Source: an uncultured Bacteroidales bacterium
GTDB taxonomy: Bacteria > Bacteroidota > Bacteroidia > Bacteroidales > JAAYJT01
DNA length: 64,000 nt
Assembly (NCBI GenBank): GCA_964349765.1
Contig: CAYGGZ010000001.1
Coordinates: forward strand, 313,282-377,281
Direction: 5' to 3'
Part shown: positions 1 to 64,000 of the stretch, piece by piece
Layout of the letters: every line of letters begins with the position of its first letter
Position numbering within the stretch: the first letter of the stretch is position 1
Notes under the pieces: model-generated
Told to the model about the DNA's origin: nothing
The model's input: only the letters and a program-made list of their open reading frames with translations
Database searches by the model: none
Program-made: the position numbers and the translations under genes

Positions 1-981
1 GATAATGCCTTTGAATAATTGATTGCTTCGGCAATCGGGTTGCATGTGGTCAACAAAGATGTGGTTATCAATATGCTGCTCTTTATCAACAAGATAGAGC
101 CCATATAGCTCACTGTCGCAATTATAGCCGTTTAGAGCCACGTTAAGATTATTTCGGATTATACCTGCGTTGAGAGTGAGAATGTTGCAGGTTAAACGGC
201 TGTTGTTCAACTGGTGAATCCATGTATTTGTTATGAGCGTTGAATCACTTTCCTTGTTTTGGAGCTTGTAGTGTTCGAGTTGTGCGCCTTGTCCAACAAT
301 GATTTCGGTAACGGAATTGATGAGACTGTGCTTATGAAGCAGGGAGTGGTCGCAATAGAGCAGTTTCAGGCTGCTTTCTTTGCCGAGCACAACTAAATTA
401 CGGGGTTGGATGAAGATGTTTTCGCTTGAGTTGATCAGGTTGATGATCTGAATTGGTTTACGGGCAGCAACATGGTCGGGAACGTAAATAAACAGTCCAT
501 CCTGCGCAAATGCGGTATTCAATGCCGTAAACCCGTTGCCGTTAATTCGTGCATAGCGACCGTAGTATTTGTTGATTATTTCAGGCATCTGAGAAAAAGC
601 GGCAGCAAGGCTTCCAACGATAATACCTTCCGGCAGCTCGGTTAAACCTCCGTTTTTGTGAATAAGCCATCCGTTTAGCTGAGTAAAATGGTAGGATTCA
701 AGATCATGAACCTCGCACATGAAAAGTTTTTCAACATCAACATTATTTTCAAACGGCTTCAAATGCTGAACATATTCAAGCATAAGGGGGCGAGCCAAAT
801 TTGTTTTGCGCCAGCCTTCTGTTGTTATCTCTGGAAACCCGGTTTTCTCAAACTCTTGCATTGCCTCTGCTCTGAGCGATCGGATGAAGTCATGGTCAGA
901 ACTGAAAATAGTGCTCGCGGCTTGCTTAAAAAGCCCTGACAGTTTTTTCCTGAAGTTTCCCTCCGCAAGAATAGTTGACAT
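1..981 (-). CDS. sufD: Fe-S cluster assembly protein SufD (3' end runs off the window)
   Basis: Minus-strand ATG at 979-981 (MSTILAEGNFRKKLSG...). The frame reads ...IFVDHMQPDCRSNQLFKGII at the window edge, a SufB/SufD-family motif. It lies directly downstream of sufB-sufC. It is absent from the ORF track because no stop falls inside the window. Confidence 0.8.
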   Translation of the reverse strand, partial: MSTILAEGNFRKKLSGLFKQAASTIFSSDHDFIRSLRAEAMQEFEKTGFPEITTEGWRKTNLARPLMLEYVQHLKPFENNVDVEKLFMCEVHDLESYHFTQLNGWLIHKNGGLTELPEGIIVGSLAAAFSQMPEIINKYYGRYARINGNGFTALNTAFAQDGLFIYVPDHVAARKPIQIINLINSSENIFIQPRNLVVLGKESSLKLLYCDHSLLHKHSLINSVTEIIVGQGAQLEHYKLQNKESDSTLITNTWIHQLNNSRLTCNILTLNAGIIRNNLNVALNGYNCDSELYGLYLVDKEQHIDNHIFVDHMQPDCRSNQLFKGII

Positions 982-1007
982 GGTTTCAGTTTGTTATAGT
1001 AGTGCAA

Positions 1008-1754
1008 TCAGTGATGTTGGCGTACCCACTCGTAACCCTTCTCTTCAAGCTCCAGAGCCAACTCTTTCCCTCCCGACTTAGCAAGGCGGCCATCGTACAA
1101 AATATGAACGAAATCTGGGACTATATAATCGAGCAGGCGCTGGTAGTGTGTGATCACAACAAAGGCATTATCTTTTCGGCGAAGATGATTCACTCCACTG
1201 GCCACTACACGCAAAGCATCAATATCAAGGCCGGAGTCGGTTTCATCAAGAATAGCCAGAATGGGCTGTAGAATTGCCATTTGAAAGATTTCGTTTTTTT
1301 TCTTTTCGCCTCCCGAGAATCCCTCATTTACTGACCGGTTTGTCAGACTTGTATGCATTTCGAGCATCTTTTTTGCTGCTTCCATACGTGAAAGAAATTC
1401 CTGCGCCGGCATCGGGTCTAACCCTTTATATTTCCGCTGTTCGTTTACGGCCGTTTTGAGGAAATTGTTAATGCTTACTCCGGGAATTTCAACCGGATAC
1501 TGGAATCCCAGGAAAATTCCCTCACAGGCACGTTGCTCAATACTCCAGCCGAAAAGGTTCTTTCCCCTGAAAAGAATTTCTCCTCCGGTGGTTACATATC
1601 CCTCTTTGCCTGCTATAGCGGCAGCCAATGTACTCTTTCCCGTTCCGTTAGGACCCATAATGGCATGAACCTCGCCGGCTCGCACCTCAAGGTTAATTCC
1701 TTTCAGAACCTCTTTCCCATTAATGGCTACTTTGAGATTTTTTACAGTGAGCAT
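1008..1754 (-). CDS. sufC: Fe-S cluster assembly ATPase SufC
   Basis: Walker A GPNGTGKST, ABC signature FSGGEKKK, Walker B ILDETDSGLD. Gene order is sufB-sufC-sufD. Confidence 0.95.
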   Translation of the reverse strand: MLTVKNLKVAINGKEVLKGINLEVRAGEVHAIMGPNGTGKSTLAAAIAGKEGYVTTGGEILFRGKNLFGWSIEQRACEGIFLGFQYPVEIPGVSINNFLKTAVNEQRKYKGLDPMPAQEFLSRMEAAKKMLEMHTSLTNRSVNEGFSGGEKKKNEIFQMAILQPILAILDETDSGLDIDALRVVASGVNHLRRKDNAFVVITHYQRLLDYIVPDFVHILYDGRLAKSGGKELALELEEKGYEWVRQHH

Positions 1755-1796
1755 TTGTCAGGTTTAAATTTGTAATAAGCGATAGATTTTTTTATG

Positions 1797-3245
1797 TCAG
1801 CCAACGCTTCCTTCAAGACTGATTGCAAGCAGCTTTTGGGCTTCAACGGCAAACTCCATAGGAAGATGCTTAAGCACTTCACGGGCGTAACCGTTTACGA
1901 TTAAACCGACAGCATTTTCGCTGTCAATTCCTCGTTGTTGGCAATAAAAAAGCTGCTCATCGGATATTTTTGACGTGGTTGCTTCATGCTCCACTATTGA
2001 GCTTCGATTTTCATTATGGATGTAAGGGAAGGTGTGCGCCCCGCATTTATCGCCAAGAAGAAGAGAGTCGCACCGTGTAAAGTTGCGTGCATTCTCAGCA
2101 CGACGGACAACCTTAATCAACCCGCGGTAGCTATTATTACTCTTTCCAGCCGAGATACCCTTCGATATAACCGTACTACGTGTATTTCGACCCAAATGAA
2201 TCATCTTTGTTCCGGTATCGGCCTGCTGATAATGGTTTGTAACTGCTACAGAATAAAACTCACCTGTTGAGTTATCGCCAAGCAATACAACACTGGGATA
2301 TTTCCAGGTGATTGCCGAGCCTGTTTCGACCTGAGTCCATGAAATTTTTGAATTATTTCCCTTACAAATACCACGTTTTGTTACGAAATTATACACTCCG
2401 CCGCTTCCCGCCTTATCGCCAGGATACCAGTTCTGAACAGTTGAGTACTTAACTTCAGCATCTTTCATTGCAACAATCTCAACTACGGCAGCATGTAACT
2501 GATTTTCATCACGCATAGGAGCAGTACATCCTTCCATATAGCTAACATAACTGCCTTCATCGGCAACGATTAGAGTGCGTTCAAATTGCCCGGTATTGGC
2601 AGCATTGATTCTGAAATATGTTGATAATTCAAGCGGACAACGGACTCCTTTTGGGATATAACAAAACGAACCATCCGAAAATACAGCCGAATTGAGCGCT
2701 GCAAAGAAATTATCGTCGGGCGGAACCACCGATGCCAGGTATTGCCTTACAAGTTCAGGATATTTCTGCACCGCTTCGCTGAATGAGCAAAAGATTATTC
2801 CCAATTTAGTTAGTGCTTCGCTAAAGGTTGTTTTAACTGAAACGCTGTCAATCACAGCATCAACAGCTACCCCTGTAAGTCGTTTTTGTTCATCTAACGA
2901 AATTCCAAGCTTTTTGAATGTTTCAATCAATTCCGGATCAACTTCATCGAGGCCACCTAACTGTTTTTTCTTTTTGGGCGCTGCATAATAAATCAGGTCC
3001 TGATAATCAATTGGTTCATAGCTTAAATGAGCCCAGGAGGGTTCTTTCATGGTTAGCCAGTGACGATAGGCTTTCAGGCGGAACTCAAGCATGAACAAAG
3101 GCTCATTCTTTCGGGCAGAAATGGCTTTTATTACCTCTTCGCTGAGACCTTTATCGAATATATCCATCTCGATATCGGTATAGAACCCGTATTTATACTC
3201 CTGCCGCGTTACCTCTTTAAGTAATTTGTTGGTCTCGTCCTGCAT
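1797..3245 (-). CDS. sufB: Fe-S cluster assembly protein SufB
   Basis: 482 aa with the SufB-like conserved core (...[32 protein letters not shown]...). It is first in the suf cluster. Confidence 0.95.
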
Positions 3246-3403
3246 CCCAGCCGTTATTAATCAGTTGATATCATATACATTGCAATTAAATGCAAAAGTA
3301 GCATATTTATTTTGATGGTTTTTCGGTACTTCAATCATGAAATACATCTGATAATAAACAAAAACAGATACAGAAAGTTTTACAACACTGCAGCCGTTGA
3401 TAA

Positions 3404-3877
3404 TCAGCCTTCCTGAGATGGCGTTAATGAGATGTTGATTTGCAGTAAATGAAGTTCTAACTCCTGAATAAAAACATCAATGCCTGCAATGCCGGAGGAG
3501 GATAATGTATGGGCAAAATCAACTGATTTGGTTGCGTTTATGAGATATGATATTTCTTCAGGCCGAAACACAGGATGAATCTTATCGGTGAAAAGCAAAT
3601 GGCTGAAATGTCGCAGCGATGGAATGAGGGTGTTTCCAGTGGTGCGGTTTGATACCAGAAACCAATTAAGCTGGCGGGCATCGTCGCAGCAATAGTATAA
3701 TGCAAACTCGTATTGCCCGGTAGCGCTGCTGGAAACGAAATCGGATATTCGCCGTAGCGATAGCTTAAGTGATTTATTGAGGAAGAAGCATAATCGGTAT
3801 GTGTCAGCTTGAGAAACAATTCCAATGAATTGGAAATTATGCTGAGCAACAACAGTCAGTTTTCTATAGCGTGGCAT
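3404..3877 (-). CDS. Conserved hypothetical protein. Size and position next to rnc resemble the Bacteroidota IPExxxVDY-family protein, unverified.
   Basis: 157-aa ORF with no recognisable catalytic motif. It contains RPEEISYLINATKSVDF. The overlapping 104-aa ORF in another frame was judged a shadow. Confidence 0.45.
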   Translation of the reverse strand: MPRYRKLTVVAQHNFQFIGIVSQADTYRLCFFLNKSLKLSLRRISDFVSSSATGQYEFALYYCCDDARQLNWFLVSNRTTGNTLIPSLRHFSHLLFTDKIHPVFRPEEISYLINATKSVDFAHTLSSSGIAGIDVFIQELELHLLQINISLTPSQEG

Positions 3878-3949
3878 TAAATCGAACGTTAGAAAGGATA
3901 AAATTACATTTTTTTTAATAGAACTTCGTTTCTAACGCTTTAGGGAGCT

Positions 3950-4687
3950 TTACATCCCGGAGGACGAGTTCATATTTTCCTGCAATGATTCGAGCGCCTT
4001 ACTGGCTGCACATTGTTCGGCTCCCTTTATGCTGAAGTCCATTCCTTGGCCGGCGGGCATATTATCAATCAAAACCTCCACCACATACTGTTTTTTGTGA
4101 TGCGAGCCTAACTCTTCAACAACCTTGAAGGCAATAGTTTTCCTGGAATGTTGCCCCCACTCAAGTAATTTGCTTTTGAAATTGGTTTCCGAGGCAAGCA
4201 ATTCATCAATAAAGGTGTGCATGTGTAGTATCCGGTTAATAACAATTTTGGCAGTAAAGTCATACCCTTTGTCGAGAAACAAAGCTCCTACGAAAGCTTC
4301 GAAGGCATTACCCATCACCCAGCGTGGTTGCATGTTTCCTTCGCCGTTGCACTTAACGAGCTTGTCGAAACCAAGCTTTGATGAAAGCTTGTTTAGATGG
4401 CTGCGGCTTACAACATTTGATCGCATTTGAGTAAGTTCGCCTTCGTTTTTGAAGGGAAACCGTTTGAAGAGATAGTTGGCAATTATGCTACTAAGAACGG
4501 CATCGCCAAGAAATTCGAGCCGTTCGTTATTGAGTTTTAATCCGTTGAACTGTTTTTCGGCTACAGAGCGGTGGCGAAAGGCAAGTTTGTAAAGAAAAAT
4601 ATTGCCGGGACGAAACCCGAACATATTTTTTATGTTGAAGAAGAGTTTTTTTTCTGATGAAAACCATGCCCTGACGTACCAGATCAT
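3950..4687 (-). CDS. rnc: Ribonuclease III
   Basis: RNase III signature NERLEFLGDAVL and a C-terminal dsRNA-binding region (...KKQYVVEVLIDN...GAEQCAASKAL). It lies downstream of fabF. Confidence 0.9.
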   Translation of the reverse strand: MIWYVRAWFSSEKKLFFNIKNMFGFRPGNIFLYKLAFRHRSVAEKQFNGLKLNNERLEFLGDAVLSSIIANYLFKRFPFKNEGELTQMRSNVVSRSHLNKLSSKLGFDKLVKCNGEGNMQPRWVMGNAFEAFVGALFLDKGYDFTAKIVINRILHMHTFIDELLASETNFKSKLLEWGQHSRKTIAFKVVEELGSHHKKQYVVEVLIDNMPAGQGMDFSIKGAEQCAASKALESLQENMNSSSGM

Positions 4688-4700
4688 GCTCTAATAGCCG

Positions 4701-5954
4701 TTAGCCGGTGAATTTTTTGAAGATGATACTCACATTGTGGCCGCCAAACCCGAAAGTGTTGCTGAGTGCGTAGTTTACATTTCTTTTATGCGCCTGATTG
4801 AATGTAAAATTCAGATTGTTGTCAATTTCCGGATCGTCGGTAAAGTGATTTATTGTGGGAGGCACGATATTGGTGTACGCTGCCATAATTGCGGCAATTG
4901 CCTCAACAGCTCCTGCAGCTCCAAGCAGGTGGCCGGTCATTGATTTGGTGGCATTTATGTTAATCTTATAGGCGTGTTGGCCAAAAAGCCTCACTATGGC
5001 TTTTGTTTCAGATATATCGCCGAGTGGAGTGCTTGTACCGTGTGTGTTGATGTGGTCAATTTCGCTCAGATCAATTCCTGCCTCTTCAACGGCTAATTTC
5101 ATTGAGTTGTAGGCTCCCTCTCCTTCAGGATGCGGGGATGTAATGTGATATGCATCGGCGGATAAGCCGGCGCCAACAACTTCGGCGTATATTCGTGCGC
5201 CGCGTTTCAAGGCATGTTCAAGCTCTTCGAGAATGAGGCTTCCGGCGCCTTCGCCCATCACAAATCCATCGCGATCCTTGTCGAAAGGCCGTGAAGCTGT
5301 TTTGGGGTCATCGTTTCGGGTCGAAATAGCGTGCATGGCATTAAATCCGCCAACACCTGTGGGGCTGATACTTGCCTCACTGCCGCCGCATACAAAAGCG
5401 TCGGCCTTTCCGATTCTGATGTAATAAAAGGCATCACAAATTGAATTTGCCGAGCTTGCGCATGCCGATACGGTGGCAAAATTTGGCCCTTTGAATCCGT
5501 GGCGGATTGAAATGTGCCCGGCTGCGATGTCAGCAATCATTTTGGGAATGAAAAATGGATTGAAACGCGGTGTTCCATCTCCGCGATAGAACCCGGCCAT
5601 CTCTTCCGAAAAGGTGTCAATGCCGCCGATGCCACTCGACCAGATAACGCCAATTCTCAACGGATCAATATCCTGCGAAGTTATAGAAGCATCCTTTAGC
5701 GATTCATCGCTGGCCGCTATGCCATATTGAGCATACCGGTCGTATTTGCGTGCCTCTTTGCGGTCGATGTAGTTTAAAACATCGAACCCTCTGACTTCGC
5801 AGGCAAATCGTGTTTTGTGTTTTGAAGGATCAAAGCGCGTAATGGCATCAGCGCTGCTGACTCCGTTTATCAAGCCGCTCCAGTAATCCTGAAGGTTATT
5901 GCCTAACGGTGTCAGCGCGCCTAAACCCGTGATAACAACCCGCCGGTATTTCAT
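4701..5954 (-). CDS. fabF: Beta-ketoacyl-ACP synthase II
   Basis: Active-site Cys context TVSACASS, catalytic His contexts (AYHITSPHP, NTHGTSTPLGD), GHLLGAAG. It lies downstream of acpP. Confidence 0.95.
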   Translation of the reverse strand: MKYRRVVITGLGALTPLGNNLQDYWSGLINGVSSADAITRFDPSKHKTRFACEVRGFDVLNYIDRKEARKYDRYAQYGIAASDESLKDASITSQDIDPLRIGVIWSSGIGGIDTFSEEMAGFYRGDGTPRFNPFFIPKMIADIAAGHISIRHGFKGPNFATVSACASSANSICDAFYYIRIGKADAFVCGGSEASISPTGVGGFNAMHAISTRNDDPKTASRPFDKDRDGFVMGEGAGSLILEELEHALKRGARIYAEVVGAGLSADAYHITSPHPEGEGAYNSMKLAVEEAGIDLSEIDHINTHGTSTPLGDISETKAIVRLFGQHAYKININATKSMTGHLLGAAGAVEAIAAIMAAYTNIVPPTINHFTDDPEIDNNLNFTFNQAHKRNVNYALSNTFGFGGHNVSIIFKKFTG

Positions 5955-5965
5955 GGTGAATGAAA

Positions 5966-6202
5966 CTACTTGCGGAGATTTTCGATGTAAGCGATTGCCT
6001 CGCCTACGGTAGCTATTTTTTCAGCCTGATCATCAGGAATTGACATACCAAATTCCTTTTCGAACTCCATGATCAACTCTACCGTGTCGAGAGAGTCGGC
6101 TCCAAGATCGTTAGTGAAGCTGGCCTCGGGTGTAACTTCACTTTCATCTACTCCAAGCTTATCAACAATGATAGCTTTTACTTTTGCTGCGATGTCTGAC
6201 AT
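5966..6202 (-). CDS. acpP: Acyl carrier protein
   Basis: The internal ATG at 6202 gives 78 aa ([17 protein letters not shown]...) with the phosphopantetheine site [11 protein letters not shown]. The longer ORF-track call to 6340 only adds a hydrophobic extension unlike ACP. Confidence 0.95.
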
Positions 6203-6355
6203 GTTCTCACTTTTTTGGTTTGATAATGCAAAGAAAAAAATTAAATCTGTGATAGCAAATAAACAGCGAGGAAAAAAAACGCAAACAAACGCAACACATA
6301 CATAATCAATAATATAGCATACGCCTGAATGTTTAGTCAAAGAGCAGGATTCGTA

Positions 6356-6424
6356 TTAAACCCGAATTAATCAATAGAAAGTCCGTTAGGGCTGAACTAA
6401 AGTCAAATGCTTAACCTGGTTTAA
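6356..6424. repeat. Rep1 family, minimal 69-bp copy (small palindromic intergenic element)
   Basis: Sequence is TTAAACCCGaattaatcaatagaaagtccgttagggctgaact..aaagtcaaatgcttaaCCTGGTTTAA. The termini are imperfect inverted repeats. The left arm is identical to 12251-12290 and, in reverse complement, nearly identical to 13771-13808. Confidence 0.85.
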
Positions 6425-6496
6425 CACACATTGAATGCTACAGAGCGAATAGTTTTTTTTCTGTTCTTTGTTTGTACGAAAATGAAGTTGGTTCGC

Positions 6497-7081
6497 ATGA
6501 AAAAAATCATTGCTTGTTTTGCTTCTGGAACTGGCAGCAATGTAGAGGCTATTGCATTTCATTTTCATAAACAACGCTCGGTACGGGTAGGGATGGTGTT
6601 TTGCAACAATCCTGATGCCCTTGTGATAAAAAAAGCTGAAACATTAGGCATACCGGTAATGACTTTTAGCCGGATTGATTTGTACCGCAATAATGTTGTA
6701 TTAAACCGGCTTACACAATTACAACCAGCTTTGATCGTACTTGCAGGTTTCATGTGGATGATACCACGCGACATAATTGATTCTTTTCCCAACCGAATCA
6801 TTAACATACACCCGGCACTGTTGCCCAAATACGGGGGCAAGGGAATGTATGGCTCAAAAGTTCATGAGGCCGTGCTTGCCGCAGGAGAGAAAGAGAGCGG
6901 CATCACCATTCATTATGTTAATGAGCACTACGATGAAGGTGATGTAATTTTTCAGGAACGGTGCCCGGTACTTCAAACCGACACCCCTGAGAGTCTCGCT
7001 CAACGTATTCATAAACTTGAGCACCGCCGCTATCCACAAGTGATCGGGGAGGTTTTATCTCGCTTCAGGCCTAATGGTTAG
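6497..7081 (+). CDS. purN: Phosphoribosylglycinamide formyltransferase
   Basis: ATG at 6497 (MKKIIACFASGTGSNVEAI...). Formyltransferase core NIHPALLPKYGGKGMYG. The ORF-track start at 6431 adds an implausible N-terminus. Confidence 0.9.
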   Translation: MKKIIACFASGTGSNVEAIAFHFHKQRSVRVGMVFCNNPDALVIKKAETLGIPVMTFSRIDLYRNNVVLNRLTQLQPALIVLAGFMWMIPRDIIDSFPNRIINIHPALLPKYGGKGMYGSKVHEAVLAAGEKESGITIHYVNEHYDEGDVIFQERCPVLQTDTPESLAQRIHKLEHRRYPQVIGEVLSRFRPNG

Positions 7082-7133
7082 CAAATGATGATTTTGCCAC
7101 CATAAATGTTTTCAACTCACCAGCCTTAGTGCA

Positions 7134-8522
7134 TTAGCCCTGCATGAATGTTTCTACCTCTTTCACCGTTTTGGGAACCGGTGTGCCAAGTATTTTGCAG
7201 CCGCTTTGGGTTATCAGGATTCCGTCTTCTATGCGAACACCACCAAAGCCTATGTATGATTCAACTTTTTCATAATTAATGAAATCGCGGTGTAACCCTT
7301 CGTTTTTCCATTTTTCAATGAGAGCTGGAATGAAGTAGATTCCTGGTTCCACGGTTAGGGCGAAGCCTACCTGCAATCTGCGTCCAAAGCGAAGATAAGC
7401 AGTTCCGAACTGATCGCTTGGGCGGATTTCATCATCATAGCCTACATAAATCTGTCCCAGATCTTCCATATCGTGCACATCAAGTCCCAACATATGACCC
7501 AACCCATGTGGAAAAAACAGGGCGTGAGCGCCAGCCTGCAAAGCATCATCAACATTGCCTCTCATTAGCCCTATCCCTTTTAATCCTTCGGTCATCATCC
7601 GGCAGGCATGCATGTGTACTTCCTTGTAGGTGATGCCCGGTCGGCAGGCCTCGATAGCTTTCATGTTGGCGTTTACGACAATTTCATAAATATCCTTCTG
7701 TGCAGGAGTAAACCGCCCGTCAACAGGAACAGTGCGGGTGTGATCGCTTGAATAATCCATGTTGGTTGTGGCTCCGGCATCAATCAGCAACATCTGTCCG
7801 GCTTTCATGATATTGCTGTGGTCGTGGTTATGCAATGTTTCGCCGCGAACAGAAAGGATCACAGGAAAAGATGTTCCATTGCCTTTACTGATTGCAATTC
7901 CTTCGATAACCCCGGCAATTTCCTGTTCGAGTACGCCTGGATTTGTCATTTTCATAGCGGTAGTGTGCATCAGATAGCCTATATTGCTTGCTTTTTCGAG
8001 TTCGGCAATTTCATGTTCATCCTTAACAGAGCGCTGCTTCACAATAGCTTTTATCAATTCGAGCGAGGCGTAACTCTTTATTTGCGATGGATGAATGCCC
8101 AGCAGTTTTTCGAGCAAAATGATGTTTTTTGCCCTATAAGGAGGTGCGAAATGGATCTTTCGTCCTTGCTGAATAGCTTTGGAAACATGGCCGAACAGTT
8201 TGTCGAAAGGCTCTGTATTGGCAATACCAACATTTTCGGCTTTGACTCGCATCGGCTCTTGTGTACCCATCCAGATTATGGATTCGATATCTACATCGTT
8301 ACCAAACAGAATTTCAGTTCCGTTGTCAACGTCAATAATAGCGGCCAGGCCTGCTTTGTTGTGTCCGAAAAAATACAAAAAATTACTGTCCTGCCTGAAA
8401 TGGTAGGTATTTGCAGGATAGTTCAATGAGGCATCCTGGTTGCCCAACATGAGAATCAAACCAGAAGAAACATCTTTTCTAAGCTGGTTTCTTCGTGCGA
8501 CATAAACATTTTTGCTGAACAT
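7134..8522 (-). CDS. Xaa-Pro aminopeptidase (M24B family)
   Basis: Metal-ligand contexts LIDAGATTNMDYSSDHTRT, HGLGHMLGLDVHD, VEPGIY, GGVRIED. Confidence 0.85.
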   Translation of the reverse strand: MFSKNVYVARRNQLRKDVSSGLILMLGNQDASLNYPANTYHFRQDSNFLYFFGHNKAGLAAIIDVDNGTEILFGNDVDIESIIWMGTQEPMRVKAENVGIANTEPFDKLFGHVSKAIQQGRKIHFAPPYRAKNIILLEKLLGIHPSQIKSYASLELIKAIVKQRSVKDEHEIAELEKASNIGYLMHTTAMKMTNPGVLEQEIAGVIEGIAISKGNGTSFPVILSVRGETLHNHDHSNIMKAGQMLLIDAGATTNMDYSSDHTRTVPVDGRFTPAQKDIYEIVVNANMKAIEACRPGITYKEVHMHACRMMTEGLKGIGLMRGNVDDALQAGAHALFFPHGLGHMLGLDVHDMEDLGQIYVGYDDEIRPSDQFGTAYLRFGRRLQVGFALTVEPGIYFIPALIEKWKNEGLHRDFINYEKVESYIGFGGVRIEDGILITQSGCKILGTPVPKTVKEVETFMQG

Positions 8523-8735
8523 AGTAGTGAAGTTTTATTGATGATTAAGATTATGTGCGTTTTAGTTATTGTTGCACGCTTAATTATGGTGCGTGTGTGC
8601 TGCGATTTATCAAAAATATTATTCTTGTCTCAGGCTAATGGGTTTTGTTTTTACATTTGTCTTCTGCATGGCCATACAAATTAAATGAATATTCACGGAA
8701 TGCAATCAATGTTCATGTCAATAAATTGATTAATC

Positions 8736-9410
8736 ATGGGCAAATCTGCTTTTTACGCAGTATCAATCGGGCAGAAGGTTATCACGGCACTTGCCGGGTT
8801 GTTTCTAATGACTTTTCTGGCTGTTCATCTTGCAACCAACCTATTACTCATCAAAGGCGATGGCGGCGCATCGTTTCGCGAAGCTGTGAGGTTTCTTACT
8901 ACCAGTCCGATAATCAAAGTTATGGAGGTTGTGTTATTCAGCGCTTTTATCATTCATATCGTGCTGGCGCTGTTTGTCACTCTGAAAAACTGGTTGGCAA
9001 GACCTGTGGGATATTTTGTAGCAAGGAAATCCAACACCTATTTCATGTCGAGGTATATGTTTCATACCGGAATGATTTTGTTGGCGTTTCTTCTGATACA
9101 TCTGTGGCATTTTTTTGCAATAAAGGCAGGCTTGCAGCCGCAACCTGATTTTATGGAGAGCAAGGTTGACTTCTATCCACAGGCGGTATATCTTTTTCAG
9201 AAGCCCATTGTTTCAGCATTTTATCTGGTTTCTTTTATCTTTCTGGGCTTTCATCTGAACCATGCACTGCAATCAGGTTTTCAAACCCTCGGATTAAACC
9301 ACAACCGCTATACTCCAGTTGTAAAAATCATCAGTGCGTTGTATTCAGTTGTTATTTCGGTGGGATTCGCAGTTATACCATTGTACTTTTTGTTCTTTTT
9401 CGAACCGTAA
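8736..9410 (+). CDS. Succinate dehydrogenase/fumarate reductase cytochrome b subunit (Bacteroidota type)
   Basis: 224 aa with multiple hydrophobic helices and conserved His residues. It lies immediately upstream of the flavoprotein and Fe-S subunits. Confidence 0.8.
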   Translation: MGKSAFYAVSIGQKVITALAGLFLMTFLAVHLATNLLLIKGDGGASFREAVRFLTTSPIIKVMEVVLFSAFIIHIVLALFVTLKNWLARPVGYFVARKSNTYFMSRYMFHTGMILLAFLLIHLWHFFAIKAGLQPQPDFMESKVDFYPQAVYLFQKPIVSAFYLVSFIFLGFHLNHALQSGFQTLGLNHNRYTPVVKIISALYSVVISVGFAVIPLYFLFFFEP

Positions 9411-9455
9411 CCTGTTTGTTTCAAAGCGATTAAATTCAAAGTAACCCAAAATATC

Positions 9456-11375
9456 ATGGCGCTACCTGATGCAAAAATTCCTGAAGGCCCATTGGCTTCG
9501 AAATGGTCGAAACATAAGGATTTACTCAAACTTGTAAATCCAGCCAACAAAAAACATCTTGAAATTATTGTTGTTGGAACCGGTTTATCTGGTTTGGGTG
9601 CAGCTTCTGCGTTAGGCGAACTGGGCTACAGTGTTAAAGTATTCTGTTATCAGGATTCACCTCGCCGGGCTCACAGCGTTGCAGCGCAAGGGGGGATAAA
9701 CGCTGCCAAAAACTACCGTAACGACGGCGATAGCATAAACCGGCTCTTTTCCGACATGATCAAAGGCGGCGATTTCCGCTCACGCGAGGCAGATGTATAT
9801 CGCATTGCTGAAGTAAGTAACGATGTTATTGATCATTACGTCGCCCTTGGCGTTCCTTTTGCCAGAGATTATGGCGGAATGATTACTACACGTTCGTTTG
9901 GCGGCGTTCAGGTATCGCGAACCTTTTACGCAAAAGGGCAAACCGGCCAGCAGTGTTTACTGGGTGGGTTCTCATCGCTGAGCCGGCAAATCGCAAAGGG
10001 TACAGTATCAATGTATTATCGTCGCGAAATGGTTGAATTGGTTCTGATTGATGGCCGGGCAAGGGGAATTATTGCAAGGAATCTCGTAACTGGCCAACTC
10101 GAACGTTACGCAGCCCATGCAGTAGTGTTTGCCACCGGCGGCTATGGTACGATTTTTTATCTTTCGACCCTAGCCGTAAACAGCAATGCCTCGGCAGCAT
10201 GGATAGGCTATAAAAACGGGGCATTCTTTGCTAATCCTGGGTTTATTCAGATCCATCCCACCAGCATTCCAATGTTGAACGATTTCCAAAGTAAACTTAC
10301 CTTGATGTCGGAATCGCTGCGAAACGACGGGAGGGTTTGGGTTCCACAACAGCAAGGCGATAAGCGCCATCCAAACAATATTCCTGAAGGTGAGCGCGAT
10401 TACTTTCTCGAACGGCGGTATCCGGCTTTCGGAAATCTTGTTCCCCGCGATGTGGCTTCGCGAGCCATCAAAGAACGATGCGATGCAGGCTGTGGAGTAG
10501 GCGAGAACGGCCTGAGCGTTTATCTCGATTTCAACGATGCCTGCAAAAAGCAGGGACGAAAAGCTATCGAAGATAAATATGGTAACTTGTTTGAAATGTA
10601 TCTAAAAATCACAGGCGTTAATCCTTATGCCGAACCGATGCGTATATATCCGGCTGGCCATTATACAATGGGAGGATTATGGGTCGATTATAACCTTATG
10701 ACCACAATCCCCGGATTGTTTGCTATCGGCGAAGCCAACTTTAGCGTTCATGGCGCCAACCGGCTCGGCGCTGCCTCGCTCATGCAATGCGCTGGAGAAG
10801 GATATTTCATTCTTCCTTACACCATAAGCGATTACCTTTCTTCCCAGATCAAGGTTTCCAGAATCAAAACCGACAATCCTGAATTTGAAAAAGCTGAACA
10901 GCAAGCTAGCGAATTAATTGTTAAACTACTATCAATCAGAGGAAAGCAAACGCCGGCTATGTTTCATAAACGGCTTGGAAAAATAATGTGGGATCATTGT
11001 GGCATGTTCCGCAATGATGCTGGCTTGAACGAAGGTCTGCGCAAACTTGATGATCTTGAAAATGAATTCTGGCACGATCTTCTGATAACCGGTCCGGCCG
11101 ATGAATTTAACCAGGAGGTGGAGAAAGCCGGACGAATGGTATCGTTCTTTAAAGTTGGACGGCTGATGTTTCAGGATGCGTTGCACCGCACCGAAAGCTG
11201 CGGGGCTCATTTCCGCGAAGAAAGCCAAACCCCAACAGGCGAAGCCAGACGAGATGATGTAAACTTTGCTTATGTTTCGGCATGGGAATACAGGGGGGAT
11301 GCCCAAAGCCCAATCCTACATAAGGAAGAACTCCGGTTTGAGTACAGCGAACTGAAGGAAAGAAGCTACCAGTAA
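9456..11375 (+). CDS. sdhA: Succinate dehydrogenase/fumarate reductase flavoprotein subunit
   Basis: FAD-binding [10 protein letters not shown], covalent-FAD His context [25 protein letters not shown]. Confidence 0.95.
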
Positions 11376-11418
11376 ACGGAAATGAAGGCATAAATCAAAA
11401 CAATCGAATTTTTTAATT

Positions 11419-12174
11419 ATGAAAATCAAACTCCGGATATGGCGTCAGAAGAACAGCAAATCAAAAGGCAGGTTCGATATCTATGAACTTGATGGCGTTT
11501 CGCCCGAAATGGGTTTTCTCGAAATGCTTGATGCCTTAAATCTAAAACTTGCTATCGAAGGCAAAAGTCCGGTAACATTCGACCATGATTGCCGCGAAGG
11601 AATATGTGGTTCGTGCGGATTGTACATCAACGGCCGCCCTCACGGCCCCGAACCCAAAACAACTACATGCGAACTTCGGATGCGTTCATTCAGCAATGGC
11701 GAAACCATTACTATTGAACCATGGCGGGCAAGAGCGTTTCCTGTGATAAAAGATCTGATTGTTGACCGCACTGCGTTTGACAAAATTATCATGGCAGGCG
11801 GCTACATCTCCGTTGATACTGCTTCGGCGCAGGAGGCCAACAACATTGCCGTGTGCAAGAATGTTTCTGATAAGGCATTCGATGCTGCAGTGTGCATAGG
11901 TTGCGGAGCTTGCGTGGCAGCTTGCAAAAACTCATCGGCAATGCTCTTTGTTGCTGCAAAAGTCTATCATCTTGCAATACTTCCACAGGGGAAAGCTGAG
12001 GCGAAAAAACGAGTACAAACAATGGCAGCCGAGATGGATGCATTAGGGTTTGGGAGTTGTTCGAACACATATGCCTGCGAGGCCGAATGCCCGAAGGGAA
12101 TATCGGTAGCTACCATTGCCCGTATGAACGCCGAATTTCTTACAGCCAAAATTATAACTCCCGAAACTGAGTAA
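11419..12174 (+). CDS. sdhB: Succinate dehydrogenase/fumarate reductase iron-sulfur subunit
   Basis: Three Cys clusters: [29 protein letters not shown]. Confidence 0.95.
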
Positions 12175-12202
12175 AAGATCACGGATCGCATGAGTTTATT
12201 AA

Positions 12203-12236
12203 AAAACCATCCGCAGTGAAACTGAGGATGGTTTCT
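12203..12236 (+). terminator. Candidate intrinsic terminator after sdhB
   Basis: 8-bp stem AACCATCC (12205-12212) / GGATGGTT (12226-12233) followed by TTCT. The T-tract is weak. Confidence 0.5.
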
Positions 12237-12247
12237 ATCAAGGTGCC

Positions 12248-12465
12248 TTTAACCCGAATTAATCAATAGAAAGTCCGTTAGGGCTGAACTATTGATTCCA
12301 TGAGGGTAACCCCGATTTAGTATTTGAGGGTAATCCCGAGCTAGTGTTTGTTCAGCTCAATTTTTATTGTGCTGATTACAAACGCTTATTCGGGATTTAG
12401 CACAATTCTTATTGTTCTGATTACAAACACTTAATCGTTTAAGCATTGTCAAATGCTAAATCTGG
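12248..12465 (+). repeat. Rep1 family, expanded copy with nested internal duplications
   Basis: It has the same left arm as 6356-6398, plus the 9-bp stem AATCAATAG/CTATTGATT. It also has two tandem units of tgagggtaaYcccga, two units of about 30 bp (tattgtKctgattacaaacRctta), and the right-arm core attgtcaaatgct. Confidence 0.85.
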
Positions 12466-12610
12466 CATAAAAGCAAATTTGATTTTGGAGAATGAATCTG
12501 TTTTGGCTGCTGCAAAGGTAAGCCAGATTTTGCAAAAAACATCTAAATATTTAAGAAAATCAGATACAGATATAAAAATGGTATATGATGTATCTGGAGA
12601 AGTAGATGTG

Positions 12611-13045
12611 TTAATTATCAGCAGCGTCCCATTCCGCAAAAGAGGTGGTCGTTTCCCTGAGTTTTACATTTCTTAATGTGACATGAGTTGGAAGGATGTT
12701 TTTAAGAATTTCCACAAACTCCATGACCAGATTTTCGCTTGTTGGCTCTGAATGTAGCACAATGGTTTTTCCGAAAACACTATAGTTGGCAAATGGCGAG
12801 TTTGGACCAACAACAAATGCATGGTCGTATTTCGAAATTATTTCCTGTTGAACAATATCTTTGAACTGCTTAAAATCCATTACCATTCCGTTTGCAGGAT
12901 TGCCTTCCTGACGTAAGGGTTCTCCAGTTATAGTGATAAAAAGTTCATATGTATGCCCATGAATATTTTTGCAAGGGCCATTATGATCCTTTAAAGCATG
13001 TGCCATTTCAAAGTTAAAAACCTTTGTGATTCTGATTTTTGTCAT
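12611..13045 (-). CDS. queD: 6-carboxy-5,6,7,8-tetrahydropterin synthase / PTPS-family protein (QueD-like)
   Basis: 144 aa. FEMAHAL... and the GPCKNIHGHTYEL motif (Cys-x3-HGH) are typical of QueD/PTPS T-fold enzymes. Confidence 0.75.
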   Translation of the reverse strand: MTKIRITKVFNFEMAHALKDHNGPCKNIHGHTYELFITITGEPLRQEGNPANGMVMDFKQFKDIVQQEIISKYDHAFVVGPNSPFANYSVFGKTIVLHSEPTSENLVMEFVEILKNILPTHVTLRNVKLRETTTSFAEWDAADN

Positions 13046-13050
13046 GATGA

Positions 13051-13635
13051 TCAGGAAATGTGTTGTGCAAAAATTCGTATGCCAATTATTATCAGTAAAA
13101 GCCCACCCACAAATTCGGCTTTATTTCCAAGAAAGCGGAAACCATTTTTGATGCCCAAAACAAAGCCAACGAAGGAAACAAGAATTGTTACAATCCCGAT
13201 AATTATTACCGGCAGCAATACCGGTCTTTCGAGAAAGCCAAGTCCCATGCCCACAACCAGTGAATCAATACTTATGGCTACCGAAAGCACTAATAATACT
13301 GCAAATCGTTCAATATTAAAGGAACGCTTTTCGGGATGAACCTTGACAGATTCCCATATCATCTTGCTACCTATAGACAGTAAAAGAACAAAAGCCACCC
13401 AATGATCGAACCGTTCAACCAACTCCTTGAATGATTGGCTAAGCAACCATCCCAGAGCAGCAAATAATGAATGGAAAAAGCCGAAAACAAACGCTGCGCG
13501 GAGTATTTGCGGCCATGTCAAACGCCTCGCCGATAGGCTTCCGGCAATAGCAACAGCAAAGGAATCCATGGATAAGCTAATTGCAATGAATAGAATTTCG
13601 AGATAGTACACCTGTGCGGAAGTTTTACCCCGCAA
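13051..13635 (-). CDS. mntP: Manganese efflux pump MntP family protein
   Basis: Two DUF204-type half repeats (LSMDSFAVAIAG and AISIDSLVVGMG) in about six hydrophobic helices. The track start is a TTG. A GTG near 13614 is an alternative start. Confidence 0.75.
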   Translation of the reverse strand: MRGKTSAQVYYLEILFIAISLSMDSFAVAIAGSLSARRLTWPQILRAAFVFGFFHSLFAALGWLLSQSFKELVERFDHWVAFVLLLSIGSKMIWESVKVHPEKRSFNIERFAVLLVLSVAISIDSLVVGMGLGFLERPVLLPVIIIGIVTILVSFVGFVLGIKNGFRFLGNKAEFVGGLLLIIIGIRIFAQHIS

Positions 13636-13710
13636 AAATAGAATTAATAGCTTTTTGAGTTAATATTAACTCCAATAATCAGCGTAGGCTCACAACTCTG
13701 AACAGAATGA

Positions 13711-13810
13711 TTTAACCACGGCTAAGCATTTGACAATACTTAATCGGGGTTACCCTCATAGAATCAATAGTGCAGCCCTAACGGACTTTCTATTGATTAA
13801 TCCGGTTTAA
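13711..13810 (-). repeat. Rep1 family, about 100-bp copy in inverted orientation relative to 12248-12465
   Basis: The reverse complement reads aaaccggattaatcaatagaaagtccgttagggctgcactattgattctatgagggtaaccccgattaagtattgtcaaatgcttagccgtggttaaa. This is nearly identical to the arms of the 12248 copy. Confidence 0.85.
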
Positions 13811-13871
13811 TTGAGTTAAGCCCGATTTGTAAAAATGCTTCAACCTAGCACTGTGTGAATTTTATTAGGAT

Positions 13872-15545
13872 TTAATCCTGTCTTAATAATTTTCCGTTTG
13901 CAATACGTTCTCCGTTGAGCAGTACGTGATACAGATACATCCCTGCGGGCATGTTATTGCTGCGGATTATGAATGAGTCGGCCTGGCGAAGTAAGGTTGC
14001 ATGAATCTGTTTCCCGAGCAGGTCGTATATTCGAAGTTCAAGGTTATCTGTTTGTGTAGATGGCAGATTCGCTATACGCAATATTGCAGTTTCGCTGAAG
14101 GGATTTGGGTAAATATAAACCCGTGGTTCGTTTTCGGTTGTTAATTCCTGAACCGAGGTTAGAATGCAGATAATTTCTGCTGCTCCTCCGCTGCCGCTGA
14201 TTCCACCTGCACCGCTTGTTCCGCCGATGCCTACTGCGCCCCCTGTAATATTGGAAACGCCGCCCGAACCGCTGGTACCACCAGTCCCTTGATTGGCACA
14301 GGTATTGCCGCTGCCGTCTAATTTAACAATAAACATGTCGTAATCGCCTGCTCCGAAGGAAAGTGTAGCACCCGATATTGCAAAGCCGCCATCAGTAGTT
14401 TGCACAATGCCCAATCCCATATCATCTTCTAAACCACCTACTGTTCGAGTCCATTGAAGCGTGCCATTGGCGTCAAGTTTAACGATATAAAAGTCGTAAA
14501 AGCCTGCTCCGAACGATTCGGTATAGCCTGAAATTGCAATGCCACCATCAGTAGTTTGCACAATGCCAAATCCACTATCATGCCCTATACCACCTATTGT
14601 TCGAGACCATTGAAGCATTCCCCCGGCGTCTAATTTAACGATATAAGTGTCACCTCCACCTGCTCCGAAGGAATCTGTGGAACCAGCTATTGCAAAACCG
14701 CCATCTGAGGTCTGAATTATTGTGTAGGCATCTTCCCATTCTATTCCTCCTATGGTTCGGGTCCACAGCAAGGTTCCGTTGCTGTCTAACTTAACAACAT
14801 AAATGTCGGTTGCGCCTGCACCGAACGAGTATGTATAGCCAGTTATGGCAAACCCTCCATCAGTAGTTTGAATAATACTGGTTGCTTCATCCAACTCTGT
14901 GCCGCCAACAGTTCGTGTCCATTGAAGTATCCCTGCGGCGTCAAGTTTAACGATATAAAAGTCACCTCCACCTGCTCCGAACGAGTCGGTATAACCAGCT
15001 ACTGCATAGCCACCATCTGTAGTTTGAACTATACTGTATGCCCATTCATCCAATTCACCGCCTACGGTTCGGGTCCATTGCACAATTCCGTTGCTGTCTA
15101 ATTTAACCACATAAAAGTCGCCCCAGCCTGCTCCGAAGGAATCGGTATCTCCAGCAACGGCAAAGCCGCCATCGGTTGTTTGAATTATACTTGATGCCCA
15201 TTCAATATCTGTTCCACCAACTGTACGGCTCCATTCAATGACTCCACTACCGTCGGCTTTGACAATATAAAAGTCCTCGTATCCTGCTCCAAAAAAATCT
15301 GTAGCACCAGATATCGCATAACCTCCGCATGAAGTTTGAACAATGCTGAAACCAATATCCAATCCTGCCCCGCCTATAGCAGTTTGAAACTGGGATTGTG
15401 CAAACCCACCCGAGGCAGTCAAAAATCCGCTCAACAGGAGAAAAAGAAACCATCTAAGGTGACGAAGAAAGCGCATCCGGAACGCAGCCAACCTAACAGC
15501 GTGGCTGACTGGTTGTTGGAGAACAAAGAGTTTTGTGATTTTCAT
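13872..15545 (-). CDS. Secreted repeat protein (seven beta-propeller-like repeats of about 48 aa) with a T9SS C-terminal sorting domain
   Basis: The repeat unit is GGxxxDxxxSIIQTTDGGFAxxGxTDSFGAGxxDFYIVKLDxxGxxQWxRT, present seven times. A Gly/Ser-rich linker follows, then the C-terminus ...YIYPNPFSETAILRI...LRIYDLLGKQI...MPAGMYLYHVLLNGERIANGKLL, typical of type A Por sorting domains. An alternative ATG at 15476 gives a cleaner signal peptide (MRFLRHLRWFLFLLLSGFLTASG). Confidence 0.8.
   Translation of the reverse strand: MKITKLFVLQQPVSHAVRLAAFRMRFLRHLRWFLFLLLSGFLTASGGFAQSQFQTAIGGAGLDIGFSIVQTSCGGYAISGATDFFGAGYEDFYIVKADGSGVIEWSRTVGGTDIEWASSIIQTTDGGFAVAGDTDSFGAGWGDFYVVKLDSNGIVQWTRTVGGELDEWAYSIVQTTDGGYAVAGYTDSFGAGGGDFYIVKLDAAGILQWTRTVGGTELDEATSIIQTTDGGFAITGYTYSFGAGATDIYVVKLDSNGTLLWTRTIGGIEWEDAYTIIQTSDGGFAIAGSTDSFGAGGGDTYIVKLDAGGMLQWSRTIGGIGHDSGFGIVQTTDGGIAISGYTESFGAGFYDFYIVKLDANGTLQWTRTVGGLEDDMGLGIVQTTDGGFAISGATLSFGAGDYDMFIVKLDGSGNTCANQGTGGTSGSGGVSNITGGAVGIGGTSGAGGISGSGGAAEIICILTSVQELTTENEPRVYIYPNPFSETAILRIANLPSTQTDNLELRIYDLLGKQIHATLLRQADSFIIRSNNMPAGMYLYHVLLNGERIANGKLLRQD
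14360..15385 (-). repeat. In-frame tandem coding repeats (7 units of about 144 bp) inside the T9SS cargo gene
   Basis: The IVKLD/VVKLD/IVKAD landmarks recur seven times in the translation at regular spacing of about 48 aa. Coordinates are approximate. Confidence 0.75.
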
Positions 15546-15865
15546 GGTTTCGATGTTTAAAATTTAAATTTTGCAACAAATTTACTTAAAATAGAGGAGA
15601 TTCATACATACAATCTATAGCAACAGATGGCCGCAGCCTGATTTTGATGTGCTAACACGTACTTTGCTCAATGCTTAGATAATTAGCCCTAACAATTTTG
15701 ATACGGGTCTGCAGCTTCGAAGTGTATAAACATACAACATTTTATACATTCTTAGCGCATTCAGATGAGTTGTTTTTACCGGTTGCCTTGGAGCAGGCTG
15801 GTGAGTTTGTTTGTATCCACCCTGAAGGATGGATTAGCCAGGTGGGTACAGAAAGTTAGGATGGA

Positions 15866-17749
15866 TTAAATCATCTCTTTCACTGCACGGTAAATTCCTT
15901 CCGGGTCGTAACCGCATTCGCGCTGAAGTTCTTCAACTGTTCCTTGTTCAATAAAGCGGTCGGGGATGCCAAGGCGGCGGATTGTAGCGTGGTAGCCGTT
16001 ATCGGTCATGAACTCGGTTAAAGCGCTTCCAAGTCCGCCAATAATGGTTCCATCTTCCACTGAGATAATCTTTGTGTAGTTTCGGAAGATTTCGTGCAGC
16101 AGATCTTCATCTAAAGGTTTCAGGAAGCGCACATCGTAATGGGCAGGTTCGATGTTTTCGCTTTGGAGTTGGTTCCAGATTGTGTTGACATGATTTCCAA
16201 CATGCCCGATTGTAACGATGGCTATAGCCTTACCGTCGCGGAGCTTACGTCCTTTTCCTGGTTGCAGAAGCTGAAAAGGTTTTTTCCAGTCGGACATCAC
16301 ACCTCTTCCTTTTGGGTAGCGGATTGCAAACGGGCCAACATTGCTGTGTTGTGCGGTATACATCATGTTTCGCAGCTCCTCTTCGTTCATTGGGGCAGCT
16401 ATTGTCATATTGGGGATAGTTCTTAGGTAGGCAAGGTCGTAGGCGCCGTGGTGCGTAGCGCCGTCTTCGCCCACAAGGCCGCCACGGTCGAGACAAAACA
16501 CCACATGCATTTTTTGAAGGGCTACATCGTGAATAATCTGATCGTATGCCCGTTGTGCGAAGCTTGAGTAGATATTACAAAATGGGAGCAGTCCTCCGGC
16601 GGCTAATCCTGCTGAAAAAGTTACTGCATGTTGTTCGGCTATTCCCACGTCGAATACCCTGTTGGGCATTTTGGCCATCATGAAAGTGAGCGAACAGCCG
16701 GTGAGCATGGCTGGTGTGATAGCAACAATACGGGGATTGGCTTCGGCCAGTTCGAGAATGGTTTTTCCGAACACCACCTGATATTTGGAGGCCATATTTG
16801 CACATGGCGTTTCGATGATATTGCCAGTGTTTTTGTCGAAATATCCCGGAGCGTGAAAAGTGGTCTGATCTTTTTCGGCATGGGCAAAGCCTTTGCCTTT
16901 ACGAGTGATAAGATGCAGCAGTTTTGGTCCGGGAATTTTTTTCAGGTCGTTTAGAAGCTTTACCAGTCGCACTACATCGTGTCCATCAACTGGGCCAAAA
17001 TAGCGGAAATTATAGGCTTCGAACAGGTTACTGCTTTCGAGCAATGTTGTTTTAAGTGCATTACCAATCTGTTTTATGATGGCTCGTGAGTTTTGCCCGT
17101 AGCGGCTTTTGCCTCCGAGGGCAACCCACAATCTGTCGCGTAGCCTGTTGTAGAGTCGGGAGCTAACAATTTTGGTAAGGTACTCCTTGATTGCTCCGAT
17201 ATTGCTATCAATGGCAATGCCATTGTCGTTTAGGATAACAAGCATGTTGGTTTTGGCTACACCGGCATTATTAAGAGCTTCGAGTGCCATGCCTCCAGTC
17301 ATTGCTCCATCACCGATAATTGCCACATGATGTCGTTCAGGTTCTTGTAGCAAAGCTGCTGCCACAGCCATTCCCAGTGAGGCGGAAATGGAAGTTGAGG
17401 AGTGTCCGGTTCCAAAAGAATCGTATTGGCTTTCGCTGATTTTCGGGAAGCCGCTTATTCCTTTATACATCCTGTTGGTGTGAAACTGGTCGCGGCGTCC
17501 GGTGAGTATCTTGTGTGCATATGCCTGATGGCCAACGTCCCAAACAAGTCGATCGTAGGGAGTGTTAAAAGCATAGTGCAGTGCTACAGTGAGTTCAACA
17601 ACGCCGAGGCTTGCGCCAAGATGGCCAGGATTTGTTGACACTGAGTCAATAATAAACCTGCGCAGTTCGTGGCACAGTGCAGCGAGCTGTGCTTCTGACA
17701 GTTTCCGTAGGTCGGCAGGAGAATTGATTGAAGAAAGACGTTCGTACAT
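15866..17749 (-). CDS. dxs: 1-deoxy-D-xylulose-5-phosphate synthase
   Basis: 627 aa. GHSSTSISA, ThDP motif GDGAMTGGMALEALNN, transketolase-like C-terminal domains. Confidence 0.95.
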   Translation of the reverse strand: MYERLSSINSPADLRKLSEAQLAALCHELRRFIIDSVSTNPGHLGASLGVVELTVALHYAFNTPYDRLVWDVGHQAYAHKILTGRRDQFHTNRMYKGISGFPKISESQYDSFGTGHSSTSISASLGMAVAAALLQEPERHHVAIIGDGAMTGGMALEALNNAGVAKTNMLVILNDNGIAIDSNIGAIKEYLTKIVSSRLYNRLRDRLWVALGGKSRYGQNSRAIIKQIGNALKTTLLESSNLFEAYNFRYFGPVDGHDVVRLVKLLNDLKKIPGPKLLHLITRKGKGFAHAEKDQTTFHAPGYFDKNTGNIIETPCANMASKYQVVFGKTILELAEANPRIVAITPAMLTGCSLTFMMAKMPNRVFDVGIAEQHAVTFSAGLAAGGLLPFCNIYSSFAQRAYDQIIHDVALQKMHVVFCLDRGGLVGEDGATHHGAYDLAYLRTIPNMTIAAPMNEEELRNMMYTAQHSNVGPFAIRYPKGRGVMSDWKKPFQLLQPGKGRKLRDGKAIAIVTIGHVGNHVNTIWNQLQSENIEPAHYDVRFLKPLDEDLLHEIFRNYTKIISVEDGTIIGGLGSALTEFMTDNGYHATIRRLGIPDRFIEQGTVEELQRECGYDPEGIYRAVKEMI

Positions 17750-17888
17750 ACCTTACGCTTGAAAAAATAATTATTGAAGGAGGTGCAAAAGTAAAACAAT
17801 CAAACAGAGGAAGGCAAGACCCGATAACTTGCAACAGCCCATTGATTAAACATATATTTAGATAACTGGTTCAAAGATGCGATTTAAA

Positions 17889-18812
17889 TTATGTTTCGAT
17901 TTTATCCTTCAGCGACCTGAATCCTTCTCCAAGTATTTCTTGAGCATTAACAACCGTAACGAATGCTTTTGGGTCTACCTGGTGGATAAATTCCTGTAGT
18001 ATTGCCACCTCTCGTCGGTTCACAACAGTAAAGATTATGGTTTTTTCTGCCCCGTTAAACATCCCTTTTCCGGCTATAAACGTACCTCCGCGGTTAAGGT
18101 CCTCAATGATTTTAAGGCGGATTTGTTCATATTGATCAGAGATAATGAACAGGGTCTTGTCGTAGCTGATACCCTGCATTGTAACGTCAACTACTTTTCC
18201 GGTTATGAAGATTACAATCCAGGAGTACAGAGGAATGCGCCAGTCGCCGAAAGCTGCCAATCCAACCAGAACGATCACCGAATCAATATAAATAATCAGT
18301 TGCCCTATTGGCAGACGGGTATATTTAGCAAATATCATTGCAATGATGTCGCTTCCGCCTGAGGTTGCTTTAGCATTGAAAATCAGCCCTAAACCAAATC
18401 CTATCAATACTCCCCCAAAGATTGCAGAAAGCAACGGATCGCCTTCGACAAGCGCATGATCACCACGAATCAAAGTGATACCATCCATAAAGGCTGAGGT
18501 GAGAAAGAACCCGATAATTGTTTTGATGCCAAAAAGAGGGCCGAGTATTTTAATTCCAATTATCGTGAGAGGAATATTTAAGATAAGACCCATAAGGCCG
18601 ATCGGAAAACCATTGGGCGCCCAGGAAAACATCCCCTCGGTTAGGAAATGGATCACAATAGAAACCCCATAAACTCCACCTGGTACTATTTTGTGAGGGG
18701 TGATAAACAGCACAAAACCGGAAGCAAGTATTAATGAACCTACTAACATTAGGCTGTAATTCAGGAACCATTTTTTTGAAAACGGAAGCTCTTTATGTGT
18801 TATTTTGCTCAT
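17889..18812 (-). CDS. YitT family membrane protein (DUF2179 C-terminal domain)
   Basis: The ATG at 18812 (MSKITHKELPFSKKWFLNYSL...) gives about 307 aa with multiple TM helices and a soluble C-terminal domain. The longer track ORF to 19025 would overlap the divergent porP-like gene. Confidence 0.75.
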   Translation of the reverse strand: MSKITHKELPFSKKWFLNYSLMLVGSLILASGFVLFITPHKIVPGGVYGVSIVIHFLTEGMFSWAPNGFPIGLMGLILNIPLTIIGIKILGPLFGIKTIIGFFLTSAFMDGITLIRGDHALVEGDPLLSAIFGGVLIGFGLGLIFNAKATSGGSDIIAMIFAKYTRLPIGQLIIYIDSVIVLVGLAAFGDWRIPLYSWIVIFITGKVVDVTMQGISYDKTLFIISDQYEQIRLKIIEDLNRGGTFIAGKGMFNGAEKTIIFTVVNRREVAILQEFIHQVDPKAFVTVVNAQEILGEGFRSLKDKIET

Positions 18813-19019
18813 AATTAGCGTATTAGATTTCGAACGTGATTTGGTTGCAAAGATAGACACATTTATTGTGAAGGTAATTTGATAAAATAAATCGCGCGCT
18901 TTTGTGTTTACTGTTGAACCTTGGCGTGTCGGGTTAAAATAGATTGAGTACATGAAATTTCGTATAATTGCGGCACTTTTTGGGACTACATTACACAAAA
19001 AGTTAAGAATATACTCCGG

Positions 19020-19988
19020 ATGCATCGAATGCGCAACCTTTTAAGAGGCCTTATCGGTATTACCTTGCTAGTTACCGCCATGTTGGTTTATTCCCAACAA
19101 GAGCCTCAGTTTAGCCACAATATGTTTAATCATGTGTTGGTAAATCCTGGTTTTGCCGGAATGAACGATGCAATAAGCGCTACCGGGATTGTTAGGCAGC
19201 AGTGGGTTGGGCTTCGTGATGCCGAGGACAACAACATTTCTCCCGAAACCTTCCTTCTATCTGTTGATGCAACTGTTCCGTTACTACGCGGGGGCATAGG
19301 TGGCACCATATTGCAGGACCAGATTGGTTTCTTTACCATCAACGGGTTTAAGATTGGATATTCCTATCATCACAGGACTCCGAAGGGCAGGTTAGGCATT
19401 GGATTGCAGGTGGGACTGCTCAATCATCAACTCGACGGAACAAGATTTAACCCTGTGAGCGGAGCCGACCCGATTCTCAATCAATTGCAGGGAGGAGAAT
19501 TGAGCAACATGATGGCGGATTTTAGCGCTGGGGTATTTTATGAGGTTCAAGGGCAGTTTTATGTAGGCCTTTCTTCCTCAAGAATTATGCAAACAAGCAG
19601 CCAGATAGGTGAGGGCGAAGATGCACGTGTAAACTTCCGGCGACATTATTATTTAACTGGTGGGTATCAGTTTCCTTTTCCTGGCAACAACGATTACCAG
19701 GTGCTGCCTTCAGTATTTATCAAAAGCGATGGCAGCTCAGTGCAGTTCGACCTTAACACATCAGTTGTTTATAAAGAACGTTTTTGGGGCGGGATGAGTT
19801 ATCGCCACCAGGATGCTATTGTAATGCTTGTAGGATTGACACTTAATGAGTTGAAGATAGGTTACTCTTACGACATTCCCCTATCAGCCATTGGAGGCTT
19901 TGGTAGCCACGAGATAATGGTTAACTACAGTTTTAAACTGGAATTAGAAAAAGAGCGAAAAAGTTTTAGGAATACTCGTTTTTTGTAA
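19020..19988 (+). CDS. porP: Type IX secretion system membrane protein, PorP/SprF family
   Basis: Signal peptide followed by QQEPQFSHNMFNHVLVNPGFAG, the characteristic PorP/SprF N-terminal motif. It lies directly upstream of gldK-N as in porPKLMN clusters. The start could be 19029. Confidence 0.8.
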   Translation: MHRMRNLLRGLIGITLLVTAMLVYSQQEPQFSHNMFNHVLVNPGFAGMNDAISATGIVRQQWVGLRDAEDNNISPETFLLSVDATVPLLRGGIGGTILQDQIGFFTINGFKIGYSYHHRTPKGRLGIGLQVGLLNHQLDGTRFNPVSGADPILNQLQGGELSNMMADFSAGVFYEVQGQFYVGLSSSRIMQTSSQIGEGEDARVNFRRHYYLTGGYQFPFPGNNDYQVLPSVFIKSDGSSVQFDLNTSVVYKERFWGGMSYRHQDAIVMLVGLTLNELKIGYSYDIPLSAIGGFGSHEIMVNYSFKLELEKERKSFRNTRFL

Positions 19989-20214
19989 TAGTTGTTTTTA
20001 TACCTTTGGAGGCTCATTTAAAAAATAATAAAAGCAGCGGGTTTCCGTTAATTGCATGGTGATCGTAAAAGTTGATGCTTGCAAATTTGAATTAAAACTC
20101 CTTAGTAAACATGACTACAACAACCGATTGCCGGGAATATGTAATTTTTACAAAACCTACAAGCATACACGAAGTTAAATAATTGATTGCGTTTAAGCAA
20201 GACCAATAACACAC

Positions 20215-21564
20215 ATGAAAAGAACAATCGTATATCTAATTAGCTTACTAGTTATTGCTGGTTGTGGCAGTTCCGGAAAAGGCGAATTGGTTGGTGTGGA
20301 GAGGCGTCCACGTTTTTATCAACCTTCTCCCTTTGGGATGGCTTATATCCCTATGGGTAGTTTTACAATGGGCGTTGGCGACGAGGATATTCTTGCTTCA
20401 TTTTCTCATCAGCCGCGTACTGTTTCGGTTTCGGCATTTTTTATGGACGAAACCGAGATCACAAATAATGAATACCGGCAGTTTGTGTTCTGGGTTCGAG
20501 ATTCCATTGCGCGCACACTGCTTGGAGAGGCCATGCCTGAGGAGTACCTTATTGAACAAAACAGGGAAACAGGCGAACTATTCGATCCGCCACTGCTTAA
20601 CTGGGACAGGCCGATAAGGTGGAATGATGCTGAAGAGCGTGAAATCCTTGAGGAAATGTATCTGCCCGAGCATGAACGCTATTTCCGTCGAAAGGAAATA
20701 GACACCCGTAAACTTTTTTACGAATACTTCTGGGTTGATTTACGGGCTGCTGCTTCAAAGAATTTTCAAGGCGGCAATCCGGATGATGCTTCCTTTGCCA
20801 ACCGCCCGCAGCGCGATCGCTCGGTGTATGTTCGCAGAGACGTTATAAATGTATATCCTGACACTCTGGTGTGGATTCACGATTATGCATATTCTTTCAA
20901 CGATCCTCTTACTGAGGAATATTTCTGGCATCCTGCGTACGATCACTATCCGGTGGTTGGTGTAAACTGGCGTCAGGCCAGGGCTTTTGCCATCTGGCGT
21001 ACACAATTGCTCAGCAGTTATCTTGCTGGCCGACAGCAGGCTGTGGCTATGGATTTCAGGCTTCCTACCGAAGCTGAATGGGAGTGGGCTGCACGTGGCG
21101 GAAACACCCTTAGTCCTTTTCCTTGGGGCGGTCCTTACACGCGAAATGAAAAAGGATGCTTTCTGGCTAACTTCAAGCCAATGCGGGGGGATTACGCTAG
21201 CGATGGAGGTTTGACAACTCTCATTGTTGCTCATTACCCTCCAAACGATTTTGGGTTGTTCGACATGTCAGGCAATGTTGCAGAATGGACTAATGATGCA
21301 TTTCATGAATCGGCAGTGAACTTTATGTGGGATCTGAACCCTTCATTTACTTACAATGCTGTTGATACCGACCCACCAGTGCTGAAACGTAAGGTGGTGA
21401 GAGGCGGATCGTGGAAAGATATCGCATACTTTCTGCAAACTAATGTACGTACTTATGAATACCAGGACACTGCTAAATCTTACATCGGATTCCGCTGCGT
21501 TCAGGGATTCCTTGGCCGTCAAATGGGTGACAACCCCCGAAGGGCGTCACGAATTTATAATTAA
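20215..21564 (+). CDS. gldK: T9SS/gliding motility lipoprotein GldK (PorK)
   Basis: Lipoprotein signal LLVIAGC. SUMF1/FGE-type fold (GVNWRQARAFAIW..., RGGSWKD). It is first of gldKLMN. Confidence 0.9.
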   Translation: MKRTIVYLISLLVIAGCGSSGKGELVGVERRPRFYQPSPFGMAYIPMGSFTMGVGDEDILASFSHQPRTVSVSAFFMDETEITNNEYRQFVFWVRDSIARTLLGEAMPEEYLIEQNRETGELFDPPLLNWDRPIRWNDAEEREILEEMYLPEHERYFRRKEIDTRKLFYEYFWVDLRAAASKNFQGGNPDDASFANRPQRDRSVYVRRDVINVYPDTLVWIHDYAYSFNDPLTEEYFWHPAYDHYPVVGVNWRQARAFAIWRTQLLSSYLAGRQQAVAMDFRLPTEAEWEWAARGGNTLSPFPWGGPYTRNEKGCFLANFKPMRGDYASDGGLTTLIVAHYPPNDFGLFDMSGNVAEWTNDAFHESAVNFMWDLNPSFTYNAVDTDPPVLKRKVVRGGSWKDIAYFLQTNVRTYEYQDTAKSYIGFRCVQGFLGRQMGDNPRRASRIYN

Positions 21565-21648
21565 CATGGCATCGGGTAGCGATGGCACTTTAATAATCAC
21601 AAAATCTGGATTAAATCACAAAAGTTAAATCATAAACTGTCATTAAAA

Positions 21649-22698
21649 ATGGGCTTTAATAAAATTGTTAGAAGCAGGGGTTTTAGGAATATGATGTCGA
21701 AGCTCTATGGGTGGGGAGCTGCACTTGTAATTCTTGGCGCACTTTTCAAAATAAACCACTATCCTGGCGCCGATATTATGCTAGCTGTAGGACTTGGAAC
21801 TGAAGCGTTGATATTTTTCTTTTCAGCATTCGAGCCGCCACATGTTGAACCAGACTGGAGCCTAGTTTATCCGCAACTATCACACATGTATCACGGCGGT
21901 GCAATCGCTGCAGGAGCGGGAGTTGTAAGACATTTTCAAGTTCCGGGCAGTTCACCAACACAGGAGCTCGACAAAATGCTCTCTGACGCCAAAGTTGGGC
22001 CTGAATTGATCCAAAGTCTTGGCGATGGATTGCGAAGACTAAGCGAAAGCACATCAAAGCTATCAAATCTTGGAACCGCAGCAGTTGCTTCCGAAGAGTT
22101 TGTCAGCAGTATGAAGAATGCGGCTGTTAACGTTGAGAGACTTGCAGCGTCATCTAAAAAGCAATCAGATCTTCTTGAACAGGAGTCGCAAGCTACAACT
22201 GATCTTGTTGATACAGTTCGCAGCGTTTCGCAAAAAGCCGCAGAATTGGGAAGCACCTACACGCAAGCTTCGCAGGCTATTAGAGCCGACGTTAATGCTA
22301 CTGCAACTTTTACCGAAGCAGTGAAGAATGCTGCAAATAGCGCCAACGATCTTGCAGCACGCTACTCAAAATCGGCAGAACAGATCAGCAAATCGTCGGA
22401 AATGCTCGACATGTCGAAACTCGACAGCGATGCTCTTAACCAGCAACTTATAAAAATAACCGGAAGCCTCAGTTCCTTAAACACTATGTATGAACTGCAA
22501 CTGCAACATCTACAGCATCAGGTAGAATCAGGCGGCAAGCTGAGCGCTTCGGTAAACCATTATATGAGCAACATGAGCCAGACTTCCGAAAACATGAACA
22601 AGTATAAAGAAGAATTGGACTCCCTGACACGAAGGATTGCCGCATTGAACAGCGTGTATGGAAACATGCTGGCAGCTATGAACGTTTCAGCAAAATGA
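21649..22698 (+). CDS. gldL: T9SS/gliding motility protein GldL (PorL)
   Basis: Two N-terminal TM helices (YGWGAALVILGALFKINHYPGAD, LAVGLGTEALIFFFSAFEP) and a long coiled C-terminal region. It sits between gldK and gldM. Confidence 0.85.
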   Translation: MGFNKIVRSRGFRNMMSKLYGWGAALVILGALFKINHYPGADIMLAVGLGTEALIFFFSAFEPPHVEPDWSLVYPQLSHMYHGGAIAAGAGVVRHFQVPGSSPTQELDKMLSDAKVGPELIQSLGDGLRRLSESTSKLSNLGTAAVASEEFVSSMKNAAVNVERLAASSKKQSDLLEQESQATTDLVDTVRSVSQKAAELGSTYTQASQAIRADVNATATFTEAVKNAANSANDLAARYSKSAEQISKSSEMLDMSKLDSDALNQQLIKITGSLSSLNTMYELQLQHLQHQVESGGKLSASVNHYMSNMSQTSENMNKYKEELDSLTRRIAALNSVYGNMLAAMNVSAK

Positions 22699-22736
22699 TA
22701 GATTCGGTACATAAACTATAAAAATTTTTAACAAAA

Positions 22737-24320
22737 ATGGCCGGATACAAAGAAACGCCACGACAAAAGATGATTGCCATGATGTACCTTGTACTCACGG
22801 CGCTGCTTGCATTGAATGTGTCAGTTGAAGTTTTGGATGCCTTTGTGGTGGTGAATGAAACCATTGAATCCACGAATAAGAACTTCCATAAGAAAATAGA
22901 AGGCACTTATCATAGATTTGAGCAACAACACGAGTTAAACCCGGAAAGGGTAGGGCCTCATTTCGAAAAGGCAATGTATGTCAGGAATCTGTCAAATGAT
23001 TTAATACGATACATTGACTCGGTAAAATATGCTGCAATAGCATTTTCCGAGAGGATTACTGAGGAAGAGGCGAGAGGCATTACATTACGCGAAGCTCAAA
23101 CAAAAGACAAGCGCGAGCGAACTACAGCTTTTTTCATCGGTGATTCGCACGACGGTTCAGGTGGAGAATCATACCGACTGCGACGGCGGGTTGATGAATT
23201 CAGGGAAGGAGTTCTTGGAGTACTTGACCCTGTTGACAGGGATAGAATTAAGTTAGGACTTGATACTCAGGGACCTTTCTTTGATAAAGGTGGAGCCGAA
23301 AGGAATTGGGAAATGTATAACTTCTACAACACTATACTTGCAGCCAATGTTACGATTCTCAATAAACTTATAAACGAAGTACAGAACGCTGAATTTGATA
23401 TAGTGAACCATCTGTTCGCTGCTATTGATGCCGAAAGTTTCAGATTCGACAGGGTTGAAGCAAGGGTTATTCCTACAAGCAACTATGTGTTTCTCGGCGA
23501 TAAATTTGAAGCAGAAATACTTGTGGCAGCCTATGACTCAAAAATCAATCCTGAAGTATTCATTGTGGATGGTGCAGAAAGTGTGAATGATCAAAACCTC
23601 CGCAATGCACGACCAATCACAGGACAGGAAGGTATAGCCAGGGTTAGTTTTCCGGCAGTTTCCGAAGGTATCAAACGGTTTGCCGGAGTGATTCGCATTA
23701 CCAATCCGATGGGAGAAACAGTATCTTATCCGTTTAGTCACCAATACATCGTTGCACCTCCTTCGCTCACTGTAAGCGCCACCAGGATGAACGTGTTCTA
23801 TGTTGGAGTTGATAACCCAGTGAGTATATCGGTAGGGGGAATTGCCGACCTGCAAATCCAGCCCACTATTTCAGTTGGAACAATACGCAGGGATGGAAAT
23901 CAATGGATTGTTCGAGTGCCTGATGCGCCACGGGCAGTAATTACAGTAGAAGCTGCCGGGCGTGTAATGGGAACCTCCGAGTACAGGGTTAAAAGAGTGC
24001 CCGATCCAATGGCCATGATTGCAGGGGTGTCAGGTGGCCCGATTGATAGAAACCGCTTGCTGGCAGCTCCTGCCATTATCCCATCAATGCCGGCTGATTT
24101 CGAATTCGACCTCAGCTTTGAGATTACCTCTTTCTCTTTTGTGGCTACACGTGCCGGCGACATTATTGAATTTCAGGGCAGGGGAAACAGGCTCACAGAT
24201 GAAATGCGAACTGTGATACAAAACGCACGACGCGGCGATAGAATTTGGTTAGAAAATATCTCCGCCGTCGGTCCGGACGGTAGCCGCCGGTTAGGCAGCA
24301 TAAACCTCAATATAATGTAG
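22737..24320 (+). CDS. gldM: T9SS/gliding motility protein GldM (PorM)
   Basis: Single N-terminal TM helix (MIAMMYLVLTALLALNVS) and a large periplasmic region. Position in the gldKLMN order supports the call. Confidence 0.85.
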   Translation: MAGYKETPRQKMIAMMYLVLTALLALNVSVEVLDAFVVVNETIESTNKNFHKKIEGTYHRFEQQHELNPERVGPHFEKAMYVRNLSNDLIRYIDSVKYAAIAFSERITEEEARGITLREAQTKDKRERTTAFFIGDSHDGSGGESYRLRRRVDEFREGVLGVLDPVDRDRIKLGLDTQGPFFDKGGAERNWEMYNFYNTILAANVTILNKLINEVQNAEFDIVNHLFAAIDAESFRFDRVEARVIPTSNYVFLGDKFEAEILVAAYDSKINPEVFIVDGAESVNDQNLRNARPITGQEGIARVSFPAVSEGIKRFAGVIRITNPMGETVSYPFSHQYIVAPPSLTVSATRMNVFYVGVDNPVSISVGGIADLQIQPTISVGTIRRDGNQWIVRVPDAPRAVITVEAAGRVMGTSEYRVKRVPDPMAMIAGVSGGPIDRNRLLAAPAIIPSMPADFEFDLSFEITSFSFVATRAGDIIEFQGRGNRLTDEMRTVIQNARRGDRIWLENISAVGPDGSRRLGSINLNIM

Positions 24321-24347
24321 TAAAAATTTTTGAACCAAAATACAATA

Positions 24348-25217
24348 ATGATTCCTTCTATGAAACGAGTAACCATTGCAGCCACCCTTGCTCTGCTGGC
24401 AATCCTGCCATTTGTTGCTGCAACAGGGCAAATCCTCGACACACCACCGCGCAATTCCGTTTATGACGAACGGAATATTATAGATAACCGCCCAATACCA
24501 TATCCCTGGGTTCGCGAAGCCGATGTGGTGTGGTCGAAAAGAATCTGGCGTGTGATCGATTTGCGCGAGAGGATGAACCAACCGTTCTATTTTCCCGAGT
24601 TCCCACACAGTGATTGGCGCAACCTCATCACAGTACTCATGGACGCACTCAGGGAAGGCTCGATTACGGCTTACGATGCTACGACACCAACCGATGAGTT
24701 CCTTGTTCCGCTTACTTATCATGAACTTATGCGCCGGCTTGAACGTGTTGATACCCTCCGAATGCAGCGTCCAACTCCACCTTACGAGTGGTTCGATACT
24801 ATAATTGCGCAACGCTTTAATCCAATGGATGTAAGACGCTTTCGCATAAAAGAGGATTGGTTCTTCGACAAACAACGTTCGGTGATGGAGGTGAGAATTC
24901 TTGGACTATGCCCCGTGCGCGACAACTTCGACGAACGAGGAGAGTTTCGTGGACACGAACCTCTATTCTGGATTTATTTTCCAGAGGCTAGAAACGTGCT
25001 GGCCCGAGCACAGGTTTTCAATTCTCACAATAGCGCTCAACGCCTTACATTCGACGACGTTTTTCTGAAAAGAATTTTTGCCAGTTATATTTATAAGGAA
25101 GAAAACCAATTCGATAGGCTGATCAGCGATTATGCCATCGGACTCGATGCCTTGCTCGAGTCGGAAAGAATAAAACACGAAATCTTCATGTGGGAAAGCG
25201 ACCTTTGGGAATATTAG
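24348..25217 (+). CDS. gldN: T9SS/gliding motility protein GldN (PorN)
   Basis: Signal peptide (MKRVTIAATLALLAILPFVAATGQ) and about 290 aa. It is last in the gldKLMN order. The track start 24330 is a TTG. ATG codons occur at 24348 and 24360. Confidence 0.85.
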   Translation: MIPSMKRVTIAATLALLAILPFVAATGQILDTPPRNSVYDERNIIDNRPIPYPWVREADVVWSKRIWRVIDLRERMNQPFYFPEFPHSDWRNLITVLMDALREGSITAYDATTPTDEFLVPLTYHELMRRLERVDTLRMQRPTPPYEWFDTIIAQRFNPMDVRRFRIKEDWFFDKQRSVMEVRILGLCPVRDNFDERGEFRGHEPLFWIYFPEARNVLARAQVFNSHNSAQRLTFDDVFLKRIFASYIYKEENQFDRLISDYAIGLDALLESERIKHEIFMWESDLWEY

Positions 25218-25240
25218 CCCGATCGTCCTAAACCATAAAA

Positions 25241-25279
25241 ACCAAAAAGCCCTTCGAAGCGAAGGGCTTTTTGGTTTTA
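25241..25279 (+). terminator. Strong intrinsic terminator after gldN
   Basis: Perfect 16-bp stem ACCAAAAAGCCCTTCG / CGAAGGGCTTTTTGGT with a 3-nt loop, followed by TTT. Confidence 0.8.
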
Positions 25280-25316
25280 GTAACTTTGCTTTCTCTACAA
25301 CCTCAATTTTATCGCT

Positions 25317-27422
25317 ATGTATGCTCCTCACTTGCACACACCAATTGAATACCTGAAAGGGGTTGGGCAGGCAAGAGCCGAAATCTTGCAAAAGGAGTTG
25401 AGTATACACACTTTCGAAGACATGTTAATGCATTACCCATTTCGTTATGTCGACAGAAGCCAGATTATCAGGATCCGCGATTTACGACCCGATCAACCTT
25501 TTGCACAGGTAAGTGGCATTGTGGTTGCGCTACAGGAGCATGGAGCAAAACGACATTCAAGGTTGGTAGCTACCTTGAGAGACAACTCTGGCGAAATGGA
25601 ACTTGTGTGGTTTCAGGGGTTAAGATGGATTCGTGATAAAATAAACATAGGCAGCGAATATCTGGTTTTTGGGAAACCAACCTTGTTCGGCAACCGTATC
25701 AACATAGCCCATCCCGACATTGAACTGCTTTCCGAAGCCAAAGTGATTGGTGGAGAAGTTTTACAACCCTTTTACAACACTTCCGAAAAGCTCAAATCCA
25801 AAGGGTTAAACAGCAAGGGGATCGCGCAGTTAATGCGCAACCTTGTTGCCCAGCTCAAAGGGTTTGTTCCCGAAGTGCTTCCCGAGAAAGTTATCAGAGA
25901 ACATAGTCTCGTTAGCAGGGAAGAGGCCTTGCTCAGCATTCATTTTCCTGAAAGCAATGAGGCGCTTGCAAAGGCTCGCACAAGGATCAAATTCGAGGAA
26001 TTGTTTTTTAGCCAACTGCCACTTTTGCAACATCGCTTTCACAGGAAGACTGCCATTCCCGGGCACCGATTTGTAAAAGTTGGAGACTGTTTTAGCACAT
26101 TCTACCACAAGCACCTGCCATTTGAGCTTACAGAAGCCCAAAAACAGGTCTTGCGTGAAATCAGAGCTGATGTTGGCTCGGGAAAGCAGATGAACAGGCT
26201 GTTGCAGGGCGATGTAGGCAGTGGGAAAACAGTAGTAGCCCTAATGGCAATGCTCCTTGCAATCGACAATGGCTATCAGGCTTGTATGATGGCTCCTACC
26301 GAAATTCTTGCCCAACAACACTATAATACTCTCAGCCGAATGCTGCAGGGGATGAACATAACCGTTGAACTACTTACTGGTTCTGTAAAGGGTTCGCAGA
26401 GAACCAACATTCATAAACAACTGAATAATGGCACGGTTGCAATCCTGGTAGGAACCCATGCCTTAATTGAAGAGTCGGTTCAGTTCAGCAATCTTGGACT
26501 TGTTGTTATTGATGAGCAGCACCGATTTGGAGTTGAGCAACGGGCAAGCATGTGGAACAAGAATGATGTTTCGCCTCATATACTTGTGATGACCGCAACA
26601 CCTATACCCCGCTCGTTAGCATTAACATTGTACGGAGAACTCGATTACTCAGTAATCGACAAGATGCCCCCCGGGCGTAAACCAGTAAAAACGCTGCACT
26701 ACTTCGATTCGCATCGGTTATGGTTGTTTGGGTTCATGCGGCAACAGATAGCTCTCGGCCGACAAGTGTATGTGGTGTATCCGCTTATTTATGAATCAGA
26801 AACACTCGACCTGAAGGACTTGATGGATGGCTATGAAAGCATTGTGCGCGACTTCCCGCTACCACAGTATGCCGTTAGTATTGTTCATGGTCAGATGCAG
26901 TCAGACGCCAGAGATTATGAAATGCAGCGTTTTGTTAAAGGAGAAACCCAAATTATGGTTGCTACAACCGTAATTGAAGTTGGAGTAGATATTCCGAACG
27001 CTTCGGTAATGGTGATCGAAAATGCGGAGCGGTTTGGACTGTCGCAACTACACCAACTGCGCGGACGCGTTGGTCGCGGGGCCGACCAAAGCTATTGTAT
27101 ACTGATGACCAGTTATAAACTCACTGACGATGCCCGAAAGCGGATCGCAACAATGGTGAAAACCAACGATGGCTTTGAGATTGCTAACGTTGACCTGCAA
27201 CTCCGCGGTCCAGGCGAGCTTGCCGGCACAAGACAAAGCGGTGTAATCGAATTCAGATTGTTTGATCTGGCTAAAGACCAGGAACTCTTAGAAACAGTTC
27301 GAACCACTATTGAACAACTGCTTCAGAACGATTTGTACCTACAAAGCGCTGCAAACACGCCTTTACGGGTACACCTGAAACAACTTCCTCAAAATCGGTC
27401 GCAATGGGTAAAAATCCTGTGA
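25317..27422 (+). CDS. recG: ATP-dependent DNA helicase RecG
   Basis: 701 aa. N-terminal wedge/OB region, Walker A GDVGSGKT, DEQHRFG, QLRGRVGRG. Confidence 0.95.
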   Translation: MYAPHLHTPIEYLKGVGQARAEILQKELSIHTFEDMLMHYPFRYVDRSQIIRIRDLRPDQPFAQVSGIVVALQEHGAKRHSRLVATLRDNSGEMELVWFQGLRWIRDKINIGSEYLVFGKPTLFGNRINIAHPDIELLSEAKVIGGEVLQPFYNTSEKLKSKGLNSKGIAQLMRNLVAQLKGFVPEVLPEKVIREHSLVSREEALLSIHFPESNEALAKARTRIKFEELFFSQLPLLQHRFHRKTAIPGHRFVKVGDCFSTFYHKHLPFELTEAQKQVLREIRADVGSGKQMNRLLQGDVGSGKTVVALMAMLLAIDNGYQACMMAPTEILAQQHYNTLSRMLQGMNITVELLTGSVKGSQRTNIHKQLNNGTVAILVGTHALIEESVQFSNLGLVVIDEQHRFGVEQRASMWNKNDVSPHILVMTATPIPRSLALTLYGELDYSVIDKMPPGRKPVKTLHYFDSHRLWLFGFMRQQIALGRQVYVVYPLIYESETLDLKDLMDGYESIVRDFPLPQYAVSIVHGQMQSDARDYEMQRFVKGETQIMVATTVIEVGVDIPNASVMVIENAERFGLSQLHQLRGRVGRGADQSYCILMTSYKLTDDARKRIATMVKTNDGFEIANVDLQLRGPGELAGTRQSGVIEFRLFDLAKDQELLETVRTTIEQLLQNDLYLQSAANTPLRVHLKQLPQNRSQWVKIL

Positions 27423-27568
27423 AAACCTTTTACTGCATGCACCGGCCAGACAACAAAAGCTTAACATCGGGCGGAAGATTACCACTAATCATCACGGCCG
27501 AATGAAATTTTCCAGCTTACTGCTGTATTGATTACTTTTGCACACTTTGAAAACCAATATGCTAAGCG

Positions 27569-30043
27569 ATGAAGATCTCATGCCAATGGCTCGAAAAATA
27601 TACAGGCATTTACGACGAGCCTGAAAACATTGCTCGTTTGCTTACAAACAGCGGCCTCGAGGTTGAGGGCATAGAGCACTACGAATCAGTGAAGGGAGGC
27701 TTAAAAGGCATTGTTGTAGGCAAGGTACTTACATGCGAAAAGCATCCAAACGCCGACGCGCTCACAATTACTACCGTTGATATAGGCGACGACAAACCCC
27801 TGAATATAGTGTGCGGAGCCCCAAATGTTCAAGCCGGACAGAAAGTTGCAGTTGCTACCGTCGGAACAACGCTCCATCATGGCGGCAAAACAATGGTTAT
27901 AGGCAAAACGAGGATTCGTAGTATTGAATCGGAAGGCATGATTTGTGCCGAGGATGAACTTTGTATCGGCGACTCACATGAAGGTATCATGGTTCTTGAC
28001 CCAAAAGCGGTTCCCGGAACGCCGGCCGCCGAATATTTTAACGTAGTTACCGATACAATACTCGAAATTGGTATAACGCCAAACCGCTCCGATGCCCTCA
28101 GCTATATTGGCATAGCCCGTGACCTTACTGCCGCCTGGAACGCTCAATATCCTTCTGACCCAACCAGATGGAAAACACTCCGTTTGCCTGAGGAAATACA
28201 ACTCCCTGAATCAGATAATTCACTTGCAATTGAACTGGTAGTTGAAGACAATCAGGCCTGTATTCGGTATTCCGGTGTTACGGTTCGCGATATCACTGTG
28301 AAGGATTCGCCGCAATGGCTAAAGGATTTTCTGCTCGCCTCCGGCGTGCGACCTATCAATAATATTGTTGACATTACAAATTTCGTGATGCTCGAAATGG
28401 GTCAACCATTGCATGCATTCGACGCCAACAAAATATCCGGAAACAAAGTGATTGTAAAAAAACTGGCCGAAGGAACTCCTTTTGTAACTCTCGACCACAT
28501 CCAACGAAATCTCACTGCCAGCGATTTGATGATTTGTAACACCGACGAAGCAATGTGTATTGCAGGGGTATATGGCGGAACAGATTCTGCTGTGAACGAG
28601 TCAACAACATGCCTGTTTCTCGAAAGCGCCTGTTTCGACCCTATAACAATTCGCCGTACTTCGAAGCACCATGGCTTGAAAACCGATGCATCATTCAGGT
28701 TTGAACGTGGAACTGATCCCAATATAACTGTAACAGCTCTTAAAAGGGCAACCGCTTTAATCCTCGATATAGCAGGAGGCAGCGTAGCATCAGAAATTAC
28801 TGATATTTATCCATTCCCCGTTTCTGGCAAACAGATTGAAATTTCATACAAAGAGATCAATAATCTGATAGGGAATAACATCGCTCCGGCAATTGTGCAT
28901 CGAATCCTTGAATGGCTTGGTATTACGATATACGAACAGCACATTGATGGATTGGTTGTGGTTGTATCGCCTGCGAAGCATGATGTAACCCGTCCGGCAG
29001 ACTTAATCGAGGAGATCCTTCGTATTTATGGTTACAACAATATTGATTTCGATAAGCCACTGAAGCTTTCTATCTCGCCGTGCGAGAAGCCCGATCAGGT
29101 CAGGTTAAAAAACACGATTTCCGACTGGCTCTCGTCAAATGGCTTCAATGAGATCATGTGCAATTCGCTTACGAAAGAATCCCTGGCAGAAGAACTTGGC
29201 ATTGTAGACAAAGCAAAATATGTCAGACTACTAAATCCAATCAGTCGCGACCTCGACGCAATGCGGCAAACCCTTCTGTTTGGTGCATTAGAAACAGTAA
29301 TTTTTAATATTAACAGGAAGATTCCGAACCTGCAACTTTATGAATTCGGGATAGTTTACTCCTGCAATGGCGAATCGAGGCCATCAGAAAATCCGCTTGG
29401 CGCGTACATTGAAAAAAGACGCCTGTCAATAATCCTAACGGGCAAACAATATCCTTCATCATGGTATTCAGAAGATCGAAACAATGATTTCTTTCGCTTG
29501 AAAAATGTTGCCCAACGTTCATTAAAGAGATTAGGAATTGATTTCAACAAAGTCACCGAGGCTAATGGCAATCATCCCGCTTTCGATTACTCTCTGGTAT
29601 GGATGCTCAATAACAAGCCTTTAGCTGAGTTAGGAAGGCTTTCGGATAAGGTTACACACTATTTCGACATACGGCAGGATGTGTTTTATGCAGATATTGA
29701 CTGGGATTATTGTGTTGCGTGCATATCACGGTTACACCCATTGTCGTTCGAACCGCTTGCCAAATATCCGGAAGTTAACAGAGACCTGGCTTTTTTGCTT
29801 GATAAGGAGGTTGAGTTTTCTGCTGTTGACAAATGCATCAGGAGTGCAGGAGGAGAGCTGTTAAAGCATTTAAGTCTCTTCGACATTTATCAGGGCGATC
29901 AGATTCCCGAAGGAATGAAATCTTATGCTGTGAGCCTTACACTACAGCATCTGCACAAAACTTTGACAGATGAAGAAGTTGGTGTAACGATCCACAATAT
30001 TGTTACGGCATTGCAAAAAGATACAGGCGCTGTAATACGCTAA
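27569..30043 (+). CDS. pheT: Phenylalanine-tRNA ligase beta subunit
   Basis: 824 aa. N-terminal tRNA-binding domain (KHPNADALTITTVDIG), B3/4, B5 and anticodon-binding-like C-terminal domains. Confidence 0.95.
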   Translation: MKISCQWLEKYTGIYDEPENIARLLTNSGLEVEGIEHYESVKGGLKGIVVGKVLTCEKHPNADALTITTVDIGDDKPLNIVCGAPNVQAGQKVAVATVGTTLHHGGKTMVIGKTRIRSIESEGMICAEDELCIGDSHEGIMVLDPKAVPGTPAAEYFNVVTDTILEIGITPNRSDALSYIGIARDLTAAWNAQYPSDPTRWKTLRLPEEIQLPESDNSLAIELVVEDNQACIRYSGVTVRDITVKDSPQWLKDFLLASGVRPINNIVDITNFVMLEMGQPLHAFDANKISGNKVIVKKLAEGTPFVTLDHIQRNLTASDLMICNTDEAMCIAGVYGGTDSAVNESTTCLFLESACFDPITIRRTSKHHGLKTDASFRFERGTDPNITVTALKRATALILDIAGGSVASEITDIYPFPVSGKQIEISYKEINNLIGNNIAPAIVHRILEWLGITIYEQHIDGLVVVVSPAKHDVTRPADLIEEILRIYGYNNIDFDKPLKLSISPCEKPDQVRLKNTISDWLSSNGFNEIMCNSLTKESLAEELGIVDKAKYVRLLNPISRDLDAMRQTLLFGALETVIFNINRKIPNLQLYEFGIVYSCNGESRPSENPLGAYIEKRRLSIILTGKQYPSSWYSEDRNNDFFRLKNVAQRSLKRLGIDFNKVTEANGNHPAFDYSLVWMLNNKPLAELGRLSDKVTHYFDIRQDVFYADIDWDYCVACISRLHPLSFEPLAKYPEVNRDLAFLLDKEVEFSAVDKCIRSAGGELLKHLSLFDIYQGDQIPEGMKSYAVSLTLQHLHKTLTDEEVGVTIHNIVTALQKDTGAVIR

Positions 30044-30075
30044 CTATTCTGTTGGAGTTGAAAAATATAAACCTT

Positions 30076-30957
30076 ATGCCTATCCGTTTCCAATTAACTG
30101 TCTGGCGTAAATTGCTAACCTGTTTTGTGTTAGCGTGTGGGATTATTACATGCATGCAGGCACAAACCGCGCAAAGCTATATTACACTCAAATCCAACAA
30201 AGGCTTAGAACCAGCAGCATTTCGATTAGGATATAATATGCCGCAGATCTGCAGTTTTTCGCCAGAACCGTTTCTTCACACACGATTAAGTAAACAATTC
30301 ATAATTCACGGCCTGAGGAGTGGAATAGCTCTTCCTTTCAGGCCGCTGCAATGGCAGCCCAAGCAGTGGGCAACAGCAGGTTCGGTAGCTGCTTCGCTGG
30401 TTTTAGCTTACCGGTTCGACAAGGAACTCTTCGAATACGTTAACCAGAATTTGCCCACAGTTGATAACCGGTTACATCGCTACCTGTTTTCTCCGGCTGG
30501 CAACGGACTGTTGGCGGCTCCGGTTGTTGCAGGGATGTATATTTTTGGCGACGAGCGTGCCCGGGGAACAGCTCTGGCGTCGGCGCAATCGTGGGGTTAC
30601 GGTTTGGCTGCCTCTACTTTGCTCAAGTACGCTTTTCAGCGTCACAGGCCAGAAAGTAACGTTCAAATTAACCCCAGGCAGTGGGATGGTCCGCTGGGTG
30701 GATTCAATCACAACTCTTTCCCATCGCGTCATGCAACGCTCGCATTTTCACTACTGACCGTAATTGCCACAGAATATCGCGATAAACCATGGATACCTGT
30801 TTTGTGTTATTCGGTTGCTGCAATTGCGTCATTATCAAGAGTGTCTATTCATCACTGGCCAAGCGATGTGATCGCAGGAGCTGCCTTGGGTTTTGGAATT
30901 GGTAAGTTCGTACATAGAATTTCAAAAAGGGAAGACGACCGCCAGTTGAAAAAGTAG
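30076..30957 (+). CDS. PAP2 superfamily phosphatase (membrane)
   Basis: Acid-phosphatase motifs KYAFQRHRP ... PSRH ... SRVSIHHWPSDV. The ATG at 30076 gives a signal-like N-terminus. The track start 30052 is a TTG. Confidence 0.75.
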   Translation: MPIRFQLTVWRKLLTCFVLACGIITCMQAQTAQSYITLKSNKGLEPAAFRLGYNMPQICSFSPEPFLHTRLSKQFIIHGLRSGIALPFRPLQWQPKQWATAGSVAASLVLAYRFDKELFEYVNQNLPTVDNRLHRYLFSPAGNGLLAAPVVAGMYIFGDERARGTALASAQSWGYGLAASTLLKYAFQRHRPESNVQINPRQWDGPLGGFNHNSFPSRHATLAFSLLTVIATEYRDKPWIPVLCYSVAAIASLSRVSIHHWPSDVIAGAALGFGIGKFVHRISKREDDRQLKK

Positions 30958-30987
30958 AATAAGGGTAAACTGCGAACCAGAATAAAC

Positions 30988-31019
30988 AAAAAGCTGCATC
31001 TAAGCAGAGGCAGCTTTTT
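30988..31019. terminator. Bidirectional intrinsic terminator between the PAP2 gene and the ferredoxin gene
   Basis: Perfect 10-bp stem AAAAAGCTGC / GCAGCTTTTT with a 12-nt loop. A/T runs on both sides suit convergent genes. Confidence 0.65.
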
Positions 31020-31045
31020 ATAGAGTCGTTTTTTAAGCGATAACC

Positions 31046-31213
31046 TTAGGCGGGATGGATTGCCTCAACCGGGCAAACATCGGCGCAAGCGCCACAGTCA
31101 GTACAAACGTCCGGGTCAATCACATAAATATCACCTTCTGTAATAGCATTTACAGGACATTCGTCAATGCAACTCCCACAGGCAGTGCAATCGTCGTTAA
31201 TAATGTAAGTCAT
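31046..31213 (-). CDS. 2x[4Fe-4S] ferredoxin (55 aa)
   Basis: Manual translation gives MTYIINDDCTACGSCIDECPVNAITEGDIYVIDPDVCTDCGACADVCPVEAIHPA*, with two CxxCxxCxxxCP motifs. It is below the 60-aa cutoff of the ORF track. The 60-aa plus-strand ORF 31055-31237 is its shadow. Confidence 0.85.
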   Translation of the reverse strand: MTYIINDDCTACGSCIDECPVNAITEGDIYVIDPDVCTDCGACADVCPVEAIHPA

Positions 31214-31522
31214 GGCTTTATTACTTTAAATTTCTAATATAGTGATGCAAATTGTGCGACAAATATAAGATAAAATCGGAATAGCATCAGACAATCAGGA
31301 TTTTAGAATGAATTTAAATAAGAGGGCTGCAAGATTAAATCTCGCTGAGATGTACTAATTTAACTTATTGAACTCGTTTAAGATACCCCTTTCGTGCGAA
31401 CCGATTCTAATACCACAGGCAGCGATATGATTTTAAAGCTATATTAAAATACTGTTAAGGAAACCGATTGAAGTGTTACAAAACCTTTAACTTTGCCGCA
31501 AACCAATTACAAGTCACTCGAC

Positions 31523-33373
31523 ATGAGTAAAACCAAGAAAAAGCCAGCAATCAGGAAGGATGAGGTAGTGATTAAGTTTGCCGGGGATTCAGGCGACGGG
31601 ATGCAACTTACAGGAACTCTATTCTCTGATGCTACAGCTCTTGCAGGCTATGATTTAGCCACTTTCCCCGATTATCCCGCCGAAATCAGAGCGCCCCATA
31701 ATACTATTGCCGGCGTTTCAGGATTCCAGGTTCACTTCGGGCACAGCAAAATTCACACCTCAGGTGATATGTGTGATGTGCTGGTTGCCATGAATCCTGC
31801 CTCTTTGCGGTCGAATCTGAAATGGGCAAAGGATGGAGCTACAATCATCGTTGACAGCGACACGTTCGAAGAAAAAGCCATCGCAAAAGCCGGTTACACT
31901 TCGAATCCGCTCGACAACAACAGCTTAGAAAGATATAATCTCATAAAAGTTCCAATTTCCACATTAACGCGTGAATGCCTCAAAGAGCACGAAATCGGAA
32001 TAAAGATCGCAGAGAAAACCCGTAATATGTTTGCTTTGGGGATGCTGGTGTTTATGTTTAATTATGAGTTGAAAAACACCTTCCATATTTTGCAGGAGAA
32101 ATTCGGGAAAAAGCCTGAGTTGCTTAAAGCCAACAAGATTGTTCTTGAAACAGGTTATAATTTTGCCGACACGATTGAGGCTCTTGCAGCCAGGATTGAA
32201 GTAGTTCCTGCTCCATTGGAAAAAGGACGCTATCGCAATATTACGGGGAACGTGGCAACGGCATGGGGTTTTCTTGCTGCCGCCGAGCGATCGGGAAGAC
32301 CTTTGTTTCTGGGATCGTATCCAATAACCCCGGCTACAGAAATATTGATAGAACTGTCGTTGCATAAATCGTTAGGAGCGAAGGTTTTTCAAGCCGAGGA
32401 TGAAATTGCCGGTATTTGTTCAGCCATAGGAGCATCCTATTCTGGATCGCTGGCGATAACAACAACCTCGGGTCCCGGGTTATCGCTTAAAAGTGAGGCC
32501 ATTGGGCTTGCCGTCATGACTGAACTTCCTCTGGTGATTGTTAATGTTCAGCGCGGAGGCCCCTCAACAGGGCTACCAACAAAATCCGAGCAGTCAGATC
32601 TGCTTCAGGCGTTATTTGGCCGCAACGGCGAATGCCCGCTGATTGTAATTGCGGCATCCTCGCCAGCCAACTGTTTTCACTATGCATACATGTCGGCAAA
32701 ACTATCGATGGAACACATGACACCTGTGATTCTTCTCACCGATGGAAACCTTGGTAACGGATCACAACTGTTGCGAATTCCCAAAACATCCGACCTACCT
32801 CCGATTACTCCCCCAATCGCCAAACCTAACAGCGACTACAAACCATACCGACGAAATCCTGAAACACTGGCAAGGGAATGGGCGATTCCGGGAACTGAAG
32901 GACTCCGCCATAGAGTTGGAGGGCTTGAGAAGGAACATATAAAAGGAGTGGTTACCACCGACCCACTCAATCATGAATTAATGGTAAAGCTAAGGCAGCA
33001 AAAAGTCGATCTCGTTGCCAATTACATCCCCGAACAACAAGTAGTTGGCGCTGAAAGCGGTGAATTGCTCGTTGTAAGTTGGGGAAGCACCGAAGGTTCG
33101 ATGCTTAATACCGTACAGGAGTTACAGGCTGAGGGAAAAAGCATCAGTCTGGCTCATTTCCATTACATTATGCCGCTTCCTAAAAACACCGCCGAGGTAT
33201 TTGGTAGGTATAAAAAGATCGTGGTATGTGAGCAAAATATGGGGCAATTTGTCGCCTACCTGCGGATGCAACTGCCTCAGTTTAAATACTTGCAATTCAA
33301 TAAGGTTCAATGTTTGCCTTTCATGGTAAATGAATCGAAGGTTAAGTTCAATCAAATTCTGGAGGAGAAATGA
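31523..33373 (+). CDS. korA: 2-oxoglutarate/2-oxoacid:ferredoxin oxidoreductase subunit alpha
   Basis: ATG at 31523 (MSKTKKKPAI...), then FAGDSGDGMQLTG... and YPITPATEIL. It overlaps korB by 4 nt. Confidence 0.9.
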   Translation: MSKTKKKPAIRKDEVVIKFAGDSGDGMQLTGTLFSDATALAGYDLATFPDYPAEIRAPHNTIAGVSGFQVHFGHSKIHTSGDMCDVLVAMNPASLRSNLKWAKDGATIIVDSDTFEEKAIAKAGYTSNPLDNNSLERYNLIKVPISTLTRECLKEHEIGIKIAEKTRNMFALGMLVFMFNYELKNTFHILQEKFGKKPELLKANKIVLETGYNFADTIEALAARIEVVPAPLEKGRYRNITGNVATAWGFLAAAERSGRPLFLGSYPITPATEILIELSLHKSLGAKVFQAEDEIAGICSAIGASYSGSLAITTTSGPGLSLKSEAIGLAVMTELPLVIVNVQRGGPSTGLPTKSEQSDLLQALFGRNGECPLIVIAASSPANCFHYAYMSAKLSMEHMTPVILLTDGNLGNGSQLLRIPKTSDLPPITPPIAKPNSDYKPYRRNPETLAREWAIPGTEGLRHRVGGLEKEHIKGVVTTDPLNHELMVKLRQQKVDLVANYIPEQQVVGAESGELLVVSWGSTEGSMLNTVQELQAEGKSISLAHFHYIMPLPKNTAEVFGRYKKIVVCEQNMGQFVAYLRMQLPQFKYLQFNKVQCLPFMVNESKVKFNQILEEK

Positions 33374-34407
33374 AAACCGAAAATACAACCATTGAGCGGT
33401 CCTCAGTTGAACTGACAAAGGAGGATTTTGTCAGCGATCAGATGGTGAAATGGTGTCCCGGGTGCGGAGCATACCCGATTCTGGCTGCCGTAGCAAATGT
33501 GTTTCCAAAAATTGGGTATCGGAAAGAGAACTTCATGCTTGTTTCGGGCATTGGATGCTCTTCGAGGTTTCCTTATTATGTGAACACATACGGATTTCAC
33601 GGGATACATGGCAGGCCGGCTGCCATTGCATCTGGCATTAAGATTGCCAATCCGCATCTCAGTGTGTGGGTGGCTACCGGCGACGGCGATGCACTGGCAA
33701 TTGGCGGAAACCACTTCATTCACACCATTCGTCGTAATATTGATATCAATATTCTTTTGTTCAACAACGAGATCTATGGGCTTACAAAGGGTCAATATTC
33801 CCCTACTACACCAATGGGAGCGGTTACCAAAACATCTCCGCAAGGCACAATTGAGCACCCATTCAATCCCGGCGAACTGGTTATGGGAGCGCAGGGTACA
33901 TTTTTTGCCCGTGCTGTAGATACTAACCTTAAACTCCTCACCGATGTGATGTTTGAAGCAGCACGCCATGACGGTACTTCGGTAGTGGAAATATTGCAGA
34001 ATTGCATAATCTTCAACGATAAGGCGCATTCTAATATCACATCCAAGGAAACCCGCGATGAGTATCAGATTATCCTGAAAAACGGCGAGCCGATGATCTT
34101 CGGTAAAGAACGCAATAAAGGGATCAGGCTAAACAACACACTCCTCGAAGTGGTAACCATCGGAGAAAATGGGATAAAAGAAGAAGATGTTCTAATTCAC
34201 GATCAGTACGAAAAGGACCCTGGCATACATACAATGCTCGCCAAAATGAAGCCTCCACTCTTCCCTGTTGCAATGGGCGTGATCCGATCTGCTATGTACC
34301 CAACCTACGACGACCTGGTGGTTGCCCAGATTGAATATTACAAAGCCAACAGTCCTATCAAAAACGTTGACGACTTGCTCCTAAGCGGAGATACGTGGGA
34401 AATCTAA
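33370..34407 (+). CDS. korB: 2-oxoglutarate/2-oxoacid:ferredoxin oxidoreductase subunit beta
   Basis: WCPGCG..., ThDP-binding ATGDGDALAIGGNHFIH, NNEIYGLTKGQ. Confidence 0.9.
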   Translation: MKTENTTIERSSVELTKEDFVSDQMVKWCPGCGAYPILAAVANVFPKIGYRKENFMLVSGIGCSSRFPYYVNTYGFHGIHGRPAAIASGIKIANPHLSVWVATGDGDALAIGGNHFIHTIRRNIDINILLFNNEIYGLTKGQYSPTTPMGAVTKTSPQGTIEHPFNPGELVMGAQGTFFARAVDTNLKLLTDVMFEAARHDGTSVVEILQNCIIFNDKAHSNITSKETRDEYQIILKNGEPMIFGKERNKGIRLNNTLLEVVTIGENGIKEEDVLIHDQYEKDPGIHTMLAKMKPPLFPVAMGVIRSAMYPTYDDLVVAQIEYYKANSPIKNVDDLLLSGDTWEI

Positions 34408-34517
34408 CTCCACAGATCTGCTAAATTCCATTTCACAAAAAACTTTTTTATGACAGTTTTGTTGTTACAGCATAGCAACAAAACTTTACTTTTTGTTTAA
34501 CCATATAAATTAAAACC

Positions 34518-35147
34518 ATGTCGTTAGTTGGGAAAAAAGCTCCGCTATTTAAAGCACATGCCGTTATCAACGGCGAAGAAATTGTTGATGATTTCAGCCT
34601 GGATAAATACTTGGGGACAAAGTATGTAGTTTTCTTCTTTTATCCTAAGGATTTTACTTTTGTGTGTCCCACCGAGTTACATGCCTTTCAGGAACAACTT
34701 CCGGAGTTTGAAAAGCGTAACTGCGCTGTGGTAGCCTGCTCAACCGATACCGAGCAGTCGCACTGGGGCTGGTTGCAGGTTTCAAAAAGCGATGGCGGAA
34801 TTCAAGGCATTACCTATCCGGTAGTAGCCGATACCGACAAAACCATCAGTATGAATTTTGGTGTTCTGGCTGGCGATTATGAATGGGATGAAGAGGGAAA
34901 AATGGTTGCTACAGGGCCAATGATCGCCTACCGTGGATTGTTTCTGATTGATCGTGAAGGGGTAATACACCACGAGTTGATTAACAATTTTCCGTTAGGT
35001 CGCAATGTGGATGAAGCCTTGCGCATGCTCGATGCGCTCCGCTATTTCGAAGAAAAAGGCGAAGTGTGTCCTGCCAACTGGGAGCCTGGAAAAGAAGCTA
35101 TGAAGGCTACGCACGATGGCGTTGCCGGTTACCTTGCCAAAAACTGA
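34518..35147 (+). CDS. Typical 2-Cys peroxiredoxin (AhpC/Prx1 subfamily)
   Basis: Peroxidatic Cys in FYPKDFTFVCPTE. Resolving Cys in GEVCPANW. Confidence 0.9.
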   Translation: MSLVGKKAPLFKAHAVINGEEIVDDFSLDKYLGTKYVVFFFYPKDFTFVCPTELHAFQEQLPEFEKRNCAVVACSTDTEQSHWGWLQVSKSDGGIQGITYPVVADTDKTISMNFGVLAGDYEWDEEGKMVATGPMIAYRGLFLIDREGVIHHELINNFPLGRNVDEALRMLDALRYFEEKGEVCPANWEPGKEAMKATHDGVAGYLAKN

Positions 35148-35177
35148 CAGTAAAAGCCGGGATAATCAGTCAGAAGG

Positions 35178-36500
35178 CTAAAAGAGTCGCCGGATATCGT
35201 TTGCGTTCGCAAAGATTACTAAAGCAAGGAGCAGAAACATACCTATCATCTGCGCATACTCAAGAAATTTATCGCCTGGTTTTCTGCCCGAAATAATTTC
35301 GTAGAGCAAAAACATTACATGTCCGCCGTCGAGAGCGGGGATTGGCAGGATGTTGATAATTGCCAGCATGATGCTGAGGAATGCGGTAAGTTCCCAGAAA
35401 GCTTGCCAATTCCACGTTGCCGGAAAGATGCTTCCTATGGTAATAAATCCTCCAAGCGATTCGTAAGCCCTTGTTTGTGGGGAAAAAATAAGGCGTAGCT
35501 GTTTCAGGTAATTTACAACGCCCTCATAACCTCTTGTTATGCCGGCAGGAATGGCCTGGAGCAGTGTAAATTGCTTTTCTTTGAGTTGGAAATGTTCTTC
35601 CATGTCCTGAACCGGACGAACGCCTATCATTCCTTCGGCATTTATGGTTACCGGTATCTGTAGCGTGTCGTTGTTGCGGATTGTGGTTATTTCAACAGTT
35701 TCTCCGCGGCGTTGACTTACTTCGCTTCGAAACTGATCGAAAAAAGGCAGGTATTGACCGGAAACGCCTATGATCCTGTCGCCAGGTTGCAGTCCGGCTT
35801 GCTTCGCCGGTGAATCTTTCATTACTGATTCGATTTTGAATGGGGTTCGGATGCCGATGAAACCAGGAGTACGTTCCTGCAAAATTCGCGGAATGATATT
35901 GTCGGGCACCTGGATTACAACTTCTTCCCCTTCGCGCAGAACAGTGATTGTTTGTGCTTGTTCAAGCAGGATTAGAGATGGGATCTCAAAAAAATCCTCA
36001 GTCATTTTGTTGTTTACAGCAAGAATCATGTCGCCGTTGCGCAGCCCCATGCTATGACCCAGTGAGTCAACAGTGATGCCGTAGCGTACCTCTTCAGAAG
36101 GAAGATATTTATCGCCCCATACAGCCAACACTGAGATGTATATTACAAAAGCCAGGAGAATATTAACCGTTACTCCACCAACCATGATGATTAGCCTTTG
36201 CCAGGCAGGTTTGGATCGAAACTCATGTGGTTGCGGAGGCTTGCTGAGCTGCTCCTTATCGAGCGACTCATCTATCATTCCGGATATTTTAACGTAACCT
36301 CCCAACGGAATCCAACCCATCCCGTAAGTGGTCTCACCATATTTAAACTTAAATATCGAAAACCATGGGTTGAAAAACAGATAGAACCGTTCGACCCGTA
36401 CTCGAAAAATTCTGGCCGTTATATAATGTCCAAGCTCATGAACAATAACCAGGATGGCAAGACTAAGCAACAATTGCAGTACTCTGACAGCGATTTCCAT
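35178..36500 (-). CDS. rseP: RIP site-2 metalloprotease RseP
   Basis: HELGHY zinc motif in the first TM helix, central PDZ domains, NILPIPALDGG near the C-terminus. It lies downstream of dxr, as is common. Confidence 0.9.
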   Translation of the reverse strand: MEIAVRVLQLLLSLAILVIVHELGHYITARIFRVRVERFYLFFNPWFSIFKFKYGETTYGMGWIPLGGYVKISGMIDESLDKEQLSKPPQPHEFRSKPAWQRLIIMVGGVTVNILLAFVIYISVLAVWGDKYLPSEEVRYGITVDSLGHSMGLRNGDMILAVNNKMTEDFFEIPSLILLEQAQTITVLREGEEVVIQVPDNIIPRILQERTPGFIGIRTPFKIESVMKDSPAKQAGLQPGDRIIGVSGQYLPFFDQFRSEVSQRRGETVEITTIRNNDTLQIPVTINAEGMIGVRPVQDMEEHFQLKEKQFTLLQAIPAGITRGYEGVVNYLKQLRLIFSPQTRAYESLGGFITIGSIFPATWNWQAFWELTAFLSIMLAIINILPIPALDGGHVMFLLYEIISGRKPGDKFLEYAQMIGMFLLLALVIFANANDIRRLF

Positions 36501-36511
36501 TTGTAATATTA

Positions 36512-37666
36512 TTATCGGTTTAGGTATTCCAACGCTATGCGCCGGGTTTCATTATCGGTCGAAATATAATCGTCTAAAGTTGGATTGGCGATAAAATGAC
36601 CATTTTGCATACATTTCTCAATCAGCCGGCTCATTTCTGTGAAACCGATTTTATCATTAAGAAACGCATTTACTGCAATTTCATTGGCTGCATTGAGAAT
36701 GCAGGGCATATTACCGCCAGTTTCAAGCGCCTGATAGCAGAGAACAAGGCTGCGGAAAGCAATGGGATCAGGCTTTTCGAATGTGAGTGGGCTATTTTTG
36801 ATAAAATCGGTAACTGGATGACGCGATGGAAGCCGAAACGGGTATGATAAAGCATACTGAATGGGTAGTCGCATATCGGGTTGGCCGAGTTGGGCTTTTA
36901 CAGATCCATCTGCAAACAACACCATTGAATGTATGATTGATTGTGGATGAACCAACACTTCAATTTGAGCCGCGGAGAGATTGAACAACCAGTGGGCTTC
37001 AATCACTTCGAGACCTTTATTCATAAGGGTTGCCGAGTCAATTGTTATCTTGCAGCCCATGCTCCAGTTTGGATGTTTCAATGCCTGCTCTTTTGTAACA
37101 CGCTCGAGGTCTGCGGGTTGTAATCCCCGAAATGGTCCTCCGGAGGCAGTAAGATAAATTTTTTCAGGCTTATTGAATTGTTCGCCCACAAGGCATTGAA
37201 AAATGGCAGAATGTTCTGAATCAACAGGAAGTAATAACACATCTTTTGTTCTGAGCAGGCTGGTGATAAGATTGCCGGCTACAACGAGCGATTCTTTGTT
37301 GGCCAATGCGATATCCTTGCCAGCATTGATGGCAGCAACGGTAGGTTCCATTCCTGAAAATCCTACCAGAGCGTTGAGAATCATGTCAATTGAGTCGAGG
37401 GATGTGATCTGTGTCAATGATTCTTTGCCGGCAAACACTTTGATGCCGCGCGGTATTAAGGCATCGCACACTGATTTATATAGATTATCATTGCCAATTA
37501 CAACGGCATTTGGGTTGAACTCTAAAGCCTGTTCGATTAGCAATTGGGCATTTGAATGCGCTGTTAGTACCTCAGCTTCGAATAAACCGGAATGTGCTCT
37601 GATCACCTCTAACGCCTGAGTTCCTATCGAGCCGGTTGAACCGAGAATGGCAATCCGTTTTTTCAT
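36512..37666 (-). CDS. dxr: 1-deoxy-D-xylulose 5-phosphate reductoisomerase
   Basis: NADPH-binding GSTGSIGTQAL, LANKESLV, PVDSEHSAIFQC. Confidence 0.95.
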   Translation of the reverse strand: MKKRIAILGSTGSIGTQALEVIRAHSGLFEAEVLTAHSNAQLLIEQALEFNPNAVVIGNDNLYKSVCDALIPRGIKVFAGKESLTQITSLDSIDMILNALVGFSGMEPTVAAINAGKDIALANKESLVVAGNLITSLLRTKDVLLLPVDSEHSAIFQCLVGEQFNKPEKIYLTASGGPFRGLQPADLERVTKEQALKHPNWSMGCKITIDSATLMNKGLEVIEAHWLFNLSAAQIEVLVHPQSIIHSMVLFADGSVKAQLGQPDMRLPIQYALSYPFRLPSRHPVTDFIKNSPLTFEKPDPIAFRSLVLCYQALETGGNMPCILNAANEIAVNAFLNDKIGFTEMSRLIEKCMQNGHFIANPTLDDYISTDNETRRIALEYLNR

Positions 37667-37670
37667 TGGA

Positions 37671-38561
37671 TCAGAATGTCATATAATCCTTGGGGTTCAC
37701 TGGATTTCCGTTGAACCATAACTCGAAGTGAAGATGCGGGCCGGTAGTAAGCTCTCCGGTTTTACCAATAATTGCAATAGGTTCACCAGCTCTAACAAAG
37801 GCTCCTTCCTGTTTGAGCAATACCGAATTATGTTTGTAGATTGAGATGTAATTTCCCTGGTGTTGCAATGCTATCACGTAGCCAGTGTCAATAGTCCAGT
37901 TTGCAAGTATAACTACACCATCGAGGGTTGCTTTAATAGCTTCATTATCCCTGGCAACGATGTCAATTCCAAAATGTCGTTCTGCAGGATTGAACGGACT
38001 GGTAATGATGCCTTTAAGAGGTGCAAAAAATGTGATGTTTTCAGAACCGCTTCGTCGGGGGAGACGATCGTCAACACCGCCATGTGTAAATTGCCGAAGA
38101 CCAGCTTCAATCTCCAAACGCAACAGTGAATCGGCTTTCCTACGCTCTTGTACTCCGGTGAAGTCACGATGCGTTAAAGTGTCGCGTTCAATGCGGTGAA
38201 ACTCTTCAGGCAGTTCGCCCAACATTAACCTTCTTAGATTCGACAGATAACGATCGTTCGACCGAATGACTTGCTCAAGACTGTCGGTTAGAAGAGTAAG
38301 CTCATAAACTCTTTTTCCAAGACCTACATCGGTGTAACCAGGAATGTATTCCCTTAAAGGAGTGAAAGCGATTATAAATATTGTGAGAATAACAAGTAGA
38401 ATGGAGATTGAGCCTGTAAGCACAAAAACATTAAGCCGTGAAAGACGAAAGGATATTTTCTCAGCAAGAGTTTCATCGTCCCTGATTACAAGGCGATACT
38501 TTACACGCAATCGTTGAACCCAGTGCTTTTTTCCCTGTTTTTCGCGGGGAGTAATATCCAT
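37671..38561 (-). CDS. M23 family metallopeptidase (membrane anchored)
   Basis: N-terminal TM helix. LytM-type motifs HFGIDI ... and GPHLHFELW. Confidence 0.85.
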   Translation of the reverse strand: MDITPREKQGKKHWVQRLRVKYRLVIRDDETLAEKISFRLSRLNVFVLTGSISILLVILTIFIIAFTPLREYIPGYTDVGLGKRVYELTLLTDSLEQVIRSNDRYLSNLRRLMLGELPEEFHRIERDTLTHRDFTGVQERRKADSLLRLEIEAGLRQFTHGGVDDRLPRRSGSENITFFAPLKGIITSPFNPAERHFGIDIVARDNEAIKATLDGVVILANWTIDTGYVIALQHQGNYISIYKHNSVLLKQEGAFVRAGEPIAIIGKTGELTTGPHLHFELWFNGNPVNPKDYMTF

Positions 38562-38771
38562 ATTTTTAACTATTTATTAAGCTCCTGCAAGTCGGTTGCA
38601 AATATCGGTATTTTTTAGTTCACAGGGCGCTGTTGACCAGATACCTGAGGCATAGGAGCGAAATTCGCAGCAGTACCCACCTGAAAAGTTCCCATTGTCC
38701 TTTTCCCCTAAAACTCAGGGGTGGAAGTGTTCATGAAAATAAAATATTTTTGCACTCACTGAGTTATTAGA

Positions 38772-41501
38772 ATGCGATACACCTGCACATCAGCGTTATA
38801 CTTTAATAATTTTGCCGCAACTTTGACTAAGCGAATAAACGTATATCCTTATATCTCAGCAGTTTTACTGTTTACTGTGCTATTTTTCGCTGGCTGCTCA
38901 ACGAAAAAAGACACATTTACACGACGGTTTTACCATAACCTTACTGCTCACTATAACACCTACTGGAATGGATATGAGAGCTTTAACGAAGGATTGCGGC
39001 AGCTTGAAGCGGATCGCAGTGATAACTTTACTGAGCTGTTAAAGGTTGAAGACTATGGCACACTTCAACAAGTGCAAGCTATAAATTCTCATTTAGACCG
39101 CGCAACTGAAAAAGCGGCAAAGGTCATTCGCCGACATTCTATGTTTTTCGGACGCAGAGAGCGGGTTAGAAGAGTTCCCGACAGTTACATGCTCATCGGC
39201 AAGGTGAATTTCTACAAGCAAGATTACTACAGCGCACGACAGATTTTTGAATTTGTTATTTCAAGATTCGAAAAAAGCGAAGTTCGCTACTCCAGCCAAC
39301 TCTGGTTAGCCCGAACACATATACAATTGCAGGAATATGAGGTTGCTGTTAACATTTTGAACACTTTACAAAATGAAGCCGCAGCAGGAACACTTCCCAG
39401 GCAGGTAGTTGAGTATGTACCAGTTGTATTTGCCCATCATTTTGTTTCACAGCAAAATCTGCAGGCGGCAAAACCACACCTTAAAAGAGCAACTGAAACA
39501 AGCAACCGGAGGCTAAGGGCCCGTATGAATTTCATCCTTGCACAAATTTACCAGAGCGAAGGAAACCATTCTCTTGCAACCGAGCATTTTCGTAAAGTGA
39601 TTGACGACAGACCCTCATTCGAGATGGACTTCAATGCTAAAATAAACATAGCGCAGTCATTCGATTTGCAGCATGAGAATAGTGAAGAGTATATTCAGTC
39701 GCTTAACCGGCTTCTGCGCGACAGCAAATACCGTGAGTTTAATGACCAGATATACTTTGCGCTGGCCACTATTGCTTTGCGCGAAAACAATGATACGCTG
39801 GCAATCCGCTACTTGCAACAATCTGTAGCCGTGAGTGAAGGTAACGACTTTCAGAAAATACAGTCGGCACGCAAACTTGCCGGCCTCTATTTTTCAATCC
39901 CTGATTTTGTGAAAGCCTACAACTACTATGATACGTTGATGCAGATTCTACCGCTTGATCATCCCGATTATGAAACTCTTGAGCATAAAACTGATGTTCT
40001 TCAGGATATTGCTGAGCAAATAATAATAATTCAACATGAGGACAGCCTCCAGATGGTCGCGCGAATGCCTGTATCAGAGCGCAATGCACTAATCGAAAGA
40101 ATAATAGAAGCACAAAAGGCAGAGATTGAACAGCAAGAACTGGAGGCCCGCCAGGAAAAAGAAGCAGGAACAGCATCGCACATGATACAACCGGGAGGTG
40201 GAGAGCGAGGAATGCCAACACCAGGTCGCGGCTCTACACCTGGCGCTGGAGACCCAACTGCCAGTGCAGCATGGTATTTCTACAACCCCCAGGCATTAAG
40301 TTTTGGATTCACAGAATTTACTAAGCGATGGGGACGTCGCAAATTAGCCGACAACTGGCGTCTTAGCGACAAGCGAACCTATTCCTGGGATATCGACCAG
40401 GAAAAGCAGGAAACTCTCCCTGGTGATACAATCGCAATGACAGAGAAAGAATCCAATGAAGCCGATCCTCTTGGCCATGAAACATACCTGCAGAACCTCC
40501 CGCTTACACCGGAGTTGCTGGCGAGTTCAAACTATCGTATTGCAAGCGCAAAGTTTATGCTGGGCACTTTACTTCGCGAGGGTTTAACTGATTACCAAAG
40601 GGCTGCGGAAACATTTGAACAATACAGGCAACGATTTCCAGGATATAACGACGAACTCGATGTTCTGTTTAATCTTTACGGTCTTCACACCATGATGCAG
40701 CAGCTAGGGAAAGCTGCATTTTACAAAGATCAGGTTATCAGTAAATATCCCGAATCGGAGTATGCAAAAATGTTGAATAATCCCGCCTACTTCGATGAAT
40801 TACAGGCACGGAAGGCAAGAGTAAACGCCCTGTATCAGGATGCTTTTCATGCGCTGCATAACGGGATGCACCGCATCGTACCTATCTATGCAGCCGAAGC
40901 TTTTTCCTCTTTTCCCGACTCCGAACTGCTCCCGAAGTTTGCGTACCTTAATGCTTTGGCAGTCGGACAAATTTATAATCAGGATTCCTTGGTCAATGGG
41001 CTTAAACAACTTATTTCCAAATTTCCCTCGAGCGACGTGGTACCTCTTGCACAAGGTTTACTTACATTTCTGAACATCGATGGCTTTGAAGATGAATCAG
41101 TGGCCACGGAACTGCAAGCAGAAGAAACTTCTATATACAGTCTGAATAACGATGCAAGCCACCTGTTTGTGCTAATTGTTAATCACAGAATAGCAAACAT
41201 TGATGCAATCAGAATACGTATTTCCGATTTTAACATGCGAAATCACAGGGCCGATAACTTAAGCATAAACTCTGTGCTTATCGACAGAGACCATCAGATG
41301 ATTACCGTTGGCAACTTCACTGGAAAAGTTCCTGCTATGGTCTATTTTAATGCCATCACCGCAAGCGATTATGTATATGCGCCGATTCGAGATATTGAGT
41401 CATGGTCGTTTGTGATCACAACTGAAAATTACCCCATTCTTTACAGAGACAAGGACATTACAGAGTACATGCGTTTTTTTGCGCGTCATTACAAGGAGTA
41501 A
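38772..41501 (+). CDS. TPR-repeat lipoprotein, probable T9SS component PorW/SprE
   Basis: Lipobox FFAGC followed by STKKDTFTRRFYHNLTAHYNTYWNG. From memory of the family, this matches the conserved N-terminus of SprE/PorW. About 900 aa with TPR-like helical repeats. No search was run to verify this. Confidence 0.6.
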   Translation: MRYTCTSALYFNNFAATLTKRINVYPYISAVLLFTVLFFAGCSTKKDTFTRRFYHNLTAHYNTYWNGYESFNEGLRQLEADRSDNFTELLKVEDYGTLQQVQAINSHLDRATEKAAKVIRRHSMFFGRRERVRRVPDSYMLIGKVNFYKQDYYSARQIFEFVISRFEKSEVRYSSQLWLARTHIQLQEYEVAVNILNTLQNEAAAGTLPRQVVEYVPVVFAHHFVSQQNLQAAKPHLKRATETSNRRLRARMNFILAQIYQSEGNHSLATEHFRKVIDDRPSFEMDFNAKINIAQSFDLQHENSEEYIQSLNRLLRDSKYREFNDQIYFALATIALRENNDTLAIRYLQQSVAVSEGNDFQKIQSARKLAGLYFSIPDFVKAYNYYDTLMQILPLDHPDYETLEHKTDVLQDIAEQIIIIQHEDSLQMVARMPVSERNALIERIIEAQKAEIEQQELEARQEKEAGTASHMIQPGGGERGMPTPGRGSTPGAGDPTASAAWYFYNPQALSFGFTEFTKRWGRRKLADNWRLSDKRTYSWDIDQEKQETLPGDTIAMTEKESNEADPLGHETYLQNLPLTPELLASSNYRIASAKFMLGTLLREGLTDYQRAAETFEQYRQRFPGYNDELDVLFNLYGLHTMMQQLGKAAFYKDQVISKYPESEYAKMLNNPAYFDELQARKARVNALYQDAFHALHNGMHRIVPIYAAEAFSSFPDSELLPKFAYLNALAVGQIYNQDSLVNGLKQLISKFPSSDVVPLAQGLLTFLNIDGFEDESVATELQAEETSIYSLNNDASHLFVLIVNHRIANIDAIRIRISDFNMRNHRADNLSINSVLIDRDHQMITVGNFTGKVPAMVYFNAITASDYVYAPIRDIESWSFVITTENYPILYRDKDITEYMRFFARHYKE

Positions 41502-41581
41502 CCTGATTTTTTCAGAAAAACAACCTGAGGAATAAATCAGCTATATTTGCAGTAATATTAACACCTAATGTTATATCTATT

Positions 41582-41947
41582 ATGGCAAAAAAGGACTCTG
41601 TAGAAGTAGCAACAGTGAACCTGATTGGGAAAGGAACTGTCATCAAAGGCGATATTGTATCGAACGGCGATCTTCGCATTGATGGAAACGTAAGCGGTTC
41701 TATCCAATCGACGGGAAAAGTAGTAGTAGGCCAGACAGGGATAGTTGAAGGTGAGATAACCTGTCAAAACGCAGAACTCGAAGGCGAAATAAAGGCAATA
41801 ATCGCAGTAAAGGGGCTACTGAACCTTAAACAAACAGCCCGGTTCACCGGCGATATCACAACTGTCAAACTTGCGGTTGAACCTGGCGCACTTTTTACCG
41901 GAACATGCAAGATGGAACGGAGTATAGCAGAAGTGAAACCCACATAA
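41582..41947 (+). CDS. Bactofilin family polymer-forming cytoskeletal protein
   Basis: Beta-helical repeat pattern GTVIKGDIVSNGDLRIDGNVSGSIQSTGKVVVGQTGIVEGEI...FTGDITTVKLAVEPGALFTG. Confidence 0.8.
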   Translation: MAKKDSVEVATVNLIGKGTVIKGDIVSNGDLRIDGNVSGSIQSTGKVVVGQTGIVEGEITCQNAELEGEIKAIIAVKGLLNLKQTARFTGDITTVKLAVEPGALFTGTCKMERSIAEVKPT

Positions 41948-41980
41948 CAGGAAACATAGAATCAACATTACCTCTGGCGC

Positions 41981-42397
41981 ATGGTTTATATCACACGGCG
42001 CGAACATTTTAACGCAGCTCACCGTTTATATAGCGAAGATTTTACCGACGAGCAAAATCTGAGAGTTTTTGGGAAGTGTTCCAATCCTCAATGGCATGGG
42101 CATAATTACGTACTGTTTATTACAGTTAAAGGGGAAGTGAATCCAGATACAGGTTTTGTTGTAAATCTGAAAAACCTCAGCAACCTCATTCGGGAATTAG
42201 TGATCGAACCGCTCGACCACCGAAACATCAATACCCAGGTTCCATTCATGAAAGGAAAACTTGCCTCAACAGAAAATCTTGCAATAGCAATCTGGCAACA
42301 ACTCGAAACACCTGTAGAGCTTATGGGCGGAACGCTACACTGTGTGAAACTTTATGAAACTGAAAATAACTACGTTGAATATTACGGAAATACCTGA
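41981..42397 (+). CDS. 6-pyruvoyl-tetrahydropterin synthase (eukaryote-like PTPS)
   Basis: FGKCSNPQWHGHNYVLFITVKGEVNPDTGFVVNLKNL...PLDHRNIN...STENLAIAIW...KLYETENNYVEY is collinear with recalled human PTPS motifs (GKCNNPNGHGHNY..., PLDHKNLD, VYETDNN). Confidence 0.9.
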   Translation: MVYITRREHFNAAHRLYSEDFTDEQNLRVFGKCSNPQWHGHNYVLFITVKGEVNPDTGFVVNLKNLSNLIRELVIEPLDHRNINTQVPFMKGKLASTENLAIAIWQQLETPVELMGGTLHCVKLYETENNYVEYYGNT

Positions 42398-42404
42398 TTA
42401 ACCT

Positions 42405-43046
42405 ATGGCTGGCGAAATCGTACGAGAAATGGTCAAAGAGAACATGATGGATGGATATGAAAAGATTGACATCTATAACCCCGAGATTATAAAGAAACTT
42501 TCCTATCATTACGCTGAAATCATCAAACTGATTGGCGAAGATGTTAAACGCGAAGGACTTGAAAAAACTCCGGAACGTGTAGCAAAAGCAATACAGTTTC
42601 TTACTCACGGATACGACCTTCACCCTGACGAGATCATACTCTCAGCACGGTTCAGGGAAGATTACAAAGAAATGGTTATTGTTAAAGACATTGAGCTGTA
42701 TTCAATGTGCGAACACCACATGCTGCCGTTTTTCGGGAAGGCTCATGTGGGTTATATTCCAAACGAACACATAGTTGGCCTTAGCAAGATACCCCGTGTT
42801 GTTGATGCTTTTGCACGCAGGTTGCAGGTTCAGGAAAGGCTCACGCGCGAAATCAAGGAAAGTGTTTTTCGCACATTAAAACCTTTGGGCGTAGCTGTTG
42901 TTATCGAAGCTGTGCACATGTGCATGTCAATGCGTGGTATTCAAAAACAAAACAGCGTAACAACAACGTCCGACTTCACGGGAGCTTTCACCATCGAAAA
43001 AACCCGTTCGGAATTCCTTCACCTTATCAGTTCAAAATTGCACTGA
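42405..43046 (+). CDS. folE: GTP cyclohydrolase I
   Basis: Zinc/active-site context [10 protein letters not shown], plus QVQERLT. Confidence 0.95.
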
Positions 43047-43062
43047 GATAAACCATCTTACC

Positions 43063-43953
43063 ATGAGCAAAAAGGCATACATTTTCCCCGGACAGGGCGC
43101 ACAATTTCCCGGCATGGGTAAAGATTTGTTTGAAAAATTCAATTCTGCGCGCCGAATTTTTTTAAACGCCAACGATATTCTTGGTTTTAAGATAACAACG
43201 CTGATGTTTGAAGGCAGCGATGAAGACCTACGTCAAACTAAAGTAACCCAACCAGCTATTTTCCTGCACTCTGTTATCATTGCTACCTTACTTGGCGAAG
43301 AGTTTCAACCTGAAATGACAGCCGGCCACTCCCTCGGAGAATTTTCAGCTTTAGTGGCCTCAGGAGCCCTTTCGCTCGACAACGGCCTGAGTCTGGTTTA
43401 TGCGCGCGCAATGGCTATGCAAAAGGCATGCGAGGCAAATCCATCAACAATGGCCGCCATCATTGGCCTCGACGACAAGGTTGCTGAAGAAGTTTTGTCA
43501 GAAATAGGTGAAGTGGTCGTACCTGCTAATTACAACAGCCCCGGTCAACTTGTTATCTCAGGATCTGTAAAGGGCGTGGAACTTGCTTGTGAAAAGCTGA
43601 AGGCTGCAGGAGCAAAGAGAGCACTTCCGCTCAAGGTTGGCGGAGCGTTTCACTCGCCGCTGATGGAGCCAGCACGGCTTGAATTGGCTCAAGCAATTGA
43701 AAAAACGCCTTTCCAAACTCCAATGTGTCCAATTTACCAGAATGTTAATGCGCTTCCTTCGACTGAACCGGACATCATCAAGGCCAACTTGATAGCGCAA
43801 CTCACCTCGCCGGTCAGGTGGACTCAAACAGTACTTAATATGATAAACCATGGAGCACGAACCTTCATAGAAGTTGGTCCGGGAACCGTTTTACAGGGGT
43901 TGGTAAAAAAGACTGACCCAACAGTAGAGGCCTACAGCGCAATTTTAATGTAA
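43063..43953 (+). CDS. fabD: Malonyl-CoA:ACP transacylase
   Basis: FPGQGAQ..., active-site GHSLGEFSAL, GAFHSPLM. Confidence 0.95.
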   Translation: MSKKAYIFPGQGAQFPGMGKDLFEKFNSARRIFLNANDILGFKITTLMFEGSDEDLRQTKVTQPAIFLHSVIIATLLGEEFQPEMTAGHSLGEFSALVASGALSLDNGLSLVYARAMAMQKACEANPSTMAAIIGLDDKVAEEVLSEIGEVVVPANYNSPGQLVISGSVKGVELACEKLKAAGAKRALPLKVGGAFHSPLMEPARLELAQAIEKTPFQTPMCPIYQNVNALPSTEPDIIKANLIAQLTSPVRWTQTVLNMINHGARTFIEVGPGTVLQGLVKKTDPTVEAYSAILM

Positions 43954-44007
43954 AAAAAGCCGGACGCTCATTGCACGCCCGGCCTCATTTTGAAGCTCTT
44001 AATCTGA

Positions 44008-46917
44008 TCAATATCCAAAGATATCTTCTCTTGTCAGCCTGATAAGCGTACCATAGCGTTGTTGCAGTTTATCGAAATCCATATGAGCTTCATTGCTAAG
44101 TATAACGTACGTTTTTGGACGGTTGCGGATGAATTTATGGTTAAAAGCTTCCACATCCTGGAGCGTCATGGTTGGAATCTGCTCCCACAATTTCGTTCTT
44201 ATATCGAAGTTGCGGTTCATTCTGCGAGCCGAAAGATAATCCCAAACTATACCCATCCTTGTGATTCGGTTGGTTGCTATTTCACTCAGGATTGACTCCT
44301 GTGCAAGCTGAAATGCTTTTTCTGAAAGAGGCATGCTGTCGAACAGTTCGTTAAATGCATCAAATGCATCAATAACCTTATCGTTTTGAGTAGCAATAAA
44401 GCCGGTATTCATAAATGGGTCGTTAGGTCTGGCTGGTGTGGCGTATCGTGATCGAGCAGTGTAAGCAAGCCCGCGTCGTTCGCGAAGTTCCTGGAAAACT
44501 ATTGCATTCATCCCACCGCCAAAGTAGGCATTGTAGAGGCTGGCTTCAGGGATCAGGTTCATATCATAATCCACACCACGGCTGATAGTTTGCAGAAACG
44601 CTTGGTTGGCGTCGTAATGGGCAAAGAACACACGGTTGTCATCGGTAGGTTGAATTTCGAACAGGATAGGTTCAGGTGCAGTGAGCATGCGGCGAGGAAC
44701 CTTGTGTTCTCTTTGAACCAGCCTTCTGGCATCCCTGAGGCTTAACGGGCCATAATAAATCACCGTATGAGGATAGCTGTTCAGGTTGCGGATGATGCTG
44801 ATCAAATCCTGAGGTGTTAAAGCTTTTAGCTGAGCTTCGCTAAGTATATTGGTGGTTGGCGATAGCGGGCCAAAAGTGGCATAATTAACCAGGGCCTGAA
44901 AATTAGCATTCTGGTTTGCTTTTGCATCGGCACGTGCTTTCAGGATCGTAGCTACTAAATTATCAAGTGCCTTCTGATTCGGCTGGCAGTCGACAAGCAA
45001 CTCCTCGAGGAGCCTGACCGCTTTTTCCTGATTCTCACTTAAACCGCTAAGAGAGATGGAGGTTTGATCCCTTGTAGCTGTTACCGAAAAGGTACAGGCA
45101 AGCTTAAAAAATTCCTGGCTTATTTCCTCAGAGCTTAATCGCGACGTTCCCAGGAACTGTAGGTATTGAGCGGCAAGGTTAATCATCTTATCATGATCAC
45201 TTCCGAAATCGAAATAATAAATCAGGTTAAAAGTTGCATTTTCAGTGTTTTGAACATAGAGCATTTCCAAGCCATTGCGGAGTCTGGTGCGGGTAAGATC
45301 CTTTGAATAATCGAGAAACACCGGCTTAATAGGCTCTACTACTGTGTTTTTGACCTTTCTGAAGAACTCCGACTCGGCGTCGCGGTTAATATGCACAGGA
45401 GTGATAGACGGTTTTGCTACCAGTCCTAAATCGCCGGGCATTCCCTGACGCTTATAAACTACAACGTAATTATTGCCCAGCTTTTCGTTAGCTTTTGCTA
45501 CAAGTTCTTCTTTGGTAACTGCGTTGAGCCTGGCAATATATGTTACGGCATCGCTCCACGGAATATTACGTATAAAGCTCATTGCCATGCTCATTGCGCG
45601 GCCTGCATTGGTTTCGAACCGCTTCATCTCCCGAAGCTTCAGGTTGTTTACGGCAGCCTCAAGCATCCAATCGGGAAACTCCCCTTTTTGAAGAAGTTCA
45701 ACTTGTTCGAGTAAAAGATCGCGTACTTCTTCAAGTGTTTGCCCTCTTCTGTTACCCGCACTTAACACAAGCGCCGAATGGTCGTTTAAAGTCATAAAGT
45801 GAGCATTAGCCCATTGAGCACGCTGTTTCTGGTTGATGTTTAAGTCAATTAGTCCGGCTTCTCCGTTTGAGAGCATCATTGCAAGCATATCGCCTAACAG
45901 AGCTTCGTGGGTGCCGGCTCCGGCAAAACGATAAGCAATCCGCACGTTTTCAGCCTCCTGCCCAATAACTTCAACTTCTTTTGGCGAAAGAATAGGCTCC
46001 TCTTCTTTGATAACAAAGTCTGGAACTTTGCCGGCAGGCAACTGGCCTAATGTGCGGTTAATGATTTCCACAGCTTTGTCTGGGTCAAAATCGCCCGAAA
46101 GGGCTATTGCTATGTTGCTTGGTACGTAATAAGTTGCAAAAAATTCCCTGATATTTTTCATTGACGGATTCTTCAGATGCTCAGCCTCTCCTAATGTTGT
46201 TTGCTGCCCATAAGGATGATTTGGAAACAAAGCACGTAGCATTGCCTCACTCGCCCTACGGCTATCGTTGGTAAGCGACATATTCTTTTCTTCATATACC
46301 GTTTCAAGTTCGGTGTGAAATAAGCGTAGAACATTGTGTTTAAACCTGTCGTGCTGTATTACAGCCCAGTTTTCCAGTTGGTTCGAGGGGATACTTTCTA
46401 TGTAAATCGTAAAATCGTGCGAAGTTCCTGCATTTGTGCCTTGCGAACCAATAGCTGTCATCAGCTTGTCGTATTCATTTGGAATTGCCAGCTTTGATGC
46501 TATGAACGAAATGCTGTCAATTTTTCGATAGATTGCTGTGCGTATTTCCGGATCGGTTTCTACCCTAAACTTTTCGAACAGCTTTTCGATTTTTTCAATC
46601 AAGGGGCGTTCTGCTTCCCAGTCAATGGTTCCGAAATTGGGCGTACCCTTAAACATCATGTGCTCAAAGTAATGAGCAAGCCCGGTGGTTTCGGCAGGGT
46701 CGTTCTTACTGCCTGCCCTTACGGCAATGTACGTCTGAATGCGAGGCTCATCTTTAAAAACAGAGGTGAACACTGTCAGCCCGTTGTTGAGGGTGTAGAT
46801 GCGGGCGTTTAGCGGATCGCCCGGAACAGTCTCAAATGGAATTGAGCCTTGAGCAAAAACCACTACAGAGCTGCAGGTAATTGCCAACAGCAACAAGTGT
46901 TGGGTCAGAGTTTTCAT
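44008..46917 (-). CDS. M16 family (insulinase-like) zinc peptidase, secreted
   Basis: The ATG at 46917 gives the signal peptide MKTLTQHLLLLAITCSSVVVFAQG. Inverted zinc motif HYFEHMMFKG (HxxEH). Two M16 active/inactive domain pairs (969 aa). Confidence 0.85.
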   Translation of the reverse strand: MKTLTQHLLLLAITCSSVVVFAQGSIPFETVPGDPLNARIYTLNNGLTVFTSVFKDEPRIQTYIAVRAGSKNDPAETTGLAHYFEHMMFKGTPNFGTIDWEAERPLIEKIEKLFEKFRVETDPEIRTAIYRKIDSISFIASKLAIPNEYDKLMTAIGSQGTNAGTSHDFTIYIESIPSNQLENWAVIQHDRFKHNVLRLFHTELETVYEEKNMSLTNDSRRASEAMLRALFPNHPYGQQTTLGEAEHLKNPSMKNIREFFATYYVPSNIAIALSGDFDPDKAVEIINRTLGQLPAGKVPDFVIKEEEPILSPKEVEVIGQEAENVRIAYRFAGAGTHEALLGDMLAMMLSNGEAGLIDLNINQKQRAQWANAHFMTLNDHSALVLSAGNRRGQTLEEVRDLLLEQVELLQKGEFPDWMLEAAVNNLKLREMKRFETNAGRAMSMAMSFIRNIPWSDAVTYIARLNAVTKEELVAKANEKLGNNYVVVYKRQGMPGDLGLVAKPSITPVHINRDAESEFFRKVKNTVVEPIKPVFLDYSKDLTRTRLRNGLEMLYVQNTENATFNLIYYFDFGSDHDKMINLAAQYLQFLGTSRLSSEEISQEFFKLACTFSVTATRDQTSISLSGLSENQEKAVRLLEELLVDCQPNQKALDNLVATILKARADAKANQNANFQALVNYATFGPLSPTTNILSEAQLKALTPQDLISIIRNLNSYPHTVIYYGPLSLRDARRLVQREHKVPRRMLTAPEPILFEIQPTDDNRVFFAHYDANQAFLQTISRGVDYDMNLIPEASLYNAYFGGGMNAIVFQELRERRGLAYTARSRYATPARPNDPFMNTGFIATQNDKVIDAFDAFNELFDSMPLSEKAFQLAQESILSEIATNRITRMGIVWDYLSARRMNRNFDIRTKLWEQIPTMTLQDVEAFNHKFIRNRPKTYVILSNEAHMDFDKLQQRYGTLIRLTREDIFGY

Positions 46918-47024
46918 AATCGTAAATGTATTTGTGATGATAATAATGAACGCAACAGCTATTTTATGGCCACATGTAAACATGAGCCATGCAAAAATAA
47001 GCAAATCAGCATTGCACCTAACAA

Positions 47025-47057
47025 TAAACCCAGATTAAGCATTTGACAATACTTAAA
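47025..47057. repeat. Rep1 family, partial copy (right-arm core only)
   Basis: aaacccagattaagcatttgacaatacttaaac matches 13714-13745 (aaccacggctaagcatttgacaatacttaatc). Confidence 0.7.
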
Positions 47058-47209
47058 CGTTTTAGTTCGTGTTGAAACACCCTTCGGGGGAGACATGAAG
47101 CCCGAATTGGTTAATTTTGCAGTTGTAATCTGCAAAATTTCTGAAGGGAGAAGAGCTAACCGGTTTATATTTTTCGTGCGAGCCTGCAGTTCACATTGCG
47201 CAAAGGTTA

Positions 47210-50200
47210 TTGCACAGTTCTGGAGCCATGGTTCACATCAAGGGGCTTGCAGGTTCATCGGAGGCGCTTATGGCAGCGGCGGTTTACCGCACCTTCCGAA
47301 ACTCAATGCTTGTGATTAAAGAGGATAAAGAACAGGCAGCATATTTTTTGAACGATCTTGAAAACATTTTTGGAGAAACAGAGCTGGCATTCCATCGCAA
47401 GCAGGTATTGTTTTATCCAACAGCCTACCGTCGCCTTTACGAAGTCGAGAAAACCGACAATGCCAATGTGCTGCTTCGCACAGAGGTACTAAAACGACTT
47501 GGCGCCTCATCACGCCCGGCTATAATCGTTACTTATCCTGAAGCCCTGAGCGAGAAAGTGGTTAACAGAAATTTTATCAGCAAGCATACTCTACGGCTTA
47601 GGTGCGGAGAAGCCGTAACTATGGATTTTGTTACCGACCTGCTCCTCGAATACGGCTTTGAACGGACTGATTTCGTGATTGAACCAGGGCAGTTTGCAAT
47701 TCGTGGCGGGCTTGTTGATCTCTACTCCTATTCAAACGATCATCCATTCAGAATAGAGTTTGATGCTGAAAAAGTTGAATCTATTCGCTCGTTTAATCCG
47801 CTGACGCAGCTAAGTATTGATCGACTCGACCACATCACGGTGATACCAAACCTTCAAGATCGCTCGCTTGGCGAAAACAGGCTTCCTTTTGTTGCGTTTC
47901 TTCCCGAAAAATCAGCCATTTGGATCACAAACGTATTGCAGGCAACAAATAAGATTTCCAGAGAATTTGATAAGGCTGCAGAAGCGTTCGGCAATCTCAG
48001 CAGCCCAATAAAACATATACCTCCGGCTGAATTATTTTGCACTGGCGAGGAGTTTTTAAGGCAATTAATCGGTTTTCCGCAGATTCATAGCGGAATGGAA
48101 CGGGCGACTGAACAGATGGAACAGATACAATTCCACACAACGCCGCAGCCGGCTTTCAATAAAAATATTGACCTTCTGTTCAACGATTTGAACGAAAACC
48201 GCAGAAAGGGATACCGGAATATTCTTTTAGCAGCCAATTCAAAACAACAGGAACGGTTGATGTTGATTTTCGACGATCTGGCACACAACCGCCTTACCGA
48301 TGCCTCTTCTCTATTCGACACAATCACACTTTCGTTGCACGAAGGCTTTGCTGATCACGACAAAAAGCTTATATGCTACACCGACCACCAGATTTTCGAG
48401 CGTTATCACCGTTTCCGCCTTCGTGATGGGTTCGCAAGCCGGCAGGCATTTACACTTAAAGAACTTTGCGATCTCAAGCCTGGCGACTATGTTACTCATG
48501 TTGACCACGGTATCGGAAGGTTTGAAGGGCTGGAGAAGATTCAGGTTAACGGCAAGCAACAGGAAGCTATACGATTGACCTACAAGGGAAACGACCTTCT
48601 TTACGTAAGCATACACTCGCTTCATCGCATCAGCAAATACTCAGGCAAGGATGGCGCGGTTCCAGCCATTGACCGTCTCGGATCATCGGCATGGAAGAAC
48701 CTGAAAAGCCGCACAAAACAAAGAGTTAAAGATATTGCCCGCGAACTGATAGCTCTCTATGCAAAACGCAGGGCATCACAAGGCGTGACTTTCTCGCCCG
48801 ATACATATCTGCAACACGAACTCGAAGCCTCATTTATTTACGAAGACACACCCGATCAGATCAAAACCACTGCCGATGTTAAAAAAGACATGGAGGCCAG
48901 CTTTCCGATGGACCGCCTTGTTTGCGGAGATGTGGGATTTGGAAAAACAGAAATAGCCATCAGGGCAGCATTCAAGGCCGTGGCTGAGTCGAAACAGGTA
49001 GCCGTATTGGTTCCCACTACCATATTAGCGTTGCAACATTACCAAACATTCAACGGACGATTGGCTGATTTTCCGTGCCGCATAGATTATATCAACCGCT
49101 TCAAGAGCAGCGCCGAACAGAAAAAAACGCTTGCAGGAATAAAAAACGGAACTATTGATATTCTGATAGGCACACATAGAATTTTAAGCAAAGATATTGA
49201 GTTCAAAGAGTTAGGACTGCTGATTGTTGACGAAGAGCAAAAGTTTGGAGTAGCCTCCAAGGAGAAACTTCGCAATCTGAAGGTTAATGTTGATACCCTC
49301 ACACTTACTGCGACCCCAATACCAAGAACTCTACAGTTCTCGCTGATGGGAGCCCGCGACCTGAGCGTAATAAACACCCCGCCACCCAACAGATATCCGG
49401 TTCAAACAGAAATACATCCATTTAATGAAGAGGTCATTCGCGATGCAATCCGATATGAGATTTCAAGAGGCGGACAGGTTTTTTTCGTGAATAACCGCAT
49501 CATGAATATTAGGGAATTGGCTGGGATTATTCAGCGATTAATACCCGATGCTTCAGTTGCTATCGCTCATGGGCAGATGGAAGGTTCGAAGCTGGAAAAA
49601 ATAATGCTCGACTTCATCAGCGGACGATACGATGTGCTGGTTACTACTGCCATCATCGAATCAGGACTTGATATCCCAAATGCCAACACTATCATCATAA
49701 ATGAGGCACATCATTTCGGACTTAGCGACCTTCACCAGCTACGCGGCAGAGTTGGACGTTCAAACAAAAAGGCATTCTGCTATTTGCTGGCTCCACCTCT
49801 ATCGCTCCTCACCGACGAGGCAAGAAAACGCCTCAAAGCTATTGAGGAATTTGCCGACCTTGGAAGCGGATTAAGTATCGCTATGCGCGATCTCGATATA
49901 CGAGGCGCAGGAAATATATTGGGAGCAGAACAGAGCGGTTTTATCAGCGAAATAGGACTCGAAATGTATCAGCGAATCTTAGACGAAGCTATTGCCGAGT
50001 TGAAGGAAACTGAATTCAGCGATATCTTTAGCCCGTCAGAAACCAAAACATATGTGCGCGATTGCCAGATTGAAACCGATCTTGAAATCCTTTTACCCGA
50101 TGAGTATGTTTCAAGCGTTGCCGAAAGGCTAAACCTTTACAAAGAACTTGATAACATTAATAACGAGAACGATTTAAATGGCTTTACTGAACGATTGATC

Positions 50201-50512
50201 GACCGCTTTGGCGTTATACCGCCTCCAACTCAGGAATTGATCAACACCATCCGCCTGAGATGGATCGCAAAAGAGATCGGGTTCGAAAAAATTGTACTCA
50301 AAAACAGCCTCCTTGCAGGTTACTTCATCGCAAATCCTGAATCCGGATACTATAGCAGCAATCTGTTTACGCATGTGCTCGATTATGTGAAAAGCAATAC
50401 ACGAAGCTGCAAACTAAAGGAACACAATCAAAAGCTGAGTCTGCAGTTTTATAATGTTCAAGGTGTTGGTGATGCCATCAGCATACTTTCTGAAGTGGTA
50501 GCAAACAAATAA
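47210..50512 (+). CDS. mfd: Transcription-repair coupling factor Mfd
   Basis: 1100 aa. Walker A GDVGFGKTE, DEEQKFG, QLRGRVGRS, C-terminal TRCF domain. The start is uncertain. The track start is a TTG, an ATG follows at 47228, and the frame is open upstream to 47129 without a canonical start. Confidence 0.95.
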   Translation: MHSSGAMVHIKGLAGSSEALMAAAVYRTFRNSMLVIKEDKEQAAYFLNDLENIFGETELAFHRKQVLFYPTAYRRLYEVEKTDNANVLLRTEVLKRLGASSRPAIIVTYPEALSEKVVNRNFISKHTLRLRCGEAVTMDFVTDLLLEYGFERTDFVIEPGQFAIRGGLVDLYSYSNDHPFRIEFDAEKVESIRSFNPLTQLSIDRLDHITVIPNLQDRSLGENRLPFVAFLPEKSAIWITNVLQATNKISREFDKAAEAFGNLSSPIKHIPPAELFCTGEEFLRQLIGFPQIHSGMERATEQMEQIQFHTTPQPAFNKNIDLLFNDLNENRRKGYRNILLAANSKQQERLMLIFDDLAHNRLTDASSLFDTITLSLHEGFADHDKKLICYTDHQIFERYHRFRLRDGFASRQAFTLKELCDLKPGDYVTHVDHGIGRFEGLEKIQVNGKQQEAIRLTYKGNDLLYVSIHSLHRISKYSGKDGAVPAIDRLGSSAWKNLKSRTKQRVKDIARELIALYAKRRASQGVTFSPDTYLQHELEASFIYEDTPDQIKTTADVKKDMEASFPMDRLVCGDVGFGKTEIAIRAAFKAVAESKQVAVLVPTTILALQHYQTFNGRLADFPCRIDYINRFKSSAEQKKTLAGIKNGTIDILIGTHRILSKDIEFKELGLLIVDEEQKFGVASKEKLRNLKVNVDTLTLTATPIPRTLQFSLMGARDLSVINTPPPNRYPVQTEIHPFNEEVIRDAIRYEISRGGQVFFVNNRIMNIRELAGIIQRLIPDASVAIAHGQMEGSKLEKIMLDFISGRYDVLVTTAIIESGLDIPNANTIIINEAHHFGLSDLHQLRGRVGRSNKKAFCYLLAPPLSLLTDEARKRLKAIEEFADLGSGLSIAMRDLDIRGAGNILGAEQSGFISEIGLEMYQRILDEAIAELKETEFSDIFSPSETKTYVRDCQIETDLEILLPDEYVSSVAERLNLYKELDNINNENDLNGFTERLIDRFGVIPPPTQELINTIRLRWIAKEIGFEKIVLKNSLLAGYFIANPESGYYSSNLFTHVLDYVKSNTRSCKLKEHNQKLSLQFYNVQGVGDAISILSEVVANK

Positions 50513-50910
50513 GCAGCATAGTGTAGCTTTTTAGCCAATTTATTTTTCAGGGATTAATTCGAACCAATACATAGTCCGATAAAAAGAAAACATGTTCCAC
50601 TCTGAACCGGAAAAGTTAATTCCATTCGCGTGGTTTGACCCTTGTGGTGAATAGTCTGCTTGAAGCACCGAAAACAAAATGGCGATTGATAACCAACTGT
50701 ACATTTACTACACGGTTATGGTGTTAATCCCTGAAGATAAGCGTGCGGCGAATTGCCTTTTCAGCGAAAAATTACTACTTCCTTTTCGTGAGAATGGTAT
50801 AAAAGTCGTGAACGAGAGATATATTCATGGCTCCATTACAAAAATTTCGCAGAAAAGATTTTTAATCATCTAAAAATCAGTAGGTTTAAGCGCTAACTTT
50901 TGTTGCAGAA

Positions 50911-53211
50911 CTATAACGTAGCCCCTATGCTTATGAAGAAAGATCTGCCGTTTGCTGGCAACAAACCTGGTCCGGGGTATCCGCCAGCTCTTCGGGTAGC
51001 ATACGCCACATCAGTGAGATTATTAACACCTGCCCTCAGGTTGTAATTCCTCAGGAAATTATAAGTGAGCGATGCATCAATTACTGTAAAACCTGGAATT
51101 TTTCCGACGGTTCCATTGGCATTCGGTTCTATGGTGTTAACGGCATCGGTAAATACCATTCCTGTATGATTCAATTGGAACGAAGCCGATAAACTACCCA
51201 ACTGGTAGTTAACACCATATCGCGCAATGGTTCTTGGGGCATTTTCCACGCGTTTGCCTTCAATTGCTCGTGCAGGGTCGGCTTGTATTAAAGGATTGTT
51301 CCACCTTGTGTATTCTGCGTGAATATATGCAAATGAGGTAAAAAGGGAAAGCTGTCCGAGGCGCGAATCACGAGATATCATACTGATTGGGTCAATTTCA
51401 ACAAACAACTCGGCTCCCTTACTTACCGAAGTTCCGATATTAGTGCGGAAAGGATTTCCATCACGTGTGATTGTCCCAATCCTATTGTTGTAGTACATAT
51501 AAAACCCGCCGATATCAAAGCATAGGAAATTATGCAATGTGCCTCTGAAACCGAGGTCGGCGTTGAAGCCGCTAACATCTTTCAAATCAGGATCAACCAC
51601 TTCGGTGGTTGCCGAAGGTGTGATTTCGGCAAACATTACCGGTCTGAAGGCCTGACTGAAGTTTGCATATATATTTGTGGTTGTGGTAGTTTGAAATTCA
51701 GTTCCTATTCCAAATAAAAGTATTCGGTTCTGACGCTTGTCGTCAGGAATGACACCTTCAGGTGTAGTATTGAAATGTCCGCTTGCTGTGCTGTTTATTA
51801 TTTCGTATCTGAGACCAGGGGTAATACTCAACCTGTTTCCAATCCTGAAAAGGTTTTCAACAAATACTGCATAGTTGTAGGTTGAAAAACTCAAATCACG
51901 CACATACTTCTTCCCGTTTTGCAGTTCTGTGAGCGAGATGTCAAAATCATTACCAGTAGTTCCGATTCCTAATTGCAGCCGGTCGGTTTGTCCTTTGTAT
52001 GCTCTGACCCCAGTTGCCAGAGTGCTCTTGTGGTTCAGTAGGTTATAGGATTTCAATAGACGGATTTCGGTTCCAAAGTTATTATAAAGGTCGCGGTCAA
52101 CCTGGCGTGGGTTATGTGAATTTAGAACTATATTAAAAGTATCGGCTGTAGTTATTGGACGCATAAACCCAACGCTGTTTCTCTCTGCAATTGTGTTGAA
52201 AGTTTTCATGCTCAACCTCATATCTTCGCTAAACTCATAGTTTAACGTAAAAGCAAGCACATTCCAGGGTGTGCTGAACCAGTTACGCTGCCGCAGGGAT
52301 TGCCTCGGGTTAATCTCAAACATCACATCGGTTAGACCGCCAGGTTGCTGGCTTTCGTAGTTCATTCCCGTATATTGAAATCCGATATCAAGTTGAGGAG
52401 TGAGAGCAACATTCACTGACAAAAAACCAGTGTTGATGTTGTAACGACTGTTTTGACGCCATCCATCAGCCCTACGGTGATGAAAATATCCGTAGTACGA
52501 TACATTGCCATAAGTGCCACCTACGGCATTAAACGAGTTGAAAAGTCCGTAAGAACCTACAGTTTGTTGCGATTCAAACTGAAAGCGTTTATCCTGAGGC
52601 GCTCTTTTTATTACAAAGTTAAGCAACCCTCCAAACTGGGGTCCAAAAGCCAGAGAGGCCGCCCCTCGAATAATCTCTATCCTCTCAACTGCTTCCATTG
52701 GGGGTGTGAAATAGGCTTCTGGGTATCCGAACACCTCCGAGGAAATATCGTATCCATTTTGCCGGACATTAAATTCCCAAGAACGATTGGGGTTCAATCC
52801 CCTTGTGGCAATGCCAAGCTGAATACCCGAACCGTCATTTTCCCAGATGGTGACACCAGGAACTTTTCCAAAGATCTGTCTCGGATTATTTATCGTTAGA
52901 TCGCCATCCATCGTTGCAACCCGAATTACTTCGTTTTTTTTTCCCGAGTAAATCACGGTTCCCTGAATTGCCGGCATACGCTCAACTTCATTTCTAGGTC
53001 CTTTACCAATTATTTCTACTTCCTCCAATTGTATCATAGGGGGATCATATACTACAATTGCAAATAAAGTGTCGTTGTCGGCCTCGGCTTTACGGCTGCT
53101 TAAAACAACCAAACTTACCAAAACAAGAGTAACTAATTTAAAGTATAGGTGCCGCTGGATCGGAAGAATCGCCACAGGAAGCATATTCTGGATTTTGATA
53201 TTAGGCTTCAT
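50911..53211 (-). CDS. TonB-dependent receptor
   Basis: 766 aa. N-terminal plug region (…VIRVATMDGDLTINNPRQIFGKVPGV..., IEIIRGAASLAFG) and a long beta-barrel with alternating-residue strands. Confidence 0.85.
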   Translation of the reverse strand: MKPNIKIQNMLPVAILPIQRHLYFKLVTLVLVSLVVLSSRKAEADNDTLFAIVVYDPPMIQLEEVEIIGKGPRNEVERMPAIQGTVIYSGKKNEVIRVATMDGDLTINNPRQIFGKVPGVTIWENDGSGIQLGIATRGLNPNRSWEFNVRQNGYDISSEVFGYPEAYFTPPMEAVERIEIIRGAASLAFGPQFGGLLNFVIKRAPQDKRFQFESQQTVGSYGLFNSFNAVGGTYGNVSYYGYFHHRRADGWRQNSRYNINTGFLSVNVALTPQLDIGFQYTGMNYESQQPGGLTDVMFEINPRQSLRQRNWFSTPWNVLAFTLNYEFSEDMRLSMKTFNTIAERNSVGFMRPITTADTFNIVLNSHNPRQVDRDLYNNFGTEIRLLKSYNLLNHKSTLATGVRAYKGQTDRLQLGIGTTGNDFDISLTELQNGKKYVRDLSFSTYNYAVFVENLFRIGNRLSITPGLRYEIINSTASGHFNTTPEGVIPDDKRQNRILLFGIGTEFQTTTTTNIYANFSQAFRPVMFAEITPSATTEVVDPDLKDVSGFNADLGFRGTLHNFLCFDIGGFYMYYNNRIGTITRDGNPFRTNIGTSVSKGAELFVEIDPISMISRDSRLGQLSLFTSFAYIHAEYTRWNNPLIQADPARAIEGKRVENAPRTIARYGVNYQLGSLSASFQLNHTGMVFTDAVNTIEPNANGTVGKIPGFTVIDASLTYNFLRNYNLRAGVNNLTDVAYATRRAGGYPGPGLLPANGRSFFISIGATL

Positions 53212-53397
53212 AGATGAAGATATAAAGTGGTTAGTAATCAGAAATAAAGCAATGATTTTGTTTTAACTATATGCTGTGTAATACCGGGTGCAAAGTTGAA
53301 TAGTACAATCAAAGGAGGCAATCCCTATTTGTTGGTATTTTGCATGATTTAGAAGGTTTAAAAGGCGAGGCATGCTATTTTAACACGCAACCGAGAC

Positions 53398-53985
53398 CTA
53401 TTTTACGTCATCAATGGCGATGAGGTTATTTAAGATTGCATAAATTGTAAGACCTGCAACTGATTTGATGCTAAGTTTCTTTGTGATGTTCTTGCGGTGC
53501 GTTACAACTGTGTGTGTTGAAATATGTAATTTGTCGGATATTTCTTTATTAATCAATCCTTTCACCAACAGCTTCAACACTTCCAATTCACGCGATGAGA
53601 GCGATTGTCCGGAACCTGGCGCCTTGGTTATGGTGGTTTTGCTGATGAGATTATTAAGTTTTTTGCGTATTTTGTTGCAGGTATCTGTGATCAGTATCAG
53701 TTCATCAAACCGGCTAATCACTTCATCCTCAAAAAGTGTATATATGATTGCACCAAGTTTCAATGTTCTTACATCTGGGGGCTGAAGATATTTGCTGCAA
53801 TCATTCGGAGAGAAAGATGGATTTATCAGTAAAACCTCCGGGCTATACCTTGCGATGGTAGAGTCAAGGTTGGAAGCGCAAGCAACTTCAATTACCGTGT
53901 CGAAATACCCTGAACTTTCAGCAATCTGAACAAGACCTTTCCTTATGATCTCCGATTGTTCTGCAATTACCAGTGTTTTTGCCAT
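53398..53985 (-). CDS. LuxR-family transcriptional regulator with an atypical (pseudo-)receiver domain
   Basis: C-terminal HTH LSSRELEVLKLLVKGLINKEISDKLHISTHTVVTHRKNITKKL. The N-terminal receiver-like fold lacks the acidic pocket (LVIAEQ instead of DD, LLINPS instead of the phospho-Asp). Confidence 0.8.
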   Translation of the reverse strand: MAKTLVIAEQSEIIRKGLVQIAESSGYFDTVIEVACASNLDSTIARYSPEVLLINPSFSPNDCSKYLQPPDVRTLKLGAIIYTLFEDEVISRFDELILITDTCNKIRKKLNNLISKTTITKAPGSGQSLSSRELEVLKLLVKGLINKEISDKLHISTHTVVTHRKNITKKLSIKSVAGLTIYAILNNLIAIDDVK

Positions 53986-54706
53986 TTTTCCATGATAAAC
54001 TAATTTTTTGTTCCAGTTGTTCCACTATCGGGATCAAAACCTTGTCTTCTATGCGCGCATGATTGATAAGATCATCTTCAAAATCCATCAGTTCTCCCAG
54101 AATTCTTATCCGGATGTAACGATCGCCGGCTACCGGGAAATACTTAATCAGCAGATTTTTTAAATCAGTGAGTTTCTCTTCAATGTTGTTGTGCCTTTCC
54201 TGGAACACACCTATATTGTAATTTATCTCGAAAATATCAGGCTTGTTATTTCTAATAAATTCCGACAACTGTGCCACATAGCGAAAAGCTGTTTCATTTT
54301 CATAAGCCAGATGCTCCTTCACTTCGGCAATATATTGGCTAAAGAATTTTTCGAGTTGCCTGGTTGCAGGTTGATTTACAACAATTTTGAATTCATTGAA
54401 CAGCTTTTCGAGATACGGTATCTTTTCTTCGAGATAATACTTATGCGAGTTCTCGAGATACGCCAGCAACATGTCAACATCCAGCCTGTGCAGCCGATGG
54501 TTTGGAAAAAAGTGTTTGTTCAAAAACACATTTACCATCAGCAGGAAAAAGTCGATGTTGATATTTTTCGATACACACACCTCTTTTACGGTTAGGTCTC
54601 CAAATCCAAGCTCTATGCCGAAACGGGGTAGTAACACCAACGCTCGTTTGTCGGTCGATACTATGTCGGCCAGCTTCATGTTGCCGGATATCATAAATTC
54701 AGTCAT
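53918..54706 (-). CDS. Hemerythrin-like / RIC (ScdA/YtfE)-like domain protein
   Basis: The N-terminus MKLADIVSTDKRALVLLPRFGIELGFGD resembles the ScdA_N domain. Downstream are helical H/E-rich motifs including HARIEDKVLIP (hemerythrin-type HxxxE..L.P). The 3' end overlaps the LuxR gene by 68 nt. Confidence 0.5.
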   Translation of the reverse strand: MTEFMISGNMKLADIVSTDKRALVLLPRFGIELGFGDLTVKEVCVSKNINIDFFLLMVNVFLNKHFFPNHRLHRLDVDMLLAYLENSHKYYLEEKIPYLEKLFNEFKIVVNQPATRQLEKFFSQYIAEVKEHLAYENETAFRYVAQLSEFIRNNKPDIFEINYNIGVFQERHNNIEEKLTDLKNLLIKYFPVAGDRYIRIRILGELMDFEDDLINHARIEDKVLIPIVEQLEQKISLSWKNGKNTGNCRTIGDHKERSCSDC

Positions 54707-55362
54707 GTGAGTGCATTAATTAAAAACGCCACAAAAGTATGCACAATGAAATAACAATTACGTACCCGATAATTGTGATTTTATCTTTGGTTCGCATAAG
54801 TGGGAAATTAACGATGCAGAAACACATTTATTCTTATTTGCCGAAAAGCGGCATTTGTGTTCAGAACTTACAAAAACCGAAGACATTGCCAATTCATCGG
54901 GTTTTTCGAATGAAGCTGTAAAGAGAAAATCGCCATAAATAGAAGAACTTCTTTTCACATCTAGCGGTCTAACATTTATTCATTCAAGTTCGTGAATATT
55001 TATTTAAGAGTTTTGTAAAGATTTTTATAAGATAAAATTGGCGTGCCAAAGCCATAGTCTTCTGGTTTGATAGATCGTACTCCGTTAAAAAATGAAACCT
55101 AAATCGCCATGGTTATATTTTTCAATTCTCCCATATAAAACTACTGATACCTTACAGAAATAGATTTATTGCACCTTCCTAAAGATAACGAAAACGTAAA
55201 TCCGTGAAGCAGAATTTGCTGATAAATAGTAGGTTGTAAATCCTCAGTTGAGCTATTGAGTGGCATACAAGGTTTCTTCGTTGGTTTTACTTTGTAACAT
55301 TCAGCACCTTTTTCCGTCATATACATGCACAATGATTACATTTATGATTAAAGCATTCTGAT

Positions 55363-56301
55363 ATGAACCCATCACCAATAGGAAAAATGCTCGAAGTGAA
55401 TTCATTATGCAAAAGTTTTTCCAATGTCCAGGCTGTTAAAAACATAAACTTCAATATTAAACAGGGTGATATTTTTGCCTTTCTCGGACCTAATGGCGCC
55501 GGAAAAACTACAACCATCCGTATTCTACTCGACATCATCAAGGCTGACAAAGGAGACATAAACTGGACCATCAATGGTAATAACATGGCATTACCAGCAG
55601 CAAAGTATATCGGCTATTTACCGGAAGAACGCGGACTTTATCCTGACATTCCCGTAATTAAATCACTTGTTTACCTTGCTTCAATCAGAGGCATGGATCC
55701 TAAAAAGGCAAGAAGCAGGGCAATGGAATGGCTCAAAAGAACCGGACTTGCCGATAGAGCAAAAGATAAACTGCAAACTTTGTCGAAAGGAAACCAGCAG
55801 AAAATCCAATTTATTGCATCTGTGCTTCATCAACCCCAATTTCTGATACTTGATGAGCCTTTTTCAGGTCTTGATCCTTTGAATCAGGAAATATTCATTG
55901 AATACATAAAGGAAATAAACGAGCAAGGTACAACTATTTTGCTGAGCGCCCATCAAATGGCGTTAGTCGAAAAAGTAGCACATAAAATTTTTCTGATCAA
56001 TAACGGGCAGGAGATATTTAAGGGTTCTCTGAACAGTCTTTACGACTATTTTGGGCAGCAACATATCATTAAATTGCGGTTCAGCGAACCAATTTCGCTT
56101 GATATAAACCACATGCCCAACGAAATTGAAGGCATACAACAAGCCGATGAGTTTAATGTGCAGCTAAATTTGAAATCCGGCTCATCGCTTAATAAGGCGC
56201 TGGCTGAATTGGCTAAACTGAAAGGTATTAACGATATCACCAGCCACAGGCCAGATCTGCATGAAATATTTATCCAACTAGTTAAAAGGCATTCTAAATG
56301 A
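55363..56301 (+). CDS. ABC transporter ATP-binding protein (ABC-2/drug-exporter type)
   Basis: Walker A GPNGAGKTT, signature LSKGNQQK, Walker B LILDEPFSGLD. Confidence 0.9.
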   Translation: MNPSPIGKMLEVNSLCKSFSNVQAVKNINFNIKQGDIFAFLGPNGAGKTTTIRILLDIIKADKGDINWTINGNNMALPAAKYIGYLPEERGLYPDIPVIKSLVYLASIRGMDPKKARSRAMEWLKRTGLADRAKDKLQTLSKGNQQKIQFIASVLHQPQFLILDEPFSGLDPLNQEIFIEYIKEINEQGTTILLSAHQMALVEKVAHKIFLINNGQEIFKGSLNSLYDYFGQQHIIKLRFSEPISLDINHMPNEIEGIQQADEFNVQLNLKSGSSLNKALAELAKLKGINDITSHRPDLHEIFIQLVKRHSK

Positions 56302-57482
56302 ATTACTTAAAACAACTTACAACAGTGGCCCTATGGGAGTACAGAAGGTTTTATAAGCCTAAGAGCGAGGCATGGGGGCTTGTGGTTATGCTTTTGATCT
56401 CAACGTTGTTTTATTTCGGTAGCAGATTGGCTTTGGCTGATGACGATGAGAAAACCAAGCTGTCGGTTACACAAAACACTGATACCCTGCTCGTAAATCT
56501 TTTATCCGACAGGTTTTACCTGAATATAATCCCGATTGATGAGCAGGATGAACTAAAAACCGAAATATCGCATTCGCAGGAAGGAATGTTACTTGTTCAG
56601 CATGAGAACTCTTTTACCCTGCACGCATACAAGAAGCCCAGAGAGCTTAAAAAACTGAAACCAATACTTGACGAATACAATAAAACCACTGAACTACAGG
56701 CCAGAGGCATTAACCGGCAAGATTTTGATACAATACTTCTACCGGCTGTTGTTAATGAATCGTACCAAATTACGCGCCGAACCCCCGGCAGGGTTGTTAT
56801 GGCTTTCGTTTTTGCCGGACTAATGATATTCTCAGTCTTCATCAGCTTTGCTTATCAGTTTACTGCAATCACAGGCGAAAAGCAGTTGCGAATAACCGAG
56901 CAAATAGTTTCCGCAATTAAACCTCAGGTTTGGATGGATGGAAAAATAATTGGAATAACTTTAACAGCACTATCGTCAATGGTTGCATATTCTCTGTTAA
57001 GTATCTTTGGTGGAACACTCTTTTTTCAGTTCACAAATGTTCCGATAGCCACCATTCTGCAATATATTCATGCACCATCAATACTTTTGTTCTTTTTCTT
57101 CTCATTGATTGGAGTCTTAATGTGGAATAGTTTGCTTGCAGCAATAGCTTCAATAATAACTGACCCCAATAATTCTGGCAAAAGCAGCCTGATGATGGTG
57201 CCTTTGTTGTTCGTATTGGTTTCGTTTCTTGTGATCCGCGATCCCGATGCACCCTTTTCAGTCTTTTTATCATGGTTCCCATTAACTTCGGCAACTGCCA
57301 TGCCTGTACGATGGGCTGTAACAGAAGTGCACTGGTTGGAATTGATATCATCTTTCATTTTGCTGGTTGCCACATTCTATTTGTTCCGCAAATTGGCAGC
57401 AAAGGTTTTCAGAATATCAATTCTAATTACCGGCCAGGAACTCACATGGGGCGAAGTGGTTCGAAATATCAGGAATACCTGA
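56298..57482 (+). CDS. ABC-2 type transporter permease
   Basis: 4-nt overlap with the ATPase gene. One N-terminal TM helix, a large extracytoplasmic loop and five C-terminal TM helices. Confidence 0.75.
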   Translation: MNYLKQLTTVALWEYRRFYKPKSEAWGLVVMLLISTLFYFGSRLALADDDEKTKLSVTQNTDTLLVNLLSDRFYLNIIPIDEQDELKTEISHSQEGMLLVQHENSFTLHAYKKPRELKKLKPILDEYNKTTELQARGINRQDFDTILLPAVVNESYQITRRTPGRVVMAFVFAGLMIFSVFISFAYQFTAITGEKQLRITEQIVSAIKPQVWMDGKIIGITLTALSSMVAYSLLSIFGGTLFFQFTNVPIATILQYIHAPSILLFFFFSLIGVLMWNSLLAAIASIITDPNNSGKSSLMMVPLLFVLVSFLVIRDPDAPFSVFLSWFPLTSATAMPVRWAVTEVHWLELISSFILLVATFYLFRKLAAKVFRISILITGQELTWGEVVRNIRNT

Positions 57483-57713
57483 AACCAACAATTGCTTCCT
57501 CATCAGCAAATTGCAGGAATAGCACACGCAGTATGGGTTAAGGGATTCAAATTCAAATTTACCGCCTCCTGATGAACATACCGCCGGATGCGATGTTAGC
57601 ATTAATACGGCGAGTGTTTTTAACCTCTGCCAAATTCAACACAACAAATGCATTTAGTAGTTTTGTAAAAATCTAAAGCCTACATATTATTGTTAAATCG
57701 TAAATCAAACAAA

Positions 57714-58328
57714 ATGAACAAATTAAGAACTTTAACCTTTATTGTAGCGCTTGTATTTCTGTTTCAGATGGAAGCTACTACCCAAAACCATGATGAAGTA
57801 CAAACACTGTTCAATAAAAAAGACCTGCACAAGGAAATTGGCTTTTCTGTAACCCCAGGGTTTGCCCTAACCGAAATGGACGGCGCAACTGCTTCGCTCT
57901 TTCACATAAGGGGCGGCATTAATTTTAGTGATAAAATAACATTGGGAGGCTTCTACAATACATCGCTAAATGAAATACACCCAAAAAGCGAAACGCTGCC
58001 AGAGATTTATATGGATTACTGGTCATTAGGAGGATTTTTAGAATATACTATCTTCTCAAGAAAATTAATTCATGCCACTTTCCCAATACTCATAGGTGGC
58101 GGTGAGGTGGAAATGGATGATGAATGGGGCGATAACGGGCTTGGTGAATCTAATTTTTTTCTTGTTGAACCAATTGCCTTACTTGAACTCAATTTGCACA
58201 AATATGTGCGCTTCAACATTGGTGCAGGTTACCGCTTTATTGGAGAAATGAACTACAGAAATTTTAACCATCAAGATATTTCCGGGCCTACTGGGTATAT
58301 TGGGCTTAAATTTGGATTGTTCAGATAA
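57714..58328 (+). CDS. Hypothetical secreted protein (possible small outer-membrane beta-barrel)
   Basis: The ATG at 57714 gives the signal peptide MNKLRTLTFIVALVFLFQMEA. Alternating hydrophobic strands end in ...GYIGLKFGLFR. Confidence 0.45.
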   Translation: MNKLRTLTFIVALVFLFQMEATTQNHDEVQTLFNKKDLHKEIGFSVTPGFALTEMDGATASLFHIRGGINFSDKITLGGFYNTSLNEIHPKSETLPEIYMDYWSLGGFLEYTIFSRKLIHATFPILIGGGEVEMDDEWGDNGLGESNFFLVEPIALLELNLHKYVRFNIGAGYRFIGEMNYRNFNHQDISGPTGYIGLKFGLFR

Positions 58329-58472
58329 CTGGCCTTACAGGCATTATTAAATACAGATTACGTGTCGGTAAAAAAGTGTTGATATTTGCGATACCATAAG
58401 CGTCAATACATTTATTCGCACCGAGATTGGGTCGGACATTAGGGTAGGCAATTGATTTAAAGCCAATCAGTT

Positions 58473-58901
58473 ATGACAAAAAACAAAACAATTGAAACCA
58501 CGGTTAATGTTCACGACTTTATTAATTCGTTTGCCGATACCGAGGAAAAACGAAACGATCGTTTTGAGCTCGTTAAACTAATGCAAGAGCTAACCGGTTA
58601 TGAGCCTAAAATGTGGGGGCCATCAATCATCGGATTTGGAAGGTACCACTATAAATCCGACAGAAGCCGGCAGGAAGGCGACTGGCCGTTGGTGGGCTTT
58701 TCGCCACGCAAAGCCGCCATTTCGCTTTACGTGTACACAGGCTGCAGCGAACACGAGCATCTGCTGAGTCACTTAGGAAAATTTAAAATGGGCAAAGCGT
58801 GCATCTATATTAAAAAGCTATCGGATATTAACCTGGAGGCACTCAAAAGGCTCATAAACGAAACAATATTGTTTTTGCAGGCCAAATACGGGAAAGTCTA
58901 A
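58473..58901 (+). CDS. DUF1801 (YdhG-like) domain protein
   Basis: 142 aa. VHDFINSF...EPKMWGPSIIGFGRYHYKSDRSRQEGDWPLVGFSPRKAAISLYV is typical of the family. Confidence 0.7.
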   Translation: MTKNKTIETTVNVHDFINSFADTEEKRNDRFELVKLMQELTGYEPKMWGPSIIGFGRYHYKSDRSRQEGDWPLVGFSPRKAAISLYVYTGCSEHEHLLSHLGKFKMGKACIYIKKLSDINLEALKRLINETILFLQAKYGKV

Positions 58902-58997
58902 TAGTATGTTACCCCGAACCTCACATTATCGTGAGCTGCCTGCAATTATTTGTTGATATCGCCTTGTTGCCGGATATGCTTATTAAATCACAGTTAT

Positions 58998-59273
58998 CCG
59001 ACTAATTTTACCTGCCCGACTTTGTCATTCAGGCGGGTTTCCATATTTTTACCTATGCTGTTTTTTTGTGTGGTAACAACAAACTTGCGTCATCGGTGTG
59101 AAACGTTCGGGATGGTAACCCCTTTTCTAAATTCTTCGTAATTTTGGTCGGACACTACTGAAAAAGAATGAAAATAACAAGCTACGCCAAAACCGAAACT
59201 ATATTGCATTACCTACCCGATTCTGGTTGATACACGCTATAAGGCGGGGTGGAGTAGGGGGGATAAACAAGTT
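58998..59273 (+). repeat. Cassette-junction element copy A (module 1 58998-59160 plus module 2 59161-59273)
   Basis: Collinear and near-identical with 61683-61959. Its first half matches 60187-60351 and its second half matches 63215-63330. Confidence 0.9.
59139..59146 (+). promoter_or_regulatory. Candidate Bacteroidota -7 promoter box (TAATTTTG) inside junction module 1. Equivalent boxes lie at 60330-60337 and 61825-61832.
   Basis: Exact match to the TAnnTTTG consensus known for Bacteroides promoters. No clean TTTG -33 box was found at canonical spacing. Confidence 0.35.
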
Positions 59274-59296
59274 ATAAGCGATTTAAATAACAACAT

Positions 59297-60085
59297 ATGA
59301 AAAAACTTTGGTTGACCTATGCATGGAAAGACAATGAAGATCAAGATTTAGACTTCATAGTACAAGAGCTCGACAAAAAGGACCTAGAAGTTAAATTTGA
59401 CAGAAGAAATTTAATTCCAGGTCAAAGACTTTGGGATCAAATTGGACAACAAATTACTGACCCAAATCAATGTGAGGCTTGGGGAATTTTATTGACATCT
59501 AATAGCCTTAATAGTGAACCTTGCATGGAAGAACTTGCATACGCTCTTGATAGAGCAATTGAGGCAAAAGGGACAACATTTCCAATGTTTGCCTTAATGA
59601 CTGATAGCATAACGTCCAAAGACCTCCCTCCGTCTTTAAAAGTAAGACTATGTATTCCCCTAACAAATAATGACTGGAGAAACCAAGTTGAAGCAGCATG
59701 TCATTTGCGACCATCTGGATTTACACCATCTGGACTTTCAGCATTTGTTATGACAGAGCACCTAACTCCAAATGGATTTTGCTTAGAAATGCGTCCTAGA
59801 TTTGACAGAATTGCTCCTGTTGCAATTGTTGTTGATTTGGATGAAAAGCTTTCAGGTAACGTATTTGATTCCAGTCTTGGGCCAGCGGGACGAATTCCGA
59901 CTGGTTTTGTTGCTCTTTCAAGAATTGATTCAGAAACAACTTTAACTGACGGTACCAAAGCTTGGGTTTGGGGAGCCGACAATGAAACAAATTCAACGTA
60001 TAGCTATTTTCTATTTTACAAAAGCCGACCTAAAAGAATATGGTTCGGACACCAACAAAACTTAGTATTAATAGACATGAGATAA
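59297..60085 (+). CDS. TIR/SEFIR (STIR) domain protein with a C-terminal domain of about 125 aa and unknown function
   Basis: The N-terminus reads KLWLTYAWKDNEDQD...FDRRNLIPGQRLWDQI...WGILLTSNSLNSEPCMEELAYAL. This follows the bacterial TIR pattern (FISYxxxD ... D...i.pG..w ... S..sl.S.wC..EL) with a candidate catalytic Glu at residues 78/79. Confidence 0.65.
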   Translation: MKKLWLTYAWKDNEDQDLDFIVQELDKKDLEVKFDRRNLIPGQRLWDQIGQQITDPNQCEAWGILLTSNSLNSEPCMEELAYALDRAIEAKGTTFPMFALMTDSITSKDLPPSLKVRLCIPLTNNDWRNQVEAACHLRPSGFTPSGLSAFVMTEHLTPNGFCLEMRPRFDRIAPVAIVVDLDEKLSGNVFDSSLGPAGRIPTGFVALSRIDSETTLTDGTKAWVWGADNETNSTYSYFLFYKSRPKRIWFGHQQNLVLIDMR

Positions 60086-60131
60086 ACCACTCATAACACT
60101 AAGTCGAATAGCCGAAAAGCCCTAAAAAAAG

Positions 60132-60164
60132 AGCCATTATACTGCTGAGGTGTAATGGCTTTTT
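60132..60164 (+). terminator. Intrinsic terminator after the TIR-like gene
   Basis: 8-bp stem AGCCATTA / TAATGGCT with a 13-nt loop, followed by TTTT. Confidence 0.65.
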
Positions 60165-60186
60165 GGTCTATTCGCTGTTCGGCTGG

Positions 60187-60351
60187 CCGACTAATTTTAC
60201 CTGCACGACTTTGTCATTCAGGCGGGTTTCCATATTTTTGCCCATGTTGTGTTTGTTGAGTAGTAATTACAAACTTGCAACATTGAGTTAAAACCTTCGG
60301 GATGGCAACCCCTTTTTCTAAATTATTTGTAATTTTGGTCGGATACTACTG
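60187..60351 (+). repeat. Cassette-junction element copy B (module 1 only)
   Basis: Aligns with 58998-59160 and 61683-61846. Homology stops at ...actactg, 10 nt before the stop codon of the converging toxin gene. Confidence 0.9.
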
Positions 60352-60360
60352 ATATTATAA

Positions 60361-60705
60361 CTATTTAAAATGTTCTGTTATTCTATTTCTATCTTCATTT
60401 TCCTTGTCATTCTTATGATACAATTCAATAAGTGAAATTTTTTGTTCATTAGGAAAATAGGCATAAATCAATCTTAATCCTGAGTTCACCCCTCTTCCTT
60501 TTAGTGCTTTACATGCAATCTTTTTAACTTTAATGATACACGTTTCCAAGCCCAAATTGTTTATGCGATAACTAAACGGTGGTCTTTCATCGGGTCGCTT
60601 TTTGAGAATGGCCTTCACTTCTGCCAAATCTTCATTTAGTGTACGATATCGTTTAAGCAGTATTTTCAAGTCTTTCTTAAATTCGACTAACTGATCAAAT
60701 TCCAT
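60361..60705 (-). CDS. Probable type II toxin, RelE/ParE-superfamily-like
   Basis: 114 aa, 3 nt downstream of the antitoxin gene. The C-terminal pattern ...GLRLIYAYFPNEQKISLIELYHKNDKEN resembles RelE/HigB/YafQ-type toxins. The assignment is by pattern only. Confidence 0.5.
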   Translation of the reverse strand: MEFDQLVEFKKDLKILLKRYRTLNEDLAEVKAILKKRPDERPPFSYRINNLGLETCIIKVKKIACKALKGRGVNSGLRLIYAYFPNEQKISLIELYHKNDKENEDRNRITEHFK

Positions 60706-60708
60706 TTT

Positions 60709-61527
60709 TTAAGCATTTTCATCCTCATCATATACTCTTACAGAGTATGGAAGTTCTCTGTAAAACGCTAATTCATAGCTAATTTCTTTGCCTTCATCGG
60801 TTATCTCCCAAGGCAAGTCTTTATGAGAATAATCGGTTATCATGGATGCACTCCAATCACTCATTTGTTCAATAACTCTGTCAATGACTTCTTTCTCACT
60901 TGCCCTTAGTTCAGTTAAATCAGCTTTCACTAAAGGCAGGTAGCGAGTTTGCGGATAACCGTGATAGACTGTTTTTACCCTTTGCAATTGCCCTTCATCC
61001 ATCATTTGATTTATAATGATATCTAATTTTTGCGGAACAGGTCCAAATGGTAATTTGCGATACTTAGCCCCCGTTAAATGCTCCTCATACAACTCATAGT
61101 AATTGAAATCAGAAAAATACAATAGTTTGTAAAGAACAGTTTCACCAACATTGGGCTTGCCTGAACAACGTTCCAGAATATACAACAAGACATTTTTAAA
61201 TTTATTGACTTGAAGCGTAGGCACAGAAATACGCACCTCCTCTTTCTTTGACTTCCTCTCCTCTTTGAGAGACCCTTCCTGACTTACGGAGAAATCTTCA
61301 GACATAAAATCGTCTAAAGAAAAACGTAAAACCTGTGACAACCTTTGAAGTTCAAGGATATCAACCCTTCTATTACCTAACTCAATTTGAGCCAATGACG
61401 GCCGGGAAATATTGACATTTTTAGCCAAATCTTGCTGAGACAGCCCTTTCATCTTACGAAATTCAGCTATCCTCCGACCAATTTGCTTTTGTGACAATCT
61501 TAGATTCATATCGATTTTGTGTTTCAT
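60709..61527 (-). CDS. XRE-family HTH plus Panacea (DUF4065/SocA-like) domain antitoxin
   Basis: N-terminal HTH QKQIGRRIAEFRKMKGLSQQDLAKNVNISRPSLAQIELGNR. C-terminal VLYKLLYFSDFNYYELYEEHLTGAKYRKLPFGPVP is typical of DUF4065. Confidence 0.75.
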   Translation of the reverse strand: MKHKIDMNLRLSQKQIGRRIAEFRKMKGLSQQDLAKNVNISRPSLAQIELGNRRVDILELQRLSQVLRFSLDDFMSEDFSVSQEGSLKEERKSKKEEVRISVPTLQVNKFKNVLLYILERCSGKPNVGETVLYKLLYFSDFNYYELYEEHLTGAKYRKLPFGPVPQKLDIIINQMMDEGQLQRVKTVYHGYPQTRYLPLVKADLTELRASEKEVIDRVIEQMSDWSASMITDYSHKDLPWEITDEGKEISYELAFYRELPYSVRVYDEDENA

Positions 61528-61622
61528 TGTTCAACGGCACAAAGATAAAAATGTTTTATTATAAACCAAGTGCTTGTTCTAAATACAAACACTGAATAAG
61601 TTTGACCTTTGAAAACCCAACC

Positions 61623-61645
61623 CATTTGCAAGCACATTTGCAAGC
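61623..61645 (-). promoter_or_regulatory. Tandem 11-mer (CATTTGCAAGC x2), candidate operator upstream of the antitoxin-toxin operon
   Basis: Two copies at 61623-61633 and 61635-61645, about 95-120 nt upstream of the antitoxin ATG. Each contains the palindrome TTGCAA. Confidence 0.3.
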
Positions 61646-61682
61646 CCACACGAGCCAACGCTCAAACCAAAAGTCCGGCTGT

Positions 61683-61959
61683 CCGACTAATTTTACCTGC
61701 CCGACTTGGTCATTCAGGCGGGTTTCTATATTTTTACCCCTGTTGTGCTTGTTGAGTAGTAATTACAAACTTGCAACATTGAGTTAAAACCTTCGGGATG
61801 GTAACCCCTTTTCTAAATTCTTCGTAATTTTGGTCAGACATTACTGAAAAAGAATGAAAATAACACGCTACGCCAAAACCGAAACTATATCGCATTACCT
61901 ACCCGATTCGGGTTGATACGCGCTATAAGGCGGGATGGAGTTGTGAGTATAAACAAGTT
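61683..61959 (+). repeat. Cassette-junction element copy C (module 1 61683-61846 plus module 2 61847-61959)
   Basis: Full-length copy, collinear with copy A with scattered substitutions. Confidence 0.9.
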
Positions 61960-62082
61960 ACTGAGAAGTGTTAAAGACCTTACTTCGGTTGACGATTTGG
62001 AGCTAAATCTTAAAAAATAGTCATGATTAATTCCTGACATTCAACCAAAAACGATAAATTTTGGAGCTTAAATTAAAGCTAA

Positions 62083-62919
62083 ATGAAATCAGACGAAATT
62101 AGAAATTTGTTTTCCCAATTTGAAGCTGCAGCCTCAGATTTAGAAGGTGTTGAGTGTTGGAGCGCAAGAGAATTACAAGAATTATTAGGATACAGCAAAT
62201 GGGAAAATTTTGAAAAGGTAATTCAAAAAGCTAAGGATGCATGCAGTAATGCAGGAGAATTAACTGAGAACCATTTTCCCGACATCAGGAAAATGGTCGA
62301 GATTGGCTCAAAGGCTGAAAGAGCCATAGATGACATTGCATTAACTCGTTACGCTTGTTATCTAATTGCTCAAAATGGCGATAGCAAAAAAGAAGAAATT
62401 GCGTTTGCTCAAAACTATTTTGCGGTACAAACTCGAAGAGCAGAATTAGTTGAACAAAGAATTTTAGAATATGAAAGGATAAAAGCTCGTGAAAAATTAA
62501 GCCAAACTGAGAAACAACTATCCGGTATTCTTTATGAGCGTGGGGTTGACAGCCAAGGATTTGCAATCATTAGGAGTAAAGGCGACCAAGCTTTATTCAG
62601 GTTAAATACCCAAATGTTAAAACGTAAAATGGGAGTTCCAGATAGTAGACCAGTTGCGGATTTTCTTCCTACTATCAGCATAAAAGCTAAAGACTTGGCA
62701 GCCGAAATGACAGGATTGAATGTACAAAGCAAAGACTTAAAAGGGCAAACAAAAATTGAAAAAGAACATATTGACAACAATCTTGCGGTTAGGAATATGT
62801 TAACACTGAGAGGCATTGTGCCGGAAAACTTGTCACCGGCAGAGGATGTTAAAAAACTACAACGGAAACTTGATGGAGAGGAGAAAAAATTATTGAAAGG
62901 AACTAAAAAGAAAAAATGA
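62083..62919 (+). CDS. dinD: DNA damage-inducible protein D (DinD) family protein
   Basis: Collinear with recalled E. coli DinD motifs: WSARELQELLGYS, VIQKAKDACSNAG, HFPDIRKMVEIGSKAERAIDDIALTRYACYLIAQNGD, NYFAVQTRRAEL. The length is similar (278 aa). Confidence 0.8.
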   Translation: MKSDEIRNLFSQFEAAASDLEGVECWSARELQELLGYSKWENFEKVIQKAKDACSNAGELTENHFPDIRKMVEIGSKAERAIDDIALTRYACYLIAQNGDSKKEEIAFAQNYFAVQTRRAELVEQRILEYERIKAREKLSQTEKQLSGILYERGVDSQGFAIIRSKGDQALFRLNTQMLKRKMGVPDSRPVADFLPTISIKAKDLAAEMTGLNVQSKDLKGQTKIEKEHIDNNLAVRNMLTLRGIVPENLSPAEDVKKLQRKLDGEEKKLLKGTKKKK

Positions 62920-63201
62920 CGAAAAGATTAAAAAACACCAGGCAGTAACACATGGGAGAATGCATGCTGGTTTCAGAGGTTTTCGAAGGTTCGTGGCTCG
63001 TAAAAATAGTTGGTATAAACTGATAGGAAATCGCCTCGTATTCTCGCAAGACACCCTGCCATCAACCCTTATAAGCAAGCGTAACAGACTGCATAACAAC
63101 CATTAAACTGACAGACAATTATCGAAACGACAGGATGACATATAGGCTTAAAACCGGGCTTTCCCGACACGACAGCCCAACGCTTCGTGTTTACTTTTTT
63201 G

Positions 63202-63330
63202 CCGACCCGTAATTTTTAAAAATAATGAAAATAACACGCTACTCCAAAACCGAAACTATATTGCATTACCTACGCGATTCTGGTTGATACACGCTATAAG
63301 GCGGGGTGGAGTAGGGGGTATAAACAAGTT
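63202..63330 (+). repeat. Cassette-junction element copy D (collapsed module 1 remnant plus module 2)
   Basis: CCGAC-c-CGTAATTTTT joins the two ends of module 1 directly. Module 2 follows (63215-63330), near-identical to copy A. Confidence 0.85.
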
Positions 63331-63408
63331 GGCGGTCATGCTGAAAAAAAGACACACACAGCGATTTAAATTATCCAAATTCATAAATTTGAAAACAAAA
63401 GCAAGATT

Positions 63409-64000
63409 TTGAAACCTACTAAGACAGATTTAAGTGCTTTAAATGATAAGCAAAGAGAAGCAGTAATCAGTGAAGATAAACGTATTTTAGTTTTAGCTGG
63501 TGCAGGTTCTGGCAAAACAAAAACACTTTTACAAAAGATTATTTATTTAATTGAAGAAAAAGGTGTAAGCCCTGCAAATATTCTTGCAATCACATTTTCA
63601 AAAAATGCTACCAATGAAATGATTGACCGCTTGATTATTTCTGCAGATACAACTGGGAAATATGAACGCATGTTGGTCGATAAAAGCCTAAGCAAACCAG
63701 ACAAAGAAAAGGAACGATATTATCAGCAAAAGAAATATAAATGGATTGATGGATTAACAGTAAGAACTTTTCATAGTTTTTGTTACAATGTGCTTCGTCA
63801 TTATGGAGTTAATGAGTTTGATAATAAATTTAAAATTATTGGTTACGAAAAAAGAGACGAAGAGAATAAGCGTTTAAAAAATGTTGCTCGTGAGACTGTT
63901 TTTGATGTATTCCATAATCTATTGAAAAAGCAATGTGAGGACACGGATTATTTACTTAAACTAAAGCGATACATTTTAGATTATATTATTGACAAGATTC
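63409..64000 (+). CDS. UvrD/Rep-like superfamily 1 helicase (N-terminal part, continues past the window)
   Basis: Manual translation from the TTG at 63409 gives LKPTKTDLSALNDKQREAVISEDKRILVLAGAGSGKTKTLLQKIIYLI...ILAITFSKNATNEM...VRTFHSFC, which covers motifs Q, I, Ia and Ic. It is not in the ORF track because no stop falls in the window. The start codon is uncertain. Confidence 0.8.
   Translation, partial: MKPTKTDLSALNDKQREAVISEDKRILVLAGAGSGKTKTLLQKIIYLIEEKGVSPANILAITFSKNATNEMIDRLIISADTTGKYERMLVDKSLSKPDKEKERYYQQKKYKWIDGLTVRTFHSFCYNVLRHYGVNEFDNKFKIIGYEKRDEENKRLKNVARETVFDVFHNLLKKQCEDTDYLLKLKRYILDYIIDKI

Follow-up and report, generated by a model that had tools for sequence, protein, structure and literature searches.

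The locus analysed here is probably an integron-type gene-cassette array, in which the repeats at the junctions are promoter-carrying non-coding units. It belongs to an uncultured, Lentimicrobiaceae-like member of the Bacteroidales, where it lies at the edge of the core chromosome, and corresponds to ENA contig k141_457174 (L001), which continues past the 64-kb stretch of DNA that we analysed (the window). Putative defence genes and toxin-antitoxin (TA) genes lie here between hairpin recombination sites. The gene content is as given in the preliminary description and is borne out by Pfam and PADLOC: a TIR_2 gene, a reverse-strand TA pair consisting of a 114-aa ORF and an HTH_3/SocA_Panacea antitoxin, a Bro-N/DinD-like gene and a UvrD-family helicase gene (Table 1). 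TIR, DinD-like/PDC-S13 and UvrD are discrete cassettes. Each of them starts right after a G|TT crossover, and a few bases behind its stop codon lies an inverse core that is complementary to the cassette start. Attachment sites of the attC hairpin type follow at least TIR and DinD. Since attC sites and core complementarity bound the cassettes, the junction repeats represent extra non-coding units between them.

Table 1. Features of the array in window coordinates (J1 to J4, junctions).
Feature	Position	Strand	Details
Module A copy 1 (J1)	58998-59161	+	non-coding; 5' part E 9e-10
Module B copy 1	59162-59273	+	ends ...GATAAACAAG|TT; nhmmer E ~1e-39
TIR cassette	59272-60177	+	ORF 59297-60085, TIR_2 (Pfam); spans the TT behind the crossover through the G of R' in its attC
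TIR short attC-like site	60091-60183	+	R'' TCATAAC, imperfect hairpin, R' GTTCGGC
Module A copy 2 (J2)	60187-60351	+	no B after it
Putative toxin, 114-aa ORF	60361-60705	-	no family match
HTH_3 + SocA_Panacea antitoxin	60709-61527	-	promoter-like box 61540-61569, minus strand
Leader motif	61617-61682 (~65 nt)	+	precedes A copy 3
Module A copy 3 (J3)	61683-61847	+	relaxed promoter box 61706-61736
Module B copy 2	61848-61959	+	nhmmer E ~1e-39
DinD-like / PDC-S13 cassette	61958-63068	+	ORF 62083-62919, Bro-N
DinD attC	62943-63074	+	132 nt, canonical length; model R1 match
Non-coding filler	63070-63216	+	between DinD attC and B copy 3; A-like scraps only
Module B copy 3 (J4)	63217-63330	+	nhmmer E ~1e-39
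UvrD-family helicase cassette	63329-64000, cut by window end	+	ORF from 63409; ends at L001 13504

Results

In related arrays the same genes are found between canonical attC hairpins of about 131 nt. From 12 attC-like hairpins of this kind (130-136 nt, taken from L028, L029, L120 and L122) we built a dedicated covariance model, R1 (~131 nt), whose E-values are rough. The 12 sites share an invariant AAC/GTT pair and a consensus made up of R box, unpaired spacer and L box, with compensatory changes in 16/21 pairs of the alignment. Over 32 sites, 88.9% of the cells are paired, compared to 58.8% for shuffled and 27-38% for slid sequences, and single sites fold with z values down to -4.7. When R1 was run over ~1 Mb of other loci, all strong matches (E <= 0.05) were located on the gene strand.

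The TIR cassette has homologues in L120/L121, L122/L123 and L124 (77-88% nucleotide identity), and in all of them homology starts at window position 59271 (GTT) and stops at 60087-60098. The cassette start is complementary to the core behind the stop codon at 10/10 positions in L120, 7/7 in L122 and 7/8 in the window. What had been described as the terminator of the TIR gene is instead an attC-like hairpin with R'' and R' cores, with the crossover G|TT at 60177|60178. It folds with dG values of -18.2 / -15.6 kcal/mol (z = -4.6 / -3.2) and is also supported by a constrained AAC..GTT scan; R1, which represents a longer size class, gives no match on it.

The DinD-like protein matches PADLOC PDC-S13 with an E-value of 5e-115. 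Here, the cassette start GTTACTG is complementary at 7/7 positions to CAGTAAC at 62943-62949 (P ~0.012; the null probability is 0.012 for a run >=7 and 0.0008 for a run >=9). R1 matches the DinD attC over its full length (1-131) with 22.9 bits and rough E-values of 4.7e-4 (78 kb) and 4.8e-5 (8 kb), and the match begins at this independently predicted inverse core. The R' box reads CTTATAA and thus places C63068 at the crossover position, where a G is expected, so that the site is probably inactive. For UvrD, the cassette start and the post-stop core are complementary at 9/9 positions (null P ~0.0008). This inverse core, ACCGCCAAC, is followed by a weak 129-nt attC-like stretch (L001 13523-13651), to which R1 assigns only 8.4 bits at a rough E-value of 0.44. 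In L028 and L029, UvrD homology runs from 63328 to ~25-35 nt after the stop codon; comparing three UvrD cassettes by eye, we find that divergence sets in just past ...GAACCGCCAACA.

Taken over five independent foreign TIR or UvrD contexts, homology begins at the G|TT at the end of module B, in agreement with the proposal of a cassette array whose breakpoints coincide with a junction boundary. The other end of homology is the inverse core (..AAC) just after the stop codon. Genes and attC bodies are not inherited together, as homology ends at the inverse core even in the 95%-identical pair L028/L029, a pattern that one would not expect from the textbook cassette model. In L120 a cassette encoding a 291-aa protein is present, flanked by attC sites that are 85% identical, and according to the gene coordinates it is missing from the sister contigs of L120. 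At the strain level no mobility is seen, gene order being identical in all assemblies that carry the array proteins of the window.

The junction repeats comprise two modules, A (~165 nt) and B (112 nt), with three copies each, all co-oriented and within 5 kb. Sequence matches and nhmmer confirm the copies reported previously: probes of 18 and 20 nt yield three matches each, compared to 0.04 and 0.00 expected from shuffles, and none in the other 58 kb of the window. While A copies 2 and 3 are 94% identical over 140 nt, clear homology of copy 1 is limited to ~50 nt at its start and ~45 nt at its end; a profile of the leader plus the 5' part of A detects J3, J2 and J1 with E-values of 1e-29, 1e-10 and 9e-10, respectively. 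A G|TT is located at 58993, 5 nt upstream of A copy 1, and A copy 2 starts 10 nt past the TIR attC crossover. The leader is shared with a further copy behind UvrD (L001 13749-13809; score 98 vs 21 +/- 3) and also occurs at intergenic sites of L048, L074 and L100.

The promoter-like box that had been noted in the junction is found in A. Copy 1 contains the Bacteroidetes-type box TTTG-N19-TATTTTTA at 59021-59051, and the strict pattern TTTG-N18-20-TAnnTTTG, the consensus of Bacteroides sigma-A promoters, has its sole + strand match within the 64 kb in A copy 2 (60210-60240), directed into the toxin gene of the reverse strand at its 3' end. In copies 1 and 3, relaxed matches occupy the equivalent place. 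Module A holds the best Bacteroidetes-type promoter match of the window, directed into the cassettes, and we infer from the motif match that A is a candidate promoter.

Similarity among all three B copies stops exactly at ...ATAAACAAGTT, and G59271, G61957 and G63328 are the final bases ahead of the TIR, DinD-like and UvrD cassettes, respectively. At J4, B is preceded only by short A-like scraps, namely CCGGGCTTTCCCGAC at 63152-63170 and ...GCCGACCCGTAATTTTT at 63196-63216. Modules A and B are not attC sites, as the preliminary description had held: the A + B element folds with z values of about -1.2 to +1.7, R1 finds no match on A or B, and B lacks an attC fold despite sitting at three crossovers. 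The complementarity of the 5' parts of J1 and J3 to the 3' end of B does not exceed that of shuffles, and for J4 it is borderline, about 2 sd below shuffles.

Could B nevertheless be the degenerate attC of an ORF-less cassette consisting of A, or other filler, and B? In L120 four tandem ORF-less cassettes of ~298 nt, each with a canonical attC, lie directly upstream of TIR, and the window units at 58994-59271 and 63070-63328 are similar in size (278 and 259 nt); moreover, B begins with AAATAAC, ends with GTT and permits a weak stem CTAC(G/T)CC / GGAGTAG. We consider this reading doubtful, as the fold of B does not surpass that of shuffled sequences (z -0.8 to +1.7), R1 gives no match on B even with the filters off, the spacer does not have the right geometry (3 nt vs 14 nt) and the complementarity between the unit starts and AAATAAC amounts to <=5 nt.

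Alternatively, B, with A upstream, could be a double-stranded docking site of the attI type that occurs several times, so that each unit of promoter and attI captured one cassette. The spacer of attI1 is ACAAA. The unstructured, 112-nt B ends with GATAAA-CAA-G|TT, resembling the attI1 simple site CCCTAAA-ACAAA-G|TTRRRY (L and R boxes as quoted in PMC12901181), and contains a direct repeat (AAATAACAAG / GATAAACAAG, repeat family D5). Three different cassettes abut B, A would provide a Pc-like promoter, and in mobile integrons internal copies of attI and delta-attI do function (PMC12901181). However, the resemblance to attI1 extends over about a dozen bases, attI sites lack conservation from one integron class to another, none of the B copies adjoins an integrase gene, and B shows marginal similarity (p ~0.012) to the leader + A unit, in which case it would be another repeat paralogue. 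We therefore regard a docking site as unlikely.

Swapping of cassettes by homologous recombination between the shared A + B promoter-leader flanks, independent of any recombinase, appears very improbable. The foreign TIR and UvrD cassettes never occur with A or B and their breaks are integron core sites, attC hairpins are found inside the array, and the repeats are not found in the collections scanned, with A being absent from 185,579 GTDB species genomes and probes for A, leader and B giving no match in IMG/VR. These observations stand against the identity of the A and B copies (89-97% over 110-280 nt, enough for RecA-dependent exchange), the A-only and B-only copies and the A-TA-A arrangement, which resemble products of unequal recombination, and the lack of a visible integrase. 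Homologous recombination probably reshuffles the repeats but does not define the cassettes. In place of the novel exchange mechanism suggested earlier, the locus shows ordinary integron features, i.e. attC hairpins, core complementarity and G|TT breakpoints.

Extending the sequence past position 64,000, as had been proposed, added one more leader + A-like copy behind the UvrD gene but revealed no recombinase before the contig ends. About 440 nt follow the UvrD stop before the contig breaks off within a gene fragment on the reverse strand, which resembles the C-terminus of an IS66-family transposase (PF13817, E 0.01); the flank that would be decisive for an integrase is thus missing. No tyrosine recombinase is found in the window, nor among the called genes of the array-type contigs analysed, with the sole exception of an island integrase in L026.

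The leader + A-like copy adjoins this putative transposase end and is preceded by GTAAGC, with which IS66 inverted repeats usually start. Together with the imperfect 14-nt terminal inverted repeats of A (CCGACTAATTTTAC / GTAATTTTGGTCGG, 11/14) and the presence of A without B, this would fit an ordinary MITE or IS relic that landed several times in the island and has no role in the cassettes. Such an origin is nonetheless highly unlikely: target-site duplications are lacking, the distal part of A has no similarity to the transposase 3' end, and A copy 2 next to an attC crossover and B copies ending on crossovers do not reflect random placement. The scattering expected of a MITE is not seen either, the copies sharing one orientation within 5 kb and being confined to the array within the 64 kb, with none in GTDB species genomes.

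Discussion

In the integron-type array that we favour, cassettes would have been inserted by an IntI-type tyrosine recombinase acting on folded attC strands, and the junction element would be a reiterated non-coding unit. A would act as a Bacteroidetes -33/-7 promoter reading rightward via B, as a leader, into a promoterless cassette, i.e. TIR after J1 and DinD after J3. B may provide the left half of the crossover at which three cassettes were inserted, and would therefore act either as a docking site or like the 3' terminus of an ORF-less cassette. Duplication or homologous recombination within the array probably raised the number of copies, and this would explain the A-only copy, the B copy with scraps and the A-TA-A arrangement. 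No attC can be recognised for the TA unit, whose putative toxin has a parallel in L110-L119, where a 118-120 aa partner follows the antitoxin homologues. With this unit, the R' box mutated from G to C and the contig end in an IS66-like fragment, the array looks partly decayed.

With IS66 ends and MITEs the locus shares an A-like sequence abutting an IS66-type C-terminus and short terminal inverted repeats in A, but it differs in its single orientation, its confinement to the array and the lack of target duplications and of a second inverted end. Non-coding cassettes without ORF, some of them with promoters, are known from Vibrio superintegrons. The window likewise holds ORF-less units of 260-300 nt that are repeated in the array with a promoter-like box facing downstream; they end in B without an attC fold, whereas those of L120 carry canonical attCs. 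As in delta-attI cassettes and internal attI sites of class 1 and 2 integrons, a non-hairpin site that flanks cassettes within the array ends at the crossover G; unlike B, delta-attI cassettes are truncations of a known attI beside a known intI (PMC12901181).

A cluster of attC sites lacking an integrase is termed CALIN (IntegronFinder definitions; PMC4889954, 10.1101/2022.02.28.482270), and as no integrase is present as far as the sequence goes, the array falls under this term. In contrast to CALINs and sedentary chromosomal integrons, no intI, attI or Pc was identified here, unstructured repeats of 112-277 nt separate an attC from the cassette that follows, genes and attC bodies are not inherited together, and the host belongs to the Bacteroidales, Bacteroidetes isolate genomes having yielded In0 elements only and one complete integron. 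In common with them, the array shows co-oriented single-gene cassettes with a reverse-oriented TA unit, a G|TT crossover with a post-stop inverse core complementary to the cassette start, and imperfect hairpins of 93-136 nt with invariant AAC/GTT and covarying L boxes, which are similar within the array. Finally, compact TIR, PDC-S13 and GajB-like helicase genes, here putative defence genes, together with TA modules resemble the anti-phage cassettes of sedentary chromosomal integrons (bioRxiv 10.1101/2024.07.02.601686).

Results

The repeats recognised between 58998 and 63330 in the preliminary description are present as it had them and resolve into two modules, A (copies 2 and 3 are 94% identical) and B, which make up the junction copies J1 (58998-59273), J2 (60187-60351), J3 (61683-61959) and J4 (63202-63330). 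Its gene content, i.e. a TIR gene, a reverse toxin-antitoxin (TA) pair, a DinD homologue and a UvrD-like helicase, is likewise confirmed (Table). A profile HMM of the three B copies recovers each of them at E ~1e-39 with no other match in the window, and 18- and 20-nt junction probes occur three times each (0.04 and 0.00 expected) and not once in the window's other 58 kb. Similarity among all three B copies ceases exactly after ...ATAAACAAGTT. Additionally, a 40-60 nt leader motif, GCACATTTGCAA(A)GCCCCACAAGCCAACGCTCAAACCAAAG, is found directly past stop codons in three fetched loci (L048, L074 and L100), defence islands that are unrelated in other respects.

Table. Features of the cassette array and of related sites (window positions unless a fetched locus is named)
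Feature	Position	Strand	Description
Module A	58998-59161, 60187-60351, 61683-61847	+	~165 nt, 3 copies
Module B	59162-59273, 61848-61959, 63217-63330	+	112 nt, 3 copies
Leader motif	61617-61682; L001 13749-13809; L048 8093-8148; L074 686-723; L100 17174-17213		intergenic copies
TIR gene			TIR_2 protein, first gene between repeats
TA pair	60361-60705; 60709-61527	reverse	114-aa ORF; HTH_3/SocA_Panacea antitoxin
DinD-like gene			Bro-N/DinD-like protein, full-length match to PADLOC candidate system PDC-S13, E 5e-115
UvrD-family helicase	63409-64000; L001 11327-13504		C-terminal zinc ribbon
TIR attC-like hairpin	60091-60183		TCATAAC...GTTCGGC, 93 nt, fold z -4.6 and -3.2
DinD-like cassette attC	62943-63074		132 nt, R1 match over full length, 22.9 bits
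UvrD attC-like stretch	L001 13523-13651		weak full-length R1 match, 8.4 bits, E 0.44
Array unit 1			A and B, then TIR cassette with short attC
Array unit 2	60178-61957		A, TA pair (reverse), leader, A, B
Array unit 3			DinD-like cassette, 132-nt attC, dead R'
Array unit 4			ORF-less, 259 nt, ends in B
Array unit 5			UvrD cassette, weak attC
Array end			filler, leader and A-like copy, IS66
UvrD start / post-stop motif			GTTGGCGGT / ACCGCCAAC, 9/9
DinD-like start / post-stop motif			GTTACTG / CAGTAAC, 7/7
TIR (window) start / post-stop motif			GTTATAAG / CTCATAAC, 7/8
TIR (L120) start / post-stop motif			10/10
~131-nt attC family contigs	L028, L029, L030, L037, L039, L040, L042, L047, L048, L064, L074, L080, L120, L122, L124

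The limits of the mobile units follow from homologues in other contexts. Homologues of the UvrD cassette are found on two metagenome contigs (L028, L029; 85% nucleotide identity), and homology begins at 63328, the G of the GTT closing B copy 3, and ends about 25-35 nt past the stop codon, divergence setting in just after ...GAACCGCCAACA (read by eye). The TIR cassette occurs in three foreign contexts (L120/L121, L122/L123 and L124; 77-88% nucleotide identity); in all three homology begins at 59271, the G of the GTT closing B copy 1, and ends at 60087-60098. For the starts of both cassettes, breakpoints thus coincide with a junction boundary, the G|TT ending B; the far ends lie at an inverse core. 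Hereby, the first bases of a cassette are complementary to an AAC-ending motif just past its own stop codon (Table); for random words starting in GTT, the probability of a run of at least 7 is 0.012 and of at least 9 is 0.0008. This complementarity is the relation of an integron core site to its inverse core site, with the crossover between G and TT. An excised TIR circle, joining the attC G to the cassette's own TT start, is predicted to read ...TATTCGCTG|TTATAAGCGATTT, and the empty B-to-A junction ...ATAAACAAG|TTCGGCTGGCCGAC.

Exchange of cassettes by recombination between shared promoter-leader flanks had been offered as one possibility; instead, they are bounded by integron cores. Copies with A alone or B alone probably arose by homologous recombination between the repeats, a process that does not set the limits of the cassettes. 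Nor does the ORF together with its own attC behave as the moving unit: homology between copies does not extend past the inverse core, and the attC bodies that follow gene copies in separate arrays belong to different families, even in the 95%-identical L028/L029 pair. The attCs inside one array have common 3' parts (91 nt at 90% in L028). Divergence, within-array homogenisation or exchange at both cores may account for this mismatch of attC bodies.

On the related contigs, imperfect hairpins 130-136 nt long, with fold z scores down to -4.7, lie between the cassettes. Twelve of these (from L028, L029, L120 and L122) align with an invariant AAC...GTT and a consensus of R box, unpaired spacer and bulged L box, and served to build the covariance model R1. 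In ~1 Mb of other fetched loci R1 detects 20 further sites at E <= 1e-4, and all strong matches lie on the strand of the neighbouring genes. Compensatory changes occur at 16 of the 21 consensus pairs among the twelve sites and at 18 in the ~131-nt attC family as a whole, in which the AAC/GTT pair is kept in 29-30 of 30 scorable members. In an alignment of 32 sites 88.9% of cells are paired, a value somewhat inflated because the alignment was fitted to R1, compared to 58.8% in column shuffles and 27-38% in slid registers. Genes flanked by the family are of defence or TA type and include UvrD-like helicase, TIR, Fic and PIN genes; proteins closely homologous to their products carry Bacteroidota annotations. 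A regular expression (GTTGGCG/CGCCAAC) applied to the surroundings of 80 UvrD homologues suggested only L028 and L029 as cassettes and was too narrow, since R1 found attCs beside many of them.

The window itself contains such sites. The attC of the DinD-like cassette matches R1 with E 4.7e-4 for 78 kb (4.8e-5 for 8 kb) and several mismatched pairs, and it begins at the CAGTAAC predicted independently by complementarity; its crossover G is mutated to C, as R' reads CTTATAA. What had been taken for a terminator of the TIR gene is a hairpin with TCATAAC and GTTCGGC core ends (Table), which R1 misses and which is shorter than the R1 class. All these lengths (130-136 nt in related arrays, 132 and 93 nt in the window) fall within the ~55-141 nt used as length criterion for attC sites. 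The TIR and DinD-like sites are 2.8 kb apart and, as at least two attCs within 4 kb and without intI, constitute a CALIN (a cluster of attC sites lacking an integrase), a call made with R1 and fold criteria rather than with IntegronFinder. The TA unit has no attC.

Modules A and B, on the other hand, carry no attC features, in agreement with the preliminary description, which had set the junctions apart from attC sites. Folded as DNA or RNA on either strand, they are no more stable than shuffled sequence (z -1.2 to +1.7), and R1 matches neither module, even when run unfiltered at E <= 10. A reading of the whole junction as a single long attC or as a structured RNA was rejected (z -0.2 to +0.9 as ssDNA, +1.3 as RNA). 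The 5' parts of J1 and J3 show no greater complementarity to the 3' end of B than shuffles do, that of J4 is borderline, and in none of the three is the pairing specific for matched over mismatched partners. Rfam 15, which does not include the IntegronFinder attC covariance model, gives no match at gathering score in the whole window and none at E <= 1 in 58900-63450. Homology of B to leader and A receives no support from nhmmer, and their alignment is marginal (p 0.012); neither A+B and an ORF-less unit of L120 nor the distal part of A and the 3' end of IS66 show homology. A is an unconvincing MITE as well: its terminal inverted repeat matches at just 11 of 14 positions, without target-site duplications and in a single orientation. 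No copies were found outside the array in the 64 kb, nor did a probe for A match any of 185,579 GTDB species genomes or probes for A, the leader and B anything in IMG/VR. Upstream of a DUF1801 gene, 21 nt of J4 recur in inverted orientation at 58357-58377 (ATTACGTGTCGGTAAAAAAGT versus ACTTTTTTGCCGACCCGTAAT, 90%), and 12 nt at 58430-58441 match the end of A (GGTCGGACATTA); the array, or debris of it, may begin near 58330.

Housekeeping promoters of Bacteroidetes follow a -33/-7 pattern. Since they differ in this way, a regular expression for this consensus was used in place of a sigma-70 scanner. The motif TTTG-N19-TAnnTTT(G/A) occupies an equivalent position in each copy of A, and copy 2 is the sole strict match on the plus strand of the entire window. 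The promoter-like box ascribed to the junctions in the preliminary description hence corresponds to a motif match in A, from which activity is predicted, and module A probably carries a rightward promoter. Transcription is predicted to start a few nucleotides past TATTTTTA, near 59055-59062 and 61740-61747 on the plus strand. The boxes of J1 and J3 would read via B into the TIR and DinD-like cassettes, and that of J2 would run into the toxin gene in antisense, with a transcript predicted from 60245 onward. A separate promoter-like box on the minus strand belongs to the antitoxin.

An identical locus on ENA contig k141_457174 (L001; ERZ27247806) extends the array to 440 nt past the UvrD stop codon, where the contig ends. 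Its tail carries a further 60-nt leader and the first part of A (score 98 versus 21 +/- 3 for shuffles), located between the UvrD attC and an IS66-like gene. The latter, about 2 kb past the window (L001 13871-13942, minus strand), encodes a protein whose last residues, ...IPDYPANKLVDLLPQNLKL, correspond to the end of the C-terminal domain of IS66 transposases (PF13817, E 0.01), and GTAAGC at L001 13763 could be the start of the IS66 inverted repeat. As the contig runs into an IS66-type C-terminus, an insertion sequence likely stops the assembly. No integrase was found in the window or, according to Pfam lists, in the 10 kb upstream, whereas a complete integron would have intI, a tyrosine recombinase with an IntI-specific insertion, next to attI and Pc; none was seen either on the listed contigs of the ~131-nt attC family. 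The only recombinases seen among the fetched loci are an island-type integrase (L026/L027/L033) and a distant relative in L082. Exact matching of flank and cassette proteins turned up a single gene order on all long contigs and thus no variation among strains. Uncultured Bacteroidales are the nearest genomes, the neighbouring ABC permease reaching at best 63% identity in a Lentimicrobiaceae MAG; an empty site is undefinable because these relatives have just the ABC gene pair in common.

Several observations concern the genes and the remaining window. Homologues of the UvrD-family helicase number >7,700, many on 2-6 kb contigs; identity is 79% or higher throughout the top 120, some of which come from MAGs named Chitinophagales and Ferruginibacter. 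In L026/L027/L033 the helicase follows a 432-aa tyrosine recombinase beside a tRNA gene, a context that looks like an integrative island. Relatives of the HTH_3 and SocA_Panacea antitoxin run to thousands; leaving identical proteins aside, the top 119 show 80-86% identity, and MAGs named Saprospiraceae, Flavobacteriales and Brumimicrobium are among their sources. One Flavobacteriales species has the antitoxin with a partner of 118-120 aa at a fixed position next to a type I restriction gene. The contexts of antitoxin homologues (P0204) were considered as arrays and rejected, being a fixed chromosomal site. Apart from the array, the window consists of core chromosome, with gliding/T9SS genes, dxr, fabF-acpP and mfd. 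Here, 14271-15350 yields six overlapping 300-nt matches at 156-nt spacing (67-72% identity) inside a 557-aa reverse-strand ORF (13872-15545), i.e. a repeat-domain protein; a 44-nt direct repeat (98% identical) occupies two intergenic regions 5.9 kb apart (6356-6399 and 12248-12291), and two tandem 45-nt units lie near its second copy (12351-12437).

Discussion

We consider it likely that the locus is a cassette array of the integron type, in which no integrase is visible and a promoter-leader unit recurs between the cassettes. The data show the cassette boundaries, the complementarity of the cores, the attC family with its occurrence in the window, and the lack of attC features in A and B; a recombinase, activity of the promoter, the way in which the repeats multiplied and a role of B as substrate are inferences from these. 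The L120 array offers a parallel for the ORF-less unit: four tandem ORF-less cassettes of ~298 nt, each with a canonical attC, stand directly upstream of its TIR cassette (L120 1-2545), and a 291-aa cassette between 85%-identical attCs (L120 4579-5596) is absent from sister contigs with the same TIR, as judged by gene coordinates. Neither non-coding units nor turnover of cassettes is hence unusual in such arrays.

The end of module B coincides with the crossovers of three different cassettes, and B hence presumably formed the left-hand part of the target site at each insertion. Three readings of B are considered: a degenerate attC of an ORF-less cassette, a putative attI-like double-stranded site, or a mere leader. 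For the second, the end of B, GATAAACAAG|TT, resembles that of attI1, CCCTAAAACAAAG|TT (L and R boxes per PMC12901181), and internal delta-attI sites are functional (PMC12901181). Going further, B and the promoter of A might together form a reiterated, unstructured, attI-like docking site, each unit of which captured one cassette, as opposed to a single attI at the head; we regard this as rather unlikely. If true, it would, together with the array-specific junction bodies and the breaks at both cores, amount to a Bacteroidota integron variant in which most of the recombination site belongs to the platform instead of the cassette, and the platform gives every cassette its promoter. A working B site would explain how distal cassettes each gain a promoter; otherwise, the locus would be an ordinary, partly decayed cassette array. 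In either case the repeat is an oddity worth testing, being unstructured, promoter-bearing and ending exactly on three cassette crossovers.

Covarying attC-type hairpins of ~131 nt flank defence-type and TA genes on many metagenome contigs, in a phylum whose isolates are considered poor in integrons. Integron-style capture of defence genes may therefore be commoner in Bacteroidota than surveys suggest. Defence cassettes in chromosomal integrons have already been reported (10.1101/2024.07.02.601686), and integrons in Bacteroidota are known, although rare among isolate genomes. Compared to the textbook cassette, an ORF with its own attC, the present cassettes differ in their array-specific attC bodies. 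Integrons and CALINs are already well described and the present array belongs among them; its points of interest are the apparent breadth of the ~131-nt attC family and the promoter-bearing repeat placed precisely at three crossovers.
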